Shown piece after piece: positions 1-64,000 of a stretch of DNA of 64,000 nt. The translations under genes were made by a program, and so were the position numbers. Source of the DNA: a bacterium (lineage in GTDB: Bacteria; Krumholzibacteriota; Krumholzibacteriia; LZORAL124-64-63); the NCBI GenBank assembly GCA_031441465.1, contig JANOEP010000011.1, positions 1 through 64,000 on the forward strand, given 5' to 3'. Within the stretch, counting starts at the first letter, position 1. Every line of letters starts with the position of its first letter. The notes below the pieces were generated by a model. It was not told where the DNA came from. It made no database searches and saw only the letters and a program-made list of their open reading frames with translations.

Positions 1-140
1 CCTCCATGCCTCCGGAAGATCGGGTCCAGGTCCGTCTGGGGGAATCCCAGAGGAATCTGGCCTACTTCCGGCCGGCGGCAAGGGGTGCCGCAGTTTTAGA
101 CCGGCGCGACAGGTGCCGCACTTTTCAGCCGGCGTTTACA
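1..140 (-). mobile_element. Probable IS21-family insertion sequence end (partial; the element continues beyond the window start)
   Basis: Minus strand from 140 reads TGTAAACGCCGGCTGAAAAGTGCGGCACC TGTCGCGCCGGTCTAAAACTGCGGCACC. It has a TGT terminus and two 23-bp imperfect direct repeats (84-106 and 112-134, 19/23 identical, 28-bp period), the layout of IS21-family ends. It abuts a truncated CRISPR repeat, and GGAGG motifs at 13-9 and 5-1 point out of the window. No transposase is visible. Confidence 0.65.
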
Positions 141-213
141 CGTGGGGAACGTGCGATCCGGGCGCCCGGGACGGTGCGGAAGACCGGTTCATCCCCACGC
201 GCGTGGGGAACGT
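141..213 (-). CRISPR. Type I-E CRISPR array, leader-proximal part: full repeat 185-213, 32-bp spacer 153-184, half repeat 141-152
   Basis: 29-bp repeat CGGTTCATCCCCACGCGCGTGGGGAACGT (minus strand ACGTTCCCCACGCGCGTGGGGATGAACCG, with CCCCAC/GTGGGG hairpin and ATGAACCG handle). Its last 12 bp recur exactly 61 bp to the left. It lies next to cas2. Confidence 0.9.
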
Positions 214-285
214 ACTTCCTTCTAACCCACTATTTATCAGTCATATGCCTGTTTTAGGGAATTCTACCGAATTTATTTGCAATCT
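214..285 (-). promoter_or_regulatory. AT-rich CRISPR leader, partly overlapping the cas2 3' end
   Basis: AT-rich segment adjoining the first repeat, with a GGTAGAAT -10-like motif on the minus strand (about 260-268) as seen in I-E leaders. Confidence 0.6.
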
Positions 286-588
286 GCTGGAGGGTAGTGC
301 TTCAGATGAGTCAGGGGGAAGAAAGGCACAGAGCTGGATCCCATCGAACTCCACGGGGATGCGCCTGTTGGATCCACAGGTGTCGAATGCGAAGCCAAGG
401 TCATTTGGCTGCGACCAAGCGATGACGGCATTGCCGCCGCCGATCTCGTCAGTGATTACCTTCCATGTCCGTTCTCGCACCCGCTCTGAATAGTCGCCAA
501 GATACACCCCGGCGCGCACCTCCAAGAAGAGGCGCGTGAGATAGCCGCGCAGCCGCGGTGGTGTGTTCTCAAGCACGATGACCAGCAT
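241..588 (-). CDS. cas2: CRISPR-associated Cas2, type I-E
   Basis: MLVIVLENTPPRLRGYLTRLFLEVRAGVYLGD...VEFDGIQL; start at 588 overlaps the cas1 end. Confidence 0.93.
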   Translation of the reverse strand: MLVIVLENTPPRLRGYLTRLFLEVRAGVYLGDYSERVRERTWKVITDEIGGGNAVIAWSQPNDLGFAFDTCGSNRRIPVEFDGIQLCAFLPPDSSEALPSSRLQINSVEFPKTGI

Positions 589-1480
589 TCCCGGTTTCCT
601 CCTTGTTGGGAATGGCAATGGGTACGGCTTCCATGTGGGCCTTGGGGACTGGAACACCTCCCGCCGCCAGGATGTCCTCGATAGTGGGGATGATCCGTGC
701 AAGAAGATTGTGTTTTCGAAAACTGTTGCGACAATAGTGTCGTGTTTCCCGCGCCGGATCTGGCCTGCTGCTAGCCGCCACCTTGAATGCGATGGGCACT
801 ACGGTATCGAATTTGAAGAGATCGGCGATGTCATAGACGAAGGATAAGGGCTTCCCAGTATGGAGAAATCCGATGGCCGGGGCGTAGCCGGCCGCCAGGA
901 TGGCTGCCTCGCACAGGCCGTAGAGACAATGAGTGGCGGTACTCAGGCATCGGTTAACAACATCACCTTGATCGAAATGATCTGGGTCGTAGTCACGTCG
1001 CACCCATGGCACACCGTACTGCTGGGCAAGGAGCTTGTAATTGGTCCGGACCCTCACACCCTCGATGCCCCGCAACTGTTCAATGCTACGACGGGCAGGG
1101 GGCTCCTCCTGAAATCGATGGCGGTACATGGCCCGGATCACTCTCAGGCGTAGATCTTCATCCAGTGCGAGCTTGGCTTGGTAGAGCAGTCGGTCGGAAC
1201 GCGCACCTCCCGGCTGGCCCGCCGAATACAACCGCACGCCGCCTTCCCCCACCCACAACACCAAACAACCGACCTCAGCAGCCAGGGCGATTGCCGCGTG
1301 GGTAACGCGGGTTCCTGGTTCCAACATCAGACAGGCCAAGCCACCCACCGGGATGTGGGTGCGGATACCCTCCTTGTCGATGAGAACAAGGGCGCCGTCT
1401 TGGACATCGAGATTCCCATACTGAAGCCAGACCACTGAGGTTCGCTCCTTGATGGGGATGGGATTGGACTGGAGCCTCAT
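569..1480 (-). CDS. cas1: CRISPR-associated integrase Cas1, type I-E
   Basis: IPIKERTS, LMLEPGTRVTHAA, WVGEGGVRLYSAG, QLRGIEG, GFLHTGKPLSFVYDIADLFK. Start set at ATG 1480, overlapping the cas6e stop. Confidence 0.96.
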   Translation of the reverse strand: MRLQSNPIPIKERTSVVWLQYGNLDVQDGALVLIDKEGIRTHIPVGGLACLMLEPGTRVTHAAIALAAEVGCLVLWVGEGGVRLYSAGQPGGARSDRLLYQAKLALDEDLRLRVIRAMYRHRFQEEPPARRSIEQLRGIEGVRVRTNYKLLAQQYGVPWVRRDYDPDHFDQGDVVNRCLSTATHCLYGLCEAAILAAGYAPAIGFLHTGKPLSFVYDIADLFKFDTVVPIAFKVAASSRPDPARETRHYCRNSFRKHNLLARIIPTIEDILAAGGVPVPKAHMEAVPIAIPNKEETGNAGHRA

Positions 1481-2109
1481 GGTGCTGGCGCCAGTGAGAG
1501 GAGCCCAAGTCCCATGGCCTTTCCATGTCCGATGCCGCGTTGAAGGGTCTCTCGGAATAGGCTGGGATTCGTTACCTGAAGCCGCCCGTCGAAAAGAGCA
1601 GAGAAGACCTGGATTTGGGTATCTCCGTGTGTGCGTCCGCGCAACATCTGCTCTTGAGAGATACAGACTGCCTGTACCTCGAATCCATGCCGTGCTCCTT
1701 TTTGGTTCAGCCAGGTTTCCTGGTCGGGCAGCCTCAGGAGCCCTATGCGCCTGCCATTGCGAGTCACGCAAGGATTGGCGCGAATACGGAATCGAAAACG
1801 GGTTTCGGGAGCAAGGTTCCGCAGGCCCAGACGATCATCAAGGTCGAGACCGGGGTCAGGAGTTCCGACGTACCAGCCACTCACACCCAACTGAGACCAG
1901 TTGGGTTCCAGGGGACTCTGGATCAGGAGCCGAGGATGCCCAGAAGGGTCGGCCTCAGCCTCCAGGCGCCACAGGAAGGCCCCTTCAGCGCACTTCTGGC
2001 CCGGCAGAGAGAAGGCCCGACAGAGGGTGGCGTGCATCTGGTAGGGGTCGCCCAGGTCGCGCCGAGCCTCCTTGCAGCGGGAATCCAAGTGGAGCCTATG
2101 CAGGAACAT
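1477..2109 (-). CDS. cas6e: Cas6e/Cse3 crRNA-processing endoribonuclease
   Basis: YQMHATL, FRFRIRANP and the C-terminal G-rich loop GIGHGKAMGLGLLSL. Confidence 0.94.
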   Translation of the reverse strand: MFLHRLHLDSRCKEARRDLGDPYQMHATLCRAFSLPGQKCAEGAFLWRLEAEADPSGHPRLLIQSPLEPNWSQLGVSGWYVGTPDPGLDLDDRLGLRNLAPETRFRFRIRANPCVTRNGRRIGLLRLPDQETWLNQKGARHGFEVQAVCISQEQMLRGRTHGDTQIQVFSALFDGRLQVTNPSLFRETLQRGIGHGKAMGLGLLSLAPAP

Positions 2110-2791
2110 GATTGGCCTCCCTGGACAGCACCACCCATTCGGATCGTACGAAGCGCGCCCCGAAGCGGCGTTCGGAAAACGACGAAAGGGGCTGATCCAT
2201 GCGCATGGTCCCGCTTCCGTCCAGGGATTCCCACGAACACAGAAGCCGTTCCGGAGGGATATCTTCTGTACTCCGTCCGCCGATCCATGGCCAGGTGGTG
2301 AGAACCTCCATCAGTGGGCAATCACGTAATCCGTCAGGCAGCCCGAGTGGTTCGGTGGGCACGTAGGACTTTCGGCCCAGGAACAGAGGCCAGACGGGAT
2401 CCGAAAGAGCGACATGGATCTTCATCAAAAGGTCCCGATTCGTCCCTTCGCATCCCACAAGGAAGGCGGCATCGGCGAGGTAGAACCTCTGGGACACAAC
2501 CCCATCTTTGGCTTGGGATCCGTCTGCCTTGATGATGGAGTCTGTTGCAGCGCAACCCGCCGTCTGGTAGTCGCGCTTGAGGATGCCCGGGCGATCGTGC
2601 CGGACTCCTATGGCGAGGTGAGTTAGGGGTTCTAGATCCACCCAGTTCTCACGGTCGATCCCCAGGGCGGCAGCCAGCAACCCTATCACTCCGGACTTGC
2701 TGGGCTCTTTACCTGTGTCTCGTTGGTTGAAGCGGCTGGTGGTGCCCCAGGCCTGAAGGGGCCCCACCAGGCGAAGCAGTAGGGTTGACAT
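2096..2791 (-). CDS. cas5e: Cas5e Cascade subunit
   Basis: LLLRLVGPLQAWG, PSKSGVIGLLAAALG, RFYLADAAF, LFLGRKS. Confidence 0.95.
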   Translation of the reverse strand: MSTLLLRLVGPLQAWGTTSRFNQRDTGKEPSKSGVIGLLAAALGIDRENWVDLEPLTHLAIGVRHDRPGILKRDYQTAGCAATDSIIKADGSQAKDGVVSQRFYLADAAFLVGCEGTNRDLLMKIHVALSDPVWPLFLGRKSYVPTEPLGLPDGLRDCPLMEVLTTWPWIGGRSTEDIPPERLLCSWESLDGSGTMRMDQPLSSFSERRFGARFVRSEWVVLSREANHVPA

Positions 2792-2795
2792 ACCT

Positions 2796-3953
2796 CTACT
2801 CCTTCACGGCTTGCAGGACCTGATCCAGCAGTGCATCCAGGGAGGATGCGCCAGTGCCGAATCCGGCAGTATCGGCCTGCACCAGGTTTAAAACAACAGT
2901 GGTCCCCTTCCCGCCGTAAGCGACCTCAAGCATCTTGCTCTTCTCTACCAACTTGTTCGCGGAGATCAAGGTCAGGGAGCCGTTGGTCTTGGCGCGGATA
3001 GGCACTTCGAAAGCATTGGCGAGGTTGCGCGGAGCCGTGTGATGGCGAACCGAGACTGCCACGAACTCTGGGGGATTGTGGGCCGCGAAGGTGTTCTGTT
3101 TCCCTGTGGGCTCGGCCACTACGAAGCCCTCGAGGAAGGCACGGAGACCTTTCATGGCTAGTGCAACATCCCCCTGAAGGTTCTCTACCAGTTTTGACCA
3201 GTCCACCACGGCGTAGCGGTAAAAACAGGCGGAGTTGAATTCCACCGTCCCCATCATGTCGGCCCCGGCGGTGTCCTCCGGCTTGAGATCGTCCACGGCG
3301 GTGTAGAAGTCGAACTCGCGTTCGACAGCATGTGTCGAAAGGGCGTGGGCCACTTGGCAGGCTGCGTTCTGGTTCTTTTCTGGCATATCGGCAAGCATGC
3401 GACCGAAAAGCGCGACATCCACGGCCTTGCCGCCGTTGAAGATCTTGTCGAGGGCTTTCTTCAATTCGGGATCCGCCTGCTTGGCCGCATCCTTCTTGGC
3501 TTTGCCTACCTTCTTGCCTTCCGAAGAAGTCACGGGAGCAGCGATCGAGTCCCACCTCTCATCAATAGTCCTGGAGATTTCTTGGATTTCTCGTCGTCCC
3601 AGGAACAAGAGATACTCGCTCTTGCCATCCTCCTTTGTGGAAAGCTCGACGGCCGCCAATGCTAACCTTGCTTTGGTAATGGCTTCAGCCTCGGGGCGTC
3701 CCTTCTCGGCCAGTGACTTGACCAGTGCATCCAATAGCCGCTTGGTGCGTGTGGCTAAGTCCTCGGTAGACAATACTTCTTGTTCGACTAAGGCTACGAA
3801 GTGTTGCCGCACCGCCCGCTTGAGGCACTGACTGGAAATACGCGCGCGACGGGTTCCACCGAAGAATGCGTCTTTGGGGGCTCCAGTATCGTCTCGGTTG
3901 AGGTTTGAGGGGGCGAAGTTCTGTAAGGCATGGATCTCAATCAGGGTCTTCAT
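2796..3953 (-). CDS. cas7e: Cas7/Cse4 Cascade backbone
   Basis: [48 protein letters not shown]. Confidence 0.96.
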
Positions 3954-4468
3954 TTGGTGATCTCCTCGGGGGTGGTGGTCTGTGTCTCCATCTCGTGACT
4001 CAAGATCCTGTAGAAATCACGGGCCCAAGCATTCTGGGTGAGCTTCTGATGGTTGTTCCAGTAGAGCAGCCCCTTAAGCATGGCCTCGAAGTCGATGTTT
4101 TGGTCATTAAGCAATGCGATCACTTGGCGTAAGCGGTTTGGCAATTGGTCAGGATCGGCATCCAGCAGATTGATAAAGCGGCGTTCGGTGCTTGTGGATC
4201 TACTGGCCAGTTGGTGAGTCGCACACGCCTCTCCGATGGATATCCGTCCTTCAGTCCGACCCTCACGCCAATGTGCGGCCCAGAGGCCGGCCAGGAGGTA
4301 GAGGATCTTCCGGCGCCAGGTGTTGTCATCGTCCTTAACGAAGGGCTCAACGTAAGGATAAGCTGAAGGAAACTCCGCGGGATCAAAGGCTAGACTTCGT
4401 CGCAGGACCGCACGCACGCGAGTGTCCTTTGCGTTCATGTCTTCCATCCATTCGATGAATCCGCTCAT
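3950..4468 (-). CDS. cse2: Cas11/Cse2 small subunit
   Basis: [27 protein letters not shown]; lies between cas8e and cas7. Confidence 0.92.
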
Positions 4469-6003
4469 GTGTCCTCCTTCTGCGGTTCGTATTTCTGGAT
4501 TTCTTCATCCAGATATTTCAGCTTGCGGCAAACCGGCCCCTCGGCTTTTGCGAGCGCCCGAATGGCCCAAGCATCGCCCATGGATACCGAGGCGCGGTGC
4601 TGATCCCAGGCGGCCCGCAAGGTGTTCCGGACGGATTTCAACCACTGGCAGCGGATATCCTCGGAATCACGTTCGAGGGTGTATTCACGCAGGATCTCGT
4701 GGAAACGGGATTCCATGGAGGACCAATACCAGGGATTCACGGGCATCTGTCCTACGAACCCCTTTATGTCCTTACCCGCAGGTTTGCGATCCCCTCTGGA
4801 CAATAGGTCGCGTGCGAAGGAACAACAGGCCGAATAAAGGGACCCCTGGGCATCATTTGCGTCGTCGAGAAGTTGGCGGATCGCCGCCCGGATGGATTTG
4901 TTTCCCGACAAGGCCTTTGGCAGGGCGAAGCGCTCCATGCGCCAGAACACGATCTTAGCCTTGTCATTTAATTGGCCAAGAATCATCACCGCTTGCGGAA
5001 AGCGATCCGGACTTGTGCGAGTCAAAGCTATGGCATGTTCGATGACCTGGGGGGCGAGATGTGACTGGTCGGGGAGTAGAGAGTCGAAATCCCTCCAGAT
5101 TCCTAGCTCGCGGAATTGGATGGGTAACTTCCCCTTATCTTCATCGATCCGATAACCAAGCATAGGATCAACTTGTTCGGAAGGACCCCGACCAACTCCA
5201 GAAGCAAAGGCAAGCCGTGATACCCGGCTGTTCGAATCGGGGTCCAAACGAACGGATCTTGTTCTCCATGTATAGAGATCCACTAGGCCTGTAGGAATGC
5301 GCTCAGGTCCCGATTTCAGGCTATCCATCGTGTCGGGAGATTTTTCCCAGATTGCCAAATCCGTTCTCATAATTTCTCGATTTTGCGGGGACAGCCCGAA
5401 CAGGAGGGTGTCCTCCAAATTCATTCCAATTGGGATAGCCATAGCCGCAGTGGCAGATGGCGCGCTCTTGGTGTATTGAAAATCACTATTTCCCCCTCCA
5501 AGCGCGAAGGTTTGAGATGCAAGCAACCATCTTGCTGCTGCCTGAGGAGAGATAGCACCGGAATCTCCGACTTCGATGTGGTCGAAGAGTACTTTTGCGT
5601 TGTCGGCGTTGTGTTCTGCGGCAAGCACTGTCCACGATTTCCATGTCTTTTCCCCCTTGCTCTCCTTGGGCAAATATCCAGGCACTTGGAGGAATGGTGA
5701 CCCCTGATCGAAAAGGTCGAACCGACCATGCCACCTATCCAGGTAGGCCTTGATCTTGTCGCCTGGTAGCCCCGCCTTGAACAGGGCCTTGGCCCGGGCG
5801 ATGTCCGTTGGATCCTCCAAAGCGCGATACAGTACTGCCAACAGGAAACGGTGCAGGGCAGCCACGACAAGCGGCGATGGATCTTCGATGGTGGCGATTT
5901 CTTTAGCTCGAAGCAATGTGTCTCGGATGCCCAGGTCCTCGCGGCTTCCATCGGGAAACCGCACCGGGATCCATTTCTCATCGATCAGGTTGAATTGGTT
6001 CAT
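4465..6003 (-). CDS. cse1: Cas8e/Cse1 large subunit
   Basis: FNLIDEKWIPVR, RFDLFD..PFLQ, LYTWRTRSVRL; operon position. Confidence 0.93.
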   Translation of the reverse strand: MNQFNLIDEKWIPVRFPDGSREDLGIRDTLLRAKEIATIEDPSPLVVAALHRFLLAVLYRALEDPTDIARAKALFKAGLPGDKIKAYLDRWHGRFDLFDQGSPFLQVPGYLPKESKGEKTWKSWTVLAAEHNADNAKVLFDHIEVGDSGAISPQAAARWLLASQTFALGGGNSDFQYTKSAPSATAAMAIPIGMNLEDTLLFGLSPQNREIMRTDLAIWEKSPDTMDSLKSGPERIPTGLVDLYTWRTRSVRLDPDSNSRVSRLAFASGVGRGPSEQVDPMLGYRIDEDKGKLPIQFRELGIWRDFDSLLPDQSHLAPQVIEHAIALTRTSPDRFPQAVMILGQLNDKAKIVFWRMERFALPKALSGNKSIRAAIRQLLDDANDAQGSLYSACCSFARDLLSRGDRKPAGKDIKGFVGQMPVNPWYWSSMESRFHEILREYTLERDSEDIRCQWLKSVRNTLRAAWDQHRASVSMGDAWAIRALAKAEGPVCRKLKYLDEEIQKYEPQKEDT

Positions 6004-8675
6004 TCGACATCCTTTGGCTCGTACACTAGCCCCAAGTCGCTATCCAGTCGCACTGCCTGATCCTGCGTCCAGCGTCCCTGCTGGTCTAGCAAAAGCGGAT
6101 AGCAGTTGCGCAGGAGCGGCGACTGCTCCCATCCATGCGGCACCCCCCGCGCCTGGAGCTGTTTGACAATTCCTTTGCGCGAAAGGCTCATGCCCCGCAA
6201 GAACCAGCTCTTGGACTGCGCGAAATTCAGCTCCACCTCGGGACGAAATCCGTCGGCGGGAAACAGGGGGACTGCTACGACCGAGGGCTCGCCCAATCGC
6301 GTCTGGGCCACCAGCGTGGGATGCAATCCAGGTTCGTCCTCGTCGGCCTTGATGTACCGGGCTGGCTCGTTCCATGATGCGTCGTCCGGAAATCCGATGA
6401 TCGCTTGGTTGGCCAGTCCCTTGTAGGCGAAAGACTCGCCCTCCTCAGCCTCCAGCGCCTTCCCCAAACGTTCTTGCAGGGATTCTGGCACCACCACTTG
6501 TTCCTCGTATACCGCCTGCACCAAATCATCGATCTCGTCCGGCAGCGTTAGATTGTGCCTAGTCCGTAATAGAACCCAAGTGCGGAGCAATAGGTCTTCT
6601 CGGTACACCGTCCCCCACCACAGAGGCTTCCCGAAATTGGGGGGAGTATCACCGTTCAATCCTGCCACGAGCAAAATTGGTTCGAGAATGGGTCGAGCAT
6701 TTCGTTCATGACGCCATAGGCGTCCTGCACGCTGGAGCACCAAGTCGATGGGAGCGAGGTCGGTCGCGATGCAATCGAAGTCTATGTCCAGGCTTTGTTC
6801 AGCGACCTGAGTGGCGATGAGGATCATCCGGCCTTCCCGTGCCCCGTCTTTCCCAAAAGTAGCCAAAACCTGATTTTCTCGCTGCTGTCGTCTTTCAGCC
6901 GGGAACCGAGCATGGAAGAGGAACACTTGTGTTCCGTCTGGCAGTCGCTTGCCGACGTTCTGCCCATCGCGTATGATTGGCTCCCCATCGGGAAATCGTT
7001 GATAGAGATCCTGTGCCCGCTGCACCGTATTCATGAGAGCTAGGCCCATGCCGCCGTTGGCAAGGCGCTCCTCAAGGGCGTCGCGAAAAGTCGGCAGATC
7101 GGGGGCAATACCTTGCAGTAGGACGGTTCGCCTTCGTGCAGGATCGGCCTCGAAGTGGATCTGTTCTACGCTTCCATCACGAAACACTGACAAGCGCGGA
7201 TAAGCCACTTCGGTCGTGGGAAACTCAGCATTTGCGATGCTGGCGAGTTTCCTTCGGATGGACGGCGGCAATGTGGCCGACAGAAGCACTACTGAGGAAC
7301 CCAGGGCCAACAGCCAGCGTAACAAGTGCACCATAAGAGTGCCCGTGTAGGCGTCGTAGGCATGGATCTCATCGAAGACTACCACGCGGTTTGCCAGTCC
7401 CCACAGACGCACGAAATGGTGCCGCACCGGAAGGATGGGCAACAGCGCTTGGTCCACCGTCCCCACTCCATATTCCGAGAGAAGTGCGCGCTTCTTGTGG
7501 GTGAACCATTCACCGGCACGGATGTCGCCACCATTCTCTGGATCTTGAATGCCCGAGAAGGACAGGTGTTGGAAGGTGTCATTTAAAAGCGACGCGCCGT
7601 GCAAGAGTTGCAGATCCAGGTTCCGTCCAGGATTCAGGGAACGCAGGAAGGTAAGGGTGCGCTCGAACATGGCGTTGCCGGTGGCCTTGGTGGGCAGGGC
7701 CACATACAGGCCGCGATGACCGAAACGCCGCTGGAGTTCCAGATGGGCATAGAACGCTGCTTCGGTCTTGCCCTCGCCCATTGGGGCTTCCAGGAGGAAG
7801 ATGCCAGGCCCTGTGATGTCACGCACGGCGTTGGCGACGGCAATCTGAAGAGGGCGAACGGGACTACACTTCGGGAAAACCTCTTCAAAGGATCGTTCCT
7901 CTGGCGACAGGGGTGTTCGATACTCCCATCCGATTGCCTCTAAAGCCTTTTTGGCATTGACTTTGCGCTTGTGCAGCCAAGCCGCCAGATTGTCGCAGTC
8001 CCCAGGGGTGCCGAAGGGGAACCAGTCCTCGTTGGACCCGATCCAGTCGGCGAAACTCGTGAGGCCAGACAACAACATGAAGTCGGGTCCGGTTAGGGCC
8101 TGTTTGGTGGGAATAAGAGAGGGCTTGAAAACATCCAACAGCGTTTCAAAGATACTTCCACGGACTTGGGCCCAATCGTCTCCTCCGAGGGCGCATTCAA
8201 CGCCCTCCAGGAAGTCGATGCAGGTCGGAGAAGCCCGATTCCCGTGATGGCAGCCCACCGCGTCGGCGGCCAAGCCCGCCAACTCATCCGGCCAGTGTCG
8301 CTCCTGCAACAGTTTCGTCAAGGCAATCTGGCTCACGAAAGCATGGTTGATGTTTGTCTTCGGACTTCGGGGAATAGACAAAGGGGCCTTGTCTAGAAGG
8401 GTTTTGGCTCTATCCCACTTGCACTGGAATCCCGGACAGGCCTTTCCTAAGTCGTGGCAAGCGATCAGGAGTAACAGCCATGGGCGGGCACTTTCCCAAG
8501 GCAGGCCCAGGATGGCGGCCATGCGATTCCGGGTTGTTTCGGGCTCCCGATCTAAAATGCTTTCAGCACACGCACCGACATCGAGTAGGTGTAAGGGGAG
8601 AGGGTGATAATCGTTGGCTCCCTTTGCGGTCTTTGCCCAAAGGAAACCGTGTATTCCTATACCTAGCCAGCTCAT
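6000..8675 (-). CDS. cas3: Cas3 HD nuclease-helicase
   Basis: HD domain (HLLDV, CHDLGKA), APMGEGKTEAA, DEIHAYD, LSATLP, ATQVAEQSLDID, QRAGRLWRH. Confidence 0.97.
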   Translation of the reverse strand: MSWLGIGIHGFLWAKTAKGANDYHPLPLHLLDVGACAESILDREPETTRNRMAAILGLPWESARPWLLLLIACHDLGKACPGFQCKWDRAKTLLDKAPLSIPRSPKTNINHAFVSQIALTKLLQERHWPDELAGLAADAVGCHHGNRASPTCIDFLEGVECALGGDDWAQVRGSIFETLLDVFKPSLIPTKQALTGPDFMLLSGLTSFADWIGSNEDWFPFGTPGDCDNLAAWLHKRKVNAKKALEAIGWEYRTPLSPEERSFEEVFPKCSPVRPLQIAVANAVRDITGPGIFLLEAPMGEGKTEAAFYAHLELQRRFGHRGLYVALPTKATGNAMFERTLTFLRSLNPGRNLDLQLLHGASLLNDTFQHLSFSGIQDPENGGDIRAGEWFTHKKRALLSEYGVGTVDQALLPILPVRHHFVRLWGLANRVVVFDEIHAYDAYTGTLMVHLLRWLLALGSSVVLLSATLPPSIRRKLASIANAEFPTTEVAYPRLSVFRDGSVEQIHFEADPARRRTVLLQGIAPDLPTFRDALEERLANGGMGLALMNTVQRAQDLYQRFPDGEPIIRDGQNVGKRLPDGTQVFLFHARFPAERRQQRENQVLATFGKDGAREGRMILIATQVAEQSLDIDFDCIATDLAPIDLVLQRAGRLWRHERNARPILEPILLVAGLNGDTPPNFGKPLWWGTVYREDLLLRTWVLLRTRHNLTLPDEIDDLVQAVYEEQVVVPESLQERLGKALEAEEGESFAYKGLANQAIIGFPDDASWNEPARYIKADEDEPGLHPTLVAQTRLGEPSVVAVPLFPADGFRPEVELNFAQSKSWFLRGMSLSRKGIVKQLQARGVPHGWEQSPLLRNCYPLLLDQQGRWTQDQAVRLDSDLGLVYEPKDVE

Positions 8676-8937
8676 ACTACTCCAAAGAGTTCATAAATCA
8701 GAGCATGATGCCCCGAAGGCTAGAAGGCTGTTCCCGAGATAAGATCACAATGCCCCATCCCCTCAACAGAGGAAGTCATTTCCTATGCGATCTAGTAAAA
8801 TATAAATTCACAGTCGTGTCCAAGGAGTGACGTTGATATCAAATCGTGCAGCAGTCTATACTGCCCACTGAACCCGTGCAGCCGTGTCGGCGCTGGTGTC
8901 GTAAATCAGTAGGCGAATAACCACAAGGCGATTATAA

Positions 8938-9432
8938 GTGATGTATCGTTCATTTGCAGCCATAGATTTCGAGACCGCCGACCACCAACGCGACAGTGCT
9001 TGTGCGGTTGGCATTGTCCGCGTTGAAGACGGGACAATCGTAGACCGGTACTATCGACTTATCAGGCCACCTCGTCAGACGATGGTCTTCACTTGGGTGC
9101 ATGGGATCACATGGGAAATGGTCCGGGAAGCTGCGCCCTTCGCTGAGGTATGGCGCGAGGGAAGTCAATTGTTCTGCGGAATCGAAGTCATCGCCGCCCA
9201 CAATGCCTCTTTTGATCAAGGGGTTCTTGGTGCCTGCTGCCGTCGAGCCGGATTGCTGGAACCAGATGTACCATTTATCTGCTCGATGATGTTGGCGCGG
9301 CGACATTGGGGCATTCACCCCACGACTCTCCCCAACGTGTGCCGAGAACTGAAGATATCTATTCAGCACCACAACGCGCTGTCGGATGCTGAAGCGTGCG
9401 CCGCGATCGTGCTGGCTGTGGACCGGCGGTAG
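8938..9432 (+). CDS. Stand-alone DEDDh (DnaQ-like) 3'-5' exonuclease
   Basis: ExoI IDFET, ExoII AHNASFD, ExoIII HHNALSDA; 164 aa; lower-GC codon usage like the cas genes. Confidence 0.9.
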   Translation: MMYRSFAAIDFETADHQRDSACAVGIVRVEDGTIVDRYYRLIRPPRQTMVFTWVHGITWEMVREAAPFAEVWREGSQLFCGIEVIAAHNASFDQGVLGACCRRAGLLEPDVPFICSMMLARRHWGIHPTTLPNVCRELKISIQHHNALSDAEACAAIVLAVDRR

Positions 9433-9580
9433 AGGCCGGAACTGGCGTGGGAGCAGATATCAAGGTCCGGACTTCCAAATCCACAGGCTTTCGGCCCTCC
9501 GGAAGTCGGGCCGCAACCGTTTCCGGGGGGGAGATTTCAGCGTTTTAGGCTCTCTTTCCCCCCGTTTCCCACCCCCAACA

Positions 9581-9608
9581 TTGACTCCCGCCCCCCATAT
9601 GGTATCGT
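9581..9608 (+). promoter_or_regulatory. Sigma70-like promoter of udk, probably a leaderless transcript
   Basis: TTGACT (9581-9586), 16 bp, then TGnTATCGT (-10 at 9603-9608); ATG at 9617 has no SD. Confidence 0.5.
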
Positions 9609-9616
9609 TCCCGCCC

Positions 9617-10273
9617 ATGAACCCCTCACCGGCATCCCCGCCCCCCGTCATCATCGGCATCGCCGGCGGCACCGGCTCCGGCAAGACCACCGTGGCCCTG
9701 CGCGTCCAGGAGGCGGCCCCCGGCAAGACGGTCCAGATCATCCACCACGACTCCTACTACCGCGACAACGCCCACCTCGAGCTGGAGGACCGGGCCAAGA
9801 TCAACTACGACCACCCCAGCGCCTTCGAGACCGAGCTGCTCGTGGCGCACCTGGCCGAGTTGAAGCGGGGCCTGGCCGTCGACGTGCCGATCTACGACTA
9901 CACGACCCACTCGCGGAGCGCGGAGACGCGGCGGGTCGAGCCGGCGGACATCGTCTTCGTCGAGGGCATCCTGGTGCTGGAGTCCGAGGTCCTGCGCTCG
10001 CTGATGGACATCCGGCTGTACGTGGGGGTGGACGCCGACGAGCGCTTCATCCGGCGCCTGCAGCGCGACATCCAGGAGCGCGGCCGCTCCATGGCCTCGG
10101 TGATCGAGCAGTACATGAGGGTGGTGCGCCCGATGCACCAGCAGTTCGTCAGCCCGACCAAGCGCTACGCCCACCTGATCATCCCCGAGGGCGGGCACAA
10201 CCAGGTGGCGATCGACCTGATCGCGGCCAGGATCCAGAGCATCATCCAGGAGCGGCGGGCCTACCGGGTCTGA
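9617..10273 (+). CDS. udk: Uridine kinase
   Basis: IIGIAGGTGSGKTT, DSYY, NYDHPSAF, RRLQRDIQERGR, FVSPTKRYA. Confidence 0.95.
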   Translation: MNPSPASPPPVIIGIAGGTGSGKTTVALRVQEAAPGKTVQIIHHDSYYRDNAHLELEDRAKINYDHPSAFETELLVAHLAELKRGLAVDVPIYDYTTHSRSAETRRVEPADIVFVEGILVLESEVLRSLMDIRLYVGVDADERFIRRLQRDIQERGRSMASVIEQYMRVVRPMHQQFVSPTKRYAHLIIPEGGHNQVAIDLIAARIQSIIQERRAYRV

Positions 10274-10293
10274 AGCCGCGGCGGGAGGCGACC

Positions 10294-12396
<2,103 letters not shown>

Positions 12397-12397
<1 letters not shown>

Positions 12398-13596
12398 TGC
12401 GACTGCCCAGCCTCGACCTCGGCCGGATCAGCCCGGACTTTCGCCGCCTGCTGCTGGCCACGCTCTGCTTCGGCGCCGCGGCCGGTGTCTTCCAGTCCAC
12501 CTTCAACAACTACCTCAGCGACGTCCACGCGCTGGACGCCGGGGCGCGGGGCTGGATCGAGCTGCCGCGCGAGCTGCCGGGCTTCCTGATCATGTTCATC
12601 TCGGCCGCGCTGCTGACGTTCATGTGCGAGGCGCGCATGGCCGCTGCGGCGATGATCCTGACCGCGGTCGGCGCGCTGGGCCTGGGGCTGCTCGCCGGTG
12701 GGACCGTGCCGCTGGTCGCCTTCCTGATGGTCTGGAGCCTGGGCGACCACATCATCTTCGCCGTGGAGGGCCCGCTGGGCCTGACCCTGGCCCGCAGCGG
12801 CAACGAGGGGCGCCGCCTCGGCCAGCTGGGCGGCGCCCGCAACCTGGGCACGATCCTGGGCGTGGCCGGCGTCTGGCTGATCGCGCGCCGGTTCGGCGAC
12901 CGCTACGACTTGTTCTACGGGCTGGCCGCTCTGTGCGCGGTGGCCGCGGGCTGGTTCTACCTGCGGCTGCGCATCGGCCAAACCGGATCGAGGTCGCGGC
13001 GCCTGGTCTACAAGCGGCGCTACCACCTGTTCTACGCCATCAGCGCCCTGTTCGGGGTGCGCAAGCAGATCTTCCTGGCCTTCGGCGGCTGGGTGCTGGT
13101 CAGCCGGCACGGCGTCACGGTCGAGACCATCGCCATGCTGTACGTGATCGCCGCGGCCCTGGGCATCGTGCTGCGCCCGCTGCTGGGCGACGTCATCGAC
13201 TGGCTGGGCGAGCGGACCGTGCTCGCGGCCGACGAGCTGCTGCTGCTGGGCGTCTGCCTGGTGTACGCCTTCGCGGGCGACGTGCGGCTGCTGTACGGAG
13301 CCTACATCCTGGACAGCGTGCTGTTCGCCCTGCGCGTGGCGCGCACGACCTACCTCAAGAAGATCGCCGAGGACCCCGCCGACATCACCCCGACGATCGC
13401 CCTGGGCATCACCATCGACCACGTGGTGGCCATGAGCCTGCCGATCCTCTCGGGCTGGCTCTGGGAGCGCTACGGGTTCCAGTGGGTGTTCCTGCTGGCC
13501 GGGGCCATCGCCCTGGCGGGCTTCTTCGTCTGCCTGCGCATCCGGGTCCCCGCGCCGCCGTCGCCGCCACCGACCATCGCCGGGGTCGCGCCGTGA
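12397..13596 (+). CDS. MFS transporter
   Basis: About 12 hydrophobic segments and a GDVIDWLGER MFS loop motif; coupled to guaB by TGATG. Confidence 0.8.
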
Positions 13597-13982
13597 CGCG
13601 CCTGCTGGCCATCGCCGCGGCCGGCGCCGTGGGCGCCGTCGCCCGCTACGGTCTGTCGGGGCTCGCCCAGCGCTGGTTCCCGCCCTCGTTCCCCGGCGGC
13701 ACGCTGGTGGTCAACACCCTGGGCTGCTTCCTCGCCGGCTTGCTGGCCGTGCTGATGCTGGACCGCTGGCCCGTGGGCCCGACCACGCGCGCCGCGCTGC
13801 TGATCGGTTTCCTGGGCGCCTTCACCACCTTCAGCACCTTCGCCACCGAGACGCTCGCCATGGCGCGCGAGGGCGGTGAGCTGCGGGCGGCGCTGAACGT
13901 CGTGCTGTCGGTGGCGCTGGGGCTGGGGGCGGCTTGGGTGGGGGCGGCGCTGGCGAGCTTGGCCGGACCGAGCGCTTCCTGA
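13593..13982 (+). CDS. crcB: Fluoride channel Fluc/CrcB
   Basis: GAVGAVARY, GTLVVNTLGCF, GFLGAFTTFSTF. Confidence 0.93.
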   Translation: MTRLLAIAAAGAVGAVARYGLSGLAQRWFPPSFPGGTLVVNTLGCFLAGLLAVLMLDRWPVGPTTRAALLIGFLGAFTTFSTFATETLAMAREGGELRAALNVVLSVALGLGAAWVGAALASLAGPSAS

Positions 13983-14038
13983 ACGACACCGACCACGATT
14001 TGCTTGACGTTGTCACAAAATGGCCTTAATAGGCCACT

Positions 14039-14692
14039 ATGGCAAAAGTGGCCAATAACTACCAATCGACGGGGATCGTGCTGCTGGCCGATGTCCGTGG
14101 TTCACGGGAGCGCGGCAACCCGCAGACGGGACTGGACGAGCTCCGGCGCCGGGCGGAGTCGACCAACATCCATCACGCCGCGGATCTGCTGGTCCCGTTC
14201 TCCATCTCAGGTGGAGACGAGATCCAGGCTTTGCTCGCTTCGCCAACTGCCTTCTGGGACATCGTCGAACATCTGGACCTGGTGACGGGGATACCGATCT
14301 TCCGGTTCGGCTGCGGCATCGGTGCCCTGCAGACCCCGATCGCACAGCGCACCTGGGAGATGGACGGCGTGTGCTTCCATCAGGCCCGTGCGGCGATCGA
14401 GCGGGGAAAAGCCGACCGGCGCTGGTTGACCTTCGCTGGCTTCGGGTCACCCTTCGATGGTGTGCTCGACGCCATGGCTCGCTCGTTGCAGGTGATGCGG
14501 GAGGACTGGACCGAGCGGCAGCGCGTTGCCCTGGTCGCGAGACGGAACCACGGGTCGCAAAAGGCAACAGCTGCCGGGATGGGCATCGACCCGACGACGT
14601 TGAGCAAGATGCTCAGCGCGGCGCATGCCAGGGAATACCGCGAGATCCAAGACGCGACGACGCGGCTTCTGATGAGCGCGTGGGCTCAGTAG
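14039..14692 (+). CDS. SatD-family protein (cyclase-like N-domain plus C-terminal HTH)
   Basis: LLADVRGSR, GGDEIQ, RFGCGIG, MDGVCFHQARAAI, WTERQ..SQKATAAGMGIDPTTLSKML. Confidence 0.8.
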   Translation: MAKVANNYQSTGIVLLADVRGSRERGNPQTGLDELRRRAESTNIHHAADLLVPFSISGGDEIQALLASPTAFWDIVEHLDLVTGIPIFRFGCGIGALQTPIAQRTWEMDGVCFHQARAAIERGKADRRWLTFAGFGSPFDGVLDAMARSLQVMREDWTERQRVALVARRNHGSQKATAAGMGIDPTTLSKMLSAAHAREYREIQDATTRLLMSAWAQ

Positions 14693-14745
14693 TCAACTCC
14701 TGGTTGACAGCTGCAGCCGAAACGTGGAAGACGAGCATCGTCGAA

Positions 14746-14993
14746 GTCGTAGGATCTGTCCGGGTAATTGTCCCTGCCCATGCCCATGCTGCTGTTCGAC
14801 TTGGGTCCGCACATCCTGCCGTGACAGGGGTGTCCTGTAGGCCCTGGAGCCAGGATGGCGGAAGGGCCGGAAGGCCAAGCGATCAGGGCACACGAGGTGC
14901 CCTGATCGCGTCCCCTGTCACGGCAGGATGTGCGGACCCAAGTCGCATCACAGCATGGGCAGGGACAATTACCCGGACAGAACCTAAGGCGAC
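14746..14993. repeat. Long imperfect inverted-repeat element (MITE/REPIN-like)
   Basis: Arms of about 80 bp (14746-14830 and 14912-14993) are reverse complements with small indels; inner hairpin GCGATCAGGGCAC..GTGCCCTGATCGC at 14879-14909. Confidence 0.85.
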
Positions 14994-15069
14994 TAGGTCG
15001 CCGCTTGTCCTCCCGCCGGCTCCACCCTAGAATCCCGGCACGACCCGCCGACCTGCAGGAGGACACCCC

Positions 15070-16773
15070 TTGGACCCCAGCACCGCCCGCCTCATCGACA
15101 CCATCCGCGAGAACGTCATCGGCGCCGACCGCGCCGTCGAGGGCCCCTACGGTCTGCGCCGGATCACCTACGCGGACTACACCGCGTCGGGGCGGTCGCT
15201 GCGGTTCATCGAGGACTTCATCGCCGACGAGGTCCTGCCGCTCTACGCCAACACCCACACCGAAAGCTCGGCGACCGGCCAGCAGACCTCGCGCTTCCGC
15301 GAGGACGCGCGGCGCGTGATCCTCGAGGCCTGCGGCGGCGACGAGCGCGACGCGGTGATCTTCTGCGGCGCGGGCGCCACCGGCGCCATCAACAAGCTGG
15401 TCGAGATCCTGAACCTGCGCCTGCCCGCCGACCTCGACGCGCGCTACGGCCTCTCCTCGCACATCCCGCCGCAGGACCGGCCGGTGGTCTTCATCGGGCC
15501 CTACGAGCACCACAGCAACGAGCTGCCCTGGCGCGAGTCCATCGCCGAAGTGGTGACCATCCCCGAGGACGAGAACGGCCGGATCGACCTGGACGCGCTG
15601 CGGGCGGCGCTGGGAGCGTGCGCTGGCAGGAAGTTGCTGATCGGCAGCTTCTCGGCCGCCAGCAACGTCACCGGGATCGTCTCGGACACCGCCGAGGTGT
15701 CGCAGCTGCTGCACGCGCACGGCGCGCTCGCCTTCTGGGACTTCGCCGCCGCGGCGCCGTACGTGCGCATCGAGATGAACCCCGGCCCCGCGGCCCACAA
15801 GGACGCGATCTTCCTCTCGCCCCACAAGTTCATCGGCGGGCCGGGCACTCCCGGCGTGCTGGTGGTCAAGCGCAGCCTGCTGACCAACCGCGTGCCGTCG
15901 GTGCCCGGCGGCGGCACGGTGGCCTACGTCGGCGCCGACGGGCACGACTACCTCGTCGATCCCACGGCGCGCGAGGAGGGCGGCACGCCGGCCATCGTCG
16001 AAGCCATCCGCGCAGGGCTGGTCTTCGGCCTGAAGCAGGCCGTGGGCGCGCGGAGCATCGAGCGGCGCGAGGCGGACTTCGTGCGGCGGGCCATCGCCGC
16101 CTGGTCGGCCCACCCGCGCCTGCAGATCCTGGGCAACCTGCAGGCGGAGCGGCTGTCGATCGTCTCGTTCATGGTCCGCCACGGCGGGCGCTACCTGCAC
16201 CACAACTTCGTGGTCGCGCTGCTGAACGACCTGTTCGGCATCCAGGCCCGCGGCGGCTGCTCGTGCGCTGGGCCGTACGGCCACCGGCTGCTGGGCATCG
16301 ACCGGGAGCGCTCCCTGCAGTTCCAGTCGGCCATCCTGCACGGGTCCGAGGGGATCAAGCCGGGCTGGGTGCGGGTCAACTTCAACTACTTCATCAGCGA
16401 GCCCGTGTTCGCCTACCTGCTGGAGGCCGTGCGCCTGATCGCCGACCAGGGCTGGCGGCTGCTGCCTCACTACGAGTTCCAGCTGGAGACCGGCCTGTGG
16501 CGGCACCGCGGGCGCCGTCCCTTCGCGGGGCTGAGCCTGGACGACCTGAGCTACGCCGACGGCCGGCTGTCGTACCCGTCGCGCCGGCTCACCGCGCCCG
16601 AGAGCGCCTACCCCGGCTACCTGGAGGAGGCGCAGCGCCTCTTCGCCGCCGCGGCCGTCAAACCATCGCAGTCAGACGAGCCGCTGCCGTCCGGCGCGAC
16701 AGCCGCGCTGCCGCCCGACGCCGAACTGCTGCGCTGGTTCCCGCTGCCCGGCGATCCGGCGCCAGGAGACTGA
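15070..16773 (+). CDS. Aminotransferase class V / cysteine desulfurase-like PLP enzyme
   Basis: YADYTASGR, EHHSNELPW, SAASNVTG, SPHKFIGGPG, RGGCSCAGPY. Confidence 0.88.
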   Translation: MDPSTARLIDTIRENVIGADRAVEGPYGLRRITYADYTASGRSLRFIEDFIADEVLPLYANTHTESSATGQQTSRFREDARRVILEACGGDERDAVIFCGAGATGAINKLVEILNLRLPADLDARYGLSSHIPPQDRPVVFIGPYEHHSNELPWRESIAEVVTIPEDENGRIDLDALRAALGACAGRKLLIGSFSAASNVTGIVSDTAEVSQLLHAHGALAFWDFAAAAPYVRIEMNPGPAAHKDAIFLSPHKFIGGPGTPGVLVVKRSLLTNRVPSVPGGGTVAYVGADGHDYLVDPTAREEGGTPAIVEAIRAGLVFGLKQAVGARSIERREADFVRRAIAAWSAHPRLQILGNLQAERLSIVSFMVRHGGRYLHHNFVVALLNDLFGIQARGGCSCAGPYGHRLLGIDRERSLQFQSAILHGSEGIKPGWVRVNFNYFISEPVFAYLLEAVRLIADQGWRLLPHYEFQLETGLWRHRGRRPFAGLSLDDLSYADGRLSYPSRRLTAPESAYPGYLEEAQRLFAAAAVKPSQSDEPLPSGATAALPPDAELLRWFPLPGDPAPGD

Positions 16774-16815
16774 AGTAGGTGCCGCAAAGGGTTACGGTTG
16801 TACAAAAGAAACCGT

Positions 16816-16845
16816 TTGACTGGTGGGATTACTTGTCGATATACT
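16816..16845 (+). promoter_or_regulatory. Sigma70-like promoter
   Basis: TTGACT (16816-16821), 18 bp, TATACT (16840-16845). Confidence 0.65.
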
Positions 16846-16850
16846 ATCAA

Positions 16851-16922
16851 CTGCTCGGATCCCACGGGACCGAGGCTTTATCCCCCCGGGGTCTGGCTCT
16901 GCCACACGCCGGGGTTTTTTTT
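16851..16922 (+). ncRNA. Putative ~70-nt structured leader or small RNA ending in an intrinsic terminator
   Basis: Hairpin 16854-16874 (CTCGG-A-TCC-CACG-GGA-CCGAG), hairpin 16884-16914 (CCCCGG..TGGC-TCT-GCCA..CCGGGG), then T8 (16915-16922) directly before the GGAGGT SD. Confidence 0.45.
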
Positions 16923-16932
16923 GGAGGTGATG

Positions 16933-17575
16933 ATGCCTGACCGAGCAATGATCTTCGTCGACGGCAACAACTGGTATCACTCCCTGAAAAGCGCGAATAT
17001 TCCCGACCTTGGCGCACTTAATTATGCGCGCATTTCTCAGAAACTCGTTGGGAACAAGGCAGTGGGTTGAAACACGCTACTACATCGGGCGCGTCCCGCA
17101 GCAGGGAGATCATACGCTGTATGCGAGCCAACGCCGGTTCATCGCGAGTCTTCTGGCGACCGACAATCGAATCTCCATCCACTTTGGACGTCTTGAGCAA
17201 CGTCCGGCGATAGATCGCACGGCAAGGGAACTCAAGCGGTACCTGCACAATCTCCCTGTCAAGATCGATGCGCAGGTGTACAGAGATCTCTATCGCATTG
17301 CCCAGCAGTACTCGGGCGCGACCACGTATGTCGAAAAGGCCGTTGACGTCAACTTGGCCGTAGATCTGGTTGTCATGGCAGAAAGAGACGAATTCGATTC
17401 GGCCTACATCCTTTCAGCCGACGGCGATTTTACGCCGGCGGTCAAGGCGGTGCGCGTCCACAACAATAAGATCGTGTATGCGGCGAGTCCCTCCAAAGGG
17501 GCTGAATTAGCGGCTGCCGTCAATACCTTCATCCCACTTCGCGTGGAGTGGTTCGGCGATTGCTATCATGTCTGA
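16933..17575 (+). pseudogene. NYN/LabA-DUF88 (PIN-like) ribonuclease with a one-base frameshift at about 17050-17054
   Basis: N-part IFVDGNNWYHSL in one frame; C-part YYIG, EKAVDVNLAVDL, ILSADGDFTPAV in the next. Removing one base from GGGAA gives a continuous 213-aa protein. Could be a sequencing error. Confidence 0.8.
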
Positions 17576-17699
17576 GCGTGGAAGTCTGATCACGATGATG
17601 TCCGGTACCAAGTCCCGGAACGCCCCGCCATAGCACGGTCTGGAACAGCAGCGATAGATCGATAAGATATGAATAGATTACTACATTCTCAGTGAAAGT

Positions 17700-17725
17700 G
17701 CCCCGCCCCCGGACAGGGGCGGGGC
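17700..17725 (-). terminator. GC-rich hairpin, probable terminator of the cytochrome gene
   Basis: GCCCCGCCCC-N6-GGGGCGGGGC between convergent genes. Confidence 0.55.
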
Positions 17726-17748
17726 TACTGCGATCATCTCACCGCCGC

Positions 17749-19245
17749 TCAGCGCAGGTAGACCACCTTGCCGCTCGCCTGGCGCTCGCCGTCGTCCCAC
17801 TTCAGCAGGTAGACGCCGTCGGCCACGTCCTGGCCGCGCCCGTCGCGCCCGTCCCAGCTGGCGGTGACGGTCCCGTCGGAGCCGGACGTGGCCTGCAGCA
17901 GCCGGACCGTGTGGCCCCGCGCGTCGAAGACCAGCAGCCGGCCCGTCGCGCCCTGGACGCCGCGCGCCATGATGGTCGCCGTGGCGCCCCGACGCAGCGG
18001 CGACGGGTAGATCTCCAGCCGTCCCGAGCCGGTGTCCAGCTGCAGGTCGACCACGCCGGTCGTGCCCGGGTGGTAGCCGTGCGGTCCCGGTCCGGCCGGC
18101 ACGACGCCGTGGCAGACGGTGCAGTCGCGCAGGGTGCCCGCGTGGCCCTGCAGGTCGATGTTGTTGACGTTGTCCGCGGCCTCGCGGCTCGGGAAGATGG
18201 CGTGGGGGGAGCCGTGGCAGGCGGAACACATCAGCCCGCCGTGCCCGGTGCTGAAGCGGTAGAGCTGACCCACCGGCTCCCCGTACTGGGGGGTGTGGCA
18301 GGTGCGGCAGGCGGGCTCGTTCAGCCAGGGGATGCGGCCCTGGTGCTCGATCGAGCCGGAGACCTGCTGCAGGTCGCCGTGGCAGTCCTGGCAGATCATG
18401 CCGAAATCCGTGGCCATGGTCCCGCGCAGGCACTGGGTCTGCGGCCCGGGGTGGCACATGTTGCAGCCGTCGGGTCCGGGCATGTCCTGGTCGAGGAACT
18501 GGTGCTTGTCGTGGATCCGGAACGACAGGAAGCCGGCCTCCGGGATGCCGGGGGTGCCGAGCGCCGGGCTGGCGTGGCAGCCTGCGCACAGGACCGGTCG
18601 CGCGTTCGGGTCGAAGCCGGCCTCGCGCTCGTGGGCGTTGAGGATCGCCTGTTCGCTGGAATGGCAGCCCGAGGTGACGCAGGTGATCTCGGTCGAGACC
18701 GGGATCACCGGCCGGCTGCGCGCCAGCTCCAGGCCCTGCAGGTCGCGCGCGATCACCAGGGCGTTCTGGTAAGGGGATTCGACCGTCGGCGCCGCGTCGG
18801 TGTACGGCGTGACCGGGATGCCCTCGGCCTTGAAGTGGTCGCCGGCGGGATCGAAGGAGCCGGTGAGCCCCTTGCCGGTCAGCCCCACGTTCGGCGGCAG
18901 GTCGACGCCGAACAGCGCCAGATCCCAGGTCCAGAAGTCGGTCTTGCCCACGGAGTAGGTGTTCCCCGGCACCGAGTACTCGACGGTCACGCCCGAGGTC
19001 ACGATCTCCGGCTGGCGGGTGGCGTCGCCGCGGTGCACGACCTGGGCGATCAAGGTGTTGTAGGGCGGCAGCACGGACAGCACGGCGTGGAACTGGTTCA
19101 TGCAGTGCATGCCGAGGTCGTTCCAGCTCAGCACGACCGTGTCGCCGCTGACGGTGGCGCCGACGGGCGCGGGCAGCAGCGAGCCCAGCAGCAGCAGCAA
19201 GGCCAGCTTGCCGAGGCGGGCCTTCGGGGCGGGGTTCAGGATCAT
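17749..19245 (-). CDS. Secreted multiheme c-type cytochrome with C-terminal FlgD-Ig-like domain
   Basis: Signal peptide; WNDLGMHCM; six CxxCH motifs (CAGCH, CNMCH, CQDCH, CRTCH, CSACH, CTVCH) plus CVTSGCH; tail IYPSP..VFDARGHTVR..WDGRDGRGQDVADGVY. Confidence 0.85.
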   Translation of the reverse strand: MILNPAPKARLGKLALLLLLGSLLPAPVGATVSGDTVVLSWNDLGMHCMNQFHAVLSVLPPYNTLIAQVVHRGDATRQPEIVTSGVTVEYSVPGNTYSVGKTDFWTWDLALFGVDLPPNVGLTGKGLTGSFDPAGDHFKAEGIPVTPYTDAAPTVESPYQNALVIARDLQGLELARSRPVIPVSTEITCVTSGCHSSEQAILNAHEREAGFDPNARPVLCAGCHASPALGTPGIPEAGFLSFRIHDKHQFLDQDMPGPDGCNMCHPGPQTQCLRGTMATDFGMICQDCHGDLQQVSGSIEHQGRIPWLNEPACRTCHTPQYGEPVGQLYRFSTGHGGLMCSACHGSPHAIFPSREAADNVNNIDLQGHAGTLRDCTVCHGVVPAGPGPHGYHPGTTGVVDLQLDTGSGRLEIYPSPLRRGATATIMARGVQGATGRLLVFDARGHTVRLLQATSGSDGTVTASWDGRDGRGQDVADGVYLLKWDDGERQASGKVVYLR

Positions 19246-19445
19246 GTCGAACCTCCAGGTCGGAGTGCGTGCCGGCGGGGACCGGATCTGCAGCGAGCCC
19301 GTAATTCATACCACTCGTGTGGTATTTCAGTCAATGAAAATCGAATTTTATTAATTTAACAGGTGAGGTCCGGGCTGGGACTGGCGGCTCGGATGTGCTA
19401 GTCTCCTGTTTACCAACGAGTTTCGTGATCAGCGAGGAGACCGTC

Positions 19446-20390
19446 ATGCGCCGCTGGCCCGAACCCCACATCGGCCCGCTCTTCGGGATCGAGCACCCGA
19501 TCGTGCAGGCCGGCATGGTTTACAACAGCGGGGCGCGACTCGCCGCCGCGGCTGCGCAGGCCGGCTGCCTGGGCCTGATCGGCGCCGGCGGCCGGCGCCC
19601 CGACGACCTGCGCGCCGAGATCCGCGCGGCCCGCGCGCTCACCGGCCGCTCCGTCGGCGTCAACATCCCCCTGATCGACAAGCACGCGCACGAGAGCCTG
19701 GACCTCGCGCTCGAGGAAGGCGTGGGCCTGCTGGTCACCTCGGCCGGCTCGCCGGCGCGCGTGGCGGGGAGGATCAAGGCGGCCGGCGCGGTCTTCGTCC
19801 ACGTGGTCGCGACCGCGGCGCTGGCCCGCAAGTGCGAGGACGCGGGCTGCGACGCCGTGGTCTGCGAGGGCTTCGAGGCGGGCGGGCACAACGGCCGCGA
19901 CGAGTTGACGACCCTGGTGCTGGTGCCGGCCTGCGTGCGGGCGGTGTCGATCCCGGTGATCGCCGCCGGCGGTGTCGCGACCGGCGCCCAGATCGCCGCG
20001 ATGTTCGCCCTCGGCGCCGCCGGGGTGCAGATCGGCTCGCGCTTCGCCGTCACGCGGGAATCCTCCGGCCACGACGCCTTCAAGCAGGCCGTGGTCGACG
20101 GCGACGACACGCGCCTGGTCCTGAAGAAGCTCATGCCGGTGCGCCTGCTGCGCAACGCGTTCCGCGACCGCGTCGAGGAACTCGAGGCGCGCGGCGCCCC
20201 GCGCGAGGAGCTGGCGACGCTGCTGGGGGAGGGGCGCGCCCGGCGCGGCATGCGCGAGGGGGACCTCGTCGAGGGCGAGCTGGAGATCGGCCAGGTCGCC
20301 GCCCTGATCAACGACGTACCCTCCGTCGCGGAAATGGTGGCGCGGCTGCTCGCGGAATACGACGCGGCCGTGTCCCGGTTCGGGAACTGA
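19446..20390 (+). CDS. Nitronate monooxygenase / FabK-like flavoprotein
   Basis: IEHPIVQAGM, EGFEAGGHNG, PVIAAGGV, GVQIGSRF, IGQVAALI. Confidence 0.88.
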   Translation: MRRWPEPHIGPLFGIEHPIVQAGMVYNSGARLAAAAAQAGCLGLIGAGGRRPDDLRAEIRAARALTGRSVGVNIPLIDKHAHESLDLALEEGVGLLVTSAGSPARVAGRIKAAGAVFVHVVATAALARKCEDAGCDAVVCEGFEAGGHNGRDELTTLVLVPACVRAVSIPVIAAGGVATGAQIAAMFALGAAGVQIGSRFAVTRESSGHDAFKQAVVDGDDTRLVLKKLMPVRLLRNAFRDRVEELEARGAPREELATLLGEGRARRGMREGDLVEGELEIGQVAALINDVPSVAEMVARLLAEYDAAVSRFGN

Positions 20391-20392
20391 AC

Positions 20393-21559
20393 ATGGACGC
20401 CCCCCGGGTGACGGCCCTGCGCCTGCGCGAGATCCTCGTCCCGGCCTGCCGCGCCCACCGCCTCGACCTCTGCGGGGTGGTGGGACTGCCCCGTCATTTG
20501 CCCCACACCGCCGCCTGGTTCGACTGGCTGCTGGCGGGCAAGCACGGCGACCTCGATTACATGCTGCGCGCGCCGCACGACCGCGCCGACCCGACCCGCG
20601 AACGTCCGTGGGCGCGGACGCTGCTGGTGTTCGGCCAGCGCTATACCGCCGGCTGGCCATCGCCCGACGGGGAACAGCCCGCCGACTGGATCCTCGGCGT
20701 CGCCCGCTACGCCCGCGGCCTCGACTACCACGACGTGCTGCGTGGCGCGATCCGCCGCACGACCGAGGCGCTGCGCCGCGAACTGCACCGCACGGGCGTG
20801 ATCGCCGCCGAGACCGACCTGCGCGCCGAGGACGCCGTGGACGCCGGACCCTTCCTGGAACGCGAATACGCCTGGCTGGCGGGCCTGGGCTTCTTCGGCA
20901 AGAACACGCTGCTCATCCATCCGCGACTGGGTTCGGGGTTGTTCCTGGGCGTGGCCCTGCTCGATTTGGAGGTGACCGGCCTCGCCGACGCGCCGCGGCC
21001 GCTGGTCGGTCCATCCGCCCAGAAGCTGCCCGACCTCGACGGGATGGCCTCGCTCTGCGGCAATTGCAGCCTCTGTCAGGACCACTGCCCCACCGGCGCC
21101 TTGGACACCCCCTTCGAGCTTGACGCGCACCGCTGCCTGGCGACCTGGTCGATCGAGCGGCAAGGCCGCGCTCCCGCCACGCAACGCGCTCAGCAGGGCG
21201 GTCTGCTGTTCGGGTGCGACATCTGCCAGCAGGTCTGTCCCTGGAATCACAAGGCCCTGCGCCGTCCGGTGGGCGAGCCGCCCCTCGCCGAATACGGCGC
21301 CCTGCCGGAGCACGCGGAGGTGGACCTGGGCGACCTGATCCGCCTGGACGCCGCAGCCTTCCGCGCGCGCTTCCGCCGCACGCCGCTCTGGCGGGCCCAC
21401 CCCGAGGGGATGCGGCGCAACGCGCTGGTCGTCGCGGCCAACACGGGTCGGCGCGACCTGCTGCCGGCGATCCGCGAGGCCGCCGACCGGGACCCCGACG
21501 ACGAGGTCCGCGAGATCGCCCGCTGGGCGCTGGAGATCCTCGGGGAGGAACCTTCGTGA
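20393..21559 (+). CDS. queG: Epoxyqueuosine reductase
   Basis: ARYARGLDYH, VDAGPFLERE, GFFGKNTLLI, CGNCSLCQDHCPTGA, FGCDICQQVCPWN, C-terminal HEAT-like repeat. Confidence 0.93.
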   Translation: MDAPRVTALRLREILVPACRAHRLDLCGVVGLPRHLPHTAAWFDWLLAGKHGDLDYMLRAPHDRADPTRERPWARTLLVFGQRYTAGWPSPDGEQPADWILGVARYARGLDYHDVLRGAIRRTTEALRRELHRTGVIAAETDLRAEDAVDAGPFLEREYAWLAGLGFFGKNTLLIHPRLGSGLFLGVALLDLEVTGLADAPRPLVGPSAQKLPDLDGMASLCGNCSLCQDHCPTGALDTPFELDAHRCLATWSIERQGRAPATQRAQQGGLLFGCDICQQVCPWNHKALRRPVGEPPLAEYGALPEHAEVDLGDLIRLDAAAFRARFRRTPLWRAHPEGMRRNALVVAANTGRRDLLPAIREAADRDPDDEVREIARWALEILGEEPS

Positions 21560-22416
21560 GCGGGCGGATCGAGGCGGCCTGGTGGAGTCCCGCCGCGCAC
21601 GGCGCGGTGCTCTGCGACCTGTGCCCGCTGCGCTGCCGGCTGCGCGCGGGCAGGGACGGCCCGTGCGGCACCCGCGGCAACCGCGACGGCCGCATGGTCG
21701 CGCTGCAGTACGGCGAGGTCGTGGCGCTGGCCATGGACCCGATCGAGAAGAAGCCCCTCTTCCACTTCCACCCCGGCTCGCGGATCCTCTCGCTGGCGGC
21801 CCGCGGCTGCAATCTGCACTGCGCGTTCTGCCAGAACTGGAACATCAGCCAGGAACTGGACCGGCCCGTGCGGCGCGTCACGCCCGAGCAGGCCGTGGCC
21901 CTGGCCCTGAGCGAGGGGTCGCTCGGGCTGGCCTACACCTACAGCGAGCCGCTGGTCTGGTTCGAATACGTGCGGGACACGGCGCGGCTGGCGCGGGCGG
22001 CCGGCCTGAAAAACGTGGTGGTCTCCAACGGGTTCATCGAGCCGGGGCCGCTGGAGGAGCTGATCCCCTGGCTCGACGCCGCCAATATCGACCTGAAGTC
22101 GATGGACGACGCCTTCTACCGGAAGGTCTGCAAGGCCCGTCTGGCGCCCGTGCTGGCGACGATCCGCCGCCTGCACGCCGCCGGCGTCCACCTCGAGATC
22201 ACCAACCTGGTGATCCCCGGCCACAACGACGCCGACAACCAGTTGCGCGCCGTCGTGGATTTCGTGGCCTCGGTGGACCGGCGGATCCCGCTGCACTTCT
22301 CGGCCTACCACCCCGCCTGGAAGCTGGACGCGCCGCCCACGCCGCGCGAGACGATGGAGCGCGCGGCGAGGATCGGCCGCGCGCTCCTGGAGTCCGTCCA
22401 TCTCGGCAACGTCTGA
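21556..22416 (+). CDS. AmmeMemoRadiSam-type radical SAM enzyme (AmrS-like)
   Basis: CDLCPLRC, DPIEKKPLFHFHPG, GCNLHCAFCQNWNISQ, YTYSEP, ANIDLK. Confidence 0.88.
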   Translation: MSGRIEAAWWSPAAHGAVLCDLCPLRCRLRAGRDGPCGTRGNRDGRMVALQYGEVVALAMDPIEKKPLFHFHPGSRILSLAARGCNLHCAFCQNWNISQELDRPVRRVTPEQAVALALSEGSLGLAYTYSEPLVWFEYVRDTARLARAAGLKNVVVSNGFIEPGPLEELIPWLDAANIDLKSMDDAFYRKVCKARLAPVLATIRRLHAAGVHLEITNLVIPGHNDADNQLRAVVDFVASVDRRIPLHFSAYHPAWKLDAPPTPRETMERAARIGRALLESVHLGNV

Positions 22417-22427
22417 CCGGCGCCGCC

Positions 22428-24017
22428 TCAGTTCACCGGCGAGATCAGCAGATCCGCCCGGAACGTGAAGTCCGCGCTGTAGAGCATGATGCTCTTCTCG
22501 CCCCACATCGTGTCGCCGACCAGGTTCAGGTAGCCGTGGGCGTCCTCGTTCAACGAGCCGGAGTCGTAGTCCCGGGCGTAGGCGTGCAGGTTGAGCTTGG
22601 CGTAGCTGAAGTTGAAGTCCTCGGTGTCGAAGGCGATGATGACCGAGGCGCCGCCGGCATCGTGGACGACGGGGTGGCCGTCGCCCATCTCGACCCAGTC
22701 GGCGAGGACCAGGCTGTAGACCAGCTGGTCCACGGGGTTGCACTGAGTCCCGGGGTCCGCCCCGTTCAGGCAGTTGTAGGCGTTGGCCCAGACGTGGAAC
22801 CGGTCCATGTCCACGGCGTTGTCGGTGCCCTCGTCGTCGGCCATCAGGCAGACGAACTGGTTGACCTGGACCCTGACCAGCTGCTCGATCTGCAGCGGTC
22901 GCACCAGCGTGTACTGGGAGGTGAGGGTCACCAGGGCCAGCGTGTTGTCGGCGACGTGGCGGAACCGGTAGACCAGGGGCACGCCGGGGGACTCGGGCGT
23001 GAATTCCGTGCTCGCGCCGATCACTTCCATGAACCCCTCGAAGCCCAGTTCGAGGTCGTCCAGCCCCTGGGTGGAGCCGCCGTAGACGATGGTCTTGATC
23101 GACGCGCTCTGCAGGACCTCGCGCGCCGTGTAGCCGAAGTCGAGCTCCACGTCGACGACGCCGTTGTAGGCGGCGTTCAACGCCAGCCCCATCTGCTCCT
23201 CGGTGAACTCCGTCTCGATGCAGGTCAGGGCCATCATGCCGTAGCTGACGCTCGAGACGTACATGGGCATCGAGCCGGGCGGCAGGGCGGCGGCGATCTC
23301 GGCGGCGGTCGCCGTCGGGCCGAACAGCGCGGACGGGCTCGACGGCGTGTCCATGTCGATCGTGTAGTAGATCTGCATGTACTTGGCCATGATCTTGTTG
23401 GTGGTCGACCCCGCGTCCCAGTTGAAGGCCGTGCTCAGGGAGCCCGAACCGTAGGAGACGTCCGCGCCCACGAAGAGGTTCATCTGCGACTCGCTGTGGA
23501 CCTGGTCCATCGTGAACTCCACGCGCGCCGGGACGTGGGTCTCCTCGCCGACGGCCGTGTCCAGCAGGTCGGAGATGCCCTGGCGCACCGTGGACAGGCG
23601 CGGGTCGGTGACGACCCGGCTGATATCGCCGGGGGTGGAGGAGCCTTCGAGGGAGACCGACAGCGTGATGGGAGCGCGGGCCACGGTGACCGGCATGTAG
23701 ACGAACTGGTGGGCCTGGTTGCCGCGGATGAGGCTGCCGGGCCAGATGACGTCGTCGTTGAGACCCAGGAAGGCGACGCTCTCGATGTTGTCCACGACGT
23801 CGTGGACCTCGTAGGTGTAGCGGTAGCCGCCGTCCTCTTCGTCCCAGGTGTCGGTGATTTCGTCCTGCTCGTCCGCCAGGGGGACCAGCAGTCCCGCCTC
23901 CTCGAGGATCTGTTCAATCTCATCGGGAGTGGCGGTGTCGGGCGCGGCCGGGTCGTCGCCCGAGCACGCGGTCAACAGGATCAGACTGCCCGCGAGCACG
24001 AATGCGAGGGTTCTCAT
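22428..24017 (-). CDS. Thiol-activated cytolysin family (CDC-like) lipoprotein
   Basis: Lipobox LLTAC; DVIWPGSLIRG, YVSSVSYG, VYGG, GVPLVYRFR resemble CDC core motifs. Confidence 0.75.
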   Translation of the reverse strand: MRTLAFVLAGSLILLTACSGDDPAAPDTATPDEIEQILEEAGLLVPLADEQDEITDTWDEEDGGYRYTYEVHDVVDNIESVAFLGLNDDVIWPGSLIRGNQAHQFVYMPVTVARAPITLSVSLEGSSTPGDISRVVTDPRLSTVRQGISDLLDTAVGEETHVPARVEFTMDQVHSESQMNLFVGADVSYGSGSLSTAFNWDAGSTTNKIMAKYMQIYYTIDMDTPSSPSALFGPTATAAEIAAALPPGSMPMYVSSVSYGMMALTCIETEFTEEQMGLALNAAYNGVVDVELDFGYTAREVLQSASIKTIVYGGSTQGLDDLELGFEGFMEVIGASTEFTPESPGVPLVYRFRHVADNTLALVTLTSQYTLVRPLQIEQLVRVQVNQFVCLMADDEGTDNAVDMDRFHVWANAYNCLNGADPGTQCNPVDQLVYSLVLADWVEMGDGHPVVHDAGGASVIIAFDTEDFNFSYAKLNLHAYARDYDSGSLNEDAHGYLNLVGDTMWGEKSIMLYSADFTFRADLLISPVN

Positions 24018-24282
24018 GGTCGGTTCCTCCGGGGGGAAGGATCGGGTCCCGATGCGCCGGTCCATGGCGGCTGAGGTGCGGGGATCGGCCGGGACCATGG
24101 AAATGGCAATCGATGCGTGGGATGCTAGCATGGAAGCCCGTCGGCCGACCATCAATGATAAATAATAATCATCCGGGAGGTTGCGGACGGCGATGCTGGT
24201 CGTATCTTGCTTCCCGAATGGGAGTTGTGAAGTTCATCGTCACCGCTCCCCGCCGTCGGAAACCGAAACGCCTGGAGATGCC

Positions 24283-24945
24283 TTGTCCGCCGATCCGCCG
24301 TCGACGCGTCATCGTTACACCCGCGGCGAAGAGATCGCCCACAGCGTCACCCACGGGATCGGCGCCGCGCTGGCCGTTGCCGGCCTCGTGCTGCTGGTTT
24401 TGCGGGCCGAGGCGTCGGGCGACCCCTGGCGCATGGTCAGCTTCGCGGTCTTCGGGTCGACCCTGGTGCTGCTGTACACGGTCTCCTGCCTCTACCACGC
24501 CATGATCCCCCGGCGCGCCAAGCGCGTCTTCCGCTCGCTCGACCACGCCGCCATCTACCTGCTGATCGCCGGGACCTACACGCCGTTCCTGCTGGTGAGC
24601 CTGCGGGGCGGCTGGGGCTGGAGCATGTTCGGGGTCATCTGGGGGCTGGCGATCGTCGGCGTGGTGTTCAAATCGATGCACGCCGGACGTTTCCGCGTCG
24701 TTTCGACCGTGTTGTATGTCGGGATGGGCTGGCTCGCGGTGATCACCCTCAAGCCGATGCTCGCAACCGTCCCCCACGGAGGTCTGGCCTGGCTCCTGGC
24801 TGGCGGCCTCTTCTACACCGGCGGCACTGCCTTCTACCTGTGGAAGAAGTTACCCTACCACCACGCCATCTGGCACCTCTTCGTGATGGCCGGCAGCGCC
24901 TGCCACTGGATCGCCGTCTACCGCTACCTCGGTCCCGTTTCCTGA
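24283..24945 (+). CDS. Hemolysin III / PAQR family membrane protein
   Basis: EEIAHSVTHGIG, SCLYH, LDHAAIYLLIAGTYTPF, HAIWHLFV; TTG start after GGAG chosen. Confidence 0.92.
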   Translation: MSADPPSTRHRYTRGEEIAHSVTHGIGAALAVAGLVLLVLRAEASGDPWRMVSFAVFGSTLVLLYTVSCLYHAMIPRRAKRVFRSLDHAAIYLLIAGTYTPFLLVSLRGGWGWSMFGVIWGLAIVGVVFKSMHAGRFRVVSTVLYVGMGWLAVITLKPMLATVPHGGLAWLLAGGLFYTGGTAFYLWKKLPYHHAIWHLFVMAGSACHWIAVYRYLGPVS

Positions 24946-24968
24946 CCTGGCCTCACGGCCAAGGCCGC

Positions 24969-25364
24969 CTACCAGGGGGCGCGGGTCTCCGGGGCCGATC
25001 CGGTCCAGCCGGGGGCGCGGTGCTCGGTGTGCACGTAGGTGGTGATGCCGCCGCGCACGAACCATTTGGAGTCGATTTCGAGGTAGCGCGGTGCGAGCAG
25101 GGCGACCAGGTCGTCGGCGACGGCGTTGGTGACCTTCTCGTGGAAGGCGCCCTCGTTGCGGTAGGACCAGATGTAGAGCTTCAGCGATTTCAGCTCGACG
25201 CAGCGGGCGTCCGGCACGTAGCGGATCCGCAGGTGGGCGAAGTCGGGCTGACCGGTCAGCGGGCAGAGGCAGGTGAATTCGGGGCAGTCGAAGCGGATCT
25301 CGTAGTCCCGGTCCGGCTGGGGATTCGGGAACGACTGCAACTCGCGGGTAGGCTGGCTCGGCAT
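24969..25364 (-). CDS. queF: NADPH-dependent preQ0 reductase QueF, type I
   Basis: PEFTCLCPLTGQPDFA, VELKSLKLY, FHE, VRGGI. Confidence 0.95.
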   Translation of the reverse strand: MPSQPTRELQSFPNPQPDRDYEIRFDCPEFTCLCPLTGQPDFAHLRIRYVPDARCVELKSLKLYIWSYRNEGAFHEKVTNAVADDLVALLAPRYLEIDSKWFVRGGITTYVHTEHRAPGWTGSAPETRAPW

Positions 25365-25520
25365 TGCTGAACCTCTCCGGTTCGGGTCCGCCAGCACGAT
25401 AGCTTGCCGGGGGGCGGCGAGCAAGCAGAGGCGCCGGCTCGTCTTTCCACCCTGGCGCCGGACGTGCGCTGTGCTATCCTGCGTGCCGTGCCGCGGACCC
25501 ACCCGGAAGGAGCCGACCAC

Positions 25521-27416
25521 ATGCCAGGGATCTTCGGGGCCGCCGCCGCACGGCCGGATCGCGACCCGGCGCCGGTCGCCACCGCCATGCTGGACCTGCT
25601 GCGGCACCGCGACTGGTACCGCACCCTGCTGCGCCGGGACGGCCGGCTCGCCCTGGGTGCGACCTCGACCAGCCCCAGGTTCGTCGAGGCGGACCGTCTG
25701 GCGGAGACCCCGCAGGCGCTGCTGCTGGTCGACGGCACGGCCTTCACGGTCGACGGCGTCCCGCTGCCCGACGACACGCCCGGCCTCGCACGTCGCCTGC
25801 TCGCGCTCTACCTCGCCGATGGCGACGACTTCATCGACCGGATCGGCGGCCATTTCAACCTCGTGGTCGCGGACCGGCGCGACGGCCGCATCCAGCTGCT
25901 CAACGACAAGCTCGGCTTCGCCCACCTCTACTGGTACGCCGACGCCGAGGTGTTCCTGTTCGGCCCTGAACTGAAGGCCTTCCTGTCCTGGCGGGGGATG
26001 CCGCGCCGGGTCGACGCCGCTTCGGCGGCCACCTTCCTGGCCAAGGAGTGCCCCTACGGGCAGTCCACGCTGTTGCAGGGCGTGACCATGCTGGGCCCGG
26101 CCGCGCGCGTGGTCTGGGACGGGACCGCCGCGACGGTCACGCGGCGCTGGCGCGCGGAACCCCGGCCCGAGGAAGGCCGCTCCCGCGACGACCTGCTCGA
26201 CGAAGCCGAGGCGCTCTACGCCCGCGCATCGAGCAAGCGCCTGCCGGCGGGTTACGACGGTCGCATCGTGGTCGCCCTGTCCGGCGGCCTGGACTCGCGG
26301 CTGCTGCTGCACCAGGTGAAGGACCGCGGCGGCCTGGATCTGTTCACGCACGGCCAACCCGACTGCAGCGAGGTCGCGATCGCGCGCCGGACCGCCGAGG
26401 TCCTGGGCCTGCGCGACCGGCACCGCCTGATCGAGATCGATCCCGCCTGGGCCGGCCGCCACGCGCGCCGCGCGGTGTGGCTCAACGACGGGCAGATGAA
26501 CCTGCGCAACGCCACGCTGATCGGCATCAGCGAGGCGCTCGGCGACGGCCCGGTTCCCTTCTGCAACGGGATCCTGGGACCGTACCTGTCCATCGGCACC
26601 GGGCACTTCTGCGGCGAGGACGACCTGCGGGAAATCACGGACGAGGACGAACTGCGCCGCCGCGTCCTGGACTTCTCCGGCGTCGCCTCCGGCAGCGCCG
26701 GCTTCGCGTCGATCATGCGGCCGGACGCGGCCGAGGAACTGCGGCGGCTGGCCCGCGAGCAGGTGTGGGGCGCGTTCGCCGACTGGCGCCACGCGCCGCT
26801 GTTCGGCGACCAGAAGATGCTGCACATGCACTTCAACCTCGGTCGGCGCATGCAGGCCTCGGTGGACGTGCACAAGTTCTTCTTCCACGACCTGCTGCCG
26901 TTCGTGGACGAGGACCTCTTCGATTTCTGGCTGCGGCTGCCGCTGCGCACGAAGTTCGAGAACGAGCTGTACCTCGACCTCTACCGCACCCGCCTGACCG
27001 CGCTGGCGCGGGTGCCCTGGAGCCGCACCGGCCACGACCTGTTCGCCTCGGAAGCCACCGTGCGCCGCACGGTCGAACGTCGCCGTCGCCTGCTGCTGCT
27101 GAACCGCCGCGTGCGCCGGCTGACCCGCGGTCTGGTGAACATCCGCGACCGCCACGCCTACAACGACCGGCCCGCCTGGCTGCGCCGCAACCCGGAATTC
27201 CGCCGCGAGTTCGACGAGGTCCTGTCCGACGTCGGGGGCACCGGCTGCGACTGGTTCGACCAGGCCGGGGTCGACGCCCTGCGCGCCGACCTCGCCCGGG
27301 GCGCCGACTGGCACTTCCACGCCCTGGCCCAGGTCTACACGACGGTGGTCTGGCACGGCCAGTTCCTGCGCGACGCCCCGCCCGGTCGCGACCTCGCGCC
27401 GCTGGGAGCCGCATGA
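25521..27416 (+). CDS. Asparagine synthase-like amidotransferase
   Basis: MPGIFG start, NDKLGFAHLY, FGPELKAF, VALSGGLDSR, LPFVD. Confidence 0.8.
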   Translation: MPGIFGAAAARPDRDPAPVATAMLDLLRHRDWYRTLLRRDGRLALGATSTSPRFVEADRLAETPQALLLVDGTAFTVDGVPLPDDTPGLARRLLALYLADGDDFIDRIGGHFNLVVADRRDGRIQLLNDKLGFAHLYWYADAEVFLFGPELKAFLSWRGMPRRVDAASAATFLAKECPYGQSTLLQGVTMLGPAARVVWDGTAATVTRRWRAEPRPEEGRSRDDLLDEAEALYARASSKRLPAGYDGRIVVALSGGLDSRLLLHQVKDRGGLDLFTHGQPDCSEVAIARRTAEVLGLRDRHRLIEIDPAWAGRHARRAVWLNDGQMNLRNATLIGISEALGDGPVPFCNGILGPYLSIGTGHFCGEDDLREITDEDELRRRVLDFSGVASGSAGFASIMRPDAAEELRRLAREQVWGAFADWRHAPLFGDQKMLHMHFNLGRRMQASVDVHKFFFHDLLPFVDEDLFDFWLRLPLRTKFENELYLDLYRTRLTALARVPWSRTGHDLFASEATVRRTVERRRRLLLLNRRVRRLTRGLVNIRDRHAYNDRPAWLRRNPEFRREFDEVLSDVGGTGCDWFDQAGVDALRADLARGADWHFHALAQVYTTVVWHGQFLRDAPPGRDLAPLGAA

Positions 27417-28978
27417 CGACGACCCGCTCCACCTTCAGGCACGCCTGGGTCTACACCATGGCGGCCGTCACCGGGAAGATGATCAGCTTCTTCCTGCTGC
27501 CGTTCTACGCCCACGTCCTGCAGGACGTGGGCTACGGCGTGATCGGCATGATCGAGGCGTCGCTGGCGTTCCTGTTCACGCTGATGTCCTACGGCGTCCA
27601 GAGCGCGGTCACCCGCTTCTACTACGACCGGCCGCCCGAAGAGCGCCACCGCGTCGTCAGCACGGGCATGCTGCAGACGGCCGCGATCAGCACGCTGCTG
27701 TGCGTGCCGCTGATGCTGGCCAGCGGGCCGCTGAGCCAGGCGCTGCTCGGCGACTCGAAGATGTGGCACCTGCTCGTGCTGGCGCTGCTGGGCTTCATCT
27801 TCGAGCTGACCGGGACGGCCGCCTCGGCCATCCTGCTGATCGAGCAGCGCTCGCTCGCCTTCTCGATCAACGGGCTGGTGCGGCTGGTGCTGGGCGTCGC
27901 CACGAGCATCTGGTTCGTGCTGGTGCTGGATTGGGGCCTGTTCGGCTACTTCCTGAGCGGGACCCTGACGACCCTGGTCTCCTCGGCCTGGTTCGTGGTG
28001 ATCGCCGTGCGGCGCTGCGGCGCGGTCTGGGACCGCGGCATCGCGCGCGACCTGTTCTTCTTCCAGCTGCCCCTGGTTCCCGGCAACCTGGCTTCGTTCG
28101 TCTCGCGCCAGGCAGAGCGCGTGCTGGTGCGCTACCAGCTCGACCTGGGGAGCGTGGGCGTGCTGGAGATGGGCTACAAGTTCCCCTCGCTGATCAGCCT
28201 GATCATCACGCAGCCCTTCATGAAGTCCTGGAACACCACGCGCACCGCGATGGCCGACGAGCCGGGAGCGCCGGAACACATCGGCCGCGTCTTCACCTGG
28301 TACCTGCTGCTGGTGGCGTCGGCGGGGCTGGTGATCGTGGTGAACATCCCGGCCGTGCTGCGGCTGCTGACGCCGCCCGAGTTCTGGAACGCCCACCGCA
28401 TCGCGCGCGTCGAGGTCCTGACGATGATCCTGCAGGGCTGCTACTGGCACGTCACCTTCGGCATGTACTACGCCAAGGACATGCGCGCGCTGTCCTGGAT
28501 CCGCGGCATCACTTCGGCGGTGAAGGTCGCCCTGTCGGTGCTCTTCATCAAGCTGTGGGGCCTGTTCGGCGCCGCCTACTCGGCGGCCCTGATCCAGGCG
28601 GTGATGCTGTTCTGGAGCGCGCCGCTGGCGCAGCGCAGGTACCGGATCCGCTACGAGTGGCGCAAGATCTGGCTGATCGGCATCACCAGCGTGCTCGCCT
28701 TCGTGGTGCTGATCACGCTGGACCTCGAGCAGTTCGGGACCTACCGCTGGCTGCGCGACGTCGCGGTGCCGGACTTCGGCCGCGCCCTCTCGGCCACGCC
28801 GCTGGGGACCTGGAAGGAAGGCAAGGCCGTCACCCTGCTGCTCGAGCGCGCCGACGTGATGTCCGACCTGATCCTGCGCACCCTGCTGTGCCTGCCCTAC
28901 GCGCTGCTGCTGCCGACGCTCCACTACGAGACTCGCACGAAGGCCCTGGCCCGTTTGCGGGGACTGCGGCGGCGCTGA
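27413..28978 (+). CDS. Wzx-like polysaccharide flippase
   Basis: FFLLPFYA..YGVI start, many TM segments, WGLFGAAYS. Confidence 0.8.
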   Translation: MTTTRSTFRHAWVYTMAAVTGKMISFFLLPFYAHVLQDVGYGVIGMIEASLAFLFTLMSYGVQSAVTRFYYDRPPEERHRVVSTGMLQTAAISTLLCVPLMLASGPLSQALLGDSKMWHLLVLALLGFIFELTGTAASAILLIEQRSLAFSINGLVRLVLGVATSIWFVLVLDWGLFGYFLSGTLTTLVSSAWFVVIAVRRCGAVWDRGIARDLFFFQLPLVPGNLASFVSRQAERVLVRYQLDLGSVGVLEMGYKFPSLISLIITQPFMKSWNTTRTAMADEPGAPEHIGRVFTWYLLLVASAGLVIVVNIPAVLRLLTPPEFWNAHRIARVEVLTMILQGCYWHVTFGMYYAKDMRALSWIRGITSAVKVALSVLFIKLWGLFGAAYSAALIQAVMLFWSAPLAQRRYRIRYEWRKIWLIGITSVLAFVVLITLDLEQFGTYRWLRDVAVPDFGRALSATPLGTWKEGKAVTLLLERADVMSDLILRTLLCLPYALLLPTLHYETRTKALARLRGLRRR

Positions 28979-28996
28979 GCCGCCGGTCGACGACGC

Positions 28997-29030
28997 GGAA
29001 AAGCCCCGGGCGATCGCCCGGGGCTTTTCC
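28997..29030. terminator. Bidirectional terminator (perfect 34-bp palindrome)
   Basis: GGAAAAGCCCCGGGCGA|TCGCCCGGGGCTTTTCC between convergent genes. Confidence 0.8.
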
Positions 29031-29051
29031 CTTTCGGCGGGTGTCCGCGGC

Positions 29052-32000
29052 TTACTTGATGAGAGCCAGGGGGCCGGTGTGCTCGTCCGTCCCCGCCCTC
29101 ACGCGGTAGAAGTACACGCCCGACCCGACGCGCCGCCCGTCGTCGTCGTCGCCCTGCCAGACCACGGTGTGCACCGCCGCGCCCAGATCGCCCTCGATCA
29201 GCGTGCGCACGAGGCGGCCGCCGGCGTCGAAGATGCGCACGCTCGCCCGCGCGGCGGCGGGCATCGCGAAGCGGATCGTCGTGCTGGGGTTGAACGGGTT
29301 CGGGAACGCGGGATCGACCCGGAAGACCGCCGGCACGCCCTGGCCGGGTCCGTCGTCGACGCCCGTGCCCAGGGTGCACCCCTGGCCGAAGGCGCCGATC
29401 TGGCCGCAGCTGCCGCTGTGGGCCGGCAGGCAGGGCGAGGTGTCGAACAGCGTGAGGTCCCCGGCGGCCAAATCGCAGAACTGCGGGTTGAGCGAGACGT
29501 TGCCGTTGGCGCCGGTGGGGTTGGTGACGCCGCCGAAGTCGCCGCCGAGGTTGCCGTGGACGTCGTTGCAGTTGAAGACGAGGCTGCCGCCCGAGGCGTA
29601 GACGCCCTGGGCCGCCGCGGCGGAGCCGCCGTTGGCCGCGATGAGGTTCCTGGTGAGCGTGGCCGAGGAGTTCGAGAAGTAGCCGCCGCCGCCGGCGCTG
29701 CCGCCGGTGTTGTCGGCGATGGTGTTGCCGGTCAGCGCGGCTCCGGACACCCCGTCGAGGTAGATGCCGCCGGCGAAGAAGACGGCCGTGTTGCCCGTCA
29801 GCACCGAGTTGGCGAGGGTCAGCGAGCCGCCGGCGAGCTTGGCCACGCCGCCGGCGATCATGCCGGCGTTGTCGCGCACTTCGAGGCTGTCGAGGTTCGC
29901 CGCGCCGCCCTCGACGCAGATGCCGCCGCCGTACAGGAAGGTGGCGGAGGGCGACGGGACGTTGGCGGCGACGAGGCCGCCGACGGCCGTCAGGGTGCCG
30001 CCGTTGACGTAGACGCCGCAGCCCTTGGACTTGGCCGTGTTGCCGGAGATCTCGGCGTGGTCCAGCACGACGGTGGTCGCGCCGGTGCTGTTGGCGGCGT
30101 AGAGGCCCCCGCCCAGGTCGGCGTTCGCGTGGCCGGACACGACGGTCCGGCGCAGGGTCAGCGTCGCGTCGGTGACGTAGACCCCGCCGCCGCGCGGCGC
30201 CGACGGGTTGTTGACGATCGACGTGTTGGCGTCGATCACGCAGTCCGTCAGCGTGGGCGCGCCGCGGTAGGCGTAGACGCCGGCGCCGTAGAGGGAGGTG
30301 TTGCCGTGCACGCGCACGTTCTCGAGCACGGCGTTGGAGTCGTACAGCAGCACGCCGCCGCCGCCGCCGATCTGGGTGCCGCTGCCGGTGGTGTTGCCCG
30401 TGACGTCGATGTTGCGCAGGTGCGCGTCGCCGCTGACGATCAGGCCGCCGCCGTAGCGCCCGGTGAAGGGGATGCTCGTGTACTGCTGGCCGCCGCCGCC
30501 GGTGCAGCGGAAGCCGTCGACGACCACGCCGGGGCCGGCGCCGTTGCTGACGCTCATCGCCGTGCTCGTGGGCAGGGCCGTGATCACGGTCGGCGTCCCG
30601 ATCGGGTCGCGCGCGAGGAAGGCGTTGTCCCAGCCGCCGAGGTAGGTCAGGTCCTTGTCCTTGATCTCGAAGGGCGCGGTCAGGACCAGGGCCGCCGCCA
30701 GGGCGATGGTGTCGCCGGCGGCGGCGCTGTTGACGGCGTCGTCGATCGAATCGAACTCCTGGGGCACCTCGTGCACGCGGTCGCCGAGCGCCTTCAGGAG
30801 GTTCACCCGTCCGGCGCCGAGCTTGCCGGCCAGGGTGGGGTTGACGACGTCGATGTCGTCGCAGGTCGCCAGCAGCAGGGCGATGATCTGTTCGCGGTCG
30901 TAGGTCGGGTGGGCCGACCACAGCAGCGCGAGGGAGCCGCAGGTGATGGGCGCGGCGAACGACGTGCCGTCGACCGTGGCGTAGGTGCTGCTGGCGGTGA
31001 CGTGGTCGTACCAGGTCGTGAAGATGCCGGCGCCGGGGGCCGACAGTTCGACCCAGGTGCCGTAGGACGAGAAGCTGGCCTTCTCGTCGCCCGGGCCCGT
31101 GGCGGCGACCGACAGGACGCCGTCGGCGGTGCCGAGGAATTGCGGGATCTCGTGGTTGTCGTTGCCGGCGGCGGCGACCAGGATCACGCCGTTGAGCTGG
31201 GCGTAGTCCACGGCCGTCTCCAGGATGCTGCTGCTGCCCCAGCTGCAGTTGATGACCCTCGCGCCCATGTCCGTCGCGTAGATGATGCCCTGGGACGCCC
31301 AGGTCATGCCGACCAGGCCGGTGCCGGTGGAGCTGAGGTAACCGGCGCGCACGGCGAGGATCTTGCAGCCGCCGGCAGTGCCGGAGATGCCGAGGCCGTT
31401 GCCGGTCAGGGGCGCCACGTTGCCGGCGCAGCCGGTGCCGTGGCCGCCGAAGTCCATGGGGTTGTTGTCCGCGGTGGAGGCGTCCTCGCCGGGCCAGACG
31501 TTGGCGGCGCCGCTCACGAAGTCCCAACCGCGGATGTCGTCGATCCTGCCGTTGTGGTCGTCGTCGGTGCCGGGGTTGCCGTAGTACTCGGTCCAGTTGG
31601 TGAACAGCGCGCCGTTGACCTTGTCGGGGTGCGGGCCGCCGAGATCGGGGTGGTGCCAGTCCACGCCCGAGTCGATCACGGCCACGATGACGTTCGAGTC
31701 GCCCTGCGCCTCTTGCCAGCCGCCGAGCCAGCGGACGTCCTTGCCGCCGTAGGAGGTGTTGCGCAGGTACCACTGGCTGGACAGGGCGGGGTCGTTGGGC
31801 ACCGCGATGTCCATGCGGTGCAGCTCGTCCTTGACCGCCTTGCGCACGCCGGGCAGGGTCGCGAAGGCGGCCAGGGCCGTGTCCAGATCGACGGACGGGT
31901 CGAACTCGGCCACCCAGTGCCGGCTCAGGTCCGGCGCACCGGACTTCCCCGCGAATCGGGCGACGGGGTACAGCGGTTCGAGGACCGAGACGCGCAGGTC

Positions 32001-32201
32001 GGTCGCCAGCGTCTGCAGGGCGGGGTCGTCGACGACAACGCCGCCGGCCGCCTTGGCGACCACGGGCCGGTAGCCGGGCTCGAGTTCCAGCACCATGCGG
32101 CCCGGAATGTAGCCGGCGAAGCTGTCCGCCAGGGCTGCGACGGGGACCAGGACGGTCGTGGCGGCCAGGGCCACCCAGACGGTCAACGCGAGTCTCTTCA
32201 T
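29052..32201 (-). CDS. Secreted S8 subtilisin-like protease with beta-helix region and FlgD-Ig tail
   Basis: VAVIDSG, HGTGCAG, AAAGN, GTSFAAP triad; GGG/N-rich beta-helix repeats; FPNPFNPSTTIRF..WQGDDDDGRRVGSGVYF. Confidence 0.9.
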   Translation of the reverse strand: MKRLALTVWVALAATTVLVPVAALADSFAGYIPGRMVLELEPGYRPVVAKAAGGVVVDDPALQTLATDLRVSVLEPLYPVARFAGKSGAPDLSRHWVAEFDPSVDLDTALAAFATLPGVRKAVKDELHRMDIAVPNDPALSSQWYLRNTSYGGKDVRWLGGWQEAQGDSNVIVAVIDSGVDWHHPDLGGPHPDKVNGALFTNWTEYYGNPGTDDDHNGRIDDIRGWDFVSGAANVWPGEDASTADNNPMDFGGHGTGCAGNVAPLTGNGLGISGTAGGCKILAVRAGYLSSTGTGLVGMTWASQGIIYATDMGARVINCSWGSSSILETAVDYAQLNGVILVAAAGNDNHEIPQFLGTADGVLSVAATGPGDEKASFSSYGTWVELSAPGAGIFTTWYDHVTASSTYATVDGTSFAAPITCGSLALLWSAHPTYDREQIIALLLATCDDIDVVNPTLAGKLGAGRVNLLKALGDRVHEVPQEFDSIDDAVNSAAAGDTIALAAALVLTAPFEIKDKDLTYLGGWDNAFLARDPIGTPTVITALPTSTAMSVSNGAGPGVVVDGFRCTGGGGQQYTSIPFTGRYGGGLIVSGDAHLRNIDVTGNTTGSGTQIGGGGGVLLYDSNAVLENVRVHGNTSLYGAGVYAYRGAPTLTDCVIDANTSIVNNPSAPRGGGVYVTDATLTLRRTVVSGHANADLGGGLYAANSTGATTVVLDHAEISGNTAKSKGCGVYVNGGTLTAVGGLVAANVPSPSATFLYGGGICVEGGAANLDSLEVRDNAGMIAGGVAKLAGGSLTLANSVLTGNTAVFFAGGIYLDGVSGAALTGNTIADNTGGSAGGGGYFSNSSATLTRNLIAANGGSAAAAQGVYASGGSLVFNCNDVHGNLGGDFGGVTNPTGANGNVSLNPQFCDLAAGDLTLFDTSPCLPAHSGSCGQIGAFGQGCTLGTGVDDGPGQGVPAVFRVDPAFPNPFNPSTTIRFAMPAAARASVRIFDAGGRLVRTLIEGDLGAAVHTVVWQGDDDDGRRVGSGVYFYRVRAGTDEHTGPLALIK

Positions 32202-32340
32202 GATGGACGCGTCCTCTCTGATGGGTCATCCTCGAGCGGGTTGCGGCAGGTGCTGGACCTGACCGCATGATGATAGTCAAATCCGGTTGATTGTTCAACA
32301 CGGGCGGCCCCGGCGCGGCCCGGCGGGAGGTCGGCGGGCG

Positions 32341-33474
32341 TTGCGCATCGCGTTCCTGGAGCCCTACGACGGCGGGTCCCACCGGGCCTTCCGCGAGGGG
32401 CTGACCGACCACTCGCGGCACGAGATCCGGTCCTGGACCCTGCCGCCGCGGTTCTGGAAGTGGCGCATGAGGGGCGCCGCGCCGTGGTTCGCCGACCGTC
32501 TGCGCGAGGACGCCCCGGCCTGCGACCTGCTGCTGGCGACCGACTACCTGAACGTTGCCGATCTGCGCGGCCTGCTGCCGCCGCCCCTGGACCGCGCGCC
32601 GCTCGTGCTCTACATGCACGAGAATCAGCTGACGTACCCGCTGTCGCCCGACGAGACCTTCGACTTCCACTTCGGCTTCACCAACATCGTGAGCTGCCTG
32701 GCGGCGGACTGCGTGGTGTTCAACTCGGAGTACCACCGCTCCCTGTTCCTGGACGCGTTGCCCGACTACCTGGCCCGCATGCCCGAGGCGGTGCCCAAGG
32801 GGATCCGCGAGCGGCTCGCGGCCCGCAGTCGCGTGTTGCCGGTCGGGATCGCGCGGTCGCCGCATCCGGCGGACGCCTTCGCCCCCTACCTCGGCGGGCG
32901 CTGCGACCCCGGCCTGGGTCCCGGCTGGCCCCGCGACGGGCGCGAGCACGTGATCCTGTGGAACCACCGCTGGGAGTTCGACAAGCGGCCCGAGATGTTC
33001 GTCCGCGCGCTGCTGCGCCTGGCGGAGCGCGGCTCGGCGTTCCGCCTGCTGCTGCTGGGCGAGCCGCGGCAGCAGGAAGCGGTCTTCGCCCCGCTGCGCG
33101 AACGTCTGGGTGAGCGTATCCTGGCTTGGGGCGAGCAGGACCGGGCGGCCTACCAGACCTGCCTGGCTAGGGCCGACATCGTGGTCAGCTGCGCGGCCCA
33201 GGAGTACTTCGGCATCGCCGTGGCCGAGGCCGTCCACGCCGGCTGCTACCCGGTCCTGCCGCGCGAGCAGGTGTACCCGTCCCTCTACGGCGCGCGTTGC
33301 CGCGGCCGTCACCTCTACGACGGGGAAGAGGGGTTGGTCGGCCTGCTGGACGCCCTGCTCACGGGCGACGGGTGCGGCCACGTCTGCTCGTTGCCGATGG
33401 ACGCCGACGCCTTCTGCTGGGAGCGCCTGGCGCCGCGTTTCGACACCCTTTTCGAGGAGATCCTCAGCAGATGA
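32341..33474 (+). CDS. DUF3524 GT-B glycosyltransferase (GTDC1/QTMAN-like)
   Basis: LEPYDGGSH, LPPRFWKWRMRG, YMHENQLTYP, VFNSEYH, WNHRWEFDK, EYFGIAVAEA; TTG start inferred. Confidence 0.85.
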   Translation: MRIAFLEPYDGGSHRAFREGLTDHSRHEIRSWTLPPRFWKWRMRGAAPWFADRLREDAPACDLLLATDYLNVADLRGLLPPPLDRAPLVLYMHENQLTYPLSPDETFDFHFGFTNIVSCLAADCVVFNSEYHRSLFLDALPDYLARMPEAVPKGIRERLAARSRVLPVGIARSPHPADAFAPYLGGRCDPGLGPGWPRDGREHVILWNHRWEFDKRPEMFVRALLRLAERGSAFRLLLLGEPRQQEAVFAPLRERLGERILAWGEQDRAAYQTCLARADIVVSCAAQEYFGIAVAEAVHAGCYPVLPREQVYPSLYGARCRGRHLYDGEEGLVGLLDALLTGDGCGHVCSLPMDADAFCWERLAPRFDTLFEEILSR

Positions 33475-34301
33475 CCGCCGCCCGCCTCTACACGAGCCTG
33501 CTGCTGGACGTCGAGGGCGTGCTCGTGCGCGACAAGAGCTGCGTGCCCGTGCCGGGCGCCCCGTCCTGGTTCGCCGGGATCGTCGCCCGCGGCACGCCCT
33601 ACTGCCTGGTGAGCAACAACACGACCCACCCGCCGGCCGTGCTGGCGGCCGCGCTCCGGGAGGCCGGCTTCGACGCCGACGAGGCGCGCCTGGTGACGGC
33701 GCTGGGACTCGGCGCGCGGCTGCTGTCGTCCTGGGGCAAGCGCCGGCTGCTGTGGCTGGGGACCGCCGACCTGGAGGGCTGGTGGCGCGACGCCGGCTTC
33801 GAGCTGGTGCGCGACGGCGCCTGCGACGCGGTGGTCCTGGGCGCGAATCCGGCCCTCACGACCGGGGATCTCGAGTCGGCCCTGCCCGCTCTGGTCGACG
33901 GGGGAGCCGAACTGGTCGCCCTGCACCGCGGTCTCTTCTACCTGGACGCCGCGGGGCGCCGGCGCTTCGGGCCGGGGTTCTACGCCGCGGCCCTGGAGCA
34001 GGCGGCGGCACACCCGGCGGTGGTGATCGGCAAACCGCAGGCGCGGATCTACCGGCGGGCCCTGGAAATCATTGGCGGCGCGCCCGGCGACGCGTTATTT
34101 ATCTCTGACGATCCCGTCGCCGACCTCGTCACCGCCAAGCGCCTGGGGATGGGGACGGCTTTCGTGCTTTCCGGGAAACACGCCGACTGCGGCGTCCTGG
34201 GCCGCCTGGACCAGGAAGACTGGCCGGACCTGATCGTCGATTCGCTGGCCGACCTGGAACCGCCCATCCCCGCCGCTCCGCAGGAGGACGCGCGTCCGTG
34301 A
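33471..34301 (+). CDS. HAD-IIA family hydrolase
   Basis: LLDVEGVL, VSNNTT, VIGKP, ISDDPVADL..AKRLGM..VLSGK. Confidence 0.82.
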   Translation: MTAARLYTSLLLDVEGVLVRDKSCVPVPGAPSWFAGIVARGTPYCLVSNNTTHPPAVLAAALREAGFDADEARLVTALGLGARLLSSWGKRRLLWLGTADLEGWWRDAGFELVRDGACDAVVLGANPALTTGDLESALPALVDGGAELVALHRGLFYLDAAGRRRFGPGFYAAALEQAAAHPAVVIGKPQARIYRRALEIIGGAPGDALFISDDPVADLVTAKRLGMGTAFVLSGKHADCGVLGRLDQEDWPDLIVDSLADLEPPIPAAPQEDARP

Positions 34302-35185
34302 ACACCCCGACCAACGACCAGGACCTCAAGCGCTTCGGGCAGCTGACGCTGACGGCCTGGGAGTTGGAGCACGCCCTGGACAACGTCGAGCCCGATCCCG
34401 AGCTGGAGACGCAGCCCCCCCGGCCGGCCCGCGCCGCGTCGATGGCCCTGCGCGCCCACGCCCGTCTGCAGGGCGAGATGGAGACGCGCCAGGGAGTGCC
34501 GAAGGAACGCCGCACCCGCATCGGCATCCAGCCGGAGGTCGACGAGAGCGTGCTGCTGGTCCACGGTTCGACCGGAACGCCGCAGGACCTCGACGGCCTG
34601 GCCCGCTTCCTCCACGGCCAGGGTTACACCGTCTACAACATGCTGTTGCCGGGCCACGGCCTCGAGGCCACGACCCTGCCGGTGGTGAAGTGGAAGGCCT
34701 GCTTGAACGAGGTGCAGCTGCGTTACCGCCTGCTCGCCCGCCACAGCCGGCTGGTCCACGTCGTGGGCTTCAGCTTCGGCGGCGCCATGGCGATCCTGCT
34801 CACGCGGCAGGAGCAGCCGGCCTCGCTGTCGCTGTTCGCCCCGGCCCTGGTGCCGCGCGTGCCGTTCGGCACGCGCCTGCTGATGATGCTGGGCCTGCAC
34901 CGCTTGCCGATGCTGCGCCGGCGGATCGGCTGGAACCTCGAGGTTTTCGAGGCGATGGAACGCGCCAAGTCCCAGATCGGCAAGCTGCGCCTGCCGATCT
35001 ACGCGGCGCACTGCCAGGACGACGTCCGCATCGACCCCGCGTCGCTGCGGCTGCTGCAGAAGCGGACGCGGCACCGCGCCTCGCGCTTCCGCCTGTTCAA
35101 GACGGGCGGCCACATGATCCTCGCGGCCCACGGCGAGACGACGCTCAACGACGCCCTGCTGCAGTTCCTCCGCGACCGGCACTGA
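34298..35185 (+). CDS. Alpha/beta hydrolase (carboxylesterase-like)
   Basis: LLVHGSTGTP, LPGHG, GFSFGG nucleophile elbow, DD and GH triad residues. Confidence 0.82.
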   Translation: MNTPTNDQDLKRFGQLTLTAWELEHALDNVEPDPELETQPPRPARAASMALRAHARLQGEMETRQGVPKERRTRIGIQPEVDESVLLVHGSTGTPQDLDGLARFLHGQGYTVYNMLLPGHGLEATTLPVVKWKACLNEVQLRYRLLARHSRLVHVVGFSFGGAMAILLTRQEQPASLSLFAPALVPRVPFGTRLLMMLGLHRLPMLRRRIGWNLEVFEAMERAKSQIGKLRLPIYAAHCQDDVRIDPASLRLLQKRTRHRASRFRLFKTGGHMILAAHGETTLNDALLQFLRDRH

Positions 35186-35272
35186 CGCCCGCCTCACCCG
35201 CGGCGGGCGCGCAGGCCGCGACCTTCCCGATTGCACATTGCACGGCGCCGGCGGTCCCGCCGCCGCCCCCTT

Positions 35273-35337
35273 CTTCCCCGGCGTTCCCCGCAATGGCGTC
35301 TGCTGCCCTGTTTCCCGGGGTTTCCCGCCGTTTCCCG
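35273..35337 (+). promoter_or_regulatory. Helically phased direct repeats upstream of the HTH gene
   Basis: GTTTCCCG at 35310, 35320 and 35330 (exact 10-bp period); related STTCCCCG at 35273 and 35283. Confidence 0.55.
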
Positions 35338-35439
35338 TGAGGGAGGGGTATGACTGCGGGCGGCACGGGAGTTGCTTGCCTGCCCGGTACACCGATGCGG
35401 GTCCCGCCCGCACCCGTCCCGAATAAGGAGCACAGCAAC

Positions 35440-35664
35440 ATGAACGACACCCGTGATCACGGCACCGCCACCATCTACATCGGCGCGGAGGAGACGTCCA
35501 ACCAGGTGCTGACCTCGGTCGAGGCCGCGGGGTACCTGAAGATGCACGTCAAGACGGTGTGCCGCCTGGCCAAGGAAGGGAAAATCCCCGCCAAGAAGGT
35601 CGGCAGCGAGTGGCGGTTCCTGCGGCGCGTGCTCGACGGCTGGCTCGCGAAGGAAATGGTCTGA
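35440..35664 (+). CDS. Small excisionase/BldC-like HTH_17 DNA-binding protein
   Basis: VLTSVEAAGYLKMHVKTVCRLAKEGKIPAKKVGSEWRF; AAGGAG SD. Confidence 0.88.
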   Translation: MNDTRDHGTATIYIGAEETSNQVLTSVEAAGYLKMHVKTVCRLAKEGKIPAKKVGSEWRFLRRVLDGWLAKEMV

Positions 35665-35665
35665 C

Positions 35666-36583
35666 ATGCCCGTTCGGTTCCAGACACTGCCGGAGCCTCG
35701 CGCCGGTGTCGCGGCCCTGCGCCTCGACGGCGCCGTCGCGCGCGGCGATCACCGGCGATTCGCGGACGCGGTCGGGGTCTGCCTAGGCGCCGGTGCGAAC
35801 GCGCTGGTGCTGGAACTGTCGGACCTCAACTCGATCAACGAGGAACTTGCGGCGGAGATCGCCCTGCTGCTGCGGCGGCTGTCCGACGCGGGCACGCCGG
35901 CGGCCGTCGTCGGCGCCAGTGTCGTGGTCGGGTGGTTCCTGCGACGCCGGCTCGGCGAGCCGCCGGTGCGCGAGTACGCGACCGTCGACGAGGCCGTCGC
36001 GGCCATCGCGGCGGGCGCGGATCCATCCCCCGCCACGGCCGCGACGGTGCGAACTCAACACTCGCTCGCGGCGTTGTCCGGATTCCTCGATGTCCTCGGC
36101 GGCAGCGACTCCTCGGCCGAGTGGATCGAAGCCCTGACCGGGCTGCTGCGTCGCCATGGGTTGGGCCAGGATGCGCACCTGTTGCGTTGTGAAGGCGACC
36201 GGCTGGTTCTGGACGGACACCTCGACGCGCTCGCGGACGCGGGCGGACGTCTGGGGCTGCTGCTCGCGGCCGCCGAGGCGCCCCTGACGCTGCACGAGTT
36301 GGGTGTCGTGGACCTGCCGAAGCGCGAGCAGACCTTCCTGCGCTGGAGCGGCGCCGATGTCGTGGTGCCCCTGAAAGCGGCCGGCAGGCTGCAGGGCGCC
36401 CTGTTCGTGCGCTCGGGCCAGGACGGCGGCCTTTTCACCTACCGACCGGGCGAGCTGTTCGGGCTGGGCCTGCTCGGTTGCCTGATCGCCGGGCGCCTCG
36501 CGCAGCTGTCGCCGGTTCCCCCCGTCGCCGAACCTGCTGATTTCGCCGAAGTTGACGCCGAAGCCGTGCTCGTCGGCGCCTGA
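35666..36583 (+). CDS. Protein with STAS-like N-terminus and GAF-like C-terminus
   Basis: LRLDGAV..LVLELSDLNSI..YATVDEAV (anti-anti-sigma-like); VVVPLKAAGRLQGALFV (GAF-like). Confidence 0.55.
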   Translation: MPVRFQTLPEPRAGVAALRLDGAVARGDHRRFADAVGVCLGAGANALVLELSDLNSINEELAAEIALLLRRLSDAGTPAAVVGASVVVGWFLRRRLGEPPVREYATVDEAVAAIAAGADPSPATAATVRTQHSLAALSGFLDVLGGSDSSAEWIEALTGLLRRHGLGQDAHLLRCEGDRLVLDGHLDALADAGGRLGLLLAAAEAPLTLHELGVVDLPKREQTFLRWSGADVVVPLKAAGRLQGALFVRSGQDGGLFTYRPGELFGLGLLGCLIAGRLAQLSPVPPVAEPADFAEVDAEAVLVGA

Positions 36584-36948
36584 AGCGACGGTCTCGTCCA
36601 TGTCGCGGGACACGACTTTCCGGGTTACACCTCCGTAAATCCTTGCCCCCCAATATGATCACGCAGCTGTCACCCTAGGGTACCACCGGGGTTGTCACTG
36701 TGTCGGCCATCGTTGACGACCCTCCGTTCGGCGTTCTGTCACCAAGGAACATGGTATCAACAGTTTGCGTCGTGGGTGGCGGACCGGGGCCTCCTGGAGG
36801 CGTCCTTGCAGGAGCCGGGCGGGGGCGGTTGAGCGGGGCTGGGAGGACTCGCGAAGCCGCACGGCCTCAACCGGCGGGAGAGAGGGCGCCTCAGCTCTCC
36901 CGCCGGTGGCCACCCCGCCGAGGCGAAGCAACCTGTGGGGGGACGCGC

Positions 36949-37359
36949 ATGACGACCAAGGAAGTGAGGGGTTGTCTCGAGGCGGCGCTGGCGGGCACGC
37001 GCCGGCGGCTGCGCAGGGCCGGCGTGAACCTGGACGACTGGGGCCTGAACGAGCGGCCGCGGGAATGGGCGCTCTGGCTCGAGTGCCGCAACGACGAGCA
37101 AGCCGGACCTGGGTGCCGCCACCGTCCCGGCGATCCGCAGCGGTGCGGGCCGCCAGTCTGGCGCGCCGCCGCCGTCTGGCCGCGGACCCCGCGCGCGGGC
37201 CGGCGGCACGCTCTGGCGGCGCTGGCGCAGGTGTTGGCGGAGGTTGCGCTGTTGAGCGGCAAGGGGGCGGCGCTGTGGCGCGAGGAAGGAGCGGGATCTA
37301 CCCGGGCTGGGCCGGCGCCGTCTCGACGCGCTCGCGCCCCTTCGAGGCGATGCGGTTGA
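36949..37359 (+). CDS. Hypothetical protein (uncertain)
   Basis: ATG after GGGGGA fills a gap, but the ORF overlaps the cdaA 3' end and has no recognisable motif. Confidence 0.25.
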   Translation: MTTKEVRGCLEAALAGTRRRLRRAGVNLDDWGLNERPREWALWLECRNDEQAGPGCRHRPGDPQRCGPPVWRAAAVWPRTPRAGRRHALAALAQVLAEVALLSGKGAALWREEGAGSTRAGPAPSRRARAPSRRCG

Positions 37360-38089
37360 GTTCGGCGGTCAGATCCTCGACCGACAGGCCTCGCCGGATC
37401 TCGCCGGCGTGGGCCAGGGAGATGGCGCGCGTCTCCTCGGAAACGACGATGACCGCCGCGTCGGACACCTCGCTCAGACCGATGGCGGCGCGGTGGCGGG
37501 TGCCCAGGACGTAGCCCAGTTCGGAGCGCTCGGTGTTCGGCAGGATGCAGGACGCGGCGACGATCTTGTCCTGGCTGATCACGACGGCCCCGTCGTGCAG
37601 GGGGCCGGGCACGGTGAAGATCGACTCGAGCAGCTCGCACGAGATGTCCGCGTTGAGCGTCGTGCCGGTCTTGGCCCAGCGTCCGAGGCTGATCTCGCGC
37701 TCCAGCACGATCAGGGCGCCGAGGCCGCGGCGCGCGAGGCGTTCCACGGCGTGGACGATCTCCTGCTGGGCGGGGATCTCTTCCGGCGCGGCGAAGAACA
37801 TGATCCCGCGGCGACGCCCCAGGTAGGTCAGGGCCGTGCGCAGCTCCGGCTGGAAGATGATGATGAAGGCCACGACCCAGACCGTCTGCAGAGAATCGAG
37901 GATCTGCTGGACGACGACCATGCCGATGCGCTCGGCGATCCAGGACAGCACCGCGAGCAGGCCGAGGCCGACGAACATCTGCGTCGCGCGCGTGCCGCGC
38001 ACCAGCAGGAGCAGGCGGTAGAGCAGGAACGCCACGATCAGGATGTCGAGGATGTCGATGATCAGGGAGTCGGCCAGGAACTTCAGCAT
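37298..38089 (-). CDS. cdaA: Diadenylate cyclase CdaA/DacA
   Basis: Three N-terminal TM helices, FQPELR, PLHDGAVVI, GTRHRAAIG, VSEET. Confidence 0.93.
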   Translation of the reverse strand: MLKFLADSLIIDILDILIVAFLLYRLLLLVRGTRATQMFVGLGLLAVLSWIAERIGMVVVQQILDSLQTVWVVAFIIIFQPELRTALTYLGRRRGIMFFAAPEEIPAQQEIVHAVERLARRGLGALIVLEREISLGRWAKTGTTLNADISCELLESIFTVPGPLHDGAVVISQDKIVAASCILPNTERSELGYVLGTRHRAAIGLSEVSDAAVIVVSEETRAISLAHAGEIRRGLSVEDLTAELNRIASKGRERVETAPAQPG

Positions 38090-38159
38090 CGGTTCATCCC
38101 GGTGTCCGGGCCCGCGAGTGTGAGGTCGGAGCGCAGCATAGCAGCCGATCGCCGCCGGC

Positions 38160-39013
38160 TCAACGCCGTTCTCCCGCGGCGGCGATCGCCGCCAGGACCT
38201 CCAGCATCTGCACCGTCTCGGCCACGTCGTGGACCCTGACCGCGGCGGCGCCGGCCGCGAACGCGATCGCCGCCGCGGCCAGGCTGCCCGGCAGGCGTTG
38301 CTCCACGGGCGCGCCGGTGATGTCCGCGATGAACGACTTGCGCGACGCGCCGATCAGCGCCGGATGCCCGCCCGTCGCCTCGCGCACCCGCGCGAGCAGG
38401 GCCAGGTTGTGGCCGAGGTCCTTGCCGAAGCCGAGGCCGGGGTCGACCAGCAGCCGCGCCGGCGCCACGCCGGCGGCCAGCGCCGCGCGGACGCGCTCCT
38501 CGAGGTGGGCCGCCACCTCGGCGACGACGTCGCCGTAGCGCGGGTCCGCCTGCATGGTCGCGGGAGTGCCCTGCATGTGCATCAGCACCAGGCCGCAGCC
38601 CGCGGCGGCCGCCAGCGGCAGCAGTCCGGGGTCGCCGCGTCCGGCGGTGATGTCGTTCAAACCGTCGGCCCCGGCGTCCAGGGCGGCCCGGGCGGTGTCG
38701 GCGCGCCAGGTGTCCACGGTCAGGGGCACCGCGACGCGGCGGCGGACGGCGGCCAGGGCGGGCAGCAGGCGGGCGCGCTCGGCGTCGCCGTCGGCGGGCG
38801 TCGAGCCGGGCCGCGAGGATTCCGCGCCGAGGTCGAGCAGGTCGGCGCCGGCGGCGACCAGGGCCTCGGCGCGCCGCGCGGCCTCTTCGGCGCCGTCGGC
38901 GCGCGAGGCCGGGAAGAACGAATCCGGGGTCAGGTTCACCACCCCCATGACCAGGGGGCGGCGGCCGTAGTCCAGCGTCGCGCGGCCGAGATCCCAGACG
39001 CGCGGCGCGGCGG

Positions 39014-39017
<4 letters not shown>
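38160..39017 (-). CDS. folP: Dihydropteroate synthase
   Basis: MGVVNLTPDSF, GAESSRPG, DPGLGFGK, GASRKSF, RVHDV. Confidence 0.95.
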
Positions 39018-41017
<2,000 letters not shown>

Positions 41018-41066
41018 GGGTCTCCATTCGCGCGAGGTGCGCCGGCGCCCGGGTGGCCGCCGGCGG

Positions 41067-42521
41067 TCATGGGAGGGCCGTATCGCCCGTCACTTCTCTT
41101 CCGTATCGGACCAGGAGTGTAACCGCGTCGAGGGTGGTCGGCAACAGCCGGGTCCGCTCGTCCCGAACCAGCCCGACGACCCAGAACGGCCCCGCCTCGT
41201 CCGCGGCGACCAGCACCCGCGCCCGCTCCGGCAGCGGCACGCGCATCTGCTGCAGCAGGTCGCCGACCTTGCGCCGGCCGGTCATCCCGAACGGCTTCAG
41301 CCGATCGCCGGGCCGCCACGGCCGGACGAGGGGCGCGCCGCGCAGGGCGGATCCCGGGCAGGTCAGCCGCCAGCCGTCCAGCGGCGGGGCCGTGCCCGCC
41401 GGCTCGGGGTCGCGCGCCGCCGCCTCGGCGGGCGTCGCCGCCCGCACCGTCAGCACCGCCGCCGGGGTCGGGCCGTCGCCGCCGGCGGCGGCGGGCGGAT
41501 CGAAGCACAGGCGGTCGAAGTCGCGCCGCGCGCGCCACCCCCCGAGCAGGTCGACCTCGGCTCCGGAGCGACTCGCGCCCAGCCAGTCCAGCAGGCGAAC
41601 GACGTGGACGCGGTCCAGATCGAGACCGCATTCCCCGCGCAGGTGCCGGCGCAGCGCCCGCGCCGCCAGTGGGCCGGGCAGGGCCGCCAGCGCCGCGACC
41701 GGCAGGGTGCCGTCGGGCCGCCCCCGCCGCAGCGCGCGCAGGGCCGCGGCGGACTGGGTCTCCAGTTCAGCGGCGTCGTCCCGCAGCAGGGCCGCCAGGC
41801 GGGCCGGCGTCGTCGCCGCGCCGGCGCCGAAGATGTCCCGCGCCAGCGGCAGCAACTCGCGCCGCACGCGGCCGCGCACGTTGCTGGCGTCGTCGTTGGT
41901 CGCGTCGCGCCGCCAGGGCTGCCCGAGGGCGGCGAGCCAGGCCTCGATCTCGGCGCGGCCGCACCCCAGCAGGGGGTGGATGAAGCGGCCGGCGCGCGGC
42001 CGGATCCCCTGCAGGCCTTCGGGACCCGTTCCGCGGAACAGGCGCATCACGACGGTCTCGGCCTGGTCGTCGCGCTGGTGGCCGGTGGCGCAGGCGGCCA
42101 GCGTCGGCCGCGTGTCCAGGACGCCGGTCAGGAACGCCCGGCGGGCCGCGCGCGCCGCCTCCTCGAGGCCGCGCCCCCGCGAGGCGGCGGCGGGCCGGGG
42201 GTCTTCCCGCTTCAGGTGCAGCGGGACGTCGAGGTCGCGGCAGAGGTCGCGGCAGAACCCGGCGTCGGCGTCGGCGTCGGCGCCGCGCAGTGCGTGGTCG
42301 AGGTGGGCGGCCTCCACGGGCGCGCCGCTCCGCTCGCGGTGCAGCACGGCCAGCCGCAGCAGCGCGGTCGAGTCCGCGCCGCCGGACAGGGCGACCAATA
42401 CTCCCGGAGTCACGCCCGGCGCGCCGGCCGCCTCGCCGTTGCGAGCGGCGGCGCGCAGCAGGCGCGCGAGCTCGGGCAGCGCGCGCGCGGGGAAGGCCGT
42501 CAGGATGCGCTCGGTTGTCAT
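41067..42521 (-). CDS. tilS: tRNA(Ile)-lysidine synthetase
   Basis: VALSGGADS, HLDHALR, GHQRDDQAET, DATN, C-terminal RPWRPGDRLKPFGM. Confidence 0.93.
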   Translation of the reverse strand: MTTERILTAFPARALPELARLLRAAARNGEAAGAPGVTPGVLVALSGGADSTALLRLAVLHRERSGAPVEAAHLDHALRGADADADAGFCRDLCRDLDVPLHLKREDPRPAAASRGRGLEEAARAARRAFLTGVLDTRPTLAACATGHQRDDQAETVVMRLFRGTGPEGLQGIRPRAGRFIHPLLGCGRAEIEAWLAALGQPWRRDATNDDASNVRGRVRRELLPLARDIFGAGAATTPARLAALLRDDAAELETQSAAALRALRRGRPDGTLPVAALAALPGPLAARALRRHLRGECGLDLDRVHVVRLLDWLGASRSGAEVDLLGGWRARRDFDRLCFDPPAAAGGDGPTPAAVLTVRAATPAEAAARDPEPAGTAPPLDGWRLTCPGSALRGAPLVRPWRPGDRLKPFGMTGRRKVGDLLQQMRVPLPERARVLVAADEAGPFWVVGLVRDERTRLLPTTLDAVTLLVRYGREVTGDTALP

Positions 42522-42559
42522 GGGGGGCCGTCGGCGAGGGCCGGGGGCGAAAAAAAGGA

Positions 42560-42636
42560 TGGTAGCGGCTCAGGGATTCGAACCCCGGACACACGGATTA
42601 TGATTCCGTTGCTCTAACCAACTGAGCTAAGCCGCC
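42560..42636 (-). tRNA. tRNA with CAT anticodon, most like elongator tRNA-Met
   Basis: GGCGGCTTAGCTCAGTTGGTTAGAGCA-ACGGA-ATCATAA-TCCGT-..GGTTCGAATCC..GCCGCTACCA; 77 nt with encoded CCA. Confidence 0.93.
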
Positions 42637-42847
42637 ACCATGACTTCTGCTTTTCGTTCTTCTGCGTCGAAGGCTCGGACTCCGTCCGAGGACCACCAAT
42701 TTATAGTCGCGCCCCGCCGGTGTCAAGACGCCGCCCCGCCGCCTGCTCGCCCCTTGACGGCGGGCCGACCCTGGGCGACCATCGGCCCCGACGCCGTCGG
42801 GAGGGTCCGGCGGCGCGACGGGAGCAGGCTGCCAGGGGAGGCCGGGC

Positions 42848-43543
42848 ATGAGCGATACCATCGGCAAGAGATTCCTGACCATCGTCACCAACCCGGTCGC
42901 GGCCATGGCCGAGGTGAAGGAGAATCCGCGCTGGGTGATCGCCGCCTTGGCGGTGGCGCTCATGATCGGGCTGTTCTCCGCCGCCACGCTGCAGATCACG
43001 GGCCCGGAACAGCTGGACGTCATGAGGGACACCAAGTTCGGCCAGATGATGCCCGAGGAGGACCTGGCCGAGATGTACGCGAAGTACGAGGCGCCGACCA
43101 CCTCCGCGCGCGTGATCCAGGGCGTCCAGAGCGGCGTCGGGGCCGCCGTGATGCTGTTCATCATGGCCCTGATCTACCTGCTGTTCTGCAGGCTCGCCGG
43201 CGGGAGGGGCACCCTGATCCAGACGGCCGCGGTGGTCTACTGGTCCTCGGTGGTCAGCCTCGGTCTGGCGTCGCTGGTCAAGTGGCCCCTGGTGCTGGCC
43301 AAGGGCTCCTCCCTGGGCGTGGCGATCGGACCGGCGGTGTTCGTGGCCGACCGGGGGCCCACGGACGCCCTGGTCCAGCTCCTGTCCATCTTCGACCTGT
43401 TCACCGTCTGGGGCGTGCTGCTGATGGTGATCGGCCTGGGCCAAGTTCATGATTTCGCACGCAACAAGGCGACCACCGTCGTCGTAACCACATGGTTGTT
43501 CCTGAGCCTGGTGCTGTTCGGCATCGGCCGGCTCTTTCTCTAG
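42848..43543 (+). CDS. Yip1-domain membrane protein
   Basis: IVTNPVAAM..NPRW, five TM helices, FDLFTVW; first gene of the exporter operon. Confidence 0.75.
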   Translation: MSDTIGKRFLTIVTNPVAAMAEVKENPRWVIAALAVALMIGLFSAATLQITGPEQLDVMRDTKFGQMMPEEDLAEMYAKYEAPTTSARVIQGVQSGVGAAVMLFIMALIYLLFCRLAGGRGTLIQTAAVVYWSSVVSLGLASLVKWPLVLAKGSSLGVAIGPAVFVADRGPTDALVQLLSIFDLFTVWGVLLMVIGLGQVHDFARNKATTVVVTTWLFLSLVLFGIGRLFL

Positions 43544-43570
43544 TCGTCCGGTGCGTGACGGGAGGCATCC

Positions 43571-44833
43571 GTGAAGAAGTGGCTCATCATCGGCGCCGCG
43601 GTCATCGTGGTCGCGCTGATTGCCGTGAACCTGCTCAGGTCGTCCCAGAAGGCGCTGAGCGTCGAGGCGGGCAAGGTCGCCCGCAAGGATCTCGTCGAGG
43701 TCGTGACCGCGTCGGGGACCCTGACGCCGAAGCGCAAGGTCGACGTCAGCGCCTCGACGATCGGCAAAGTGACGCGCCTGGCCGTCCGCGAGGGGGACCG
43801 GGTCGAGCAGGGGCAACTGCTGCTGGAGATCGACCCGACCGAGTTCCGCTCCGTGGTCGACGGCCTGCAGGCCGCCGTGCGGACCGCGCGCGCCAACCTG
43901 GACCTCGCCCGTGCCGGCCGCGACAAGGCGAAGCAGGACCTCGAACGGGCCAGCTCCCTGTTCGGCAGCGGGCTGTCGTCGCAGGAACTGATCGACGGGG
44001 CCGAGGCCAACGCCCGCATCGAAGAGGCCCGCACCGCGTCCGCCGAGGCGTCCCTGCGCCAGACGGAGGCGAACCTCGCGCGGGCCCGCTACGACCTCGA
44101 CAAGGTCACCATCACCTCGCCGATGGCCGGCGTGGTCACGCGGCTGAACGTCGAGGAGGGCGAGAACGCCATCATGGGCACCCTCAACAACCCCGGCACC
44201 GTGCTGCTGACGGTGGCCGACCTGGCCACCATGGAGGCCGAGGTCGACGTGGACGAGACCGAGGTCGTGCGCGTGAAGCTCGGCCAGCCGGTCAAGGTCG
44301 AGGTGGACGCCTTCCCCGACACGTCCTTCGCCGGCACCGTGACCGAGATCGGCAACAGCCCCATCTACACCAGCACCGGGCAGAGCCAGCAGGCGGTGGA
44401 CTTCAAGATCACCGTCACGCTCGACGACCCCATCCAGGACGTGCGCCCCGGCCTGACCGCCAAGGCCGAGATCACCGTGGCCGACACGAAGCAGGCCCTC
44501 TGCGTGCCCATCGGCGCGGTGACCGTGCGCGAGTGGCCGCCCCTGCCCAAGGTCGGCAAGGGCCGGCGACCCCGGCCCACGACCGCCGCCGCCGACTCGG
44601 TCAAGCGCGAGGAACTCGAGGGCGTCTTCGTGATCGAGGGGGGCAAGGCCGTGTTCAAGACGGTCGAGATCGGCATCACCGGCGAGGAGGACTTCGAGAT
44701 CCTGACCGGCCTCACCGAGGGCCAGCAGATCGTCACCGGCCCGTTCCGCCTCCTGCGCGACCTGCAGCACGAGGAAGCGGTGAAGGTCGAGACCAAGAAG
44801 AAGAGCGCCGGCGCCGACAAGAAGCGGGACTGA
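43571..44833 (+). CDS. Efflux periplasmic adaptor (MacA-like)
   Basis: VTASGTL, VREGDRVEQGQLL, ITSPMAGVV, VDETEV, RPGLTA. Confidence 0.9.
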   Translation: MKKWLIIGAAVIVVALIAVNLLRSSQKALSVEAGKVARKDLVEVVTASGTLTPKRKVDVSASTIGKVTRLAVREGDRVEQGQLLLEIDPTEFRSVVDGLQAAVRTARANLDLARAGRDKAKQDLERASSLFGSGLSSQELIDGAEANARIEEARTASAEASLRQTEANLARARYDLDKVTITSPMAGVVTRLNVEEGENAIMGTLNNPGTVLLTVADLATMEAEVDVDETEVVRVKLGQPVKVEVDAFPDTSFAGTVTEIGNSPIYTSTGQSQQAVDFKITVTLDDPIQDVRPGLTAKAEITVADTKQALCVPIGAVTVREWPPLPKVGKGRRPRPTTAAADSVKREELEGVFVIEGGKAVFKTVEIGITGEEDFEILTGLTEGQQIVTGPFRLLRDLQHEEAVKVETKKKSAGADKKRD

Positions 44834-44836
44834 TCC

Positions 44837-46066
44837 ATGAACCTGTGGGAAGGGGTCCGCATCGCCCTGTCCAGCCTCTGGACGCACAAGCTGCGGACCT
44901 TCCTGACCCTGCTCGGCAACATCGTCGGCACGATGAGCGTCATCGCCGTCGTGTCGCTGATCAACGGCGTCGACCTCTACGCGCGCCGCGAAGTCCTCTC
45001 CGAGGGCTCGAACGTGTTCACGGTTTCGCGCGTGAACTTCTTCGACATCCTCACCGACATGGACGCCTTCCTGGCCTCGCTGAACAACCCCGAGCTGACC
45101 CTGGAGGACCGCGACTACCTGCGCGACCACATGCAGATGGCCTCCGAGGTCGGAGCCTCGCTCGAACGCACGGCCGACCTGCGCGCCGGCGCCAAGGAGT
45201 CCCGCGGCATCGAAGTGCGCGGCAAGACCGACGACTACTCCCGGCTCGAGGACCTGCCCCTGCACAGCGGCCGCCACCTGGCCGAGCACGACGTGTTCGC
45301 CAGCGCCCAGGTGGCGGTGATCGGCTGGGAGGTGGCCCAGGACCTGTTCCCCGGCGTGACCGACCCCGTCGGGCGCGACTTCAAGCTGTCCGGGCGGCAC
45401 TTCCGCGTCATCGGCGTCGCCGACGACCGCGGCTCCATGCTCGGCAACAGCCGCAACCGTTTCGCGGTGGTGCCGATCACGGCCTGGATGAAGTCCTTCG
45501 GCGGGCGCGAGTCGATCGACATCAAGATCGCCGCCGTCGACCTGCCCCTGCTCGCCGACGCCAAGGAGGAGGCGCGCCACCTGATGCGCCTGCGCCACCA
45601 GCTGCGCCCGAAGGAGAAGGACGACTTCGGCATCGTGACCATGGACGAGCTGCTCTCGCTCTGGTCGGGCATCTCCAAGGCCATCTACGGCGCGTTGGTG
45701 CCGCTGGTGGGGATCAGCCTGGTGGTGGGCGGCATCGTGCTGATGAACATCATGCTGGTGGCGGTGACCGAGCGGACCCGCGAGGTGGGCATCCGCAAGG
45801 CCGTCGGGGCGAGGCGGACGGCGATCCTCTGGCAGTTCCTGGTGGAGTCGATCACCCTGTCGATGACCGGCGGCGTGCTGGGCATCAGCATCGGACTGGG
45901 GCTGGCCCTGCTCATCTCGGTGCTGTCGCCGCTGCCGTTCGCCTTCGCGAGCTGGTCGATCGGCGCGGGCCTCGCGGTGACCTTCGTCATCGGGCTGGTC
46001 TTCGGCACCTACCCCGCCTGGAAAGCGGCCGGCCTCGACCCGGTGGAGGCGTTGCGCCATGAGTAG
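44837..46066 (+). CDS. ABC transporter permease (MacB/FtsX family)
   Basis: HKLRTFLTLLG, MNIMLVAVTERTREVGIRKAVGA, PAWKAAGLDPVEALRHE. Confidence 0.92.
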   Translation: MNLWEGVRIALSSLWTHKLRTFLTLLGNIVGTMSVIAVVSLINGVDLYARREVLSEGSNVFTVSRVNFFDILTDMDAFLASLNNPELTLEDRDYLRDHMQMASEVGASLERTADLRAGAKESRGIEVRGKTDDYSRLEDLPLHSGRHLAEHDVFASAQVAVIGWEVAQDLFPGVTDPVGRDFKLSGRHFRVIGVADDRGSMLGNSRNRFAVVPITAWMKSFGGRESIDIKIAAVDLPLLADAKEEARHLMRLRHQLRPKEKDDFGIVTMDELLSLWSGISKAIYGALVPLVGISLVVGGIVLMNIMLVAVTERTREVGIRKAVGARRTAILWQFLVESITLSMTGGVLGISIGLGLALLISVLSPLPFAFASWSIGAGLAVTFVIGLVFGTYPAWKAAGLDPVEALRHE

Positions 46067-47297
46067 CAGCGCCATGCACGCGCGCGAAGGGGTCCACCAG
46101 GCGCTCCTGACGATCCGGGGCCACCGGTTGCGCAGCGCCCTGTTGATCCTCGGCGTGGCCATCGGCGTGGCGACGCTGCTGGCGATCTACACCATCGTCT
46201 CCGGCCTGAGCGGGCGCATCCGCAGCGACATCGTCTCCTCGGCCAAACCCTACCTCTACATCGCCCGGCACTCGGGCCTCGGCGGCGAGGACCCCGAGGA
46301 GGCCCTGCGCCGGCCACAGTTGATGCCGGAGCTGATCGCGCCCCTGGACGCGCTGCCCGGCGTGGACGGCGTGGACTACATGATCACCAGCGGGCGGGCG
46401 ACGATCCTGACCTACGGCAAGGAGCGCACCAACCTGGTGCAGATCTTCGGCGCCTCGTCGAACTTCGCCTCGCTCTACTCGTTCACCCTGGCCGAGGGGC
46501 GCTACTTCACCTTCGACGAACAGGACTCCCGCACCCGCGTCTGCGTGCTCGGCAGCGGCCCGTCCGAGGCCCTGTTCCCCGGGATCGACCCCGTCGGCAA
46601 GACCCTGCGCCTGTTCGGCACGGAGTACCGGGTCGTCGGCGCCATGGAGAGCCGCCGCCATATCTTCGGCGCGATGGGGGACAATTTCGTCGTGGTGCCG
46701 TGGACCTCCTACGAGAAGGACTTCTCGACCGGCGAGTACGACGACCGCACGCTGGCCGTCACGGTGGTCGACGGCTTCGAGACCGACGACGTCGCCGCCG
46801 ACGTCACCGGCGCCCTGCGCCGCGGGCGCGGCCTCAGGCCCGGCGAGAAGGACGACTTCGCGGTGGTCGCCTCGGAAACCTACGGCGAACTCGTCGACAA
46901 GGTGACCCAGGGCGTCGCCCTGATGCTGGTGGTGCTGTCGAGCATCGGCCTGATGGTCGGCGGCATCGGCGTGATGAACATCATGCTGATCTCGGTCACC
47001 GAGCGCACCCGGGAGATCGGCGTGCGCATGGCCATCGGCGCCCGTCGTCAGGACGTGCTGCGGCAGATCCTGGTCGAGGCCGCCACCCTGACCGCCATCG
47101 GCGGCGTCATCGGCGTCGTGCTGGGCTACCTCGCGGCCTGGGGCGGCACCAAGGTCCTGCGCTTCCCCTTCGCCCTGAGCCCCTGGATCGTGCTGATCGC
47201 GGTGCTGTTCTCCGCGGGGATCGGCATCGTCTTCGGGCTGTACCCCGCCAACCGCGCGGCGCGCATGGATCCCATCGAAGCCCTGCGCCACGAGTAA
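46059..47297 (+). CDS. ABC transporter permease (MacB/FtsX family)
   Basis: HRLRSALLILG, MNIMLISVTERTREIGVRMAIGA, PANRAARMDPIEALRHE. Confidence 0.92.
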   Translation: MSSSAMHAREGVHQALLTIRGHRLRSALLILGVAIGVATLLAIYTIVSGLSGRIRSDIVSSAKPYLYIARHSGLGGEDPEEALRRPQLMPELIAPLDALPGVDGVDYMITSGRATILTYGKERTNLVQIFGASSNFASLYSFTLAEGRYFTFDEQDSRTRVCVLGSGPSEALFPGIDPVGKTLRLFGTEYRVVGAMESRRHIFGAMGDNFVVVPWTSYEKDFSTGEYDDRTLAVTVVDGFETDDVAADVTGALRRGRGLRPGEKDDFAVVASETYGELVDKVTQGVALMLVVLSSIGLMVGGIGVMNIMLISVTERTREIGVRMAIGARRQDVLRQILVEAATLTAIGGVIGVVLGYLAAWGGTKVLRFPFALSPWIVLIAVLFSAGIGIVFGLYPANRAARMDPIEALRHE

Positions 47298-47299
47298 CA

Positions 47300-47471
47300 C
47301 ACCCCGGTGACGAACAGGACACACGGATCGTCCCGTCGCGGGGGGCGCTCGCCGGACACATCCTGTGTCCGGCTCGCTCGACTTGCGTCCCTCTGCGCCC
47401 TCCTGGCGCAGAGGGCCTCCAGACGCCCCCGCGACGGGACGATCCGTGTGTCCTGTTCGTGGACCGGGGTG
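47300..47471. repeat. Inverted-repeat element with two inner hairpins (MITE/REPIN-like)
   Basis: Arms 47300-47347 and 47424-47471 are near-perfect reverse complements; inner hairpins GCCGGACACA-TCC-TGTGTCCGGC and CCCTCTGCGCC-CTCCT-GGCGCAGAGGG. Confidence 0.85.
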
Positions 47472-47594
47472 GATTGGGGGAGAGGTGGGGACGATGCGAC
47501 CGGGCTCAGCGCACCAGGGACATCATGGTCGTCGCGACCGTGCCGGGCGAGGTAGGTGCCCGAGGGGTAGGTGCGGCAGCGCAACCGCCGCGGT

Positions 47595-47966
47595 TTATCG
47601 CCGCGCGAGGCAGGACGCGGCCAGCAACCCCCAGCCCGCCAGGAAGAACACCCCGCCGAAGGGCGTGACGATCCCCAGCTTGCGCAGGCCGGTGAGCGCG
47701 AGGGCGTAGAGGCTGCCCGAGAACAGCAGCGTGCCGGCGAGGAAGCACCAGCCGGCGGCGCGGGCGGGCGCCGGTGACGCCGCGCCGCCGCCGGCGGCCC
47801 AGGCGGCCGCGAGCAGGGCGAAGGCGTGGTACATCTGGTAGCGGGCGCCGGTCTCGAAGATCGTCAGCATCTCCGGCGTGAGCTTCGACTTCAGGCCGTG
47901 GGCGGCGAACGCGCCCAGAGCGACGGCGACCAGGCCGGACACGGCGCCGGCGAACGCGAAGTTCAT
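47595..47966 (-). CDS. DUF423 membrane protein
   Basis: LGAFAAHGLK, FETGARYQMYHA, LFSGSLY, VTPFGG. Confidence 0.9.
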   Translation of the reverse strand: MNFAFAGAVSGLVAVALGAFAAHGLKSKLTPEMLTIFETGARYQMYHAFALLAAAWAAGGGAASPAPARAAGWCFLAGTLLFSGSLYALALTGLRKLGIVTPFGGVFFLAGWGLLAASCLARR

Positions 47967-48778
47967 CAGATCTCCACCTTGAAGAGGCCCTTGACCGCCA
48001 GCCCGCCGGCGATCGAGAAGAGGCAGAAGCCCCACAGCCAGTCCGGCATGCCGAGACGGTTGCGGCCGCGCGCGGGCAGCTCGGCCCTGATCCCGGTGAT
48101 CGCGGCGCCGGCCGGCAGGGGCGATTCGGCGGGATGCAACAGGACGTGACGCCAGCCCGAGGCGACGCGGTCCGAGCCGAGGCGGCCCAGGGCGCGGTCG
48201 GGGGCGAGACGCTTTTCCCAGCGACCGGCGCCGTCGGAGACGGCGAGCGCCGCAGGTGCGTCGCGCTCGGCCCGCACACGCCACCAGACGGCCCGACCGG
48301 CCCGGTCGCGCACGGGTCCGGCCGCCACGGCCAACCCGGGTCCGGGTTCGATCACGAGGCGGTCCGGCGCTGCGTCCGGCGCGTAGCGCGCCGTGACCAG
48401 GATCTCCTCGCCGGCCCGCAGGGCGCGGTGCTGATAGCGCGCGTCGAGCTGCACGATCACCAGCAACGCCAGCGGCAGCAGCACCAGCAGCGCGGGCAGC
48501 GACACCAGCAGGTAGCGCAGGTTCGCCACCAGCAGCCGCGCCTGCAGGCGCGCCATCACGGCCAACGAGTCCTGGTACAGGCTCAGCTCGTAGAGGCCGC
48601 CGGTCAGTTCGCGGCGGCGGCGGGCCAACAGGTCCTGGTTCGTCGTGAGCTTGAACAGCCACAGCATCGCGACGCCGGCGAGCGCCGACACGACGGCGAG
48701 GCCCGCCCACGGCGCGGCGCCGAAGGGGCGCAGCAGCAGGTCGAACAGGCCGTTCAGCAGCGAGGCGAACCAGGTCAC
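47966..48778 (-). CDS. Membrane protein resembling DUF106/EMC3-TMCO1 (Oxa1 superfamily)
   Basis: Amphipathic N-helix (DLLLRPF), TM1 then FKLTTNQ, coiled-coil-like stretch, TM2, soluble insert, terminal WLWGFCLFSI..VKGLFKV. Confidence 0.55.
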   Translation of the reverse strand: MTWFASLLNGLFDLLLRPFGAAPWAGLAVVSALAGVAMLWLFKLTTNQDLLARRRRELTGGLYELSLYQDSLAVMARLQARLLVANLRYLLVSLPALLVLLPLALLVIVQLDARYQHRALRAGEEILVTARYAPDAAPDRLVIEPGPGLAVAAGPVRDRAGRAVWWRVRAERDAPAALAVSDGAGRWEKRLAPDRALGRLGSDRVASGWRHVLLHPAESPLPAGAAITGIRAELPARGRNRLGMPDWLWGFCLFSIAGGLAVKGLFKVEI

Positions 48779-48788
48779 CGCGGACTCC

Positions 48789-48983
48789 TCAGGAGATGTA
48801 GCCGAGGCCCTGCATGCGCTTGCGGATCTCGTCCTCGGAGGCGCCGCCTTCCTCGAACTTCGCGATCTCGCGCTCGAGCACGTGGCGGACGAACTCCTCG
48901 GGCGAGGCGTAGCCGGCGATCCCCGAGTACTTGCGGATCTTGGCCAGGAGAGCCTTGTCGATCTTGACGGCGGGTCCGAACAT
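48789..48983 (-). CDS. Small RHH/CopG-like protein with C-terminal 'LGY' motif
   Basis: AVKIDKALLAKIRKYS..GYASPEEFVRHVLE, then EDEIRKRMQGLGYIS; translationally coupled to the upstream gene. Confidence 0.7.
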   Translation of the reverse strand: MFGPAVKIDKALLAKIRKYSGIAGYASPEEFVRHVLEREIAKFEEGGASEDEIRKRMQGLGYIS

Positions 48984-50968
48984 CAGCGACCTCCCGTGAA
49001 GAGGGGGCTGCCGACCATCTCCGGCAGCGGTGCGATCCCGAACAGGGAGAGGAACGTCGGGGCCAGGTCCAGCAGGGTCGGGTCGGTCTTGTCGATCCGC
49101 CGGCTGCTGATGATGATCCCAGGCACCTCGTCGGCGGCCATGCAGTGGTCGCCGCTCCACTTCATCATGTTGTCGACGAACAACGACGCGGGCACCTCGC
49201 CCAGGGCCGATTCGTTCGAGCCGCGGTAACCCCGGTAGTAGCCCAGGACGATGTCCGGGGCCTCGTGCGCGTGCTGGCCGTGGTAGACCTCGTCGGTGCG
49301 GTAGGCGTACTTGATCGCCCGCCGGCCGGTGACCGGATCGACCGCCGCCTCCAGGCCGGCGACCAGCTCCCGCAGCAGGGCCTCGCGCCCGGCGCCGGCG
49401 TCGACGATCCCGCGCGCCTCCCGCCCCTGCAGGTTGAGGTAGAGGCCGTTGATGCCGATGGCGTAGGCCCGGGTGCGGTCCCAGTCGATCCCCGACAAGT
49501 ACGTCACGTCACCCGGCGCGACGCCGGGCTGCAGGACCAGGTAGCCGTGATCGTACAGCCAGCGGTTGACATGGAAGGAGCGGTGGTAGGGCGCGAAGCC
49601 GTGGTCGCTCAGCACCAGCACCAGGGTCTCGTCGTCCGCGCGCTCCAGGGCCAGGCCCAGGGCGCGGTCGCAGGCCCGGTAGACGTCGCGGATGCGGTGC
49701 TCGTGGCGCTCGTCGTCGGGGTCGTGCAGGGGCGAGCCGTGGTCCATGTTGCGCCAGAAGGTGTGGCAGGTCTGGTCCGGGCTGTTGAAGTAGAAGAACA
49801 GGAAGCCGCTCTTCTGCGCGGCGAAGCGGGCGAGTTCGTGGCTCAGCTGCCGCTCGAGTTCCTCGAAGACCAGCGTCGACTGCGCCACGTAGTCGTCGTC
49901 GTCGAAGACGCCCTCTTCGAGCGCCTTGGTGTCGTCGGGCAGGCCCTGCGTGTAGAAGGGGCCCAGCGCCGCGGCCAGCTCGCGCGACCAGTCGGCGGGC
50001 GTGCTGATGGGCATCTCCGGCGCGGCGGGGTCGAGGTTCACCGGCGTGACGTACAGCTTGAACGTCGGCGACGCCTCCTTCAGGTAGAAGCGGCAGACGC
50101 CGCGCACGGTCTTCAGGGCGGGTACCAGCCGGAAGCGCAGCGTGACCCAGTCGCTCCACTCGCCCTGCTGCAGCAGGAAGCGCTCGCCGTCGACGTCGAA
50201 CAGGGCGCTGCCGTGCTCGCGATCCACCACGACCTCGAAGGGCAGCCGCGATTCCGGGTCGCCCGCGCGGTAGGTGTTGGCCGGGCCGATCAGTTCGGCC
50301 CACACGCGGCCGTCCCGCACCGCGACCGGCACGTGGCGGCCGCCGGACATCTCGATCTCTTCCGTGACGTCCTCGGTGAAGTAGCTATAGATGCCGTAGG
50401 TGCCCAGGATGTCGGGCGTTCCCATGCCGGACAGCGTGTGCGCCTCGCACTCGACCGGCGGGAAGTTCGCGGGCATCTTGAAGACCGTCGCCGGGACGCC
50501 CGCCGCGTCCAACAGCTGCCAGAAGGCGGCGCCGTCGCGCAGGTTCTCGACGCGGCTCTCGTCGCGGGGGAACTTCCAGGGCCCGATCTTCCACCAGCGC
50601 TGCGACTCCATGGCCTGGGCGGCCGACAAGTAGGGCGTCAGCGTGGCCGGGTTGCGGTGGATGAAGTCGAAGATGCCGTGGCCGCCGGGGTCCATGCCGG
50701 TGATGAAGTTCGACCAGGCCACCGGCGACTGGGGCGGGATCGCCGTGCCCAGCGGCCGGTAGTCGCCGCGCGCGATCAGGGCGTCGAAGTTGGGCATCGA
50801 GCCGTCGGCGCGGAACCGGTCCAGCAGCTGCGGGTCCATGCCGTCGAAACCGAGGCACAGCACCTTCGGCGGCGTCGCGGCGGTCGCCGCGCCGCAGACG
50901 GCGGCCACGAGCAGCAGGCCCAGGGCCGCGGCCGGCAGGTTGATCGGTCCGGCGCGGCGCGGGCTCAC
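48983..50968 (-). CDS. Alkaline phosphatase superfamily phosphodiesterase, exported
   Basis: Signal peptide, LGFDGMDP, PPQSPVAWS, PGGHGIFDF, LSDHGF, WSGDHC, DLAPT; GTG start at 50968. Confidence 0.85.
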   Translation of the reverse strand: MSPRRAGPINLPAAALGLLLVAAVCGAATAATPPKVLCLGFDGMDPQLLDRFRADGSMPNFDALIARGDYRPLGTAIPPQSPVAWSNFITGMDPGGHGIFDFIHRNPATLTPYLSAAQAMESQRWWKIGPWKFPRDESRVENLRDGAAFWQLLDAAGVPATVFKMPANFPPVECEAHTLSGMGTPDILGTYGIYSYFTEDVTEEIEMSGGRHVPVAVRDGRVWAELIGPANTYRAGDPESRLPFEVVVDREHGSALFDVDGERFLLQQGEWSDWVTLRFRLVPALKTVRGVCRFYLKEASPTFKLYVTPVNLDPAAPEMPISTPADWSRELAAALGPFYTQGLPDDTKALEEGVFDDDDYVAQSTLVFEELERQLSHELARFAAQKSGFLFFYFNSPDQTCHTFWRNMDHGSPLHDPDDERHEHRIRDVYRACDRALGLALERADDETLVLVLSDHGFAPYHRSFHVNRWLYDHGYLVLQPGVAPGDVTYLSGIDWDRTRAYAIGINGLYLNLQGREARGIVDAGAGREALLRELVAGLEAAVDPVTGRRAIKYAYRTDEVYHGQHAHEAPDIVLGYYRGYRGSNESALGEVPASLFVDNMMKWSGDHCMAADEVPGIIISSRRIDKTDPTLLDLAPTFLSLFGIAPLPEMVGSPLFTGGR

Positions 50969-53175
50969 GAGGCACCTCCGTCGGGCAGCAGGCTCCGGCC
51001 GGTCATCCATTCCGGCTTCGCGATGCCGAACAGGTCCAGGATGGTCGGCGCCAGGTCGGTCAGCGCCGGCTTCGTCGCGGTGAACGGCAGCGACGAGAAG
51101 AGGATCCCCGGCACCAGGCGCGGGTCGACGCAGTGGTCGCCCGACCAGCTGCGGGTGTTGTCCTCGAAGACGTCGGCGGTGATGCGGCCCACCGCGGCGT
51201 CCCAGCCCGTGCGCCAGCCGACCTTGTAGCCGACCACCAGGTCGGGGCCGTTGCCGGTGTAGGGGCCGTGGTAGCACTCCCGCCCGTCCCAGACGCCGTT
51301 CACGCAGGTGCAGTGGCGCTCGGGGTCGCGCAGGTCCCGCAGCTTCGCCGCCAGTTCCAGCTTCAGCGCGTCGGCCGCGTCGGCCTCGACGATCCCGCGG
51401 GCCTCGCGGCCCTTCAGGTTGAGGTAGAAACCGCCGAGGCCCGTGGCGTAGGCGCGGGTGCGCGACCAGTCGACGCGCGTCGGCTCGACCCTGGCGCCCG
51501 GGGCGACGTCCGGCAACGGTCCGGCGGCGGGATCGTCCAGCAGGAACAGGTAGCCGTGCTCCCGCAGCCAGGTGTTGAGGTTCACGCAGCGCTGGAAGGT
51601 CTTGAAGCCGTGGTCCGAGACGACCAGCAGCACGTCGCCGGGCCGCATCTTGTCCATCGTCTCGCCCACCAGCGCGTCGGCGCGGTCGTAGAGGTCCCGG
51701 ATGGCGTGGCGGTGGCGCTCGACGTCCTTGCCCGGGTTGGCCGGGTGCGCGGGGTCGAGGTAGCGGAAGAACATGTGCTGGATGCGGTCGGTGGCGTCGA
51801 ACACGACCGAGATCGAGCCGGTGCGCTGGCGGTCGAGCGCGTGGAAGAACTGACGGCGGCGCTCCTCGTGGATCTCGTAGGCCTGGTCCAGGAAGGCCTG
51901 CTCGTCGATGACGCGCTCGTTCAGGGCCCAGGTGTCCTCCGCCAGGCCCAGCGTGGCGAAGGGGCCGTGGAGCTTGCCCAGGGCCACGGCGTAGTGGGCG
52001 GGGTGGGAGATGGCCAGGGCCGGCTTCTCGGGGTCGAGGTGCACCGGGGTCACGTAGAAGCCGACCGGCTCCTCGAAGCTGGTGACGCGGATCTTGCAGA
52101 TGCCGTGAGCGGTCAGGCCCGGTCCGGCCCGGAAGGCCACCGGGATCCAGTCGCTGTTGCGGTCGGCGCCCAGCGTGAACGCGCGCTTGCCGACGCGGAA
52201 GTGCGCCAGGCGGGCCGCCGTGTCGAAGTTCGCTTCCAGGGGCACGCTCAGCGGCCGGCCGTCGAGATCGTCGGGGCCGGCCAAGCGCGCGCGGTAGGTG
52301 TCGCCGTCGCGGACGAGGCGGTTGCGCACCCCGCCGATCGTGTCGCTGTCGGCGACGGGGGCCACGCCGGCCGAGGCGCCGTCGATCGGGGCGCCGCCCG
52401 ACGGGTCGGAACTGTACCAGGAAAAGGTGCCCTGGGTGCCGCGCAGGTCGGGCACGCACATCGCCGACAGCATCTGCCCGTCGACCTTTTCGGGCGGGAA
52501 GGTGATCGGCACCCGCAGCACCGTGGCCTTGACGCCGTGCTCGCCCAGCACCTGCCAGAAGGCCTTGCTGCGCCGCAGCAGTTCGAAGCGGGGCTTGCCC
52601 AGGGGCAACCGCCAGGAACCCAGCTTCAGCACGCGGTCCGACGGCGTGAGCCGGGTGGAGGAGAGCACCGGCAGGTAGGTGTGCAGGTCGCGGTTGAGGA
52701 AATCGAAGATGTTGTGGCGTCCGGCGTCGACGCCGGTGGCGAAGCCCGACCACGCGACCGGCGACATCGCCGGCGTGGTCGTGGACAGCGGCCGGAAACC
52801 GCCCCTTGCCTGGAGGCGCCGGAAACCGGGCAGGCGACCCTCGCGCAGGCCCTGCTTGACCAGGCCGGGATCGAGGCCGTCGAGACCCAGCACGATGACC
52901 CGGCGGGCTCGGGCTCGGCGCAGGCGCCGCCGGCCGCGCAGGTACCGCATCAGCGTGCGCAGGGGCCACAGCAGCAGCGCGCCCATCGCCACGAACAGGC
53001 CGGCCAACCCGAACAGCACCGAACCTCCCAGCGCGAAGCCGGCGCCGGGACCGATGTACGCCGCGGCGGGCGCGGCGGCGCCGAGCGCGGCCATCCCGGC
53101 GACGACGGCGAAACCGCGCCCGCGCACGGAACGAGGTCCACTCCCGGGGCAGGTCTGGGTCGTGCGGCGCGGCAT
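50965..53175 (-). CDS. Alkaline phosphatase superfamily phosphodiesterase, membrane-anchored
   Basis: AYIGPGAG plus TM, LGLDGLDP, PAMSPVAWS, VSDHGF, WSGDHC, DLAPT. Confidence 0.85.
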   Translation of the reverse strand: MPRRTTQTCPGSGPRSVRGRGFAVVAGMAALGAAAPAAAYIGPGAGFALGGSVLFGLAGLFVAMGALLLWPLRTLMRYLRGRRRLRRARARRVIVLGLDGLDPGLVKQGLREGRLPGFRRLQARGGFRPLSTTTPAMSPVAWSGFATGVDAGRHNIFDFLNRDLHTYLPVLSSTRLTPSDRVLKLGSWRLPLGKPRFELLRRSKAFWQVLGEHGVKATVLRVPITFPPEKVDGQMLSAMCVPDLRGTQGTFSWYSSDPSGGAPIDGASAGVAPVADSDTIGGVRNRLVRDGDTYRARLAGPDDLDGRPLSVPLEANFDTAARLAHFRVGKRAFTLGADRNSDWIPVAFRAGPGLTAHGICKIRVTSFEEPVGFYVTPVHLDPEKPALAISHPAHYAVALGKLHGPFATLGLAEDTWALNERVIDEQAFLDQAYEIHEERRRQFFHALDRQRTGSISVVFDATDRIQHMFFRYLDPAHPANPGKDVERHRHAIRDLYDRADALVGETMDKMRPGDVLLVVSDHGFKTFQRCVNLNTWLREHGYLFLLDDPAAGPLPDVAPGARVEPTRVDWSRTRAYATGLGGFYLNLKGREARGIVEADAADALKLELAAKLRDLRDPERHCTCVNGVWDGRECYHGPYTGNGPDLVVGYKVGWRTGWDAAVGRITADVFEDNTRSWSGDHCVDPRLVPGILFSSLPFTATKPALTDLAPTILDLFGIAKPEWMTGRSLLPDGGAS

Positions 53176-53288
53176 GGCGTGTCCCGGTCAAGTGGTCCGG
53201 TGAACGTGGTGGGGACGACCGTTCAGGATAGGTGAACTGGGTCGCGTTGGCATCTTAAAACCAGCGCCGGGGAACCCGGCGACGACGG

Positions 53289-54119
53289 TCACTTCTGCAA
53301 CGCGAAGGCCGCGATGACGCTGGCGGTGTAGTCGGGCTCCTCGAGCATCACGAAATGGCCGACCCCGGGCATCGTCTTGAAGCTGATGGTGCGCGCCCCG
53401 GCGTAGCCGTAGGCGTCGAGGAACTCCTGGGCTCGGTTGGGGTCGGGCAGCAGCGAATCGCTGCCGATCACCAGGATCGGGATGTCCTGGCCGTTCAACT
53501 CGTCGGTCAGGTCGAAATCGAAGCTGTTCAGCAGGAGTTGGGTGAAGGTGATCTGCTCGGTGCGCAGGGCCTGGTCCACGACACGGGCGACGATCGTCTC
53601 GTCCTGGCTGAGCAGCCCGTAATAGTCGGCCAGGTACACGTCGTAGTTGAGGGACAGCTGGTCGGCGACCTGGATCTTCACCTCGCGCGTGGCCGATTGG
53701 CGCGGCGCGGCGTCGATCATCACCAGGCGCCGGACCTCCTGCGGGTGAGCGAAGGCGTAGGTCATGGCGACCATGCCGCCGAAGCCGTGGCCCACCAGCA
53801 CCGGGGTGTGGATGCCCTTCTCCAGCAGGAAGCGGCCGAGGTCGGCGGCCACCGTGGCGATGGTCGCATCCTTGATCGGCGGGGTGCGGCCGTGGCCGGG
53901 CATCTCGTAGGCCCAGACCCGGAACCCCAGCTGCAGGTGGGGCAGCACGTCCTCCCAGATCGACGCGTCGGAGCCGAGCCCGTGGATCAGGACCATGTCG
54001 CTGCCGACCGGGTTGAACGGCGAGTCCGCTCCGGCGGTGGCCATGCCGGATCCCATCGTACCGCAGACGATCAGGGCGACCAGCAGCGGCAACAGCGCGG
54101 TCAGGGTCGCACGCTTCAT
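53289..54119 (-). CDS. Secreted alpha/beta hydrolase-fold protein (nucleophile Ser absent)
   Basis: VLIHGLG, MPGHG, VLVGHGFGG, VGHFVMLEEP. Confidence 0.8.
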   Translation of the reverse strand: MKRATLTALLPLLVALIVCGTMGSGMATAGADSPFNPVGSDMVLIHGLGSDASIWEDVLPHLQLGFRVWAYEMPGHGRTPPIKDATIATVAADLGRFLLEKGIHTPVLVGHGFGGMVAMTYAFAHPQEVRRLVMIDAAPRQSATREVKIQVADQLSLNYDVYLADYYGLLSQDETIVARVVDQALRTEQITFTQLLLNSFDFDLTDELNGQDIPILVIGSDSLLPDPNRAQEFLDAYGYAGARTISFKTMPGVGHFVMLEEPDYTASVIAAFALQK

Positions 54120-54399
54120 GGGGGGCCTTTCACGGCTCGGGACAAGGAGGCGGGTCGTCGGCCGTTTCGTACAGATCGACGACGGACGCCACAACACCGC
54201 CGGCCTTCGCGTGTTCCCGCACCCGGGCCGGTGCCCGGGAGCAGCAGGAGGATCCTGGGGTACAAGCAAGGGCCGGAGCGGGCCGCGGTCAAGCGCCGGC
54301 AGCCGGTCGGGCGCCAGCACCCTGCTAGACACCCGCGTGTCCGCCGACTATCATGAGCCATCCGCGGCGGAGTGTGCCGACAGACCGGGAGCGAAGCTC

Positions 54400-56130
54400 A
54401 TGAAATCACGATGGTTCGTCACCGTCCTGCCGGCCGTCACGATGGCCGTCGTTAAGATGGCCGTCGTCACGCTGGCCGTCGTCATGATGACCGCCGTCAC
54501 CGTCAGCGCCCAACCGGCGCCGCCGGACTCCTCCGCCGCGCCCCCCCGTGCCGCCGTGAGCGACGCGGACAGGATCGCCGAGATCAACCGCCTCCTGGCG
54601 GAGAATCCCCGGAACGCCCAGCTCTACAACGAACTCGGTACGATCTACGCCGACCGCGAGAACTGGGTGGCCGCTCGCGACGCCATCATCGCCGCCATCC
54701 AGTCCGACCCCCGCGCTCCGGACAGCCACCGGAATCTGGGTCTGGTCCTGATCAAGCTCGGCGAGCTGGACATGGCCCTGACCGAATTCGAAGCCTACCG
54801 CAAGCTGTCCCCCGAAGGCGGCCTCGACGCGTGGAAACTGATCGCCGAGGCCCGGCGGCGCGCCGGCGACCCGGCGGGCGCGGCCGCGGCCTACGAGACC
54901 GGGATCGCGGCCTACGGCGGGGTCTTCAACTCCGGGTCCTACGACCTGATCATGGGCCGCCTCGTGCTGGCGGAGGCGTCACCGGACCAGGAGGCCGCCG
55001 GCGCCGTGCTGGACCGCTTCGCCGGTGCGGCCCGCGACCACCTCGCCACGACCGGATTCGTCCCGGCCGACCGGACCGGCCTGGCGGCGCGCGCCCTGCT
55101 GGACCGGGCGCTGCGGCGCAAGCTCGAAGCCGCCCAGACCGCCGTCGACGCCGGCCGTCACGCCGAGGCGGCGGTCCTCTACGAAGCGGCGCTGGCGCTC
55201 GATCCCACCCGCCAGGATCTGCTGCCCCGCGCGGCCGGCGCCTGGTTCGACTCCGGCGACGCGCTGAAGTCGAAGGTGATGGCCCGCCGTGCGACCCAGG
55301 AGCACCCCGAGCGTCCGGACGGCTGGCTGGCCGTGGGCCGCATCGCCGAAGCGGAGAACCGGCCCCAGGACGCCATCACCGCCTACACGAACGCCTGGAA
55401 TCTGGACAACTCGCAGCAACCCGTCGCGGCGAAGATCGGCACCCTCTACCTGCGAATGGGCGACAACGAAAGCGCCCGCAAGTTCGTGGGCGCGGTCGTC
55501 TCAGATCCCGAGACGACGGCGGAGATCCTCTTCCTCTACGGGTGCAGCCTGCAGCGGACCAACGATCACAAACTCGCGGTGCCCCCGCTGACCAGGGCGG
55601 TGGAGAAGGATCCCGGCCTGGTCGCGGCCTGGAAGGCCCTGGCGGTGTCCCTGCAGCAGCTCGAGCGCTGGCGCGAGGCGGCCGACGCCTACCGGCACGC
55701 CCTGGAGTCCGAGCAGGACGCCAAGCTGGCCTTCCAGCTCGGCGCCTGTCTGGTGAAGGACAACCGTCCCGAAGAGGCGATCGACGCCTACTGGCTGGCC
55801 CTGGACCTGGATCCCACCTACACCAAAGCCTGGTCGAACCTGGGTGTGATCCAGTTGCAGCTCAAGGACTACGCCAACGCCTTGATCACCTTCCGCACGC
55901 TGGCGACCCAGGGCGAGGATGTCTACCGCGCTCGACTGAACGAGGGCGTCTGCCTGTCCCAGCTCGGGCGGTTCGAAGAGGCCATGACGGCCTACGAGCA
56001 GGCTCTGGCACAGCAGGAAACGTCGGCCGTCTGGGACGCCATGGGCTACGTGTTCGACCAGCTGGGCGACAAGCCGAGCGCCGCGTCCTGCCTGGAGAAA
56101 GGCAAGCGCCTGAAGGCCGAGGGCAAGTGA
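54400..56130 (+). CDS. Secreted tetratricopeptide repeat protein
   Basis: Signal peptide and many TPR-like repeats (YNELG, HRNLG, AWSNLG, LNEG). Confidence 0.85.
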   Translation: MKSRWFVTVLPAVTMAVVKMAVVTLAVVMMTAVTVSAQPAPPDSSAAPPRAAVSDADRIAEINRLLAENPRNAQLYNELGTIYADRENWVAARDAIIAAIQSDPRAPDSHRNLGLVLIKLGELDMALTEFEAYRKLSPEGGLDAWKLIAEARRRAGDPAGAAAAYETGIAAYGGVFNSGSYDLIMGRLVLAEASPDQEAAGAVLDRFAGAARDHLATTGFVPADRTGLAARALLDRALRRKLEAAQTAVDAGRHAEAAVLYEAALALDPTRQDLLPRAAGAWFDSGDALKSKVMARRATQEHPERPDGWLAVGRIAEAENRPQDAITAYTNAWNLDNSQQPVAAKIGTLYLRMGDNESARKFVGAVVSDPETTAEILFLYGCSLQRTNDHKLAVPPLTRAVEKDPGLVAAWKALAVSLQQLERWREAADAYRHALESEQDAKLAFQLGACLVKDNRPEEAIDAYWLALDLDPTYTKAWSNLGVIQLQLKDYANALITFRTLATQGEDVYRARLNEGVCLSQLGRFEEAMTAYEQALAQQETSAVWDAMGYVFDQLGDKPSAASCLEKGKRLKAEGK

Positions 56131-57197
56131 CGATCCGCGGCGTAGCAACCTGCCTGTGGGGCGCCGCCGCCGTCGCGGGGCTCCTGGCCCTCGGCGGTTG
56201 CGCCGCCGGCTTGCCGCCGGTGGACGCGGGTTACCCACGCTTCACTCCCGAGCAGTTGCGCGCCGACGGTTACCCCGACTCGCACCACGTGGTCGACCGC
56301 GCGGGCTGGATGCCCCGCCGCGATGCGACGGGACGGCCCTTCGGTCCTGGGACCGTCTGCAGCGGCCCCGTCTGGTTGGACCGGCCCGACGCCGTCAAGA
56401 GCGGGGGCCGCCTGTCCCTGGGACCGTTCACCGTGGATTTCGACCCCGAGTACGACCCTTGCCAGATCGCCCCGTTGCTGGAGTATTGCGAAGCCGCCCT
56501 GGTCGACGTCGGCGGCCTGCTGGGCCTCGCGCCCGGCGACAGCCTGCCGATCCTCAACCCCGACAACCTCGACGACTACCTCCAGCTCACGGGACAGGGA
56601 CCCTGGCGCATGATGAGCTACCGGCACGGCGCCTGCACCGTCCAGCCGGTGCCGGTGCTGATCGCGCGCACGCTCCTGCCCCACGCCGCCTACGAACTGG
56701 TGGCGCGCTGGCTCCTGGACGCCAACGGCGGCGGCGCGCTGCCGACCTGGCTGCGCGAAGGCCTCGCGGTCTACGCCGCCGACCTCGGCGTCCACCTGAA
56801 CAACTACATGGAGCAGTACCGACCGGACGGCCCGCCCCTGCTCTCGCCGGGCGACGCCGCGGCGTTGCTCGATGCCGCGCCCCTACCCGATCCGGAGCTG
56901 GACCGCCAGATGCACCGTCGCGCCCACTACTCCGCGTTCGTCATGGTCTGGCGGCTGGTCGAGGACCACGGCGGACCGACCCGCCTGCGGACCTTCCTCG
57001 CGGCCGTCCGCGACGGCGTCGCGCCCGACGCCGCCTGCCGCGCCTCGTATGGCCTCGACCTGGCGGCGCTGGCCGCGCAGCTCGACGCCTCGCAGGGGCC
57101 GGAGCCTCTCGGCGACGCCGTGCAGTCGCGCAGCCCCCACTTGCCCGCTGCGGCCCGTGACGGTGCCGCGCCCGAGGAACGGACCAGCCATGAGTGA
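56127..57197 (+). CDS. Hypothetical lipoprotein with degenerate peptidase-MA-like region
   Basis: Lipobox LGGC; LPTWLREGLAVY; GTG start overlapping the TPR stop. Confidence 0.6.
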   Translation: MTIRGVATCLWGAAAVAGLLALGGCAAGLPPVDAGYPRFTPEQLRADGYPDSHHVVDRAGWMPRRDATGRPFGPGTVCSGPVWLDRPDAVKSGGRLSLGPFTVDFDPEYDPCQIAPLLEYCEAALVDVGGLLGLAPGDSLPILNPDNLDDYLQLTGQGPWRMMSYRHGACTVQPVPVLIARTLLPHAAYELVARWLLDANGGGALPTWLREGLAVYAADLGVHLNNYMEQYRPDGPPLLSPGDAAALLDAAPLPDPELDRQMHRRAHYSAFVMVWRLVEDHGGPTRLRTFLAAVRDGVAPDAACRASYGLDLAALAAQLDASQGPEPLGDAVQSRSPHLPAAARDGAAPEERTSHE

Positions 57198-58671
57198 ACC
57201 GTCCGCCATCCGCCTGCGTTTCGCCCCCAGCCCCACGGGCTACCTCCACGTGGGCGGGGCGCGCACCGCCCTGTTCAACTGGCTCCACGCCCGCAAGACC
57301 GGCGGCGCCTTCATCCTGCGCATCGAGGACACCGACCAGGAACGCAGCACCGACGCCGCCTACCAGGCCATCCTGCGCAGCATGGAGTGGCTGGGCCTCG
57401 ACTGGGACGAGGGCCCCGGCGTCGGCGGCCCCTGCGGTCCCTACCTGCAGTCCGAGCGGCTGGACGTCTACCAGCAGCAGGCCGCGGCGCTGCGCGGCAG
57501 CGGCCGCCTTTACCGGTGCTACTGCACCGGCGAGGAGATCGCGGCCCGCAACGTGGCGCGCGGCGAGAACGAGACCGCCGGTTACGACGGCCACTGCCGC
57601 GAACTCACCGCGCCGCAGGTCGCGGCCTTCACCGCCGCCGGCCGCGCGCCGAGCTGGCGCCTGCGCACCCCGGACGAGGGGGAGACCTTCTGGTACGACC
57701 TCGTCTACGAGAAGCGCGAGTTCCGCAACGACCTGATCACCGACCGCGTCGTGCTGAAGCAGGACGGCTTCCCCACCTACAACTTCGCGGTCGTGGTCGA
57801 CGACCATCTCATGCGCATCAGCCACGTGCTGCGCGGCGACGACCACGTCAGCAACACGCCCTTCCAGTTGCAGATCTACGACGCGCTGGGCTGGGAGCGG
57901 CCCAAGTTCGGGCACATGCCGATGATCCTGGGCCCGGACCGCAAGCGCCTCAGCAAGCGTCACGGCGCCACCAGCGTCGAGGAGTTCCGCGACCAGGGCA
58001 TCCTGCCCGACGCGATGATCAACTACCTGGCGTTGCTGGGCTGGTCGCCCGGCGCCTCGGGCGACGAGGTGTTCACGCGCGACGGGCTGGTCAAGGCGTT
58101 CAGCCTCAAGCGCGTCAACAGCTCGCCGGCGGCTTTCGACTACGACAAGCTGACCCACATCAACGCCCAGCACCTCAAGCGGCTCGGGCCGGACGACCGG
58201 CTCGCCCTCGCCGAGCCCATGCTCGACGCGCGCGGCTGGGCCCTGGACCCGGCCTGGCGCGCGCCCGCGGCCGACACGCGCGCCTACTTGACGCTGGTGC
58301 TCGCCATGCTCGGCGGCCGCTTCAGCGACCTGCGGCGCATTCCCGAGCAGGTCGGCTTCTTCTTCACCGACGACTTCCCGGTCGACCCCGAGGCGGCCGC
58401 GAACCTGACGGGGGAGGAGGTGCCCGGCCGGCTGCGGGCTCTGGCCGACCGGCTGGAGGCCGCGCTGCCGCCGCAGGACCCGGCGTCCCAGGACGTGTAC
58501 GAGTCCGCGGTCCGCGGTCTCGCCGCCGACCTCTGCCTGGAAGCCGGCGACCTGATCCACCCCTGCCGGGTGGCCCTGACCGGCCTGACGCGCAGCGCGG
58601 GGATGTTCGAAGTCATGTGGCTGATCGGCGGGCCGCGCACCGTCGCCCGGCTGCGCCGTGCGGCCGGCTAG
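57190..58671 (+). CDS. gltX: Glutamate--tRNA ligase
   Basis: RFAPSPTGYLHVGG, RIEDTD, CYCT, VVDDH, RLSKRHG. Confidence 0.96.
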   Translation: MSEPSAIRLRFAPSPTGYLHVGGARTALFNWLHARKTGGAFILRIEDTDQERSTDAAYQAILRSMEWLGLDWDEGPGVGGPCGPYLQSERLDVYQQQAAALRGSGRLYRCYCTGEEIAARNVARGENETAGYDGHCRELTAPQVAAFTAAGRAPSWRLRTPDEGETFWYDLVYEKREFRNDLITDRVVLKQDGFPTYNFAVVVDDHLMRISHVLRGDDHVSNTPFQLQIYDALGWERPKFGHMPMILGPDRKRLSKRHGATSVEEFRDQGILPDAMINYLALLGWSPGASGDEVFTRDGLVKAFSLKRVNSSPAAFDYDKLTHINAQHLKRLGPDDRLALAEPMLDARGWALDPAWRAPAADTRAYLTLVLAMLGGRFSDLRRIPEQVGFFFTDDFPVDPEAAANLTGEEVPGRLRALADRLEAALPPQDPASQDVYESAVRGLAADLCLEAGDLIHPCRVALTGLTRSAGMFEVMWLIGGPRTVARLRRAAG

Positions 58672-60745
58672 CGCTCCCGACCAGCGTGGAGGGAGGCGTC
58701 CGCTGTACCTGCGAATCCTGGCCCGCTACCTGATCGTGTGGGGCGTCTCGGCGGCTTCGCTGGCGCTCGTCGCGCTGCTGTTGCCGGGGATCTGGATCGA
58801 CACGGGTGTGCGCTGGTGGTGGTTGACCGCGGCGATGCTGCCGGTGGAGTTCGGTCTGCTGCTGCTGCTGCTGCGCCCCCTGCTCGTGCTGGCGACCCTG
58901 CCCTTGAACGCGGCCACCCTCGGCCTGCCGACCCTGCTGTTCAACGGTTTGATCCTCTACCTGACGGCCTTGACCTCGCGCGTCGTGAACATCGGCAACC
59001 TCGGCGACGCCTTCCTGGGTCTGGTGGTGATGACCGTGGTGAACGGTGCGGTCACCGGCTGGCTGGGGATCGACGACGTCTACCCGTTCTTCCAGACGAT
59101 CCTGCGCCGGGTCGGCCGCCGCTACGGGCCGCGGGCCCGGCCCGGTCAGGTGCGCGGGTTGCTGATCCTGCAGGTGGACGGGCTGTCGTGGCGCAGTTGC
59201 CGGCGCGCCCTGCGACGCGGCCGCATGCCGACGGTCGCCGCGCTGCGCGCGCTCGGGACGCACCGTCTGCACCGCTGGCACTGCGGCGTGCCCTCCAACA
59301 CGCCGGCCGTGCAGAGCGGCATGTTCTACGGCACGCGGACCCGGCTGCCCGGCTACCGCTGGTACGACCGCCGCCACCGCCGCGTGATGGTCGCCAGCCG
59401 CGCCGAGGACCTGCGCGCGGCCGAGGCCGAGTTCGACTGTGGCGCCGGCCTGCTCGCGGGCGGCTCCTGCATCAACAGCATGATGTCGGGCGGCGCCGCC
59501 AAGCGTCTGATGACCCTCAGCGCGTTGCGTGAGTCGAACGATCACCGCCGGCCCGGCGAGCGCGCCGACTTCTCGCTCTTCTGGCTCAGCCCCTACGCCT
59601 ACACCAGCGCCGTGACGGCCACGCTCTGGGACTTCCTGACGGCTTGTTTCTGGAACGTCCAATCCGGCTACCACCCGCGCAAGCGCGCCGTCCGCCGCAG
59701 CCTCCGCCAGGCCGCGATGCGGGCCGTCGGCAACGCGTTCCTGCGCGAGACGTCCTTCTTCTGGCTGGCGCAGGACGTGGTGCGGGGCGTGCCGGTGATC
59801 TACTCGAACTTCGTCGGCTACGACGAAGTCGCCCACCACGCCGGACCCGACGACGGCGAAGCCCTGGCGACGTTGACCGGCTTCGACCGCAAGCTGCAGA
59901 AGCTGCGCCGTCTGCTGCGCGACGCCGCCCCCATCGGCTACGACGTGGTCGTGCTGGCCGATCACGGGCAGAGCGCGTCGCTGCCCCTGCGCGCGTTCTG
60001 CGGCGAGACCCTCGAGGCGCTGGTCGCGCGCCTCGCCGGCCGCGTCCGGCCCGTGCTGCCGCCCCGGGACAGCGAGGCCGCCTACCTGGGCGCCCTGCTG
60101 GCGGAACTGCGTGACCAGGGACAGGACCGCCGGTCATGGCTGGCGTTCCAGAGCCGGATCACGCTCGAGCGCCTGCGGGACGACGAGCCCGATCACGACG
60201 CCGGCGCCGGTGAGGAGACGTCCCTGGTCGTGTGCGTTTCGGGCGGGCTCGCCCACATCTATCGCGAGGGCGCGCACCGCCCGCTGCGGCTGGCCGAGGT
60301 GTCCTCGCTCTACCCCGGACTGGTGGAAGGTCTCGCGAGCCACGCGGGCATCGGCTTCGTGCTGGCCCGCGATGACGACGGCGCGGCCTTGATGATCGGC
60401 CGCGACGGCGTGCGCAATCTCGACACCGGGGAGTTGCGGGGCGAGTCCGACCCCCTGGCCCCCTACTGGGACGAGCGGCTCTGGGCCGGCGAACTCTCGG
60501 CCCTGTTGTCCCACGCCCACGCCGGGGACCTGATCGTCAACGGGGCCCTGCTGCCGGACCGCCGGGTCGTGGTCTTCGAGGAACAGCTGGGCAGCCATGG
60601 CGGCCTCGGCGGTCCCCAGACCGAGCCGTTCATCCTGCTGCCGACCTCCTGGCACACCCGCCGCGACGACCTGCGCTCCCCCGAAGCCCTGCATGCCCAC
60701 CTGAAGGCGCAGCTGGAGGGCGGGCCCGCCCCCGCGGCGCCCTGA
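58658..60745 (+). CDS. DUF360/holin-like membrane domain fused to alkaline phosphatase superfamily domain (start uncertain)
   Basis: LRPLLVLATLPLNAATLGL, LQVDGLS, SNTPAVQ, YDEVAHH, LADHGQ, GSHGGLGGPQTEPF. Confidence 0.8.
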   Translation: MRPASAPDQRGGRRPLYLRILARYLIVWGVSAASLALVALLLPGIWIDTGVRWWWLTAAMLPVEFGLLLLLLRPLLVLATLPLNAATLGLPTLLFNGLILYLTALTSRVVNIGNLGDAFLGLVVMTVVNGAVTGWLGIDDVYPFFQTILRRVGRRYGPRARPGQVRGLLILQVDGLSWRSCRRALRRGRMPTVAALRALGTHRLHRWHCGVPSNTPAVQSGMFYGTRTRLPGYRWYDRRHRRVMVASRAEDLRAAEAEFDCGAGLLAGGSCINSMMSGGAAKRLMTLSALRESNDHRRPGERADFSLFWLSPYAYTSAVTATLWDFLTACFWNVQSGYHPRKRAVRRSLRQAAMRAVGNAFLRETSFFWLAQDVVRGVPVIYSNFVGYDEVAHHAGPDDGEALATLTGFDRKLQKLRRLLRDAAPIGYDVVVLADHGQSASLPLRAFCGETLEALVARLAGRVRPVLPPRDSEAAYLGALLAELRDQGQDRRSWLAFQSRITLERLRDDEPDHDAGAGEETSLVVCVSGGLAHIYREGAHRPLRLAEVSSLYPGLVEGLASHAGIGFVLARDDDGAALMIGRDGVRNLDTGELRGESDPLAPYWDERLWAGELSALLSHAHAGDLIVNGALLPDRRVVVFEEQLGSHGGLGGPQTEPFILLPTSWHTRRDDLRSPEALHAHLKAQLEGGPAPAAP

Positions 60746-60857
60746 AAGCGGCAGCGGCATGGTTCCGCCGCCGCAGGGGGGGAAGAAATGATCCGGGGGA
60801 GGGGTTTGCTCGAATCTTGCGTTCCGGGTGGCCGTATTCTATATTCCTGCCCGTTGC

Positions 60858-60931
60858 TGCCCGGTCGTTCAATGGTAGGACTGCTGACTCTGGCTCAGTA
60901 TATGGGGGTTCGAATCCTCCCCGGGCAACCA
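60858..60931 (+). tRNA. tRNA-Gln(CTG)
   Basis: TGCCCGG acceptor, GCTGA-CTCTGGC-TCAGT anticodon arm, GGTTCGAATCC, CCA end. Confidence 0.93.
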
Positions 60932-60971
60932 TGGAATACGACGACGGCCCCAGGGCTGTCGGCAGGATCGT

Positions 60972-61047
60972 GCCCCCTTCGTCTAGTGGCCTAGGACGCC
61001 GCCCTCTCACGGCGGTAACACGGGTTCGAGTCCCGTAGGGGGTACCA
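60972..61047 (+). tRNA. tRNA-Glu(CTC)
   Basis: GCCCCCT acceptor, CCGCC-CTCTCAC-GGCGG anticodon arm, GGTTCGAGTCC, CCA end. Confidence 0.94.
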
Positions 61048-61056
61048 TAGCGACGG

Positions 61057-61087
61057 CGAGCCGCCCCAGGGGCGGCTCGTTTTCTTT
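61057..61087 (+). terminator. Intrinsic terminator after the tRNA pair
   Basis: CGAGCCGCCCC-A-GGGGCGGCTCG followed by TTTTCTTT. Confidence 0.8.
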
Positions 61088-61231
61088 GCTACCGCCTCGC
61101 GCCGGGCCTCCCTTGCGGGTCGCCGGGAATGCCGCTAGCTTCTGTCCGCGTTTTGGCACGGGCAGTTCATCGTACGACCGCGATCCCGCCACCCCTGACC
61201 GCCGGATCGCCCAGACCACACAGGAGGCTCC

Positions 61232-61825
61232 ATGTCCCAGTTCATCGGCCAGCAGGCTCCCGACTTCGCCGCCACCGCCGTCATGCCCGACAACAGCGTC
61301 AAGGACGGCTTCAAGCTCAGCGACTACCGCGGCAAGTACGTGGTGCTGTTCTTCTACCCGCTGGACTTCACCTTCGTGTGCCCGACCGAGATCATCGAGT
61401 TCAACCGCAAGCTCAAGGAGTTCGCGGCGCGCGACGCGCAGGTCATCGGCGTGTCCATCGACAGCCAGTTCAGCCACGTCGCGTGGAAGGAGAAGCCGGT
61501 CGAGCAGGGGGGCATCGGCATGATCCAGTACCCGCTGGTCGCCGACCTCACCAAGCAGATCAGCCGCGACTACGGCGTCCTGCTTGAAGACAAGATCGCG
61601 CTGCGCGGCACCTTCCTGATCGACAAGAACGGCGTGATCCAGCACCTGGTGGTCAACAACCTCGGTCTCGGCCGCAACATCGACGAGGTCCTGCGCATGG
61701 TCGACGCGCTGCAGCACCTCGAGAAGCACGGCGAGGTCTGCCCCGCGGGCTGGCACAAGGGCGAGGACGCCATGAGCCCCACCGCGAAGGGCGTCGCCAC
61801 CTACCTGGCGAAGCACGGCAAGTAG
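61232..61825 (+). CDS. ahpC: Typical 2-Cys peroxiredoxin
   Basis: FFYPLDFTFVCPTE, GRNIDE, GEVCPAGW. Confidence 0.93.
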   Translation: MSQFIGQQAPDFAATAVMPDNSVKDGFKLSDYRGKYVVLFFYPLDFTFVCPTEIIEFNRKLKEFAARDAQVIGVSIDSQFSHVAWKEKPVEQGGIGMIQYPLVADLTKQISRDYGVLLEDKIALRGTFLIDKNGVIQHLVVNNLGLGRNIDEVLRMVDALQHLEKHGEVCPAGWHKGEDAMSPTAKGVATYLAKHGK

Positions 61826-61828
61826 CCC

Positions 61829-62770
61829 TTGCCGCCGGCGCGCGACACGCCCGACGGGGTCGGAGGCCGCGCTTCCGACCCCGTTGCGCGTCCGCGGCGG
61901 GCCCTGCTGATCTTCGTCGACGGCCTGGGCTGGGGCGGCGGCGATCCCGCCGTCGACCCCTGCCGCGGCTACGGCGGCACCCTCTTCGACTTCGCCCACA
62001 CCGACGCCGGATGCCGGCCAATCGACGCCTGTCTGGGCGTCGACGGCCTGCCCCAGAGCGCCACCGGCCAGACCACGCTGCTGTGCGGCGTCAACGCCCA
62101 GGCGGCCGTGGGCCGGCACGTGCCGGGCTTCCCCACGGCGCCGCTGCGCGACATCCTGCGCGAGAAGTCGATCTTCGTGCAGTTGCGTGATTCCGGCCGC
62201 GACGGCAGCTTCTTGAATGCCTTCCGTCCGCTCTTCTTCCGCCTGCCGCGCGCGATGCAGGGAAGGCTCTCGGCCACGACGGTCGCCCACCTCGCTGCGG
62301 ACCGGCCCTTCTTCGGTCTGGATGACCTGCGCGCTGGCCGCGCCGTCTACCAGGAGTTCACCAACCGTGAACTGATCGGCAAGGGCTTCGACGTGCCGGA
62401 GTTCACGCCGGAGCAGGCCGGCCGCATCCTGGGCCGCGAAACGCTGCGGCGCGACTTCACCCTCTACGAGTACTTCCAGACCGACCGCGCCGGCCACGCC
62501 CGTGATCGCCCGCGCGCCCACGCCGTCCTGCAAGACCTGGAGACCTTCGTGCGCGCCGCCCTCTCCGAAATCACGGCGCAAGGCTCCAACTCCCAAACCC
62601 TCGTCCTGCTCACCAGCGACCACGGCAACCTCGAAGACCTCTCCACCCGTTCCCACACCCGCAACCCGGTCCCCCTGCTCGCCTGGGGCCCCGGCGCCGC
62701 CGCCCTGCTCGCCCGCTGCACCCGCCTCGACGAAGTCACCCCCGCCCTGCTCTGCCTTCTGCTGAATTGA
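61829..62770 (+). CDS. AlkP-superfamily metalloenzyme (iPGM/phosphopentomutase-like)
   Basis: IFVDGLG, LPQSATGQT, TDRAGH, TSDHGNLED, HTRNPVP; start uncertain. Confidence 0.75.
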   Translation: MPPARDTPDGVGGRASDPVARPRRALLIFVDGLGWGGGDPAVDPCRGYGGTLFDFAHTDAGCRPIDACLGVDGLPQSATGQTTLLCGVNAQAAVGRHVPGFPTAPLRDILREKSIFVQLRDSGRDGSFLNAFRPLFFRLPRAMQGRLSATTVAHLAADRPFFGLDDLRAGRAVYQEFTNRELIGKGFDVPEFTPEQAGRILGRETLRRDFTLYEYFQTDRAGHARDRPRAHAVLQDLETFVRAALSEITAQGSNSQTLVLLTSDHGNLEDLSTRSHTRNPVPLLAWGPGAAALLARCTRLDEVTPALLCLLLN

Positions 62771-62933
62771 GAGGGGTTTCTATCCCGAGGGACGCTCCCC
62801 TTGGTTCCCACCTCGGAGAGACATACAGAGGCCCCGCGCTGCGATTTCCTTCCAGGCATGAGCAGCGCGGGGCCTCTGTATGTCTCTCCGAGGTGCCGAA
62901 CTAGGGGAGCCGTCCCTCGAGATAGAACACCTC
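62771..62933. repeat. Long inverted repeat overlapping the 3' end of the sulfatase-like gene
   Basis: Perfect 34-bp core (62809-62842 and 62862-62895, 19-nt loop) extending imperfectly to about 72-bp arms. Confidence 0.88.
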
Positions 62934-63794
62934 GAAAACCTTTTCATGGAAGATGGGGCCATGCCCGAAGTACCCGTCCTCGCCGAACAGCTCCCCGTGG
63001 TCGGACATCACCATGAAGTAGGTGTTGCGCGGGCAACGCTGCATGAACTCGCCCACGACCCGGTCGAGGTGCTCCACGCAGACGACCTGCTTGTCGTAGA
63101 AGGCGCGGAACTGCGCCGGCGTGAAGAACTCGTCCTCTTTCTTGTCCTGCATGAATTCCGAGGGGTTCTTCAGGAAGTCGTCGAGGTGCTTGAAGACGCC
63201 GTGGACGCCGGAGATGTGCGGCAGGTCGCCGGGCTTCTCGCCGGGCAGCAGGTAGGGGTAGTGCGTCTCGCCGGTGTTGAGGAAGAAGAACGAGGGCCGG
63301 TCGTCGCGGAACTGCAGCTGCTGGAAGATCAGGCTCAGGTCGTTGTGGCTGGGGGCCAGCTCGTACTTGTCGAAGTGCTGGCTCATGCTGGTCATCGGGT
63401 TGAGGACCGGCAGGCTGACCCAGCCCTCGTTCCAGTAGCCGGCCGCCTTCAGGAAGTGCGGCAGTGAGAGCTGGGGCACGAACTTCCCGAATTCCACGTC
63501 GGGCATGTTCAGTCGGTGGCTCCACAGGGCGAACTCCTCGCGGTAGACGTTGCTGGCGAAGACCCCCTTGGGGCTCAGGTGGGGCACCATGCCCATCAGG
63601 AAGGTGTAGTGGCTGGGGCTGGTCCAGCTGGCGTAGCTGTAGCGCGGCTCGGCCGACGCGATGCGGTCGAGGTTGGGCGTGCGGGCCGCCTGGTAGGCGT
63701 CCCAGCGGCAGCTGTCGAAGACGATGAACACCAGGTTGTTGAGCTTGCCGCCGCCGGCGATGAGGCTCTTGACCCTGTCGATGAGGCCGGCCAT
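62901..63794 (-). CDS. Sulfatase-like / AlkP-superfamily metalloenzyme
   Basis: VFIVFDSCRWD, WTSPSH, ETHYPY, MSDHGELFGEDGYFGHG. Confidence 0.8.
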   Translation of the reverse strand: MAGLIDRVKSLIAGGGKLNNLVFIVFDSCRWDAYQAARTPNLDRIASAEPRYSYASWTSPSHYTFLMGMVPHLSPKGVFASNVYREEFALWSHRLNMPDVEFGKFVPQLSLPHFLKAAGYWNEGWVSLPVLNPMTSMSQHFDKYELAPSHNDLSLIFQQLQFRDDRPSFFFLNTGETHYPYLLPGEKPGDLPHISGVHGVFKHLDDFLKNPSEFMQDKKEDEFFTPAQFRAFYDKQVVCVEHLDRVVGEFMQRCPRNTYFMVMSDHGELFGEDGYFGHGPIFHEKVFEVFYLEGRLP

Positions 63795-63914
63795 GCGCGC
63801 TTCCTCCCGGTCGCAGAGGGGGGGATCCCGTCGCGCACATGATCAGCGTTCCCGACAGCGCGGTCAAGGCCGTCGCCCCGACCGCGATCTGCGCTCTCCT
63901 GCCGGAACCTCAGC

Positions 63915-64000
63915 TCACAGAGCCGCGTCGAGAGCCTGGGCCAGTTCGGCTTTGGGCCGCATCCCCACCAGGGAGGCCACGGGTTTGCCGCCCTTGAAGA
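63915..64000 (-). CDS. Thioredoxin, C-terminal fragment (partial)
   Basis: Reads FKGGKPVASLVGMRPKAELAQALDAAL*, a typical thioredoxin C-terminus; the CxxC would lie outside the window. Confidence 0.6.
   Translation of the reverse strand, partial: FKGGKPVASLVGMRPKAELAQALDAAL

Follow-up and report, generated by a model that had tools for sequence, protein, structure and literature searches.

An IS21-family element in the second repeat of a type I-E CRISPR array, probably placed there by ordinary transposition

The insertion of an IS21-family element into a CRISPR repeat has already been published, and the locus described here is a well-resolved new instance of a known event. In Xanthomonas citri pv. 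citri, an ISRso19-like member of the family is found in an array repeat and in a spacer, with 42 end copies of the element at contig ends (PMC6889575, in the accessible part of that paper). IS insertion into CRISPR loci is also mentioned in the available portion of PMC10359306, and the CRISPRidentify preprint (10.1101/2020.11.05.369512), as far as its available text goes, builds IS-split arrays into its pipeline. In the literature covered on IS elements in CRISPR arrays and on IS21 targets, which takes in few subscription papers, no title pointed to an IS specific for CRISPR repeats. For one IS21 element, 5-bp direct repeats without strong target specificity (PMC10122671) and, in other members, target duplications of 7-8 bp as well as outward-facing terminal promoters in those tested (PMC3281130) are described in the sections seen of these papers, and fusion promoters are covered by a review (PMC9330008, likewise seen in part).

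The window, i.e. the whole stretch of 64,000 nucleotides analysed here, is the start of contig C11 in a bin of 74 contigs and 3.49 Mb (also labelled G000). As in X. citri, a multi-copy IS21 element has its ends at the contig ends of a draft genome and splits an array inside a repeat; there the hit lies deeper in the array and a second insertion is in a spacer (PMC6889575, accessible part), whereas here the hit is in repeat 2, adjacent to the leader, in an uncultured bacterium whose I-E operon is complete. With IS5376 the element shares the terminal CA, two sub-repeats per end, 5-bp repeats, the lack of a strong target preference and, judging by complete relatives, probably istA-istB; the sequence subgroup differs (ends begin TGTRAACGCCGG), and for IS5376 clustering near promoter regions is mentioned (PMC10122671, portions seen); a bias towards low-GC islands, as in the present copies, does not come up there. 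The locus in PMC10359306 is also type I-E, but according to the available portion the insertions there break cas genes and abolish immunity, whereas here the cas genes are intact and one repeat is split. The features are as follows.

1..140, minus strand: left end (IRL side) of the IS21-family element, tip at 140, TGT reading inward, truncated by the contig start
5..7, minus strand: likely istA start codon, in alignment with the IstA ATG of relative G007 (502 aa; ME... against MEVYRNMQQW)
84..106, minus strand: subterminal repeat L2, paired with L1, predicted IstA-binding site
112..134, minus strand: subterminal repeat L1, predicted IstA-binding site (function by analogy with the part seen of PMC10122671)
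141..145, no strand: 5-bp target-site duplication CGTGG; the same 5 bases close the repeat piece at the right end (runs X1 and X2)
141..152, minus strand: what remains of CRISPR repeat 2 on the leader side, 12 of its 29 nt, without a hairpin
153..184, minus strand: spacer 1, 32 nt
185..213, minus strand: CRISPR repeat 1, intact type I-E repeat of 29 nt, 7-bp stem and 4-nt loop
214..330, minus strand: putative leader, AT-rich, into which the 3' end of the cas2 frame extends, limits approximate
241..588, minus strand: cas2 (I-E), TIGR01873 96.6 bits, cut-off 33.15
569..1489, minus strand: cas1 (I-E), TIGR03638 375.1 bits
1477..2109, minus strand: cas6e, TIGR01907 80 bits
2096..2791, minus strand: cas5e, TIGR01868 160 bits
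2796..3953, minus strand: cas7e, TIGR01869 341.6 bits
3950..4468, minus strand: cse2 (cas11), TIGR02548 71 bits
4465..6003, minus strand: cas8e (cse1), TIGR02547 167.2 bits
6000..8675, minus strand: cas3 (HD and helicase), passes TIGR01587 and TIGR01596; NF007248 374.5 bits, short of the cut-off of 569

The cas operon is complete and runs on the minus strand from 8675 down to 241, with 8/8 genes above a subtype or domain model cut-off. All eight reading frames look intact, as are repeat 1 and the leader. Because of the strand of the operon, transcription of the array likely proceeds leftward, starting at the leader and running into the element. The cas2 frame codes for 115 aa, of which the model covers residues 1-86; its part at 241-330 crosses the AT-rich leader, and the stop lies 27 nt before repeat 1. 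A search of positions 1-420 found no sigma-70 consensus for the leader, and an Rfam scan of 1-10000 gave 0 matches.

The array has the palindromic 29-nt repeats, spacers of about 32 nt and 7-bp stem of type I-E; among the 11 assembled spacers, 10 are 32 nt long and one is 31 nt. The remnant at 141-152 is identical to the last 12 nt of repeat 1 (202-213), in agreement with a sequence-only reading of this DNA, in which repeat 2 had been reduced to this piece. A distal array, made up of 9 exact repeats, one variant repeat and one incomplete repeat, is found at the end of contig C26, and repeat identity and orientation suggest that it joins the window locus. Its single variant repeat (C26:57870-57929) adjoins the only 31-nt spacer, and the contig breaks off 10 nt into a repeat. 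The middle spacers are probably missing from the bin. In the viral_contigs set a 27-nt portion of spacer 1 had no exact match, and elsewhere in the bin the spacer had no near-full match.

The element was recognised by its end. The sequence to the left of 141 closes with ...TTTACA, the reverse complement of which begins TGT, and its two sub-repeats of 23 nt each (84-106 and 112-134) are 83% identical and 28 nt apart; this tip and repeat pair had been described correctly from the letters alone, as had the assignment to IS21, which is now carried by complete istA-istB elements in relatives. Five contigs of the bin (C11, C9, C43, C13 and C44) each end in a copy of the 138-140 nt left end, with 100% identity between copies; the flanks of all five differ, and divergence begins at one common base, so the sharing is not due to chance. 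The five identical ends also support recent activity, in line with the earlier suggestion of a recent insertion. Matches to the left end are present in 7/60 relatives. In one of these, a complete 2,522-bp istA-istB element (G007:C115) has a left end identical to window 1-140 at 124/140 positions and a right end identical to the start of contig C21 at 120/140. Its IstA scores 249.7 bits against NF033546 (cut-off 160) and its IstB 266.5 bits against NF038214 (cut-off 200), with the same outcome for the element at G015:C2; IstA is above the NF033546 cut-off in the relatives whose left ends are 89% and 80% identical.

C21 starts with a right end whose tip is at C21:140, the other terminal repeat that the sequence-only reading had proposed to look for; sequence of this type is also present in contigs from runs X1 and X2. 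The right end encodes the 13 C-terminal residues of an IstB-like protein, which match the tail of the G007 IstB. Both ends begin TGT and share 11 of their first 12 nt, and the right end carries its own tandem subterminal pair (R1/R2); the element thus has the imperfect TG...CA inverted repeats and, at either end, the minimum of two subterminal repeats that characterise IS21. Since the likely istA start is at 7-5 of the window and the IstB tail on C21, the window holds the left end and C21 the right end, and istAB points in the same direction as the array. Of istA the window contains the likely start codon only. A Pfam rve search and an IstA query found no IstA in the bin, from which the body of the element is absent, the likely reason being that a multi-copy body was left out of it. 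The count of 5 left ends to 1 right end is probably an effect of assembly or binning. In runs X1 and X2, a 724-nt contig begins at the element tip and extends past the window edge. Its read depth is 341.5 in X1, where that of the cas contig is 20.2, and 470.8 against 28.8 in X2, a ratio of about 16-17 fold that is not a copy number. In viral_contigs the end pattern had 0 matches.

Several other mobile sequences of the bin were distinguished from this element. An istB match on C15 was rejected as its body; C15:1-730 (L001) belongs to another IS21 element, whose ends differ, and contains its istB and right end. Two multi-copy end families ending in CTAG, with 6 and 5 contig ends (C23_R, C68_R, C26_L, C25_L, C59_L and C50_L; C14_R, C69_L, C57_R, C56_L and C55_R), were weighed as the missing right end and also rejected; their 11 ends belong to a second multi-copy element, putatively IS630-like. 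A solitary, diverged IS21-type end lies mid-contig at C66:79483-79535 with no adjoining transposase.

The other side of the insertion was recovered from separate assemblies. Seven runs were found, 2 of them containing at least 0.94 of the words, and four (X1-X4) were compared with positions 1-1200. X1 and X2, which may be the source samples, each have a contig that stays with the repeat through base 22 (window-equivalent 206) and then passes into right-end sequence of the C21 type, of which it contains the initial 27 nt; X3 and X4 have no right-end junction and contain a relative or an element end only. The repeat piece closes with CGTGG and the window junction begins at the base equivalent to 202, so the duplicated target is 202-206. 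The missing part of the repeat and a short target duplication, both anticipated earlier, are therefore present, although only the matching duplication links the two array junctions, all repeats being alike and no single listed contig spanning both. A second 5-bp duplication, CATCT, links contigs C21 and C44. None was found in 3 related elements that have their two ends on a single contig (L031/L081, L071/L072 and L078/L079), and for the copies on C9, C43 and C13 no contig end closes with a partial end or with their duplication. Pairing of ends by 5-mers across all loci was discarded, as 12 of its 15 pairs joined different assemblies and are thus due to chance. The placement of the break at the hairpin centre holds in part. 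Repeat 1 contains an 18-nt palindrome at 192-209 with its axis at 200/201, and the visible break, equivalent to 201/202, is indeed one base off this axis; the target itself has its centre at 204, which is 3.5 bp from the axis and within the stem arm.

These observations are best explained, with good confidence, by the insertion of an IS21-family element into repeat 2 of the type I-E array with a 5-bp duplication, most likely by ordinary transposition without sequence specificity into a low-GC island; both junctions, the duplication, the identity of the ends with those of istA-istB elements, the occurrence of copies at unrelated sites and the bias of these sites towards low GC are observed. That the junction at 140/141 is an assembly chimera of a multi-copy element and an array might be suspected from its position at a contig start in a fragmented bin, from the single right end found beside five left ends and from the fact that no single listed contig spans the whole stretch. 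It is extremely improbable, because the separate assembly of two of the four runs contains the complementary junction with the matching duplication, and the break falls exactly at the element tip, as in four other copies; the misassembly that the sequence-only reading had allowed for is therefore largely refuted. The same reading proposed that the element prefers CRISPR repeats or short palindromes and so acts as a CRISPR-targeting, immunity-silencing transposon. The target does lie within a perfect 18-bp palindrome, the accessible part of PMC6889575 reports another IS21 element in a repeat, and uniform targeting of 16 copies would hit an array of 0.7-3 kb with a chance of 0.3-1.4%. Against this, only 1/5 of the element's own left-end flanks is in an array, and a single hit is known among at least 12 repeats. 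A scan of genome_contigs gave at least 119 loci with 120 ends; among the matches listed, none of the 115 ends with a flank of at least 100 nt had an array-like flank by a detector that does flag the window's own, and after further loci were added and duplicates merged, 0/121 distinct related ends among the matches listed were in an array. When metagenomes were scanned for ends with a type I-E stem arm no more than 20 nt away, 22 loci came up, with 0 elements in a repeat; 2/22 look like true element ends, without an array, and L159 and L160 were dismissed as one and the same spacer inside an intact I-E array and not an IS end. No base is conserved in the 12 flank positions of 128 ends. Nor was a hairpin excess found in 118 flanks, where the 30 nt adjoining the ends fold at -2.38 kcal/mol and windows further away at -2.46 (p = 0.23) and the adjoining stems are slightly shorter (3.46 vs 3.63 bp), although one-sided flanks cannot reveal hairpins centred on the site; the 2 empty sites that could be rebuilt fold at -2.3 and -1.9, as compared with -6.9 for the repeat. 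Most copies are thus outside arrays and without the conserved target or hairpin of a site-specific IS, and the second X. citri insertion was in a spacer (PMC6889575, portion seen). The survey is a weak negative, since this repeat pattern occurs in 0/36 relatives of the same family and in 2/24 others, the hosts checked for it, and most survey hosts may lack an array. Even so, a CRISPR or hairpin preference is not borne out, and we regard it as very unlikely.

A chance hit in the array is plausible because the element's copies appear concentrated in unusual DNA, a bias that the uniform chance of 0.3-1.4% makes necessary for this explanation. The 2-kb GC content of 4/5 of its own left-end flanks is 0.47-0.59; windows below 0.60, a threshold picked after seeing the data, make up 1.9% of the bin and 6/132 contig ends, and include 0/11 flanks of the CTAG-ending element. 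In relative G002, 13 flanks (whose ends may be paired) have a median GC of 0.681 against a background of 0.711 from 121 windows on 20 of about 430 contigs (p = 0.003). Were all copies confined to low-GC DNA, the chance of an array hit would rise to 5-20% for 5 copies and 15-52% for 16, both as upper bounds. This clustering may reflect either target choice or tolerance of insertions in dispensable DNA. On C9, a frame with PNP_UDP_1 and TPR domains is open up to the junction and is likely an interrupted defence-type gene; on C43, a ResIII frame runs into the element end; and the C44 copy lies 213 nt upstream of a HATPase gene. The region at C9:142-1896 (L198), with PNP_UDP_1 and TPR in one frame, also has PADLOC matches to PDC-M60C and a PN-superfamily effector. 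The low-GC island at C43:141-8853 (L199) holds a 997-aa ResIII frame, an 8xMP membrane protein, a pair of integrase and IS91-like transposase, and a degenerate IS21 end at 4168. Copies in a nucleoside-phosphorylase/TPR frame and a type III restriction frame would also fit loose targeting followed by selection of an insertion that weakened the array, for instance one with a self- or plasmid-targeting spacer. It was the allele with the insertion that assembled across the junction, the contig running 140 nt into the element, and selection for IS-inactivated CRISPR-Cas is documented in the available portion of PMC10359306. This alternative is unlikely, given that 0/11 assembled spacers match the rest of the bin at up to 6 mismatches (an incomplete test, from which the middle spacers are absent), that none matches related IS bodies beyond 14 nt, that all cas genes remain intact and that transcription of the distal array may continue from the right end. 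This IS21 subgroup might also be drawn to defence islands and, given an array, to its repeats, with a sense insertion borrowing the CRISPR leader for istA-istB and an outward promoter driving the distal array, so that the transposon takes control; we consider this quite unlikely.

Under ordinary transposition, IstA would bind the L1/L2 and R1/R2 repeats and IstB would capture the target, and staggered cuts 5 bp apart would split the repeat into 12 nt on the leader side and 22 nt on the distal side, with the element oriented along array transcription. Spacer 1 would then be without its 3' Cas6e hairpin, and the next spacer would be left with a weakened 5' hairpin. Acquisition could continue, as repeat 1, the leader and the cas genes remain, whereas the distal array, about 2.5 kb from the leader, might instead be read from a promoter-like motif in the right end. 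The likely outcome is a damaged or rewired array and not a targeted shut-off.

Cas6e cuts at the base of the repeat stem. The intact repeat folds into a 7-bp stem, which the 12-nt remnant cannot form, and spacer 1 thus loses its 3' Cas6e site. The distal piece of 22 nt keeps the 8-nt handle and a 4-bp inner stem. Since Cas6e is reportedly, by the title of one study, not required for interference, the loss of function is uncertain. The array has had no net gain of spacers since the insertion, as a gain would have shifted the broken repeat to position 3, and it is still number 2. On these points the sequence-only reading was right: the hairpin after spacer 1 is lost, no spacer has been added on balance, and a distal array that the element separates from the leader exists (C26). 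Its further claim of silenced immunity is unproven, doubtful and may be wrong. In the right end, an outward-facing, sigma-70-like TTGACG-18-TAAACT, matching the consensus at 9 of 12 positions (0.3 expected in shuffles) and a consensus match only, faces the distal array in sense, so the distal array may still be read. In G007 the motif reads TTGACA-18-TAAACT, and TTGAC is found 87-94 nt from the tip in 21/66 distinct ends of both kinds, as compared with 4 inward-facing occurrences. A terminal promoter-like motif directed toward flanking DNA is likewise known from ISPkr1 and ISPve1 of Paracoccus (PMC3281130, in the part seen); here the motif is a match to the consensus, and the downstream unit is a CRISPR array.

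If the element truly preferred CRISPR repeats, this would amount to a new anti-CRISPR strategy in a simple transposon; the data point the other way. That copies of the element cluster in low-GC, defence-rich islands is a modest added point. Another is that transcription of the separated array may be sustained from the right end of the element, so an IS element in an array need not imply lost immunity.
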